Origin: a virus
Taxonomy: Duplodnaviria; Caudoviricetes
Direction: 5' to 3' (one strand)
Virus record (IMG/VR): IMGVR_UViG_3300011438_000034
Span: 1 to 28,495 of that record
Length of the DNA: 28,495 nt
The translations under genes and the position numbers were made by a program. Shown here in pieces: positions 1 through 28,495 of the stretch. The notes beneath the pieces were generated by a model. That model saw only the letters and a program-made list of their open reading frames with translations. It was not told the DNA's origin and did not search any database. The stretch's first letter is position 1. Every line of letters begins with the position of its first letter.

Positions 1-2
1 CC

Positions 3-278
3 AAGAAGTTCGGGGCCGACACCCAGGCCCGCGCGCATTACGAGGCGGGGCGGCTGCCGCCAGCCCGCGTCCATCTGCGGGCCAAGAGGGTCGCGGTGAA
101 GCGGTTTCTATCCGACCTTCAGGCTGTCTGGTATTTCAATGAATACGGCAGGCTTGCCCCGATGCCCTGGATCATCGCCCAAGGAGGGCACGCCCACTAT
201 GTCCAGCCGCCCAACCTCGAAATGCTGCCGGGAATGTCTGAAGCCATGCGTGCCCTACCGCCGCCAGCTTTGCGCTAG
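3..278 (+). CDS. C-terminal 91 aa (5'-truncated) of a Nop-domain/IS110-related protein, putative TIGR-associated (Tas) effector
   Basis: Frame 3 is open from the window edge: KKFGADTQARAHYEAGRLPPARVHLRAKRVAVKRFLSDLQAVWYFNEYGRLAPMPWIIAQGGHAHYVQPPN... The pattern LPP-x-H-x-RA-x-R-x-x-VK-x-FL...W...P-x-P-W/Y...GH-x-H-Y-x-x-PP resembles, from memory, the C-terminus of phage IS110-like/Tas proteins. It lies upstream of a 36-nt dual-spacer array. The N-terminal domains are outside the window. Confidence 0.75.
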   Translation, partial: KKFGADTQARAHYEAGRLPPARVHLRAKRVAVKRFLSDLQAVWYFNEYGRLAPMPWIIAQGGHAHYVQPPNLEMLPGMSEAMRALPPPALR

Positions 279-948
279 CTGCTACGGAAAGGAACGGCGG
301 GCAAAGAACCCTGAAAAGCTGTTGGCGCGGCGCCGTGCCCTATACGCGGAGAACAGAGAGAAGATGCGCGCCCAAAACAGGCGGAACTACCAGCGTCATC
401 GCGAAGCCCGGATCGCCAAGCAGAAGGAATACTACGAGGCAAACCGAGAGGAACGGATGACCTACAACAAGACGTGGGCCGCCCAGCACCGCGAGCATCT
501 ACGTTCCTATCATCGGGAATATCGTGTCTCCGATGCCAAGGGCGCGATCAGGATGCGGGCGATGGCGTCGGTCTATGCTGGGCGCCACCGGAAGAAACCT
601 GAAGCGGCGGATGCCCATCGCGCCAGACAGGCCGCGCGCCGAGCGAAGGGCGCCCAGGTCGAGATCGTCACCATGGCGCAAGCGTTATTCGACGCGGACG
701 GGCTTTGCCATCTATGCGGGCACATGATAGCCGACGCTGGCGAGGCCGAGCTTGATCATGTGATCCCGCTTAGTCGGGGCGGATTGCACGTCCGGTCGAA
801 CATCGCCGCCGCCCATAGCCGCTGCAATCGCATCAAGCGTGGCCTGCACCCTGACGAAATCCCGCCGCACATCACTCGGCGGTTCCATAAGGCGGCACGC
901 AGTCACGCGCATAAAATCCCCCCGCCGAATTGGCCGATGGTGGGATAG
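199..948 (+). CDS. Free-standing HNH endonuclease with N-terminal Cys motifs and an Arg/Tyr-rich helical repeat region
   Basis: C-terminal CHLCG...ELDHVIPLSRGGLHVRSNIAAAHSRCNRIK is an McrA-type HNH signature. N-terminal CRECL and CASC pairs. AAGGAGG at 181-187 favours ATG 199 over ATG 139. Overlaps the upstream gene by 80 nt. Confidence 0.9.
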   Translation: MSSRPTSKCCRECLKPCVPYRRQLCASCYGKERRAKNPEKLLARRRALYAENREKMRAQNRRNYQRHREARIAKQKEYYEANREERMTYNKTWAAQHREHLRSYHREYRVSDAKGAIRMRAMASVYAGRHRKKPEAADAHRARQAARRAKGAQVEIVTMAQALFDADGLCHLCGHMIADAGEAELDHVIPLSRGGLHVRSNIAAAHSRCNRIKRGLHPDEIPPHITRRFHKAARSHAHKIPPPNWPMVG

Positions 949-1356
949 CCGAGGCACGAAAGAGAACCGACTGTGCGGAGCGAGCCGCTATCCGCGAGAG
1001 AATCGTCAGGAAAAAGCGAGCCGAGTCATCAGAGAGAATCGAGTTCCGAGAGCGAGCCGCCTCAGCCGATAGAACCGTGGGTCATCAGCGAGCCGCGACT
1101 ATGGAAAGAAACGCACGAAATGAGCGAGCCGTGCGGCGTTAGAGCGAGTCCGATCTGGTCGAGAGAACCGTGTAAAGCGAGCGAGCCTGTATGAGATTGA
1201 AACGAGACGATAAGCGAGCCTTACCTCGTGAGAGAACCGAATCATGCGAGCGAGAGCCGGCCGAAGCGAGTGAACCTCCCCGCGTGAGCGCCGCCGACGT
1301 TGAGAGAGCCGAGCAAAGCGAGCCGTTTGGAGGGAGAGAACCGTTAAGCGTGAGCG
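947..1356 (+). ncRNA. TIGR-like guide-RNA array (tandem dual-repeat/dual-spacer, 36-nt unit)
   Basis: Units AGCCG-N9-AGAGAACCG-N9-AGCG of exactly 36 nt start at 947, 983, 1019, 1055, 1091, 1217, 1255 and 1321. Irregular units start at 1127 (half unit), 1147, 1184 and 1291. The spacers all differ. Strand inferred from the adjacent Tas-like gene. Confidence 0.85.
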
Positions 1357-1400
1357 CACCCCGCTTGCACCGGCTTTGCCACTGCGGCAAGAATCGACGG

Positions 1401-1622
1401 ATGCTCCTGCACCACGTCGATCCCGCCCGCGCCATGTGGCGGTTTTACCGGCTCAGGCTCGACCGCGACCTGTGGGGTCAGGCGACAGTCCTGCGCGAGT
1501 GGGGGTCGATCGGCTCCCCCGGCAAGGTCCGGGTTGATGTGCTGGCCGACGATGCAACCGCCAGGGCGTGGCACGCGCGCCTGGTGCGGGCTAAGAGGCG
1601 CCGGGGATATGCCCCGCCCTGA
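1401..1622 (+). CDS. Stand-alone WGR-domain protein (73 aa)
   Basis: MLLHHVDPARAMWRFYRLRLDRDLWGQATVLREWGSIGSPGKVR...LVRAKRRRGY matches the WGR pattern (D-P-x-x-x-M-x-RFY, DLWG, REWG-x-IG-x-x-G, K-x-x-RGY). The real start is likely ATG 1401; the longer ORF from 1191 runs through the array. Confidence 0.88.
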   Translation: MLLHHVDPARAMWRFYRLRLDRDLWGQATVLREWGSIGSPGKVRVDVLADDATARAWHARLVRAKRRRGYAPP

Positions 1623-1639
1623 ACCGAAGGACTGCAACC

Positions 1640-1735
1640 GTGCTTGAATTTTTGGTAATCGTCGTGCTGGTGATCTGGGGCGCAGCGGCCTTGCTCCTGC
1701 TCCTCGGCACCGCGTGGAAGTCGCTCGACCGCTAA
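1640..1735 (+). CDS. 31-aa single-pass membrane peptide
   Basis: GTG 1640 preceded by GAAGGA (1626-1631). Translates as MLEFLVIVVLVIWGAAALLLLLGTAWKSLDR. Its TAA overlaps the TAG of the convergent gene. Below the ORF-track cutoff. Confidence 0.6.
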   Translation: MLEFLVIVVLVIWGAAALLLLLGTAWKSLDR

Positions 1736-3714
1736 CGCCGGTCTTCCGGGCGGACGTTGTAGTCATACCGTGCGGGCGTCGTCGCCTCATTGACCAGGGC
1801 GCCGCCGAGTATCCCAGGCACCAGTGGGGGCGCCGCTCGCTGCGCGCCTGTCGTCGCAATCGTCGGCTGCCAGCCGAGCGCCGCCGCCCCGACCCGGGGA
1901 ACGCCGGGAATTGCGGTCAGGGCTTTCACCCATGTCGTGCCGCCGGACGCGGACAGCTTCTTCAACTGCGCCGCCAGCGCCGCCAAGTCCTGCACGTTCT
2001 GCCCCACATGTGGGCTGCCGAACAGCGCGGCGGTCCCCTCCGGATGATCCATTTGCGATTGGCGCAGGCGAGTTAGGAAATCCGCCGGGGAGGGCGTGTC
2101 ATCCACGCCTTGCTTGCTCGCCTTTGCCTGCACGATCTGCCGCAGCTTGATTGCCGCCAGCGCGTCAGCCGCCTCGGGTATCTTCAGCCGCAACGCCTGA
2201 AGGTCCAGAGAATCCCCCTTCATCAGGGCTTCCGTCGCCTGCTCCGGGGTGATCGCTTCCTTGACCGCATTCTTGCCCGAAATCACCTTGGACAGCGTGT
2301 TGTTCTGGAACGTCAGCCCGGCGAGCGTATGGTCGCTCGCTCCCTGGAACTCGTTGCCGACGCCCTTCAGGATGGCCGTCGTCTTCATATCGTTGGCGAG
2401 GCTGCCGTAAAGGCTGGCGAGCGTCTTGTCGCCGATGCTGCCGACCAGGTCAGGCGTTTTCATCGCGTCGCCGACATGCGACCGCAGGGCTTGCGCCGCC
2501 TTCCAGTCAATCGGCTTGGTGCCGTTGGCAGTGTCGCGTTCCAGCGCCTTGAGCCATTCTTGCAGCTTCTCCGCCGCCATCTTCTGTTGTGTCTCGGGCA
2601 AGCCCGCGAGGGCGGGATTCTTGGCCGCGTTCCGCAGTGCGGCGAGGTAGCTGAGGACGTGGACCTCGCCGCCCGTCGTCATGGCGGCATCAACCGGCGC
2701 CCACCTCTGTTTTTGCTCAGCCGGGAACGTCGTTTCCGCCCATCTCCGCGCCGCGTCCTGTATTTCCTTCCCCGCCCTCTGCGGCGTGTTCAGCACGCCC
2801 GCCGCGAGTTTGGTGGTAGTCGTCTCGGCCGTCCGCGCCGTCTCCTCGGCCTTGGCGCCGAACTGATCCGCGAGTTCCTGCCGCTTGCCCGCCAGAAGGC
2901 GATTCGAGGGCGCGACGCCCATAAGGACATTTTCAGCTTCCTGCGCCATGCCGCCCTGGCTCACCTGGCCGGCGGAGGTTGGCGTGATGCCGAGCCGTTC
3001 AAGCGCCTGGGCAATCGGGTTCTTGATGCCCTGGACCGCGTTGACGGCCCGCTCAACCCCCGCTGCGAGGCTGTTGGTGCCGACCGTGCCCGCCACGTTG
3101 CCCACCAGGCGGGCGGTCGGCTTGAGCCAGTCGGGCAGCCCCGTCTTCTCAGCCAGCGCATCCCCGGCCACGGCCCCGACGCCCCCGGCGGTTGCCTGGG
3201 CCACGGCCTGTGGCGCGTTGGTCGCGGGCGCACTGAGGAACGGCCGGACGATGTTCGGAAGCGCCGCCAGCACCTTGGGCGCGGCGAGCGGAAGTGCCAT
3301 CGGGGACAGCATCGAGGAGGCGCCGCGGACGAACTCGGCGCGGGTTTTCTCCCCCTCCGTCTCGGGCTTCGGCAGGCGCAGCGCGTCGGAAACCGCCCAG
3401 TCCGAGGGCGCGGTCACCGTGCCGCCAGCGGCGCGGATGAGCGCGCGCGGGGCTGCTGTCGCCACATCCGCCACCATCCCCGGCAGCGACCCGACGCCCT
3501 CGATGACGTTGCGAGCGCCCAGGCCGGCGCCGCGCGCGAACTGATCTATCGGCCTGCCGTCCTGATACGCCACCTTGAGCGGGCTTTGCGGTATCTGGCC
3601 GAGCGGGATGACTGCGCCCTCGCTGTCGCCGCTGGGCTTCGGGGCGGTGCTGCGCGTCCCGGCCGGGGCGAAGGAGAACACGCCGTCTTCGCCGGAGTCA
3701 TATGTGCCGCTCAT
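1732..3714 (-). CDS. Large internal virion/DNA ejection protein (660 aa)
   Basis: Last gene of the morphogenesis operon, Ala/Gly-rich and helical with hydrophobic stretches. Its position matches P22 gp16/T7 gp16-type ejection proteins. ATGA overlap with the upstream gene. Confidence 0.65.
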   Translation of the reverse strand: MSGTYDSGEDGVFSFAPAGTRSTAPKPSGDSEGAVIPLGQIPQSPLKVAYQDGRPIDQFARGAGLGARNVIEGVGSLPGMVADVATAAPRALIRAAGGTVTAPSDWAVSDALRLPKPETEGEKTRAEFVRGASSMLSPMALPLAAPKVLAALPNIVRPFLSAPATNAPQAVAQATAGGVGAVAGDALAEKTGLPDWLKPTARLVGNVAGTVGTNSLAAGVERAVNAVQGIKNPIAQALERLGITPTSAGQVSQGGMAQEAENVLMGVAPSNRLLAGKRQELADQFGAKAEETARTAETTTTKLAAGVLNTPQRAGKEIQDAARRWAETTFPAEQKQRWAPVDAAMTTGGEVHVLSYLAALRNAAKNPALAGLPETQQKMAAEKLQEWLKALERDTANGTKPIDWKAAQALRSHVGDAMKTPDLVGSIGDKTLASLYGSLANDMKTTAILKGVGNEFQGASDHTLAGLTFQNNTLSKVISGKNAVKEAITPEQATEALMKGDSLDLQALRLKIPEAADALAAIKLRQIVQAKASKQGVDDTPSPADFLTRLRQSQMDHPEGTAALFGSPHVGQNVQDLAALAAQLKKLSASGGTTWVKALTAIPGVPRVGAAALGWQPTIATTGAQRAAPPLVPGILGGALVNEATTPARYDYNVRPEDRR

Positions 3715-6209
3715 TTCTTTCCTGCCTTCGCTCGCCGCGCCTGTTCCGCCATGTATTCGGCTTCCGGCGATCCAGGCGGAAAGTAGATGCTCAGATTGCC
3801 ATTATGATCACGTAGCATCTGATAAGGCGTGAGATTCTGCTCCCGCCAGCTTTGACGCGTCTCCCGATCCCATTGGCCGAACGGCGTGGTGGGCCAGCCC
3901 TGGCGATTGGGGTCGGCGCCGGGGAGGCGCGGGAGAATGTCGGGCATGCTCTTGCGGGCCGCGCTCTTGGCTTCGTCCCACGTCATGCCGCCTTTGCCGT
4001 TGTTGTAAAACTCCTCGATGCGCTCGATGTAGAGCCGCTTCTGGTTCTTCATCTGCTCCATGTAGGAGATGACGGCGCCGCGCGTTTCCGGGGTGCTGGG
4101 CAGCTTCGGCATCATGTCTTGCAGGAACCGCAAGTCGCCGTCGGAGAGCGCGCCCATGGAGACGCCCTTGCGGAGTTCGGTCAGCACCATATTGCTTGCC
4201 GCCTGGAACGCCTGTTGCGTTTGCCAGCGGCCTTTTTCGGCGTCGGAGCCGAGGCCGAGTTGGATCATCCACTCGCGTCCGCTTTTGCCGCCGAATTGGA
4301 AATCTTCCAGCGGGGTTGAGGTTGCGGCGACGTTCGACAGCGCCCGCAGCATGGCGAGGGAGTCGAGCGACGTGCGGGCGTCATCGAGTTCGGTGGAGAA
4401 CTTGCCGCGCTCGGCTTGCACGCGCGCCCCGACTTGCTTCGCGTCTTCCTCCCGTATCCGGTTGGCGCTCGCATTGTTTTCCGACGCCATGGTGTTCTGA
4501 AGCGTCAGCGCCGCAGCCGCCGCGTCGCCGTATCGCTTGATCTCGCTTTCATAGCGCGGGTTGATGCGTTCTAGCTGGGTGTTGTTGTGCTTGGTGATGT
4601 TGGCATCCGCCGTCGCGCGCTTGGCCTGGATCGCCTCCTGTTCGGCGGCGTCGAGGGCGGTTCCCCTTTGCAGGATCGCCGCCGTGGCCTTCTCCAATTC
4701 GGGGCCGGGCTTCATCAGCGCGGCCACCTTCTTGTCGCGCGCGAGGCCGGCCCGCTCGATGGCGAATTTCTTTAGCTGTTCCGGCGAGAGGTTGGGGTTG
4801 AAGTCCTCGGTCTTGGGCACCGGCTGGGCGTTCTGGTCGTAGTATTGCTGGAACGTGCCGGGATGCCGGATGACGCTGTCGCCGGCCTTGATGTTCGGAT
4901 GGAGCGAGCTGTCGTCGGTCGTCGGGGCCGTTTGCGTCGGGTCCGGGCCGGCGACGCCGCCGGTCCTGCCCGCCTGGATCGCATCGGCCGCCGCCGTGGC
5001 TCCCGGCGCTGGCGCCGGATCGGGCGGGCCGCCGATAGCCGACAGCCGGTTCAGCAACGCCTGGTTGCCCGGCTGTTCGGCGACGGTGCCGGCATCCGCG
5101 GGCGCTGCCGGCACGCCCGGCCCGGCGAACTGCACGCCGGTTTGCGCCACATCCGGCGCCTCCGTCGCTGCGGACGGTGACGGCCTCGGGGCGCTGGGTG
5201 GGGGAGGGGCGCCGGGCTTGGCGCTCGGCCCCCCTGCTGCTGCCTGACGCCTTGCGGCTGCCACTGCGATACCCTTATCCACATCGCCGGCCGACAGCCA
5301 CGCCTTGCCGCTTTCGTGCGGTTGCTGGGCCAGGATAAATGCCCTCTGCACGGCGGGATCGGCGAGGTTGATTGGGTCGCCCGGCTTGACCCCGAGCTTG
5401 GCAGCCACGGCGGCGGCGTAGGGCGCGGTGCGGGCGGCTTGGCCCTTGTCGGGGGTAAGGGTGCCATGGACCCAGAGGTTGACCGCGTCCTGCGGCGTCC
5501 TGACGCCCTGCTCGGCATAGCGGGCTAGCTGGTCAGCGTGTGCCGCCACTCCGGTCGCCACGTCGGGGAATACCCCCACCTTCTGACCGTCCGCTGCCGT
5601 GATGTAGCCGGTGCTGCCGGGGACGCCATGGCTGAGGTTGCCGGGATTGTTGGCCTGCTGGCCAATGGTGGGGATCGACGGATCGCGAGGCACGGAGGTG
5701 CCAGCCCCACTGCCCGCCGCGCCGCCGCTCGGACTGTCGCCCTGGAGCAGTCTGCGCAGTTCCCGCGCCCGCTTGTAATCCCCGAGCGTGGTGAGCAACG
5801 GCAGCGCCTCCTTGATCCGCGCCAGTTGCATCTCCTGCCGGTCCTTCTCGGCCTGCTGCTGCGCCGCCCCGCGCGCCGCCGCGACCTCCTGCGAGCGGCC
5901 CATGGACTCCTGCGCGCCGGCCAGCCCGGAGCCCAGGATTTGCCCGAAGGTCTTCTTGTTCGTGGTCCAGCCGGAATTGGCCAGCATGTTGATGCCGAAA
6001 TTCATCAGCGCCGCATTCCCGGCCTGCTCCCTGTCGGCCCCGGATAGGCCCCCGCCGCCGCCGCCCAGCGCCGAGCCAAGCAGGCTGACGAACGACGGCT
6101 CGGCCGCCGGGGCCTGCGCCGGGCGTTGCGGTTCGGCCAGCACCCGCCCAAGCAGGGACTGCACAAGGGCTTCATCGTCGGGTGCGGGTTGGGTGTTGCT
6201 GCCGGACAT
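3711..6209 (-). CDS. Internal virion/ejection protein with putative lysozyme-like domain (832 aa)
   Basis: QQANNPGNL...F-x-D-x-x-x-GVAA...L-x-RY...G-x-x-T...YAAAVAAKLGVKP...HESG segment flanked by Pro/Ala-rich linkers. C-terminal GALSDGDLRFL motif is typical of podovirus ejection proteins. Confidence 0.7.
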   Translation of the reverse strand: MSGSNTQPAPDDEALVQSLLGRVLAEPQRPAQAPAAEPSFVSLLGSALGGGGGGLSGADREQAGNAALMNFGINMLANSGWTTNKKTFGQILGSGLAGAQESMGRSQEVAAARGAAQQQAEKDRQEMQLARIKEALPLLTTLGDYKRARELRRLLQGDSPSGGAAGSGAGTSVPRDPSIPTIGQQANNPGNLSHGVPGSTGYITAADGQKVGVFPDVATGVAAHADQLARYAEQGVRTPQDAVNLWVHGTLTPDKGQAARTAPYAAAVAAKLGVKPGDPINLADPAVQRAFILAQQPHESGKAWLSAGDVDKGIAVAAARRQAAAGGPSAKPGAPPPPSAPRPSPSAATEAPDVAQTGVQFAGPGVPAAPADAGTVAEQPGNQALLNRLSAIGGPPDPAPAPGATAAADAIQAGRTGGVAGPDPTQTAPTTDDSSLHPNIKAGDSVIRHPGTFQQYYDQNAQPVPKTEDFNPNLSPEQLKKFAIERAGLARDKKVAALMKPGPELEKATAAILQRGTALDAAEQEAIQAKRATADANITKHNNTQLERINPRYESEIKRYGDAAAAALTLQNTMASENNASANRIREEDAKQVGARVQAERGKFSTELDDARTSLDSLAMLRALSNVAATSTPLEDFQFGGKSGREWMIQLGLGSDAEKGRWQTQQAFQAASNMVLTELRKGVSMGALSDGDLRFLQDMMPKLPSTPETRGAVISYMEQMKNQKRLYIERIEEFYNNGKGGMTWDEAKSAARKSMPDILPRLPGADPNRQGWPTTPFGQWDRETRQSWREQNLTPYQMLRDHNGNLSIYFPPGSPEAEYMAEQARRAKAGKK

Positions 6210-6212
6210 TGT

Positions 6213-6554
6213 CTATACCCCTAGCAGGCCCTTCGGGGCGGCACCGCCGCCGCCGGGATACAGCGCCTCGTATTGCTTCCTTAGCATCTGCACGAGCGCA
6301 TCGAGCGACGGCGGGCGCCCGCTGCCGGTTGGCGATGATGCGGATGCGAAGCTGCCCCCACCACCGCCGCCGCCCTCTTGCGACTGCTGGCCGCGGCCGG
6401 CTTGGCCCAGCGTGCCGAGCGCCTTGGTGAGCTTGTCATTGAACCCCTGGCCGTCCGCCGGGGCCGCCCACGGCTGCGTGTCCGCGCTAGGGTCAAACTG
6501 CCCCGAGGTGTTTATGGCCTGCCACGGCGGCTGCGGGTAATTGTAATCTGCCAT
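6213..6554 (-). CDS. Small Gly-rich virion-associated hypothetical protein (113 aa)
   Basis: MADYNYPQPPW...PKGLLGV. The ATG overlaps the upstream stop as TGATG at 6552-6556. It is the C-terminal part of the listed ORF 6213..7649. Confidence 0.7.
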   Translation of the reverse strand: MADYNYPQPPWQAINTSGQFDPSADTQPWAAPADGQGFNDKLTKALGTLGQAGRGQQSQEGGGGGGGSFASASSPTGSGRPPSLDALVQMLRKQYEALYPGGGGAAPKGLLGV

Positions 6555-7711
6555 CACAAGGCTCCCAATAAGCCGCCGATGCCGGCGCCGATGCCGGCAC
6601 CCCACGGGCCGAAGGCAGCGCCGATGGACGCGCCAGATGCCGCCCCGCCCATGACACCGCCCGCCACGTTCTTGCTCGTCGGCTGCGTGGACGTGGACGT
6701 GCCCGTTGAGGTGGTGCCGTAGGGCACGCCGCCGATCGCCGAGAGCAGGATATCGAGATTCTGCACCGGCCACGCCTGCTGTTCGTAGAACTGACCGCGC
6801 TGGGCATCGAGTTCCTGCTGGCTCTGCCCCTGCTGGGCAATGCCGATGGTTTGCAGCGCCGACGCATCCTTGAGGTCGATGCCGTGCTGCGCGGCCGCCA
6901 ATTCGGGGATTTTGCCCGCCGCCTGCATGCCCTGCGCCTGGTTCAGCTGCGCCATGTTGGCGGACTGCGATCCGGCGTTGTTGTAGCCCTGCTGGCCAAG
7001 GGTGGCGAGGAACTGGCCTGCCGTCATCCCCTGCGCCGCCGCCGTCTTGGCCAAGTCCAGCCCTTGCCCGGACGCCAGATTCCACCCCTGCGTGAGCATG
7101 TTGCCGATCTGCTGCTGCGTCCCGAGCGCGTTCTGCGCGTCCGCCACGCCCTCGGCCACGCCCTGCCGTGAGCCCCCGAAGGCGCCGACGTTGTTCGCCT
7201 GCCCTGCCACTGACTGCCGCGCGATCTGCCGCGCCTGCTCGCCCGCCGCCAGCGCCGGGTCGATGACGTTCTGCGTGTAGGGGTTCATGAGCTGCTGCGC
7301 GTTGCCCGCCACCTGCCCCGCCGTCGCCGGGCCTTGGCTGGCGTAGCCGCCGAGCAACCCCTGCGCGGGGTTCATCACCTGTTGCTGGTAGTTGCCGAAA
7401 AGCTGGTTGGTGTTCTGGTTCAGCTGGCCCGCGGTGATGGGGGCGGCCTGGCCGAGTAGCCCCTGATAGACGCCCTGCGCCTGCTGGAATGCGGGGGTGG
7501 CGCTGCCCTGAAGATCGCGAACGCCCTGGTAGGCCGCCGCCGTATCCGCGCCGGGCTGGGCCACGATCTGGCCCGTGTATGGCGTGTATGGCCGCTGGCT
7601 CAAATCCTGCGCCGTGCCAATCGCCCCCTGCGCCGCGCTTGTCAGCCACTCGGGCAGTTGCGTGGACGTGTTCGAGGTAGAGGACGTTGTTTTGGACCCG
7701 CCCTTGCTCAT
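6554..7711 (-). CDS. DNA ejection/pilot protein (P22 gp7-like position, 385 aa)
   Basis: MSKGGSKTTSSTS...LPEW N-terminus, Gln/Ala/Gly-rich body, GAFGGSRQ motif and a glycine-zipper C-terminus (GGAASGASIGAAFGPWGAGIGAGIGGLLG). Confidence 0.75.
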   Translation of the reverse strand: MSKGGSKTTSSTSNTSTQLPEWLTSAAQGAIGTAQDLSQRPYTPYTGQIVAQPGADTAAAYQGVRDLQGSATPAFQQAQGVYQGLLGQAAPITAGQLNQNTNQLFGNYQQQVMNPAQGLLGGYASQGPATAGQVAGNAQQLMNPYTQNVIDPALAAGEQARQIARQSVAGQANNVGAFGGSRQGVAEGVADAQNALGTQQQIGNMLTQGWNLASGQGLDLAKTAAAQGMTAGQFLATLGQQGYNNAGSQSANMAQLNQAQGMQAAGKIPELAAAQHGIDLKDASALQTIGIAQQGQSQQELDAQRGQFYEQQAWPVQNLDILLSAIGGVPYGTTSTGTSTSTQPTSKNVAGGVMGGAASGASIGAAFGPWGAGIGAGIGGLLGAL

Positions 7712-8061
7712 GCGACCAAATCCTTCCTATAGGTCGGCAACCCAGGCTCCCAGCCTACGGCTGCCCGGCACCATCCTTTGCGCCCCGTCAGCGTGGCGAT
7801 GGTGCAGCCCTGGCCCCTGGCCCATTCGTCGATCTCGGGCTGGAGCGCGAGGCAATCACCCAAGGCGCCGAAAGCGAGCCAGTAGTGGCAGGTTTTCCGC
7901 AGCGGCGTGGCGTGTATCTCAGTCACGATGCAGCCGTCCCCGCGCTGCCAGAACTGCGCCTCGCCCTCGCGCACGAGGCGCACCACATCGGCAACGGTGT
8001 GCGTCGGGCCACCGTAGGCCAGGGCGCGCTCCATCCTGGCGAGATGTTCGCTCTCGGTCAT
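7708..8061 (-). CDS. GNAT-like virion assembly protein (P22 gp14/T7 gp13-like position)
   Basis: WARGQGCTIATLTGRKGW motif, located immediately before the ejection genes, with ATGA overlaps. Confidence 0.7.
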   Translation of the reverse strand: MTESEHLARMERALAYGGPTHTVADVVRLVREGEAQFWQRGDGCIVTEIHATPLRKTCHYWLAFGALGDCLALQPEIDEWARGQGCTIATLTGRKGWCRAAVGWEPGLPTYRKDLVA

Positions 8062-8285
8062 CGCGGCACCGCTTCGGTATGCAGCGCGCCGGCATCGTCA
8101 ACCGTCAGCCGCCATGTCGTGCCGTTGGCCGAGATCAGGCCGAGGAAGTGGAACGCCGGCCCCTGCACGCCCTTATCGGCCTTGCGGTTGATGGCGTCGG
8201 CGATGACGATCAGCCGCTCCTCGATGGTGCCGCCCATGGGCGCCATGAACGGCGGCGGCGGGTGCGAGAGCGGGCGGGTGGCCAT
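8058..8285 (-). CDS. Small tail-associated protein (75 aa)
   Basis: MATRPLSHPPPPF...LISANGTTWRLTVDDAGALHTEAV. The L-x-S-x-NG-x-x-W-x-L-x-V-x-D-x-G-x-L ending recurs in phage tail proteins. TGATG coupling at 8283-8287. Confidence 0.7.
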   Translation of the reverse strand: MATRPLSHPPPPFMAPMGGTIEERLIVIADAINRKADKGVQGPAFHFLGLISANGTTWRLTVDDAGALHTEAVPR

Positions 8286-8482
8286 CAGGCGCCTCCCCAC
8301 ACGCGCACGTAGCCGGCCAGGTATATCCGCAGGGCGAAGGGGCGGCGGTAGACCGACACGGTGAGGCCCCGCCCGCCCTCGTTGAACACGAAGGCGACGG
8401 AACTGGTGCGGCTGAAGGCGAACAGGGGCGTGGCGAATACGGGGCCGAGGGCCGGTGGATTGGCGAACCGTGGATCGTTCAT
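8285..8482 (-). CDS. Hypothetical protein (65 aa)
   Basis: Exactly fills the gap, with ATGA and TGATG overlaps on the two sides. No recognisable motif. Confidence 0.55.
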   Translation of the reverse strand: MNDPRFANPPALGPVFATPLFAFSRTSSVAFVFNEGGRGLTVSVYRRPFALRIYLAGYVRVWGGA

Positions 8483-10044
8483 CGCCGCCCCCCTGCCCGC
8501 ATTTCCAGCCGCGGGCGGCCCATCGCGAAAGGCTCATCGCGCAGGGCTTCCAGCCGCATCCGCACCGAGCGCCCCGAGCAGCGGACATCCATCAGGCCGT
8601 TATGATAGTCGGTATACAGCCCGGTGTCGTATTCGTTGTTCACGTCGTGCGGCTCTTCGCGGCTGAAGAACCGGAATCCGAAAACCGGCGAGCCTGGCGC
8701 CGCCGAGGCGCCGGGGCTGGTGGCATCGAGGATAACCTGTTTCACGTGGAAGCGTTTGTTGCCCTCGGAGAGCATCATGGCCCCCGTCTCGGCGTAGACG
8801 ATGCCGTTGGGCGCCCGCGGCACGCCGTTGTCGCTCCAGCCGTATTCATGCAGGAAAAGCGAGCCGCCGGCCCCGAGTGGCCCGCCTAGGACCGGATAGT
8901 CCATGGTCCCGGTCGGATCGCCCGCCGTGCGCGCCCGCACGCCGATCGTCCAGGGGTGGGTAGGGTCGGAATAGTTAATGGCGATGTAGCGATTGCATTC
9001 CTGCGCGCCCTCGTCTGGCCAATCCCACCACAACTCGGTGAAGCTGGGGTTCGGGCTCCCGAACACCCGCCCGACCATCTGGCGGTTCACCAGCGAGAAA
9101 AACCAGTCCTGCACGTCGCACTTGAGCGGCTGCACGTTGCCGCTGTAGGTCCAGAAGGTCTGCAGCCCCGGCCATGCGATGAAGCTGCCGACGCCGATCA
9201 CGGCGCGCGGCGAGAGCGGCCCGCAGCCGGTCGCGATCTGAACGATGCCGTATGCGTAGGGGGCGCCGACATACTGCATCTTGTGCAAGTCGTTGGCGGT
9301 GAAGATCAGGATACCGTCGCTCACCTTGATCGCCGTCATGGCGTAGCTCTGTGTCTGTAGCTGCTTCCCGCCCGCGAGATTGGTGACGGTCGGCGCCCAT
9401 ACGTCGGGGTTTTCCTGATCCGACCACGCCACGTTGCGGGGATCGCCGCCCGAGCCGTAGAGGACCACGTGGCGCTGGTCGGTGACGATGACGCCGCGAT
9501 TCTGCGTCGGGGCCGCCGCTACCAGCACCGGCAGCACGGTCGGCGTGTTCGGCGTCCAGCGGTAGAGCTTCCCGTCCTGGGTGGGCACCACAAGCAAGTC
9601 CTGGCCGAACGTGTCCATAGACCAGCGGTCGCCCATGGTGGCGGCGATATCCTGCGCGCCGATATCCGCCGCATCCCGCGCTGTGCCATAGGTGTTCTCG
9701 CCGTAATCGGCGAGCCCATACCCGACCAGTGCGCCGGGCGGGTCCAGCGCGCCGACGCCTGCGGGGGTGATGTCATAGAGCGTCTGTAGGTCGAAACGGT
9801 AGGCATAGAGCTTGTTGTCCGTGCCGAAGGCGGCCCAGCGGACCTTGTTGTTGGCGTGCCACGTGAGCAGATCACGCGGCTTGGTTGGCGTGGTCGTGAA
9901 CGGCTGCGCGACGTTGCCGCCGATGGGCTGCATCTGCCCGCCGCGGAACCGGATGAGGTTGACGTCGAACCATCTTCCAGAAGTAGCTTCTGGTGTAGCG
10001 TTACGAACCACCCCTGGCGGCGGCGCTTGCGGGGCGCGGGGCAT
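8479..10044 (-). CDS. Tail tube/nozzle protein (P22 gp10/T7 gp12-like packaged-DNA stabilisation protein, 521 aa)
   Basis: Beta-rich, with W-x-D-x-NLIRF-x-x-G N-terminus, VAWSDQEN and GCG motifs, and C-terminal GRSVRMRL...G-x-R. Size and position fit. Confidence 0.8.
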   Translation of the reverse strand: MPRAPQAPPPGVVRNATPEATSGRWFDVNLIRFRGGQMQPIGGNVAQPFTTTPTKPRDLLTWHANNKVRWAAFGTDNKLYAYRFDLQTLYDITPAGVGALDPPGALVGYGLADYGENTYGTARDAADIGAQDIAATMGDRWSMDTFGQDLLVVPTQDGKLYRWTPNTPTVLPVLVAAAPTQNRGVIVTDQRHVVLYGSGGDPRNVAWSDQENPDVWAPTVTNLAGGKQLQTQSYAMTAIKVSDGILIFTANDLHKMQYVGAPYAYGIVQIATGCGPLSPRAVIGVGSFIAWPGLQTFWTYSGNVQPLKCDVQDWFFSLVNRQMVGRVFGSPNPSFTELWWDWPDEGAQECNRYIAINYSDPTHPWTIGVRARTAGDPTGTMDYPVLGGPLGAGGSLFLHEYGWSDNGVPRAPNGIVYAETGAMMLSEGNKRFHVKQVILDATSPGASAAPGSPVFGFRFFSREEPHDVNNEYDTGLYTDYHNGLMDVRCSGRSVRMRLEALRDEPFAMGRPRLEMRAGGRR

Positions 10045-10045
10045 G

Positions 10046-11134
10046 TCAGTTCATCCCACGTGCGGGCGTGGTCATCACCCGCAGGGGCCGTGGCGGGGCG
10101 AGGATCGCCCGTAGCTCGGCAAGCTCCTGCCGAATGGCGGCCAGGTCGTCCGTGGCCTCCATCGTGTCCAGCAGGCCCGGCGGGGTCGAGAGCGCATCCA
10201 GGGCCGTCGCCGCCTGCGCCCCGGCGTAGATGATCTTGGTGACGACGAGCACCGGCTGGAGGACGGGGAAGGCAACGCCGCTGCCGCCGAGGGCGACATT
10301 GTGGCTATGGGTGCCGTCGCCCCAGATGCCGTGGACGTGGTCGCCGACGCCGTAGACATTGTGCGCGTGGTTGCCGTCGCCGAAAATCTGGTGGAGGTGG
10401 CCTTGATTGGCGCCGTAGGTCTGGACGTTGTGCTGATGCGCGCCGGCCGTGCTGGTGCCGATGCCGATATTGTTCAGGGTGGTGGCGTTGTTGCCGGCGA
10501 CCCAGTTGCCCCCGGCATTCATATAGCCAGCGGTGAGACTATGCGTGTGGTCGCCCCGCACGTCGGTATAGCCGGTGTGGGTGTGGTCGCGGTCTGGACC
10601 GGCGGTCCAGTCGCCGTGGCTGTGGTGGCCCTGCGCGTCCGTCGTGTGGTTATGCCCGCCCCCCCCGGCCGTGGCCCCGCCATGGCTGTGGAAGCCCGCC
10701 CCTTCCGACGTCATGCTGTAGTTGGGCAGGTTGACCTTGGCGATGACATTGGACACCGCGCCGGTCTTCTGGGTGAATGAGTAGCTGTAGCCGGTGCCGT
10801 TGGCGTCGGTGCCGGTGCCGGGGCCGATCAGCGCCCGGCCGTTGGTGCCCGGCAGGTTGAACGTGGTTGAGCCATCCCCTGCGCCCCAGTAGGTGCCGAT
10901 GGCCGCGAACAGGGCCGAGTAGGTGGTGCGGGATACGGTCCGCCCGTCCGCGATCAGCCACCCGGACGGCGCGTTGGGGCCGGCAAAGTCGAGGATGGCG
11001 CCGATCGGCATGGCGCGGGACACGAACTGGTCCAGCACGTCCCAGTTGGAGTTAGTTTTGGAACCCCACGTATCCCGAGAGCTACCGATTTCCGGTTTTG
11101 TTAACCCCAGAACGGCGGTGAAGGTGTCCGGCAT
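10046..11134 (-). CDS. Tail fibre with phage tail-collar domain and His-x-His needle
   Basis: MPIGAILDFAGPNAPSGWLIADGRTVSRTTYSALFAAIGTYWGAGDGSTTFNLP is a classic tail-collar signature. Ten HxH motifs follow, closing with LQP-x-L-x-x-x-x-II. Confidence 0.9.
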   Translation of the reverse strand: MPDTFTAVLGLTKPEIGSSRDTWGSKTNSNWDVLDQFVSRAMPIGAILDFAGPNAPSGWLIADGRTVSRTTYSALFAAIGTYWGAGDGSTTFNLPGTNGRALIGPGTGTDANGTGYSYSFTQKTGAVSNVIAKVNLPNYSMTSEGAGFHSHGGATAGGGGHNHTTDAQGHHSHGDWTAGPDRDHTHTGYTDVRGDHTHSLTAGYMNAGGNWVAGNNATTLNNIGIGTSTAGAHQHNVQTYGANQGHLHQIFGDGNHAHNVYGVGDHVHGIWGDGTHSHNVALGGSGVAFPVLQPVLVVTKIIYAGAQAATALDALSTPPGLLDTMEATDDLAAIRQELAELRAILAPPRPLRVMTTPARGMN

Positions 11135-11143
11135 GGCCGCCCC

Positions 11144-11458
11144 CTATTTCACGCCGGCCGGCGGCTTGTTGGCATCGCCCACGACGCCGGTCGGGGCATC
11201 CGAGGAATCATCGGTGGTGGCGACGTAGAAGGTGGCGCCCGTGGGCAGCGTGATCCGCCATCCGCCGATGCCGCTGGTGCGGTTGAACCCCATTTGCAAG
11301 ACCCAGTCGCGATAGCTGCCGTATGAGCGGCCGGTATGGGGGCGCAATGTCTGCGGGGCTATCGGGGCCTGGTAGCCTGCCACGACGGCGCCCGCGCAGG
11401 CCCGCCATTGCGGATTCCCGGTCGGGGTGGCGGTGATCTGGCCGGCGGTGCTGGGCAT
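11144..11458 (-). CDS. Hypothetical phage protein (104 aa)
   Basis: GGAGG RBS upstream, codon usage consistent with neighbours, fills the operon gap. Confidence 0.75.
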   Translation of the reverse strand: MPSTAGQITATPTGNPQWRACAGAVVAGYQAPIAPQTLRPHTGRSYGSYRDWVLQMGFNRTSGIGGWRITLPTGATFYVATTDDSSDAPTGVVGDANKPPAGVK

Positions 11459-11467
11459 GGTGGCCTC

Positions 11468-11812
11468 CTACTTGGGCGCCTGCTTGGCGACGTCTTCCTG
11501 TAGCCGTTGCAAGATTACACCTTGCGATTGCTGCGTAGCCTGTAAATCCGCCATCCGCTGCTGCATTCCCAGCAGCCCCTCAAGGATGCGGTCGGCGCGG
11601 CTGGTCAGGCCCTCGACCTTGGCCGCCGTGGTTTGCACCGGGCCGCTGCCGTGCGTCTCTAGGGCGGTGATGCGGAGTTCGTTGGCGGCGACCTTCTGCT
11701 TCATGGTGCCGATTTCCGCGCCGATGACGAAGACGTAGACGCCGACCGCGCCAGCCCCGCCCAGCACGCCGAGGGTGAGCCAGGATGGGCGCTTGTGGGC
11801 GTCCTGCTCCAT
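11468..11812 (-). CDS. Membrane-anchored coiled-coil protein (114 aa)
   Basis: One N-terminal hydrophobic segment (WLTLGVLGGAGAVGVYVFVIG) followed by heptad-like sequence. Confidence 0.7.
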   Translation of the reverse strand: MEQDAHKRPSWLTLGVLGGAGAVGVYVFVIGAEIGTMKQKVAANELRITALETHGSGPVQTTAAKVEGLTSRADRILEGLLGMQQRMADLQATQQSQGVILQRLQEDVAKQAPK

Positions 11813-11813
11813 C

Positions 11814-11897
11814 TCATGCGGGCCTCCCCATCGTCGCCAGGGCGGCGAAGGCCGCGCCGATGAGCATATACCAGAGGGCGCGGTCGCTGATCCTCAT
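11814..11897 (-). CDS. 27-aa hydrophobic peptide
   Basis: MRISDRALWYMLIGAAFAALATMGRPA. ATGA overlap with the upstream stop; ends 1 nt before the next ATG. Confidence 0.5.
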   Translation of the reverse strand: MRISDRALWYMLIGAAFAALATMGRPA

Positions 11898-12091
11898 GCC
11901 GGCCCCCATCTCGGCAGTGCCAGGAACCGCCCGCCCAGCACAACATCCAGCAGGATGAGCAGGAGGATGAGGGCGAGGATAACCTGCACGATCATGGCGG
12001 CGGGCTGCGGCAGGGGGATCAGTTGCAGAATCCACCACGCAACACCGAAGACGAGGCAGAGGACTAACAAATAGATGAGAACACTGATCAT
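11894..12091 (-). CDS. Two-TM small membrane protein (Thivi_2564-like, possible holin)
   Basis: MISVLIYLLVLCLVFGVAWWILQLIPLPQPAAMIVQVILALILLLILL: two helices joined by IPLPQP. Confidence 0.8.
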   Translation of the reverse strand: MISVLIYLLVLCLVFGVAWWILQLIPLPQPAAMIVQVILALILLLILLDVVLGGRFLALPRWGPA

Positions 12092-12093
12092 TT

Positions 12094-13161
12094 CTATAGG
12101 TCCGCACTTGCTGTAAATCCGCCGCTAAAGTAGGCGGTGCCCGCTGCTGTTACGACGTATGGAAAAGCCGCCAGCTGGTGGCCAATCGTTGTCACCGTGC
12201 CCCCGCTGGCGTTGGTGTAGACTGGCGACGTTATCGCCACTGTGCCCGGCGCGGCCCGCAATGGCACTGGATACGGAAGGGAGCCGCCGATAGTTGACCC
12301 CGCCGCGCCGTAGCCCACGAACCAGAACGCGCCTGAGTAAAAGAACCGTTGGCACTTCGCAAGATCTTGCTGCGGGTCCAATTTCTCCAGCGGCGTGGCG
12401 GTGGAGCCGGCCTCAAGCTGGACGCCCCAGATGGCGATGGTGCCGTTCTGCTGGCCGATGTTGCCTGCCTCCACGTTGCTGGTGGCGCCGACCGAATACC
12501 AAAACCGCAAATGCGCGTAATCGTCGCCAGCCGTCCCCACCGTCTTGCCCGCGAGGCTGGGAACGGCAATCGACACCGTGTAACGCGCCCAGGCCGTCGT
12601 CAGGCTTGCGGCAGCGCCGGTCGTCAGGACCGTGACCAAGGGAGGCGATCCGCCCGTGCCGGTCGTCTGATACATATTGATGCCAAGTTTCAGAGCGGCG
12701 CTTGCCTTAGCCCAAAAACTGACGGTGACGGTCTTGCCTGCCAGACGCCGAACATCCTCCATCCGCTGCTCTGCATACAGCCCGGCCCCAGTAGCGGTGC
12801 TGCCGGTGAAGTTGTTGCTCAGAGAAATCTTTGCAGATTCGTCGCCGATAGCGGTTCGATCCGCGTCAATTAGCGTGGCGCACGAGATGGTTGATGTATC
12901 GGCGGCGCCGAACGACCGCACCGCCCATCTATCGACCGTATATTGATACGCATTTGTCACGGTCCACGGCCCCGCGCCCCTCTGGGCGACATTGAAGAGG
13001 CCGTTGTGGATCAGGTTCCTGCCGACGTTGTTGATGGCCGAATAGAGATTGCCGGATGTGGCGCTGATCCACTTGGTGCCGTCCCATGACCAGACGGCGC
13101 CATTGGGGCCGGTGAATATCTGGCCGGTGGTGGGGCTGCTGGGGAAATCGAGGGCTGCCAT
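12094..13161 (-). CDS. Tail fibre/receptor-binding protein with carbohydrate-binding-like domain (355 aa)
   Basis: N-terminal LDFPSSPTTGQIF...WSWDGTKW, then RNLIHNG-x-F-x-VAQRG, QRMED-x-R-x-LAGKTVTVSFWAKA, GVQLEAGSTATPLE and LAKCQRFF. This is a recurrent phage tail module. Confidence 0.8.
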   Translation of the reverse strand: MAALDFPSSPTTGQIFTGPNGAVWSWDGTKWISATSGNLYSAINNVGRNLIHNGLFNVAQRGAGPWTVTNAYQYTVDRWAVRSFGAADTSTISCATLIDADRTAIGDESAKISLSNNFTGSTATGAGLYAEQRMEDVRRLAGKTVTVSFWAKASAALKLGINMYQTTGTGGSPPLVTVLTTGAAASLTTAWARYTVSIAVPSLAGKTVGTAGDDYAHLRFWYSVGATSNVEAGNIGQQNGTIAIWGVQLEAGSTATPLEKLDPQQDLAKCQRFFYSGAFWFVGYGAAGSTIGGSLPYPVPLRAAPGTVAITSPVYTNASGGTVTTIGHQLAAFPYVVTAAGTAYFSGGFTASADL

Positions 13162-13164
13162 TTG

Positions 13165-13935
13165 TTACCCCCATCTCACAACGCGGGCGCGGTAGGCGGC
13201 GGCGGCGGTGGGCATGGACGGCAGCGGCGAGCGAGGAACCCGCAGCGGCCGCGACGGCTCGCGATAGAGCAGCAGCAGGTCGGAGGGTGTCAGCGCCCGA
13301 TTGTAGACGCGCACGTCGGCGATCTGGCCGGCGAAGAGCCGCCCGCCCGAGCCGAGGTCTTGGGCGATGGTAAGCTGGCCGGCGAAGGCATCGAGCGTCG
13401 GGTTGCCTCCCGTGTTGGACCCGTCGAACTCGGCGTTGACGTATCCAATCAGGTTGCTGTCGCGGAATGTCCACGCGATGAAATACCAGCGGTCGGCAAC
13501 CAGGGTATGCGTGCCCGAGCCGTCATAGAATGGACCGTGCGAGATGTAGATCGCCAGCTTGCCGTCCGACTTGACGAATAGCTGCTGATAGAATGCATTG
13601 CCGGCGGCGATGCGATTGACCAAGGCATTGTAGCTGTTCGTAAATGCAGTTGCCTTGATCCATGCGGTGATCGACTGTTCCCCCGGGTTGAGGATGGCGT
13701 TGACGGTATACGTCAGATATTGCGTCGATCCGTCGAACTTGAACGAGTGCCCGAGGGGTGCCGGCGCGTGTGTCGGCGTGCCGGTTGCGATGCCCATTGT
13801 CCCGTTGCCTGTGGCGTCAAACGAGGTCGTGCCGCCAGCCTCGTTGAGCGGCCACCAGCCGATCAGCCCTTGGGCGAGCGGATCGCCGGCATTCAGCGCC
13901 GCGCGTTGCCCGTAGAGGTTGGAGTATACCGCCAT
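13165..13935 (-). CDS. LamG/concanavalin A-like jellyroll protein (256 aa)
   Basis: GLIGWWPLNE, FDGSTQY, SITAWIK, W-x-FIA-x-T, F-x-G-x-IADVRVYNRALT motifs. TAATG coupling supports ATG 13935. Confidence 0.88.
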   Translation of the reverse strand: MAVYSNLYGQRAALNAGDPLAQGLIGWWPLNEAGGTTSFDATGNGTMGIATGTPTHAPAPLGHSFKFDGSTQYLTYTVNAILNPGEQSITAWIKATAFTNSYNALVNRIAAGNAFYQQLFVKSDGKLAIYISHGPFYDGSGTHTLVADRWYFIAWTFRDSNLIGYVNAEFDGSNTGGNPTLDAFAGQLTIAQDLGSGGRLFAGQIADVRVYNRALTPSDLLLLYREPSRPLRVPRSPLPSMPTAAAAYRARVVRWG

Positions 13936-14444
13936 TACGTGACCGTGTTGTAGTAGCCGCGATATTTCAGCGTCGCGGTGCCCAGCGTCATGCCGGTGGC
14001 GTTGATGATACCGAGGCCCAGCTTGGGGAATATGAGCCCGCCGTCCGCGGCGCTCGCCGTCCATTGTGTGATGATCGCGGCATTCTGGCCGGTGTAGGGG
14101 ATGATGGTGAGCAGCGGCAGGTTGACGGCGTTGGCGGTGATATCGGGGAAGGTGAGCGTGCCGACGCTGCCGCTAGGCGCGCCACCCGAGGCGGCGCCCG
14201 TGGTGGTGTAGTTGCTCGTGCCAGTGTCCAACACCCGGTAGAGATAGACATACAATGCCTTCTGCGAACTCGGCGCGGTGTTGACGGCGGTCAGGGTCAT
14301 CTCGAACGCATAGCCCGTATACAGGTTGGCGCTGTTGTCGATCACCGCCGACTGCCAGCCCGCCGTGACCGACGACGCCAGCCCCGTCAGGGACGTGACC
14401 GTCATCGTCTGGACTGCCTGGAAGGCTTCGAGGATATTGGCCAT
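13935..14444 (-). CDS. Beta-rich virion protein (169 aa)
   Basis: MANILEAFQAVQ... is Thr/Ser-rich. TGATG and TAATG overlaps. Lies in the tail-fibre cluster. Confidence 0.7.
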   Translation of the reverse strand: MANILEAFQAVQTMTVTSLTGLASSVTAGWQSAVIDNSANLYTGYAFEMTLTAVNTAPSSQKALYVYLYRVLDTGTSNYTTTGAASGGAPSGSVGTLTFPDITANAVNLPLLTIIPYTGQNAAIITQWTASAADGGLIFPKLGLGIINATGMTLGTATLKYRGYYNTVT

Positions 14445-16018
14445 CAGGGCACCCGGACTGTGAGGAAGACGGTTGCGCCGGGGGCAGCCGTGCCGGCGAC
14501 AATCACCCACAAATGCTGCCCGGCCGTGAGCACGTTGTTGAGCGTTGCGGTGCCCACGGTGTCGCTGGTCGTGGTGGAGGCGGTCAGCGCCACCATGCCG
14601 GTGACGTTGATGAGGCTGCCCGGCGCCCCGATTGCCGCCGTATAGGTGAGCGTGCCGCTGGCCACGTGGGCGTAGCTGTTGACCACGGTGCCGCCCTGGA
14701 TGACCGGCCCGAGATCGTATGTGCCCGTTGGCAGCGTGTCGGTCAGGCTGCCGGTGAGGCCGACCGTGGTGAGGACCGACGCCCCGGCCAGGTTGGTGGC
14801 GGAGACGAACTGGCTCGTGTTGCCGTCGTTATATTTGATGTAAAGCTGGCCGCCTGTGGAATCAAACCAGAGGGTGTCATCAGGGACGGTGGGTGCGGTG
14901 GCTGAAACAACAGCGCCCGCGCTCAACGTCTGGGATGAGCGTTTCAAGCCCGCGCCGATGAGCAGCGCGCCCGTCGCGCTATCGACCGATAGGACGCCGC
15001 TGTTGCTGAGGGTGCCCGACGCCAGCCCCAGCCCGCCGCCGGCCGGAACCAGCACGCCGCCGAGCACCGACGTGGTAGCCGCCGCCAGCGCGATCGTGCC
15101 GTTGACCGCCGAAGTCAGGCCGGTGCCAACCGCCAGTCCGATGGTGCCCGTGTTGCTGGTGATCGTGCCGCCCGACAGCACACCACCAGCGGTGATGGTG
15201 GTGATACCAGCACTACCAGCACCGAATGGTCCTACGGTTGCACCGCTGATGCGGGCATACAATCCTGCGGTGGTAGTCCACACGTCACCGTTGACGGGCG
15301 TGGTAGGCGCTGTGCCATGTGGCATGTTCAGGCTAGCAAGCGCCGTGGTCGTAGCAGGCAACACGATCTGATAGGTCGCGGTGATCTGGCTTGTGTTGCT
15401 GTCTATCTTAAAGCGGTTGGTGCCTACTACCGAGAACGACAATATGCCGGCCCCAGAGCGATACATCCCGGTGTTACTCTCACCTGAGAAGGTATGCGTA
15501 GGCGCAGTCTGGCTCCCGACTGGCGCAGCGAACGGAACTATCCCTGTAATATAGGAGCCAGTTACCTGAAAGACCCCGCTTGTGCCGACAACGATGCGAA
15601 CATCACCAAGAGTGCCGTTGCTATGGATACCGGTGCTTGATGATCCGAACTGGATAGCGGGCTGAGACTGTGTGCCGACTGGAAGCTGCAATGGGCCAGT
15701 CATCGCCACGCTGCCGTCGATAGGCACGTAGCTGCCACCGCTCGATGGCGCGGAAATGGTTAGCGATCCGGCGGCGTCGTTGTATGCGAGCGTGATGTTG
15801 CTGCCCTGCACCAGCAACGCCGCCACGCGGTCGTCCGTCGCCTCCGCAAAGTCCGTGATCTGGCTCGCCGTATGGGTGTGGACCGTGGCCGCCTTGCCCG
15901 CCACGGCAGTGTCCAGCGTGTCGGCATTCTCGTTGAGATGGCCGCCCCACAGATCGTTATCCGCGCCCGTCGTGGGCTTCTTCAGGCCAAGATTCGGGGT
16001 GGTGGTAAACCCGCTCAC
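14444..16018 (-). CDS. Tail fibre protein (524 aa)
   Basis: N-terminal TTTPNLGLKKP...WG-x-x-LN-x-N-x-D-x-LD anchor, HTHTASQITDF, repeated G-S/T-x-x-x-P-x-x-x-F...TG modules, and LWFDSTGGQLYIKYNDG near the C-terminus. Confidence 0.82.
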   Translation of the reverse strand: MSGFTTTPNLGLKKPTTGADNDLWGGHLNENADTLDTAVAGKAATVHTHTASQITDFAEATDDRVAALLVQGSNITLAYNDAAGSLTISAPSSGGSYVPIDGSVAMTGPLQLPVGTQSQPAIQFGSSSTGIHSNGTLGDVRIVVGTSGVFQVTGSYITGIVPFAAPVGSQTAPTHTFSGESNTGMYRSGAGILSFSVVGTNRFKIDSNTSQITATYQIVLPATTTALASLNMPHGTAPTTPVNGDVWTTTAGLYARISGATVGPFGAGSAGITTITAGGVLSGGTITSNTGTIGLAVGTGLTSAVNGTIALAAATTSVLGGVLVPAGGGLGLASGTLSNSGVLSVDSATGALLIGAGLKRSSQTLSAGAVVSATAPTVPDDTLWFDSTGGQLYIKYNDGNTSQFVSATNLAGASVLTTVGLTGSLTDTLPTGTYDLGPVIQGGTVVNSYAHVASGTLTYTAAIGAPGSLINVTGMVALTASTTTSDTVGTATLNNVLTAGQHLWVIVAGTAAPGATVFLTVRVP

Positions 16019-16407
16019 GGCAGCGTCTCCAGCCGCGTCTCACCCCAGGTGCCGGCACCGCAGCCTGTGGTGGGCTGCCAGGCGCCATCCTCGCAGCCGT
16101 CAGTCGGCGCCCAGCCGCCAATCTCGCAGGGCGCCCTGCCGGGCCAGGTGAACTCCAGCGGGGCGAGGAGGGAGAACACGATGCCGCTTACCGCCGAGGC
16201 CGTGAACGTGAGATCCGGGCGCAGCGCCCATGCGTCGAAGGTGATCCCGCTGGCCGCCCGGAACTGCACCGTGAGGCGCAGTGTCGCGAGGGCGTCGAAG
16301 GCGATGCCTGATAGGCCGCTGACCAGATAGACGGTGCCGCCCTCGGCGTAGACCGAGTAAGGGCCGGTGCCGTAAGGGCCGACGCCGAATGGACGGGGTG
16401 TTGCCAC
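16015..16407 (-). CDS. Hypothetical tail-associated protein (130 aa)
   Basis: FGVGPYGTGPYS N-terminus and Trp-spaced C-terminus. Coupled to neighbours. Confidence 0.7.
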   Translation of the reverse strand: MATPRPFGVGPYGTGPYSVYAEGGTVYLVSGLSGIAFDALATLRLTVQFRAASGITFDAWALRPDLTFTASAVSGIVFSLLAPLEFTWPGRAPCEIGGWAPTDGCEDGAWQPTTGCGAGTWGETRLETLP

Positions 16408-16408
16408 A

Positions 16409-16825
16409 TTACGTGGCCTGGACGCGGATCGAGCCGGCCTGGAGGCGCACGATATCGCCGGTCAGGACCGTGCGGGAGATCGGTGTCACGCCGTCAATCG
16501 GATCGACCAGCGGCCCCCAGTAGAGCCGGTTGCCAGCCGTCAGCGCCGACCATATCTCGAAGTAGCTGATGGTTCCCCAGTTGGCGGTTGCGGCCGGGAA
16601 GGAGATGGTGGCGGTATTGGCGGCGACGTTGGCGGGGGTGCTGATGGCGAAGACGGCCGACTGGCGGGCGTAGGAGCCGCCGACCACCTCGGCGCCGGGC
16701 GTGGCGGCCGTAGGCGCCGTGGTGGTGAGCGCGATGAATACGCCGGCCGGGGCCGTCATGGGCGCGAAGGCCAAGGTATGGCCCAGGACGGCGCCTTCGA
16801 GGAATAGGGTGGCGGACCCTGGCAT
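16409..16825 (-). CDS. Conserved small phage structural/tail protein (138 aa)
   Basis: EVVGGSYARQ...N-x-x-x-I-x-FP-x-AT-x-x-WGTI...A-x-T-x-GN-x-L...GD pattern, widespread in phage tail regions. Confidence 0.8.
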   Translation of the reverse strand: MPGSATLFLEGAVLGHTLAFAPMTAPAGVFIALTTTAPTAATPGAEVVGGSYARQSAVFAISTPANVAANTATISFPAATANWGTISYFEIWSALTAGNRLYWGPLVDPIDGVTPISRTVLTGDIVRLQAGSIRVQAT

Positions 16826-17478
16826 CAGAACACCGTTGCCAGTTCGGCTCTGTAGGGAGCGCCACTATAATCTGACTGTTGTTTCCACATGTTAGCTCTG
16901 GTCACTACTTGCTGCCAGGCAGCGTCCATCTGTTGTGCGCGGTCGTCGTCTAGCTCGAACATCGCCCCTTGCTTGCACACCCCGTAGAGATACACGGCAT
17001 ACAGTTGCTCAAGGATGGGGTTGGTGTCGGCCGGCAGCAGCAGCGGCTTGGGGCGGGCATACCATCCCATCAGGATTTGCTGCGGCTGCCATGCCGGGTC
17101 GGGCGGATCGGGGATGATGGGGTGGGGCAGGAACTCTATGCAGTCATGCACCAATCTATAAGCCGTCGATGGCGCGCCCACGACGATCTGGTTGCTGTTG
17201 GCGAACGTCGTGGCCCAGTGGCCCGACCATTCATCCTTCAGCTCGAACAACTCCCCGCTGGTCGCGTCCCGAATGGATTCCATGGTCGCGAAGTCGGGCG
17301 GCAGGGTGATGTAGGGCGCGTCGATGGCCTGGGTGGCGGACTTGACCATGCAGCGGGCGCGCAGGGTCTCGGCGATCTCGGTCTCGACCATCGCCACCCA
17401 GCCGGGGATGAGGGATGCCATATCCCTTCGGTTCAACCACCCGGCTACGTCGTCCTGTAGCTGCTGATAGGTCGCCAC
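16825..17478 (-). CDS. Head-tail adaptor/tail tubular protein A-like (217 aa)
   Basis: (M)ATYQQLQDDVAGWLNR-x-D...IP-x-W-x-x-M-x-E...LR, LPPDF, TN-x-IL...YLYG: SU10-type adaptor pattern. GTG 17478 is the likely start. Confidence 0.8.
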   Translation of the reverse strand: MATYQQLQDDVAGWLNRRDMASLIPGWVAMVETEIAETLRARCMVKSATQAIDAPYITLPPDFATMESIRDATSGELFELKDEWSGHWATTFANSNQIVVGAPSTAYRLVHDCIEFLPHPIIPDPPDPAWQPQQILMGWYARPKPLLLPADTNPILEQLYAVYLYGVCKQGAMFELDDDRAQQMDAAWQQVVTRANMWKQQSDYSGAPYRAELATVF

Positions 17479-17485
17479 CCGCCAC

Positions 17486-17722
17486 TTACCCCACCGGCTC
17501 CTGCTGGGCGGCGATGATCGTGGCCCCCAGCGCGTAGGCCGCCTGGCCGGCTGCGAGCGCCTTGGTCTTGGCCGAGGCCAGGTCCACGGCATCGGGGTAG
17601 AGGCGCATGAGCAGCACGGGGTCAACGCCCTCGGGCAGCGTCGGGGGGGTGCCGCCGGTCGGCGCCGCGGTGGGCGCCTGCATGGGCGCGGGGGTAGTGT
17701 CCTTGCTGGTGGGGGATGCCAT
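17486..17722 (-). CDS. Hypothetical protein (78 aa)
   Basis: TGATG-coupled to the upstream gene. Pro/Thr-rich N-terminus and Ala-rich helix. Confidence 0.7.
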   Translation of the reverse strand: MASPTSKDTTPAPMQAPTAAPTGGTPPTLPEGVDPVLLMRLYPDAVDLASAKTKALAAGQAAYALGATIIAAQQEPVG

Positions 17723-18030
17723 CAGAGCTTGCTCCTGTCATCGGTGCGGAACACCGCGTTGTCCGGGTGGTTCAGCCACGCATTGAAAGCCTTCTCGTCC
17801 TGGGTGATCCCGAGCTTCTCGAGCCGCCGGTAAATGACGTTCGGGATGCGGGCGACGTGGACGGTGTCGCGCCGCACGAGGGGATCGAAGGACGCGGCGA
17901 TGGCCTTGGCGGATTCGACGATGGGCTTGGTGTTCTGGGAGTGGACGAACACCAGCCCGGCGTCGGTGTCGGTGGTGATCTCGGTCGCACGCTGCGCGAC
18001 CGGATCATACGATTCGTAGAGGGTGGACAT
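17722..18030 (-). CDS. Conserved protein downstream of major capsid (102 aa)
   Basis: Q-x-x-x-PI-x-E...HVARIP...WLNHPDN-x-x-FRT motif, commonly seen after DUF5309-type capsid genes. Confidence 0.8.
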   Translation of the reverse strand: MSTLYESYDPVAQRATEITTDTDAGLVFVHSQNTKPIVESAKAIAASFDPLVRRDTVHVARIPNVIYRRLEKLGITQDEKAFNAWLNHPDNAVFRTDDRSKL

Positions 18031-18041
18031 GTTACGCCCTG

Positions 18042-19025
18042 CTACTGATTTAGGTCGGCAATCCAGGCATGGGCCTTCGGAGCCGTTGGCCTAACGCAGC
18101 CTTCGAAGATGACGCCGCCTTGGCTGTTGTCGCCCGTCTGCGCGAAGTCGAGTTGGATGATGTCGCGCTCGGGCAGCGGGGCCAGTTCGATGTAGTCCTT
18201 GCTCACCAGCAGGATTTGCTTGATCGGGCAGAAGCGATCCGGGGCCAGTTGGAGGGTGCCAAAGTTGGTGCGGTAGACATCCACAGCGCCCATGATCGTC
18301 ACCTCTTCGCGGGCGGTGACGTTCTGGATGTTCTGGGCGACCACCGCGTTGCCGGTGCCGCCCTGGGAGAGGGTGGCGAAATACTGCTTGGTGTTGCCCG
18401 ACATGATGCCGAGGGTCGGCTTGCCGCCGGCCTGCCAGCACTGCTGCATCGCGGCATCCACCATCGCGAGGGTGAGATCGCGCGCGGTCCCGGCGGTGCC
18501 GGCGTTGGAGCCGTCGCCGACCGGCATGACGCCCGCGCCCGCGCCGCGGCTGCCGTTGGCGCAATACGCCGGCAGGCCCGACATATGGCGGGGATCGGTG
18601 ATCGTGCGGATAAATGGCGAGGTGATCGCCAGTTCGAGGTCACGCTTGACCTCCATGCCGCGCAGGACAAGCTGGCGGTTATATTCATCCTCGCCGCCGG
18701 CCATATCGACCACGCGCAGGGTGTTGGACACGCCAACGGTGCGGGCGATGATCTGACAGACGTTGTTCATCCGCACCGGCTTGAGGACGGCCTGCGCGAC
18801 GGCGGTAAAGCCCTCGGGCTGGGCGTTATCCGACGCGGCGTTGAGTTCCTGAACGAGCCATTCGGTCAGAACCTGGCTGGCGGCAACGCGCGAGCAGGCG
18901 CTGACCAGCGGCGTCTCGTCCGGGTCAATCTGATAGATGATATCGGCCAAATCTTCCTTAACGCCGATCGCCGCCGTCTCGATATACGTGCCGGACGGGG
19001 CTGCGCCTTGCGCGCCAACAGCCAT
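18042..19025 (-). CDS. Major capsid protein (DUF5309/SU10-like, 327 aa)
   Basis: G-x-KEDLADIIY-x-I-x-P-x-ETP, EW-x-x-x-x-L, N-x-CQI, E-x-KRDLE, VDVY-x-T-x-FG and LA/FA-x-TGD motifs. GGAG RBS supports ATG 19025. Confidence 0.92.
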   Translation of the reverse strand: MAVGAQGAAPSGTYIETAAIGVKEDLADIIYQIDPDETPLVSACSRVAASQVLTEWLVQELNAASDNAQPEGFTAVAQAVLKPVRMNNVCQIIARTVGVSNTLRVVDMAGGEDEYNRQLVLRGMEVKRDLELAITSPFIRTITDPRHMSGLPAYCANGSRGAGAGVMPVGDGSNAGTAGTARDLTLAMVDAAMQQCWQAGGKPTLGIMSGNTKQYFATLSQGGTGNAVVAQNIQNVTAREEVTIMGAVDVYRTNFGTLQLAPDRFCPIKQILLVSKDYIELAPLPERDIIQLDFAQTGDNSQGGVIFEGCVRPTAPKAHAWIADLNQ

Positions 19026-19224
19026 TGCTGGACTCCATTGCAGCGCGGGCGCGGGGCGCCTCACGCGGTGAAACCAAAAGGGATTGATTTCGCAATGGTT
19101 TGTCCGGGCCTGGGCCGGGTGGGTGCGTGGCACTCCCAGCGGGCGGCGGGCAGCATTGGCGACGGCACGGCTCGCGGGGCGGTGGGTGCGATCCGCCCGC
19201 ACTCCACCCGCGCGACTGGTGTTT

Positions 19225-19254
19225 AGGCTATTGAGGCCTAAGCGATTGCGTCAA
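19225..19254 (-). promoter_or_regulatory. Candidate sigma70 promoter for the capsid gene
   Basis: Minus strand CTTGACG-N18-TAGCCT (-35 at 19254-19249, -10 at 19230-19225), in the largest non-coding gap between the minus-strand structural genes. Confidence 0.45.
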
Positions 19255-19277
19255 GCGGTTTGACGGCAGGGGGGCGC

Positions 19278-20450
19278 CTACCGCCCGTTCAGGCCCCGCC
19301 TGGCCGCCAGCAGGGCCGCGCCGGATCGGAAGTCCGGCTTATCGCTAAACGCCTGCTGTGCCTGCTGGATGCGCGCGGATGGCGGGGCCGGCGGCGGGGC
19401 GCCGCGGACGGGGGCTTGAAGGCGCTGCGGCGGGGCGGTGGTTTTGGCGCCCGACATCATGCGGTCGAACATCGCCGCCTTCATCATCGCCTTGAGTTGC
19501 TGCGGGCTCGTCAGATTCCGCAGCTCGTCCCGGCTGAAGCCGCCCTTGCTGGTGGCCCATTCCACGATTTCGGCCTGCGCCGCCATACGCTCCTGCGGAT
19601 CCGCCCAGAACGGAAATTCCTGCGCCAGGGCCTCGTTGGCCACCGCCACCTGCTGCGCCATGGCCCGGTCGTGCGCCTGCTGCTGTAGCGCCGTGAGGGA
19701 GCCCAGGCGCTGCTGTTCCTCCATCGCGGATTCGTAGGCGGCGCGGGCGTGGAGGTAGCCCTGTGGATCGCTATGGATCAGCGCCGGGTCGGGCCGCTGG
19801 GGCGCCTGCTGCACAGCCTCGGCGAGCCGCGTCAACTCCGGCTGGATATAGGGCAGCACGGCTGCCAAAGCCTGCTGCTGGGCCTGCACTTGCCGGTTGG
19901 CCTCGGCGAGGCCCTGCATCTTCTGCGTGTAGTCGGCGGATTTGCGCCGGGCGAACTCCTGCACCTCGGCAATGCTCTTGAGCCGCTGACCCTCGATTTC
20001 GATGATAGCGCCGTCGTTGGCATCGGTGGTTGGGGCTTCTGGCGCGGAACCCCCCGGTTGCACGCCAAGGGCGCGCTCCAGGGCACTGAGGCCGGTTGCC
20101 GGCTTGGGCGCGGGCGCAGGCACCTCGGGCGTTGTCCCCGACTGGACCGCCGCGAGGTCGTTCGGGGACGCCTTGCGCTCGGGCGCCGCGGGGGCAGGGG
20201 CGGCCTCGGCCCCGCGACGCTGCTGGCCGAGAAGCCGCGCGGCCTCGGATACGCTGATCCCCGGCTGCGAGGCTGGGGGGGCGCTGCTGGAGATGCCGAG
20301 TTGCCCGGTCGGGGCCTTGGCCGGGGCCGCGGGCGCTGCCGCGGACTTGGGCGGCCTGCCGCGACGGGGCGGCAGCACAGCGTCGGCGGTGATGACCGGC
20401 GCGGGCGCTGGTGCTGATGCCGGGGGTGGCGCGCCTGTGGTTTCGCTCAT
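19278..20450 (-). CDS. Capsid scaffolding protein (390 aa)
   Basis: Pro/Ala-rich N-terminus, ADYTQKMQ-x-LAE motif, coiled coil, DP-x-x-Y. Lies directly upstream of the capsid gene. Confidence 0.85.
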   Translation of the reverse strand: MSETTGAPPPASAPAPAPVITADAVLPPRRGRPPKSAAAPAAPAKAPTGQLGISSSAPPASQPGISVSEAARLLGQQRRGAEAAPAPAAPERKASPNDLAAVQSGTTPEVPAPAPKPATGLSALERALGVQPGGSAPEAPTTDANDGAIIEIEGQRLKSIAEVQEFARRKSADYTQKMQGLAEANRQVQAQQQALAAVLPYIQPELTRLAEAVQQAPQRPDPALIHSDPQGYLHARAAYESAMEEQQRLGSLTALQQQAHDRAMAQQVAVANEALAQEFPFWADPQERMAAQAEIVEWATSKGGFSRDELRNLTSPQQLKAMMKAAMFDRMMSGAKTTAPPQRLQAPVRGAPPPAPPSARIQQAQQAFSDKPDFRSGAALLAARRGLNGR

Positions 20451-20452
20451 GG

Positions 20453-20797
20453 CTATCTCGAACCTCCCTCGTTGCCGCCTTCATGGCCATCGCCGCCGCT
20501 GACCTCGGGGGACCGCCCCACGACGTTCTCTTGGAACGAGGCAGCGGCCAGCGCGGCCAGCCGCCGCCGTTCCTCTTCCTCCGGGTCAATGCCCGGCATG
20601 GCGCCGCCGAAGCGGGACTGCATCGCCCCCATGCCCGGCATCGCCCCGCCCGCCCCGCCCTGCTGCTGCTGGAGGCTCAGATACAGTTGCGCCAGCGCAT
20701 CCCTCTGCGCCTGGCCGTCCGCCGCGGGGATGCCCAGCAGTCCGGCCGCTGGCGTGGGTGAGCCAAGCGCCGCCGGGGGGTCCAATAAGGATGCCAT
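20453..20797 (-). CDS. Low-complexity hypothetical protein (114 aa)
   Basis: MASLLDPPAALG... GGAG upstream of ATG 20797; fills the gap between neighbours. Confidence 0.6.
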   Translation of the reverse strand: MASLLDPPAALGSPTPAAGLLGIPAADGQAQRDALAQLYLSLQQQQGGAGGAMPGMGAMQSRFGGAMPGIDPEEEERRRLAALAAASFQENVVGRSPEVSGGDGHEGGNEGGSR

Positions 20798-20801
20798 CTG
20801 C

Positions 20802-21059
20802 CTACTCCATTGCCCGTGCCTGTTGCTCCGCCGCCTTGTCCGCCTCGGGCGCATCGGCGTTGGCCTGTAGCTCGCCGCGAATGCGGTTGATCGCCAGCAC
20901 CAGTTGCCGGTTTACCTCGCGCGTCCCGGCGTCATCCAAGAACACCGCCTTTTCCGCCGCGTCCTGCACGATGTGGTCAAGGATGCCGTTAAAATGGGGA
21001 TCCTCCAGCATCCGCCGGGCGGCAGCCGCCGCCACCATCTGGTCAGCCGTTAGCGGCAT
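20802..21059 (-). CDS. Small helical head-assembly-region protein (85 aa)
   Basis: GGAGG RBS before ATG 21059. A-x-x-x-L-x-x-P-x-F...RE pattern is typical of the gene between portal and scaffold. Confidence 0.75.
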   Translation of the reverse strand: MPLTADQMVAAAAARRMLEDPHFNGILDHIVQDAAEKAVFLDDAGTREVNRQLVLAINRIRGELQANADAPEADKAAEQQARAME

Positions 21060-21633
21060 CGGTGGCCTCCTGCTTGTAGCGCCGCCACGTCTCGGCAAAC
21101 GTCGCGCGGCATAGGCGCCACGGCAGCCGCCCCGGCGGGCAATCGCGGATTAGCTCAAGGTCACGCTCAACCGTGGGGAGAAGGCAGTGGTAGCGGGGCA
21201 CGCGCTTCAGAACGCCGCGCATCTGGATCAGCAGGCCCACCCACTCTTCCCGCTCGGCCTGGAAAAACGCCGCCCGGTTCGCCGCATCGCGCGCTGCATC
21301 GCGCGCCGCGATCCGCGCTATCTCGTTCCGCTCATGGACCATTCGCTCGGCCTGCGCCTTGGCCCAGCGCGCGCGGGCTTCCTCGCGTGCCACCCTGTGC
21401 CGCTCTATCGCCTCCAGCTTGCGCGCCTGGATCAGCGCATAAGCCTCAGCGTTGCGCCGCCGCTCGGCCATCTCAGCCAGTTCGCGCTCGTCCAGCCACC
21501 AGCCGCCGCCGCCGGTATCCCGCCGCATGAGGTCCAGCATCACCTCGTCCGCCTCGGGATCGAGGATGCCGGTATCCCACAGCCCGGCTTCAAGCCGTAA
21601 CGGGATGGAGTGGGGGGCGGCAGATAGGATCAC
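21043..21633 (-). CDS. Hypothetical Arg/Glu/Ala-rich coiled-coil protein (196 aa)
   Basis: Long ORF. Its GTG start overlaps the TGA of the relic portal tail as GTGA (21630-21633). Confidence 0.65.
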   Translation of the reverse strand: MILSAAPHSIPLRLEAGLWDTGILDPEADEVMLDLMRRDTGGGGWWLDERELAEMAERRRNAEAYALIQARKLEAIERHRVAREEARARWAKAQAERMVHERNEIARIAARDAARDAANRAAFFQAEREEWVGLLIQMRGVLKRVPRYHCLLPTVERDLELIRDCPPGRLPWRLCRATFAETWRRYKQEATDAANG

Positions 21634-21712
21634 GGCGGCCCCCCGGGACTACCCCCCGGTGCCGGGAGTTGCGGCCCACCCGGCCCCATCAGCGGGAAAC
21701 CCGCCGCCCGTT
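21630..21712 (-). pseudogene. Orphaned duplicate of the portal gene 3' end
   Basis: Translates as RAAGFPLMGPGGPQLPAPGGSPGGPP*, compared with the current portal end RAAAFPLMGPGGPALPGAGAPTSTPT*. Confidence 0.8.
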
Positions 21713-21800
21713 GCGGCAAGGGCGTGCTATATTCAGAACGGCAGCGGTGTTGAGAGCACCGCCGCCGCCCTAGACCACAGCGAATGAGGACGCACTCGCC

Positions 21801-22292
21801 ATGCCGCGCAGATATAACACGCCCGCCGAATTCTGGTCCCACGTGCAACGCACCGACCTGTTTGGTTGCTGGGAATGGATAGGCAAGCCCAACAAGAACG
21901 GGTATTGCGAGTCCGTATTTAGGGGCGAAAGGCGTTATGCCCATCGCGTTGCCTACGCCCTGACTTTCCCGGAATGGGACGGGAAGGATTTCGTCCTGCA
22001 TCGCTGCGACAATCCGCGCTGTGTCAATCCGGCGCATTTGTTTCATGGCTCACAAAAGGACAATGTTGATGACATGCGCGCCAAGGGACGCGCCCGTGGT
22101 GCCCCGCGTGGCTCCCTCCATCCTTCGGCGAAACTGGCCCCGACCCAAGTGCTGGAAATTCGCACCAGCCGCTTGGGGTGTGTCCGGTTAGCCCGCCAAT
22201 ATGGTGTGACGAAAGCGCACATCACGCAGATCAAGTCGGGGTTGAAGTGGGGGCACCTGCCCCAGGAAGGGCCGGTCCCCCAGGACCCATGA
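21801..22292 (+). CDS. HNH homing endonuclease (HNH_3-type), antisense to the structural operon
   Basis: FW-x-x-V...CWEW-x-G...GY...AHRVAY...VLHRCDNPRCVNPAHL-x-x-G-x-x-x-DN-x-x-DM-x-x-KGR plus a C-terminal HTH (LARQYGV). GAGGA RBS. Lower GC than the flanks. Confidence 0.93.
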   Translation: MPRRYNTPAEFWSHVQRTDLFGCWEWIGKPNKNGYCESVFRGERRYAHRVAYALTFPEWDGKDFVLHRCDNPRCVNPAHLFHGSQKDNVDDMRAKGRARGAPRGSLHPSAKLAPTQVLEIRTSRLGCVRLARQYGVTKAHITQIKSGLKWGHLPQEGPVPQDP

Positions 22293-24957
22293 GGGGAAAC
22301 GCAGCGGCCCTCTCTGTCAGCCTGCCATAGGCGCTCGGCATCCGCCCCGTTGCCAGCGCCCCCTTCACCGCCGCCGCCGTGGCGGGGTCTACAGCGCCCC
22401 CTGGAGGCCCTGCCGGCCGCGCCGGCATCTGCGGCACCATCGGCGGCCGAGGCCCTTGGCCGGCCATCTGCGGCATCATGGGTGGCTGCGGCTTGGGCTG
22501 CGCCTGCGGCGCCCCAACCGCCGGGGGCTGCGCGGATGTCGGCGGCGGCAGATCGCCCAGCATCCCGATCGCCGGCGCGTCCCGCTGCATCGCCTCCTGA
22601 AACTCGGTCAGCGCCGGGGCGGGGCTGCCATACTGCGCCGCCGCTACCCACGTCTTCGCCCACGCATCCAGCGCCGCCTTGTCGCGCTCGCGATCGTCCT
22701 CCAGCAGCAGCGCCGCCCGCTTGGTCTGCTGATCCGCCCGATCGTTCTCGACATCCGCCGCCGTCTTGGCCTGCTGCACCTGGGCCAGCACCATTTCCGG
22801 GGAAGGCGCCTGCGGCATCTCGGGCGGCTTGAAGCCCGGCGGCAGGGCTTTGAAGTAGCTGGTCACGTCCGCGATCCCGACCGTCTCCAGCATCCGCGCC
22901 AGCGTCGTCCGATACTCCGGGATGCCGGCCAGCGGGTTGGACATCCCGCCCGTCTGCATGATCTGCTCCTGCTTCTGCGCAATCGCGCCGAGCATCGCCA
23001 GCCGCTCCTGCGGCATCCCCTTGCCGCCGACGTTGACGCTCGCCTCCCACATCGTGGCCAGCGCCCGCGGGTCGATGCTGATCCATTCCCCGCGAATCCG
23101 AATCACGTTCGGCCGGTCCTGCTGCCGGGCCATCATCTTGAGCAGCCCGGAATACAGCGGAGCCAGCCCCGTCTCAGCCAGCGTCCGCGCCACCATGTCC
23201 AGCCGGTCCTGCGCCGCCGATGCCTGCTGGGATACGGCGATCGGCGCCGTGGACTGCAACTCGTCCACCGTCAGGCCCGCGCTCGCCTTCGTAATCCCCG
23301 TCCGGCTCTCGCGGATGCTCTCCAGCATCGCCAGCACCGGCAGGGCCTCCTTGCCCGCGAATGGCTTGATCAACTCCTGCACCGCGCCGGCCTGCGCCAC
23401 CCGGATGATCGCGCCGATGGCCGTCTGCCGCACGTCCGCCAGATTCGCCTGGCCGATCACCACCGCAGTCCGCGGGAACATGGATTGCGCGAGGCTATCC
23501 AGCACCGCGCGCATCACCCGGCTCTCAATCCGTTGCAGGTCCATCACCATGTCGGCCTGCGACGATCCGATGATGCGCCCGGGCTCGCGATACGGCGTGA
23601 AGCAGGATAGCGGTATCTCGTCCACCCGCTCCCACTGCACGAGGGTCTGCGCATCGCCCAGCATATGCACATGGATCAACTCGGCCCGGTTGTCGCCGTC
23701 AACATCCATCCGAATCCAGCCCTCGGCATAGCGGATGACGGCCATGGACTTGTCGCCGGGCGGCGCCCCCTTGAGGTTCTGGCCGCTGGCGTTGTTGCGG
23801 GCAATCGCCTCCTGCCGCCGCCGCGTGGACATCGACATATCCCGGTGCGCCAGCACCTTGTCCTCAGGCAGCCCCATCTCGATCAGGTCCGACGCCGTCA
23901 CGTCGCGCACATGGAACACCGCGCGGGCGGATTCCACCGTCGCCGCATCCGCCACCACCCACACGCATTCCGGCGGGATCGCCTCGACAACCGGCCACGC
24001 CTGCTGGCTGCTGCGCGTGATCGTCGCTGACCAGTATTCCTGCGGCGCGCCCTGGCTCAGATACATCTTGCCGTTGGGCGTCTTGCCCAGCGCATCCACC
24101 TCGCGGGGCAGCATCGGCCGGCGCACGATCCGCTGCGCCTCAATGCCCGGCTCGGATAGCAGCATCTGCAACTGCGGCAGCAGCAGCCCCTCGCAGACCT
24201 CGGTGCGTAGCTCGCGCCTTGCCCCCCAGTGCCAGCGCACCCACCCCGCCTTGCGCGTCAGCGCATCCAGCAGCGCGTCGTGCAGCACTTGCCAACCCCG
24301 GTTGGCCGTGAACAATGCCCATCTGCAATAGTCCGTGGCCTGCCGCGCGAGCGTCGTGGCCAGCTTGTCGTCCCCCGTGATCTCGGCGCTGATGGGCTCG
24401 AAGCTCACCGGGTCTTCAACCGCCGTGAACAGCCGCAGCAATGACGGCAACGTCTGCCGGATGGTATCCCGCACTACCGTCATGACGATCTGCGACCGCC
24501 CCTGCGCCTCATCCCCGAACGGCCGCCCGGCGTAATACTGGCTCGCCGTGATCCGCTCGCGGCTTAGGTCCGCATCGTAGTTCTGCGCGATACCGAAATA
24601 ATAGCGGGCCGTGGCGGTGATCTCCACGTCCGTCTTGCCCATGCGCTCGAAGATGATCTCCTGCTGCCATTCCGCGCCCTCGGGCTTGACCGCGGGCCGC
24701 AGCCCGGCGGCGTAGCGGCGCAGCCCGGCGGGCAGCGTATCGTCGGTATCGGGCGGTATGTCGTCATCCAGCGGCGGCAGCAGGAACGCGGCCATGCGGT
24801 TGCGGTCCAGCATCACCGGCTCGATGCCCTGCGGGATCAGGCCGGGGATCGGCGGCATGGGCGGCGGGTAGCTGGCCGTGGACGGGGCGAGTAGGCCGCT
24901 GGCCATGGGCACGCCCGCGGCGCCAGACGGGGCCGGCGGCATCATGGTGGCGCTCAT
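22231..24957 (-). CDS. Portal protein (908 aa, SU10/P22-like) with Pro-rich terminal extensions
   Basis: R-x-x-A-x-x-YY-x-G-x-PFGDE-x-x-GRSQIV-x-x-x-VRDT...P-x-L-x-R-x-F, DAL-x-x-K-x-G, G-x-S-x-AD-x-x-MDLQ, AR-x-x-AETG. Lies between TerL and scaffold. Confidence 0.93.
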   Translation of the reverse strand: MSATMMPPAPSGAAGVPMASGLLAPSTASYPPPMPPIPGLIPQGIEPVMLDRNRMAAFLLPPLDDDIPPDTDDTLPAGLRRYAAGLRPAVKPEGAEWQQEIIFERMGKTDVEITATARYYFGIAQNYDADLSRERITASQYYAGRPFGDEAQGRSQIVMTVVRDTIRQTLPSLLRLFTAVEDPVSFEPISAEITGDDKLATTLARQATDYCRWALFTANRGWQVLHDALLDALTRKAGWVRWHWGARRELRTEVCEGLLLPQLQMLLSEPGIEAQRIVRRPMLPREVDALGKTPNGKMYLSQGAPQEYWSATITRSSQQAWPVVEAIPPECVWVVADAATVESARAVFHVRDVTASDLIEMGLPEDKVLAHRDMSMSTRRRQEAIARNNASGQNLKGAPPGDKSMAVIRYAEGWIRMDVDGDNRAELIHVHMLGDAQTLVQWERVDEIPLSCFTPYREPGRIIGSSQADMVMDLQRIESRVMRAVLDSLAQSMFPRTAVVIGQANLADVRQTAIGAIIRVAQAGAVQELIKPFAGKEALPVLAMLESIRESRTGITKASAGLTVDELQSTAPIAVSQQASAAQDRLDMVARTLAETGLAPLYSGLLKMMARQQDRPNVIRIRGEWISIDPRALATMWEASVNVGGKGMPQERLAMLGAIAQKQEQIMQTGGMSNPLAGIPEYRTTLARMLETVGIADVTSYFKALPPGFKPPEMPQAPSPEMVLAQVQQAKTAADVENDRADQQTKRAALLLEDDRERDKAALDAWAKTWVAAAQYGSPAPALTEFQEAMQRDAPAIGMLGDLPPPTSAQPPAVGAPQAQPKPQPPMMPQMAGQGPRPPMVPQMPARPAGPPGGAVDPATAAAVKGALATGRMPSAYGRLTERAAAFPLMGPGGPALPGAGAPTSTPT

Positions 24958-25391
24958 GACAATGTCTCCCTGGGACGCATGCGGCGCTTGAACATCGCAA
25001 GGGCCGCCTCAAGCTCGCGGACGATCTCCAAGACGGAAGCGTTATCGTCGTCCATCTCGCCGTTGCTGTAGCTGTGATGCTCCGCCATTTCCGCCATGAC
25101 CTCGGCAAACGGGCGGCCAATCGAAACGGCCCCATCCCAAGCGTGGATGCAGACCTCCAGCCGCTTGGGGCACGTCGCGCCCCGGCCGTCGCTGAAGTCG
25201 ATATACAGCCAGATGTCATTGACGAGGTCTTGGACGGCGTCCCAGGCAGCCTTGGCGCACATCCGTTGCAGCAGATCGCGGTCGGGCATGCCGGTGTCGA
25301 AAGTCCAGTTCTCGAACGAGACCGTGAGGATTCGGTCTGTGGTGTCGGGCACCATCTCCGCGTCGTCCGCGTCGTCCGCTTCGGCAGTCAT
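24954..25391 (-). CDS. Acidic hypothetical protein (145 aa) between TerL and portal
   Basis: ATGA overlaps at both ends. No recognisable motif. Confidence 0.75.
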   Translation of the reverse strand: MTAEADDADDAEMVPDTTDRILTVSFENWTFDTGMPDRDLLQRMCAKAAWDAVQDLVNDIWLYIDFSDGRGATCPKRLEVCIHAWDGAVSIGRPFAEVMAEMAEHHSYSNGEMDDDNASVLEIVRELEAALAMFKRRMRPRETLS

Positions 25392-26851
25392 GCGTAGTCC
25401 CCCCGTGCCAGGTCCATCGTGATCGGGCGGCTATCGAATAGGCCACTAGTCATTCCGGATGCGATCCCCAACCCCTGCTCGCAGAACGTATGGATCAGCG
25501 CGTCGGCGGCATCGGGGCTCGCTAAGGAACGGGAGCGCATCGAGTTCTTGCTCTCCACCTGAAGCCGGCCATCGGACAGGAAGCTAAACCGCGGCGCCAC
25601 GAGGTCGTCCCGCAACTGATCATCCCGCGGCAGGCGCACGGCGCGGCTCTCCAGCCACTCGCGGCAGCGTATCCATAGCTCGTCCCGCAGCCGGGCATAG
25701 CGGCCGGTGGTGCTGGCCGCCTCGGATACGTTGAGGCCGAGGATGGGTAGGTTCTGCTCATGCAGCCGGTCCACTACGCCCGCGCCTATGCCGATCACGT
25801 CGATGCAGATGATGGCGGGGCGGGCTGCCCCTGCGCCGTCGTATTCCGCCTTGAGCGCGCCGGCCAACTGCATCGTGTCCACCTGGCGCCAGCGGCGCGG
25901 CATCTCGGGCACGACGTTGCCCTGGCGCTTGATGAGGACGGATGCGTCGTTGCCAAAGCGGGCCACGTCCACGCCCCAGATGATGGCGGCCGAGGGGTCG
26001 AGCGCCACGTCCCTGACCATGGCGTCGTCAACGAGGGACGCCTGGATGACGGTGTCCGCGTCGGCCACCGGGAACTCGCCCAACACGCGGATGCGGTATG
26101 CGTTGCTGTCCATGCCATACCGTTGCGATATCTCATCCACGAATGCGCGGGCCACGCGGGGGGAATCCGCGGCCGACACGCGCATGGTAAACCAGCGATC
26201 CCGCTCCATCATGTGCGCCCGCCAGAAGAAGCCGGACGATCGGGTGGGGTTGCCGATCAGCAGGGTGATGGCGCCTTGCGACGACATCGAGCCGCCGGCC
26301 GCCTCATACACCGCCTCGTCGATGCCCGATGCCTCGTCGGCCACGAGGAGGATGTGGTCAGAGTGCAGGCCGGCCATCGCCTCGGGCTTGTCGGGGCGTG
26401 ACGTGCGCGCGGTTACGAACGCCTCGGGGTCGCCCTTGGATGTTATGTGGTCCGTCGTAATGATCCAGAGATCGCGCCAGCCGGACGGCAGGCGGTTGAA
26501 CCATTTGACCAACTCCGGCCAGAGCGCATCGAACAGTTGCGGGGCTGTCGGTGCGGTGACCGCGCACTTGAACGGGGAGCGGGTGTTGGCGAACCAGATC
26601 ATGGCCCAGGCCGCGAAAGCCGTCTTGCCCACGCCGTGGCCGGAACGAACCGCAATGCGCGTGTGCCCGCGAGCCAGCGCCCGCAACCCCTCGACCTGCC
26701 AGGGGTCCGGCTCGGCGTGCAGCACCTCGCGGACGAACGCGATGGGTGCGCGAGCGTAACGGGCGGCGGCGGTGGCAAACGGGTTCTGCGAGGCGCTGAT
26801 GGCCTGCGCCCAATCCTTCGTTGCGGGTGCGGTTGTTTCGGTGTCGGTCAT
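25388..26851 (-). CDS. terL: Terminase large subunit (487 aa)
   Basis: Walker A SGHGVGKT, Walker B LLVADEASG, motif III IGNPT, nuclease GVDVARFGND and SPDAADAL. ATG 26851 is coupled to the upstream ORF. Confidence 0.96.
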   Translation of the reverse strand: MTDTETTAPATKDWAQAISASQNPFATAAARYARAPIAFVREVLHAEPDPWQVEGLRALARGHTRIAVRSGHGVGKTAFAAWAMIWFANTRSPFKCAVTAPTAPQLFDALWPELVKWFNRLPSGWRDLWIITTDHITSKGDPEAFVTARTSRPDKPEAMAGLHSDHILLVADEASGIDEAVYEAAGGSMSSQGAITLLIGNPTRSSGFFWRAHMMERDRWFTMRVSAADSPRVARAFVDEISQRYGMDSNAYRIRVLGEFPVADADTVIQASLVDDAMVRDVALDPSAAIIWGVDVARFGNDASVLIKRQGNVVPEMPRRWRQVDTMQLAGALKAEYDGAGAARPAIICIDVIGIGAGVVDRLHEQNLPILGLNVSEAASTTGRYARLRDELWIRCREWLESRAVRLPRDDQLRDDLVAPRFSFLSDGRLQVESKNSMRSRSLASPDAADALIHTFCEQGLGIASGMTSGLFDSRPITMDLARGDYA

Positions 26852-27027
26852 GGCTGCTTCCCTTCGGCTATGCAGCGATAGCAGCCGATGGCGCGCAGCA
26901 TGGTATCGCGCCCGCAGATCGGGCACGGCGGCCGACAGGTGCCAGCCTCGCTGCATTCCTTGCGGTAGCAGGTGTCGCCGATCTCGCAGCGGACGCCGTT
27001 GCCGCGGGGCTCGATGTGCTGGCTCAT
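26848..27027 (-). CDS. 59-aa Cys-rich microprotein (8 Cys, possible zinc binder)
   Basis: MSQHIEPRGNGVRCEIGDTCYRKECSEAGTCRPPCPICGRDTMLRAIGCYRCIAEGKQP. ATGA overlaps with both terS and terL. Absent from the ORF track (under 60 aa). Confidence 0.7.
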   Translation of the reverse strand: MSQHIEPRGNGVRCEIGDTCYRKECSEAGTCRPPCPICGRDTMLRAIGCYRCIAEGKQP

Positions 27028-27467
27028 TCGAGTGGCGGGGGCGCGTCGAGGAGGGACGCGGGGCTGTTGGTGATTGGCTCGTGCTGGATCGTGGGCGGCG
27101 GTTGCGTTGCGCGTTCCTCGATCAGTTGGCGGCCGACTTCGCGAACGGCGAGGAGGTGGAGCATGACTGGGGAGTTGCCGTCTTCGTCGGTGATAGGCTG
27201 CGCTGCCTTGCCGTATCCACGGTCGAGGAGTTCCTTGATGGCTGAGACGCGCGTTGCCTCGGCTTCGGCCGGAATGCCAGGCGTGAGGCCCGCCATTTCG
27301 GCGAGCTTGCGGATTCCGTCCGGCCCGAAGGTGCGTGCTAAGTCCCTGATTTCAAAGATGACTTTCGGGCGTCCGTTCGGATTCCCGGACTGACCTGGCT
27401 GCCACGGATTAGGCGGCAGAGACTTAATCCGTGTTTTAGCCGTGTTAGCAGTGCCTGACGCGCTCAT
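27024..27467 (-). CDS. terS: Putative terminase small subunit (DUF5681-type)
   Basis: PWQPGQSGNPNGRPK and A-x-x-ELLDRGYGKA-x-Q motifs, upstream of terL. Confidence 0.8.
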   Translation of the reverse strand: MSASGTANTAKTRIKSLPPNPWQPGQSGNPNGRPKVIFEIRDLARTFGPDGIRKLAEMAGLTPGIPAEAEATRVSAIKELLDRGYGKAAQPITDEDGNSPVMLHLLAVREVGRQLIEERATQPPPTIQHEPITNSPASLLDAPPPLE

Positions 27468-28288
27468 GCCCATTCCTCCTGCCGGGGCGCGAACTCGTGA
27501 TCCTCGGGCAGCGGATCGCCTTCCGGGAGGTCGTCCTCGTCGGGGAATGGTGCGTCGAGGAACTCGTCCTCGGGTTCGGGGATCGGTGGCGGTTTGGGGT
27601 TTGGATTGGGTGCGACGGCGACGATTCCGGCGGCGGCTCGGGCTGCGGCCAGGACGCCTGGTGCGACGGGCACGAATATGCGGGTTGGCGGTGGGTCAGG
27701 GGCGCGGACGGCGTCGGCCTGGACGCTGGGCGAGTGCGAGGCTTTGGGCGCGATCTTGATGGCTGCGCGTTTGGTGCCTGTGTCGCGTTCGATGCCCGCG
27801 ACTATGGCGCGCACGGCGGCGATTTCCTCGGGTGTGCGCGGTGCTGCCTGGGCGGTGTCTGCCCCGGTGATGCGTTCCCAGGCGGCGAGGGATTGCTGCT
27901 TGACGAGGCTGAGGACGTGCGCGCGGGACGAAGGCGGCTTGCCGTCGCCGTTACGGAAGTGTTCGTCCTCGCGTTTGCGGAAGTATGCGAGCCACATGCG
28001 TCCGGCGTCATCGAGGCCGGCGGCTTCCCCGCCGATGGCCATGGGGCGGGGCTGTTCGCGTTCCCAGCCGATGATTGCGGCGCGGATATCGGCGTAGCTG
28101 GGGATGATGGTGCGTCGTTTGCTGGTGGCCACGCGGTTGAGGCATTCGCGGCTGGCGAATGCGCGCAGGGGCATGTCGGTGAGCATCGGCAGGAATGCCA
28201 CGAGGGCGGTTGCGGCTTCCTCGGGGTTATCTGGCTGCACCAGCTTGGCGAGGGCTGACATGAACTTCTCGGGGAGCGTCGGGTTCAT
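27464..28288 (-). CDS. Hypothetical protein, possibly a helicase-loader-like replication partner (274 aa)
   Basis: Coupled to the replication initiator. N-terminal helical domain ending P-S-x-ADIR resembles loader/inhibitor proteins. Pro/acidic C-terminus. Confidence 0.5.
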   Translation of the reverse strand: MNPTLPEKFMSALAKLVQPDNPEEAATALVAFLPMLTDMPLRAFASRECLNRVATSKRRTIIPSYADIRAAIIGWEREQPRPMAIGGEAAGLDDAGRMWLAYFRKREDEHFRNGDGKPPSSRAHVLSLVKQQSLAAWERITGADTAQAAPRTPEEIAAVRAIVAGIERDTGTKRAAIKIAPKASHSPSVQADAVRAPDPPPTRIFVPVAPGVLAAARAAAGIVAVAPNPNPKPPPIPEPEDEFLDAPFPDEDDLPEGDPLPEDHEFAPRQEEWA

Positions 28289-28494
28289 TGGACGATCCTC
28301 AGCCGGGGTGCTGGCTCGTCTGGCGGCGGGAAGATGCTTTGACGCCTGGACACTTCCATGACGGCGCGCAGGACTGAGTCGCCGGTTTCGATTTCATCGA
28401 GCCATCGCTGTGCGTTGAGCCACGTGGCGGGATGCGGGATGTATTTCCTAGTTGGCCAGTTTCGGTCGAGGGCGTGCAGCAGGGTCTCGGGGTC
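28285..28494 (-). CDS. C-terminus (5'-truncated) of a phage replication initiator/replisome organiser
   Basis: ...RKYIPHPATWLNAQRWLDE... is the characteristic C-terminal motif of phage replication initiators. Stop overlaps the next ATG. Confidence 0.8.
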   Translation of the reverse strand, partial: DPETLLHALDRNWPTRKYIPHPATWLNAQRWLDEIETGDSVLRAVMEVSRRQSIFPPPDEPAPRLRIVQ

Positions 28495-28495
28495 G

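Follow-up and report, generated by a model that had tools for sequence, protein, structure and literature searches.

A candidate mobile HNH endonuclease gene carrying a replacement 3′ end of tas in a tailed-phage TIGR locus

Introduction

How did a gene for an HNH endonuclease come to lie between a tas gene and its TIGR array, and why do the two reading frames carry copies of one peptide? The question is raised by a phage contig of 28,495 nt, the whole of which (28.5 kb) was analysed and is called the window here. The 5′ end of the contig falls inside a TasA-type tas gene. According to the original prediction, the HNH gene had inserted into the 3′ end of tas and supplied a replacement tail, while the ancestral tail became fused to the nuclease. 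The features on which the analysis is based are as follows.

3..278, + strand: 3′ end of tas, last 91 codons, TasA-type (frame-3 ORF, cut by the 5′ end of the contig)
102..278, + strand: W-type Tas C-terminus of the putative cassette (final helix, processing loop PMPWIIAQGGHAHYVQPPN and extension LEMLPGMSEAMRALPPPALR); W-type tails have Trp where other Tas tails have Tyr
181..187, + strand: Shine-Dalgarno sequence AAGGAGG of the HNH gene, within the Tas codons Q-G-G, 11 nt upstream of ATG 199
189..224, + strand: first copy of the processing loop, HAHYVQPPNLEM, in which the predicted catalytic His of the working Tas occupies 189-191
199..948, + strand: ORF for the HNH endonuclease (249 aa), shifted to +1 with respect to tas, with an 80-nt overlap, and ending at the native tas stop
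223..282, + strand: zinc-ribbon-like motif C-x2-C ... C-x2-C at the HNH N-terminus, from the translation, dual-coded with the Tas extension
706..837, + strand: HNH catalytic core CHLCG ... DH ... N ... H..CN..K (Pfam HNH, residues 190-233 of the 269-aa ORF)
904..948, + strand: native tas tail HAHKIPPPNWPMVG and stop, now the HNH C-terminus, starting exactly at the catalytic-His codon
943..1343, + strand: dual-repeat TIGR array from a repeat scan, a partial B repeat (943-951) followed by A and B alternating every 18 nt

Results

By direct reading, the frame-3 ORF at 3..278 reads ...IIAQGGHAHYVQPPNLEMLPGMSEAMRALPPPALR and the tas gene ends ...GGHAHYVQPPNLEM...ALR at 278. The missing 5′ part was represented by P0069, a full-length Tas protein of 295 aa that is 97% identical over the 91 Tas residues of the window and has its stop at the identical position. 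P0069 matched the solved TaTasR (9mty) with an E value of 4e-12, the profile of its relatives matched 9mty (E 1e-23) as well as TasH (E 3e-11), and an hhalign comparison of the Tas profile with SpTasH gave a probability of 95.7% (E 8e-9). Through P0069 and its family profile, the gene is connected by Nop-domain homology to the solved Tas proteins. The phage TasA-type systems have a Nop protein of ~295 aa without a nuclease domain (PMC12045711); the same stand-in for the 5′-truncated gene showed PF02371 only, and the tas gene of the window would likewise lack an N-terminal HNH or RuvC if its missing part is like that of P0069.

Directly 3′ of tas, short repeats alternate in 36-nt units, the arrangement of a dual-repeat TIGR array; two alternating 9-nt repeats, 9-nt spacers and 36-nt units are also found in the phage TasA-type arrays (PMC12045711). 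The A repeat is AGAGAACCG and the B repeat AGCGAGCCG; the first full A is at 961 and the last at 1335-1343, and the array is irregular past ~1140. It was seen by direct repeat scan; Tandem Repeats Finder did not detect it because the spacers interrupt the identity. The segment composed of TAGCCG, 9 nt and AGAGAACCG is kept in L002, L003, L017 and L059, and portions of the array are common to L002 (89% over 1122-1254) and L003. Neither promoters nor terminators were detected in a scan of 1-1800. Taken together, the Tas homology and the array identify the host gene as that of a TasA-type effector, belonging to a dual-repeat TIGR array of a tailed phage.

Direct reading confirmed that the peptide encoded at 189-224 in the Tas ORF has a second copy at the end of the HNH ORF (904-948). 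The HNH frame-1 ORF (139/199..948) has no stop of its own; its last residues are ...ARSHAHKIPPPNWPMVG*, with HAH from 904 and the TAG at 946-948. Two further details of the original prediction held in part. The TAG does overlap the start of the array, but what it overlaps is a partial repeat, GGATAGCCG at 943-951, which agrees with the B repeat at 6 of 9 positions and lies in register, 18 nt before the A repeat at 961. Likewise, the HNH start codon (ATG 199) is inside the first peptide copy, but the ribosome-binding site (AAGGAGG, 181-187) is just upstream of position 189.

Taken alone, the resemblance between the two peptides is weak, with 7 of 12 residues in common. Each of them reproduces a conserved motif of the Tas C-terminus, in which G-H-x-H...P-P is invariant in all 11 aligned Tas proteins, and the C-terminal 22 residues encoded by the HNH ORF align with the L017 Tas tail with a score of 91, while the best of 100 shuffles reached 50. 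In the hhalign alignment the Tas tail falls on the SpTasH loop bearing Y289 and H296, the named catalytic dyad of that protein (PMC13421893), and the His of the first copy is placed on H296 (SpTasH numbering checked). The dyad-Tyr position, as placed by spacing, is occupied by the W at 168-170; the solved TaTasR also has Trp there (SKPWILEHGGHVDY). By these comparisons, the peptide that is present twice corresponds to the tigRNA-processing loop at the C-terminus of Tas. A Phe located 7 residues before the HNH-borne His (RRF-HKAARS-H) was considered as a relic of the dyad Tyr and dropped, spacing being its sole basis.

If the HNH gene was inserted, relatives without it should have a tas gene ending in the 904-948 peptide directly before the array. 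This is what was found in the HNH-less L002 and L017, where Tas ends in HAHKIPPPNWPMVG* next to the array with 14 of 14 residues, a result that supports the predicted insertion, replacement tail and fusion of the ancestral tail to the nuclease; L003 ends in ...PMVR*. The native tail DNA differs from that of L017 by 6 synonymous and 0 non-synonymous changes. DNA similarity over window positions 3-132 is 83% to L002 and 77% to L003, is lost at 132, and to L003 resumes at 904 (79% over 904-1259), so that 133-903 (771 nt) stands in place of ~56 nt in the relatives. At the protein level, the match with the nearest core relatives breaks off earlier, directly past ...RAKRVAVK (K33 = nt 99-101), and the left boundary of the foreign DNA is accordingly uncertain between ~102 and 132. 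As judged from these alignments, the segment from ~102 to 903 is foreign DNA composed of a W-type replacement C-terminus and the HNH gene. An assembly chimera is unlikely, because contigs of other public runs bridge both junctions: the left one is spanned in runs X2 (9-239) and X3 (88-229), X6 covers 122-272, and the right one is spanned in X7 (798-951), which continues into an array.

The same boundaries bear on whether the insert could be a self-splicing intron or intein, in which case loss of the 715-nt stretch that separates the two HAH codons would restore the native tail. Excision of 189-903 would place HAHKIPPPNWPMVG in frame behind ...AQGG, and the relative L003 does have an intein in its tas gene. 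Nevertheless, the upstream tail is complete and in frame, therefore no splicing is needed; the insert length is not divisible by 3, the HNH ORF has no Hint domains, and a search of 1-1800 gave no Rfam intron match at E up to 1, the sole match being a chance-level C/D snoRNA (E 0.67). We regard splicing as extremely improbable.

The replacement tail makes the tas gene a mosaic. P0069 and P0083, a protein with a short tail, are 97% identical over residues 101-200 and 37% identical over residues 249-278; over the latter residues P0069 is 37% identical to the short-tail clade and 70% identical to P0070. Three pairs of W-type and native proteins (P0069/P0083, L045/L060, and P0071 with L061 and L074) are 84-94% identical before a common breakpoint, located just after RA(K/E)R(V/Y)A(V/T)K, and unlike after it. 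In a core tree of 93 Tas rows, built by a quick tree search, the 7 W-type rows need 7 changes, of which no fewer than 5 are required by the starred branches. On the same tree, the tail labels short and ext are clustered (0 of 500 shuffles as low), although these regex labels are crude, L035, L038 and L107 being wrongly called short, and the W label alone is exact. An AU test with four W-type cores among 36 rows rejected a single clade (delta lnL 268.6, p-AU 9e-27); in this test the W group was set by the tail motif, the 36 rows were picked after the first tree, and three long-branch W rows were excluded. The identity breaks, the core tree and the AU test agree with the co-conversion and mosaic host gene that accompany homing genes, and they show W-type tails grafted, each time from one and the same breakpoint, onto four or more unrelated Tas cores. 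Where the arrays of W-type-tailed cores were seen, they have the edge-type repeat AGCGAGCCG in common. In L034, a W-type tail adjoins the array without any HNH remnant between them, and therefore W-type tails may also exist as a natural lineage.

The nuclease itself matched Pfam HNH (PF01844, E 1.4e-8), and the catalytic motif is intact, with C170, C173, D186, H187, N201 and N210 invariant in 50 of 50 aligned homologues. Its AlphaFold2 model (mean pLDDT 89.6) consists of an N-terminal ribbon, eight helices and a beta-beta-alpha core, followed by a poorly modelled tail (mean 51 over residues 241-249). The zinc-ribbon-like N-terminal motif is common to P0005, the L076 nuclease and the L045 remnant. 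The best fold match of the model was the Gme HNH nicking endonuclease 4h9d. Because the catalytic residues are invariant, the gene has its own Shine-Dalgarno sequence and ATG, and the nearest fold is a stand-alone enzyme, the HNH looks active and stand-alone, as far as sequence and model indicate. The RNA run X10 contained only two 151-nt contigs, at 128-278 and 753-897, which are no proof of transcription.

That nearest fold, which we take to be a nicking HNH of the packaging-linked kind, and the PHROGs assignment to general phage HNH and endonuclease VII families could also suit a housekeeping nuclease, for instance one associated with the terminase, that landed beside tas and has no homing activity. 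This explanation is rather improbable. The gene is ~24 kb from the terminase, at the opposite end of the structural module, related phages have no HNH at the tas locus, and the replacement tail, the common breakpoints and the scattered W-type tails would all be left unexplained.

The arrangement of the reading frames could instead suggest that +1 frameshifting or read-through produces a single Tas-HNH polypeptide, a nascent C-terminal TasH, an alternative that the original prediction had also raised. The frames overlap by 80-140 nt (139/199-278) with the HNH in +1, and the product would end in the authentic native tail. Several observations speak against it and make it very unlikely. The tas frame has a complete second tail and stop, which recur in an independent contig (P0069); a strong Shine-Dalgarno sequence and ATG precede the HNH, and P0005 begins at the equivalent MSG.... 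In TasH and TasR the nuclease domain lies at the N-terminus (PMC12045711), and fused homologues numbered 0 among 1802 longer candidates, although this last count is weak evidence. In SpTasH from Salicola phage CGphi29 (PDB 9W03/9W04), as in the window, an HNH and a Nop-domain Tas occur at one dual-repeat locus. However, the HNH of TasH is the N-terminal domain of the Nop polypeptide (PMC12045711), whereas that of the window is encoded separately, by an ORF downstream of tas, and has a zinc ribbon and eight helices, and the TasH structure ranked 44 among its fold matches (E 0.14, 60 aligned columns).

A Tas-like C-terminal 22-mer, beating all 100 shuffles against Tas tails, was found in 10 of the 15 HNH family members tested. 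These tails match different Tas tail classes (L017, L059, L065, L083, L069, L094 and P0078), and the other five members have no such tail. P0002-P0007, P0069-P0080 and P0093-P0101 were compared as protein sequences, and their pairing of Tas and HNH is predicted. Of two family members that are 57% identical, P0004 and P0006, both retain xC---PPPNWP though HxH is lost. This conservation is not predicted by a pure passenger model; it hints, at the level of the alignment, that either the tail as part of the HNH protein or the underlying DNA is under selection, and it could also arise if the tail were refreshed at each homing event.

The tails raise the question of whether the HNH is a working partner that binds either the TasA-tigRNA particle or the edge repeat, with the processing-loop peptide (catalytic His and IPPPNWP anchor) as its docking handle, and acts either as a trans-acting nuclease for the nuclease-less TasA or as a guide-aimed homing enzyme. 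Consistent with this are the in-frame tails of the ten family members, the PPPNWP common to P0004 and P0006 despite the loss of HxH, the predicted flexibility of the tail in the HNH model, as expected of a docking peptide, and a TasA without a nuclease of its own (PMC12045711). On the other hand, close relatives function without the HNH, which is confined to two of 91 Tas-bearing locus rows (66 distinct tails), both of them the window itself, and absent from the remaining 89. In addition, the gene decays in L045, the L076 nuclease occupies the same site without a Tas tail, five family members likewise have no Tas-like tail, the HNH domain is not near that of TasH (rank 44), and the docking site would be occupied because Tas keeps its own loop. 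A working partnership is therefore unlikely. The more specific idea that HNH and tail form a detachable nuclease arm of TasA, with the peptide plugging into the Tas-tigRNA particle or the edge repeat, we consider quite unlikely.

The distribution of the insert points to mobility. The HNH is absent at the homologous site in L002, L003, L017 and L060, a presence/absence polymorphism. In L045, a W-type tail is accompanied by ~35 codons of the HNH zinc-ribbon N-terminus that extend beyond the tas stop; a remnant of the native tail (CCGCCTAACTGGCCGAT..TAGCCG) comes next, followed by the array. Its sister L060 has neither insert. The insertion site is identical in the window and L045, and at the same site L076 has another nuclease, an Endonuclease_7 ORF with a +1-frame start inside the Tas tail, an N-terminus homologous to that of the HNH and no Tas tail. 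The tripartite structure in its DNA context comes from two loci only, the window and L045. Scans for further copies yielded no close HNH relatives with DNA context: with the HNH alone, the viral scan gave tail-only and distant matches and no close HNH relative, and with the HNH family alignment 0 of 69 viral stretches were confirmed; the genome contigs contained 7 distant HNHs and no close relative, the phage database 7 distant records, and the metagenome scan only the window's own contig and tail-only or distant matches.

Both alleles could be recognized in public runs. Run X3 includes a contig in which 89 is connected to 904 by different sequence, and the length of the record fits the 99 nt found there in L002; further contigs of this run match 88-229 and 375-617, each with 2 differences. 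Run X4 contains a native-type continuation after 89 together with an HNH piece with 0 differences. These data show that cassette-bearing and cassette-free alleles co-occur in one metagenome.

Discussion

The reading that we favour is that the segment from ~102 to 948 is probably a mobile cassette, a free-standing homing HNH gene that carries a replacement 3′ end for tas and likely spreads by homing. Homing fits because the Tas genes are mosaic, the W-type tails are scattered, a decayed copy exists, the HNHs are fused to different native tails and both alleles are found. The claim of a selfish homing enzyme that spreads the TIGR locus is retained here as regards homing, which is proposed from sequence comparisons. 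It does not extend to the locus, since only ~0.8 kb would move, namely the last ~55 tas codons and the HNH.

Both cleavage and homing are activities that we infer from sequence. In a co-infected cell, cassette-free tas DNA would be nicked or cut by the HNH at the codons of the processing loop or close to them, and ~0.8 kb would be copied in as the cassette-bearing genome serves as repair template. Two conserved blocks would be the places of resolution, ...RIHLRAxRYAVK for the left junction and HxHxIPPPNW for the right one, and the recipient would retain its own last codons, stop and first partial repeat. Tas would still be functional after the invasion because the cassette brings a complete final helix and loop, and the invaded allele, whose target is both interrupted and diverged, would be immune to the HNH. 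On this view, the HNH-borne tail would be a passenger and no working part of the protein.

A comparable organization is that of the mORF gene hybrids of fungal mitochondria (PMC3630166, PMC6279837). In these hybrids, exemplified by atp6 of Allomyces macrogynus and atp6, atp9, cox2 and nad3 of Glomus, a foreign C-terminus and an endonuclease ORF are inserted and the native C-terminus is found downstream. As in the window, the order is core, in-phase foreign C-terminus, endonuclease ORF and native C-terminus; also as in the window, the native copy equals that of relatives with synonymous differences only, while the inserted copy is divergent. The features listed in PMC3630166 are found here with a native tail identical at 14 of 14 residues and an inserted tail at 37%. 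In contrast, the described hybrids involve LAGLIDADG or GIY-YIG endonucleases in mitochondrial respiratory genes, and the window has an HNH in the gene of a phage RNA-guided effector. Also unlike what is described for those hybrids, the HNH starts in the +1 frame within the carried tail, with its own Shine-Dalgarno sequence and ATG, and ends in the native tail, and the displaced piece has an RNase active-site residue and adjoins the guide array.

Phages also have free-standing HNH homing endonucleases such as T4 mobE (PMC2790892), and nuclease genes are found at recombination boundaries (PMC10448857). Such genes are like that of the window in having an N-terminal DNA-binding extension, a sporadic occurrence among related phages and co-converted flanks.

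Classic free-standing homing endonuclease genes typically sit between genes. Unlike them, the HNH gene of the window is within a coding region and compensates for this with a replacement 3′ end.

The main text of PMC12045711 does not contain the word intein and has homing only within the title of a cited transposon paper; the 2026 TIGRFinder preprint contains neither word. The present findings would make tas genes targets of homing elements, represented by the HNH cassette, the Endonuclease VII-type gene at the same site and the intein in a relative. Should the nuclease-arm idea be true, a nuclease-less RNA-guided binder would become a two-part RNA-guided cutter, or homing would be guided by TIGR. 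The final helix and tigRNA-processing loop appear to be a natural swappable module, seen on at least four unrelated cores, which could serve as a ready-made guide for engineering, and a Trp-for-Tyr variant of the processing loop appears to be spreading horizontally. The strategy of an endonuclease that brings a spare 3′ end, known in fungal mitochondria, would here be used in a phage, where it may be aimed at the codons of an RNase active site.

Organization of the locus

The contig (28,495 bp, linear, about 69% complete according to its IMG/VR classification) carries the structural module of a tailed phage on the minus strand, with terminase, portal, major head and tail fibre genes among others. 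At the left end the plus strand holds, in order, the 3′ end of tas, an HNH ORF, a dual-repeat array and a WGR-domain ORF:

3..278, plus strand: tas 3′ end, last 91 codons, frame 3
199..948, plus strand: HNH ORF, frame 1, ATG at 199, stop at 946-948; Pfam HNH, E 1.4e-8
943-951, plus strand: partial B repeat GGATAGCCG, containing the TAG stop
961 to about 1343, plus strand: dual-repeat array, AGAGAACCG and AGCGAGCCG in alternation, 18-nt period
1401-1622, plus strand: small WGR-domain ORF directly 3′ of the array; Pfam WGR, E 7e-12

The junction TAGCCG, 9 nt and AGAGAACCG was also found 3′ of tas in the Tas-bearing loci L002, L003, L017 and L059. Sequence similar to the WGR ORF, which had no PHROG match and is covered by several public runs, also follows the array of L003. 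Array stretches including spacers were 79-89% identical between the window and its relatives (1122-1254 against L002 3480-3615; 904-1259 against L003), and unit-sized deletions or replacements were observed in other sequencing runs (e.g., 951->1122 in run X7 and 1179->1213 in runs X2 and X3). The arrays are partly inherited and altered by whole units. A chance-level match to Rfam sR10, an archaeal C/D-box sRNA, within the array at 1060-1087 on the minus strand (15.3 bits, gathering score 45, E 0.67) is recorded only because tigRNAs carry box C/D-like motifs.

The Tas protein P0069 (295 aa, from a separate contig) shares 97% identity with the 91 Tas residues of the window, as well as the stop, and therefore supplies the missing 5′ part of the gene. 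P0069 and its relatives matched the solved TaTasR (9mty) with a profile E value of 1e-23, and TasH with 3e-11. The only Pfam domain in P0069 is PF02371 (IS110-type), a content compatible with a TasA-type protein, described as having the Nop domain alone (PMC12045711).

The HNH gene is inserted in the 3′ end of tas

The original prediction held that the HNH gene had inserted into the 3′ end of tas and that the ancestral tail had become fused to the nuclease; the tas ends of relatives were its proposed test. Tas of L002 (281 aa) and of L017 ends in ...AGHAHKIPPPNWPMVG* right before the array, which is the final 14 residues of the HNH ORF, a result that supports the insertion. The Tas protein of L003 ends in ...PMVR*. 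The native tail differs at 6 synonymous and 0 non-synonymous positions from L017, and at 8 and 0 from L002. In BLASTN comparisons, window 3-132 aligned with L002 3226-3349 at 83% and with L003 at 77%, and window 904-1259 aligned with L003 6004-6363 at 79%. Between these anchors, therefore, 771 nt of the window stand in for about 56 nt of the relatives.

Both junctions of the inserted segment were spanned by contigs from other public runs. A 336-nt contig of run X3 connects window 89 to 904 with different letters between; its length agrees with the 99 nt present in L002 over this interval, as an allele free of the insertion should show. Other X3 contigs cover 88-229 and 375-617, and each differs from the window at 2 positions. 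Run X4 combines a native-type continuation past 89 with an HNH piece (710-853) showing 0 differences, and HNH pieces with 0 differences were found in X5, X6 and X7. In an X7 contig on 798-951 all 10 differences fall inside 898-921, changing RS-HAHK to KN-HAHY, a cluster that identifies the right junction as a patch where sequence has been exchanged. In an X2 variant the N-terminal region is 45 nt shorter and the tail reads ...AAKNHAHF.

The duplicated peptide and the upstream Tas tail

The edge repeat of dual-repeat systems has been described as the substrate of a flexible C-terminal loop, whose metal-independent Tyr/His dyad (Y289/H296 in SpTasH) cuts it (PMC13421893; bioRxiv 10.64898/2026.09.09.750476). 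SpTasH was translated from NC_020844, and 11 of the 12 residues named in the paper agreed with this numbering. When the Tas profile was aligned to SpTasH (hhalign, probability 95.7%, E 8e-9), the first His of H-A-H fell on H296. Native-type tails show the pattern P-Y-x6-H, such as APYAMVFAGHAH in L002, with a spacing equal to that of Y289-H296, on which, rather than on a scored alignment, the Tyr assignment is based. By the same spacing, Trp occupies the Tyr position in the upstream Tas tail of the window, PMPWIIAQGGHAHYV, and in TaTasR, SKPWILEHGGHVDYIKPPHW. This W-type tail of the window has a C-terminal extension, LEMLPGMSEAMRALPPPALR. Judging from sequence, what has been duplicated is the loop of Tas that processes tigRNA. 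W-type tails (7 of 93 tree rows) have, besides the Trp (nt 168-170 in the window), a Tyr three residues past the His (HAHY), and the solved TaTasR has the same W ... H-V-D-Y pattern.

P0069 is 97% identical to the short-tail protein P0083 at residues 101-200 but only 37% at 249-278, where its identity to the W-type P0070 is 70%. Identity breaks off at a shared point, immediately past ...RA(K/E)R(V/Y)A(V/T)K, in three W-type/native pairs (P0069/P0083, L045/L060, and P0071 with L061 or L074) that are 84-94% identical before the last 70 columns. On a core tree (P0069 residues 12-246, 93 rows, two fragments below 255 aa dropped, quick IQ-TREE search), the W-type label, present on 7 rows, requires 7 changes, at least 5 of them forced by starred branches. 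The W-type label was unclustered (500/500 shuffles as low), whereas the other tail labels were clustered (0/500). A single W-type clade was rejected by the AU test (delta lnL 268.6, p-AU 9e-27) on 36 author-chosen rows; four W rows on short branches were included, and P0070, P0077 and P0080, which sit on long branches, were excluded. These comparisons indicated that the upstream W-type tail is foreign and mobile.

The HNH protein and its relatives

An AlphaFold2 model built on 50 sequences (mean pLDDT 89.6) consists of an N-terminal ribbon, eight helices (26-149), a beta-beta-alpha core and a helix at 223-235, followed by a low-confidence tail (block means 77, then 51). The top fold match was the stand-alone Gme HNH nicking endonuclease 4h9d (E 1e-4); TasH (9w04) ranked 44 (E 0.14). 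The catalytic residues are invariant in 50/50 aligned homologues. Other runs vary at three sites of the 80-nt tas/HNH overlap, too few for a dual-coding test. With the frames assigned manually, C225T leaves both proteins unchanged, G230T changes only the HNH (R>L, silent in tas), and A246C changes only Tas (M>L, the residue of P0069; silent in HNH).

The closest HNH homologues (P0002, 82% identity to the window; P0003, 63%; P0004, 57%; P0006, 55%; P0005, 49%; P0007, 41%) all end in a Tas-like tail, and remoter HNHs stop shortly past the domain. Nine proteins at E <= 1e-30 came out of an exhaustive profile search, through which P0093-P0101 joined the set. The tails of 15 members were tested (window, P0002-P0007, P0093-P0097, P0099-P0101). 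Two were left out: P0001 as almost a duplicate of the window, and P0098 because its profile match ends at position 168, short of the catalytic core. The C-terminal 22-mer beat all 100 shuffles against Tas tails in 10 of the 15, the others being P0093, P0095, P0097, P0099 and P0100. The best matches were spread over different tail classes.

Table. Best Tas-tail matches of HNH members, by tail type.
PPPNWP: L017, L059
EVPNAHLVPGLKP: L065
HLGHAH: L083, L069
AILGHAHLRKP: L094
PPNAHIVPGLEDAL: P0078

PPPNWP is kept in both P0004 and P0006 (57% identical) though HxH is lost, the only finding not foreseen by a model in which the tail is purely a passenger. The block could be refreshed at each homing event, the array-adjacent DNA could be under constraint, or the peptide could have a real role; the last possibility is the basis for an improbable reading, the HNH as a partner of Tas.

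Decay and other elements in tas

Among 91 Tas-bearing locus rows (66 distinct tails) the HNH is present in only two, which are the window itself. In L045 the +1 frame after a W-type Tas reads CLGCQTHLKPYRQGLCGSCYGKRYRAN, which is the zinc-ribbon motif from the HNH N-terminus and extends beyond the tas stop; further on, a native-tail remnant (..CCGCCTAACTGGCCGAT.TAGCCG) precedes the array. L060, the sister of L045 (86-89% identical), has a plain native tail. A different nuclease occupies the same site in L076:

L076:4767-5357: Endonuclease VII-type ORF, PF02945 (Endonuclease_7), E 1.1e-22, starting in the +1 frame within the Tas tail

This ORF and the window HNH share a homologous N-terminus of zinc ribbon and helical repeats; at its C-terminus the L076 ORF is without a Tas tail. 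Array-like repeats flank tas on both sides in L076. The tas gene of the close relative L003 (3892-6048) encodes 718 aa because it contains an intein with Pfam Hint_2 and LAGLIDADG_3 domains, placed ahead of the Cys that is invariant in the LKRL|CWLLGESF motif; the same holds for L021. This intein is a second kind of homing element within the same tas clade.

A putative homing cassette

A foreign C-terminus, an endonuclease ORF and a native C-terminus are also the anatomy described for mORF gene hybrids of fungal mitochondria (PMC3630166; PMC6279837). On the basis of this match, window about 102-948, i.e., the replacement tas C-terminus and the HNH gene running into the native tail, is read as a putative homing cassette. 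The HNH would cut a cassette-free tas near the loop codons, and repair would copy the cassette into the cut gene. Resolution of the junctions would fall within conserved blocks that flank the cassette on both sides, leaving the final native codons, the stop and the first partial repeat in place. Five alternatives were also weighed (frameshift fusion, TasH-like effector, intron or intein, housekeeping HNH, assembly artefact), and each failed against particular results.

The kind of element is already known. The terms "intein" and "homing endonuclease" are absent from the main text of PMC12045711, and the main text of the TIGRFinder preprint has no instance of "homing" or "intein"; the supplementary neighbourhood tables of both papers could bear on the point. 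Within the limited literature searched for HEGs in tas, and as far as these searches go, the host, the target and the reading into the native tail are new. The target of the putative element would be the RNase active-site loop of an RNA-guided effector.
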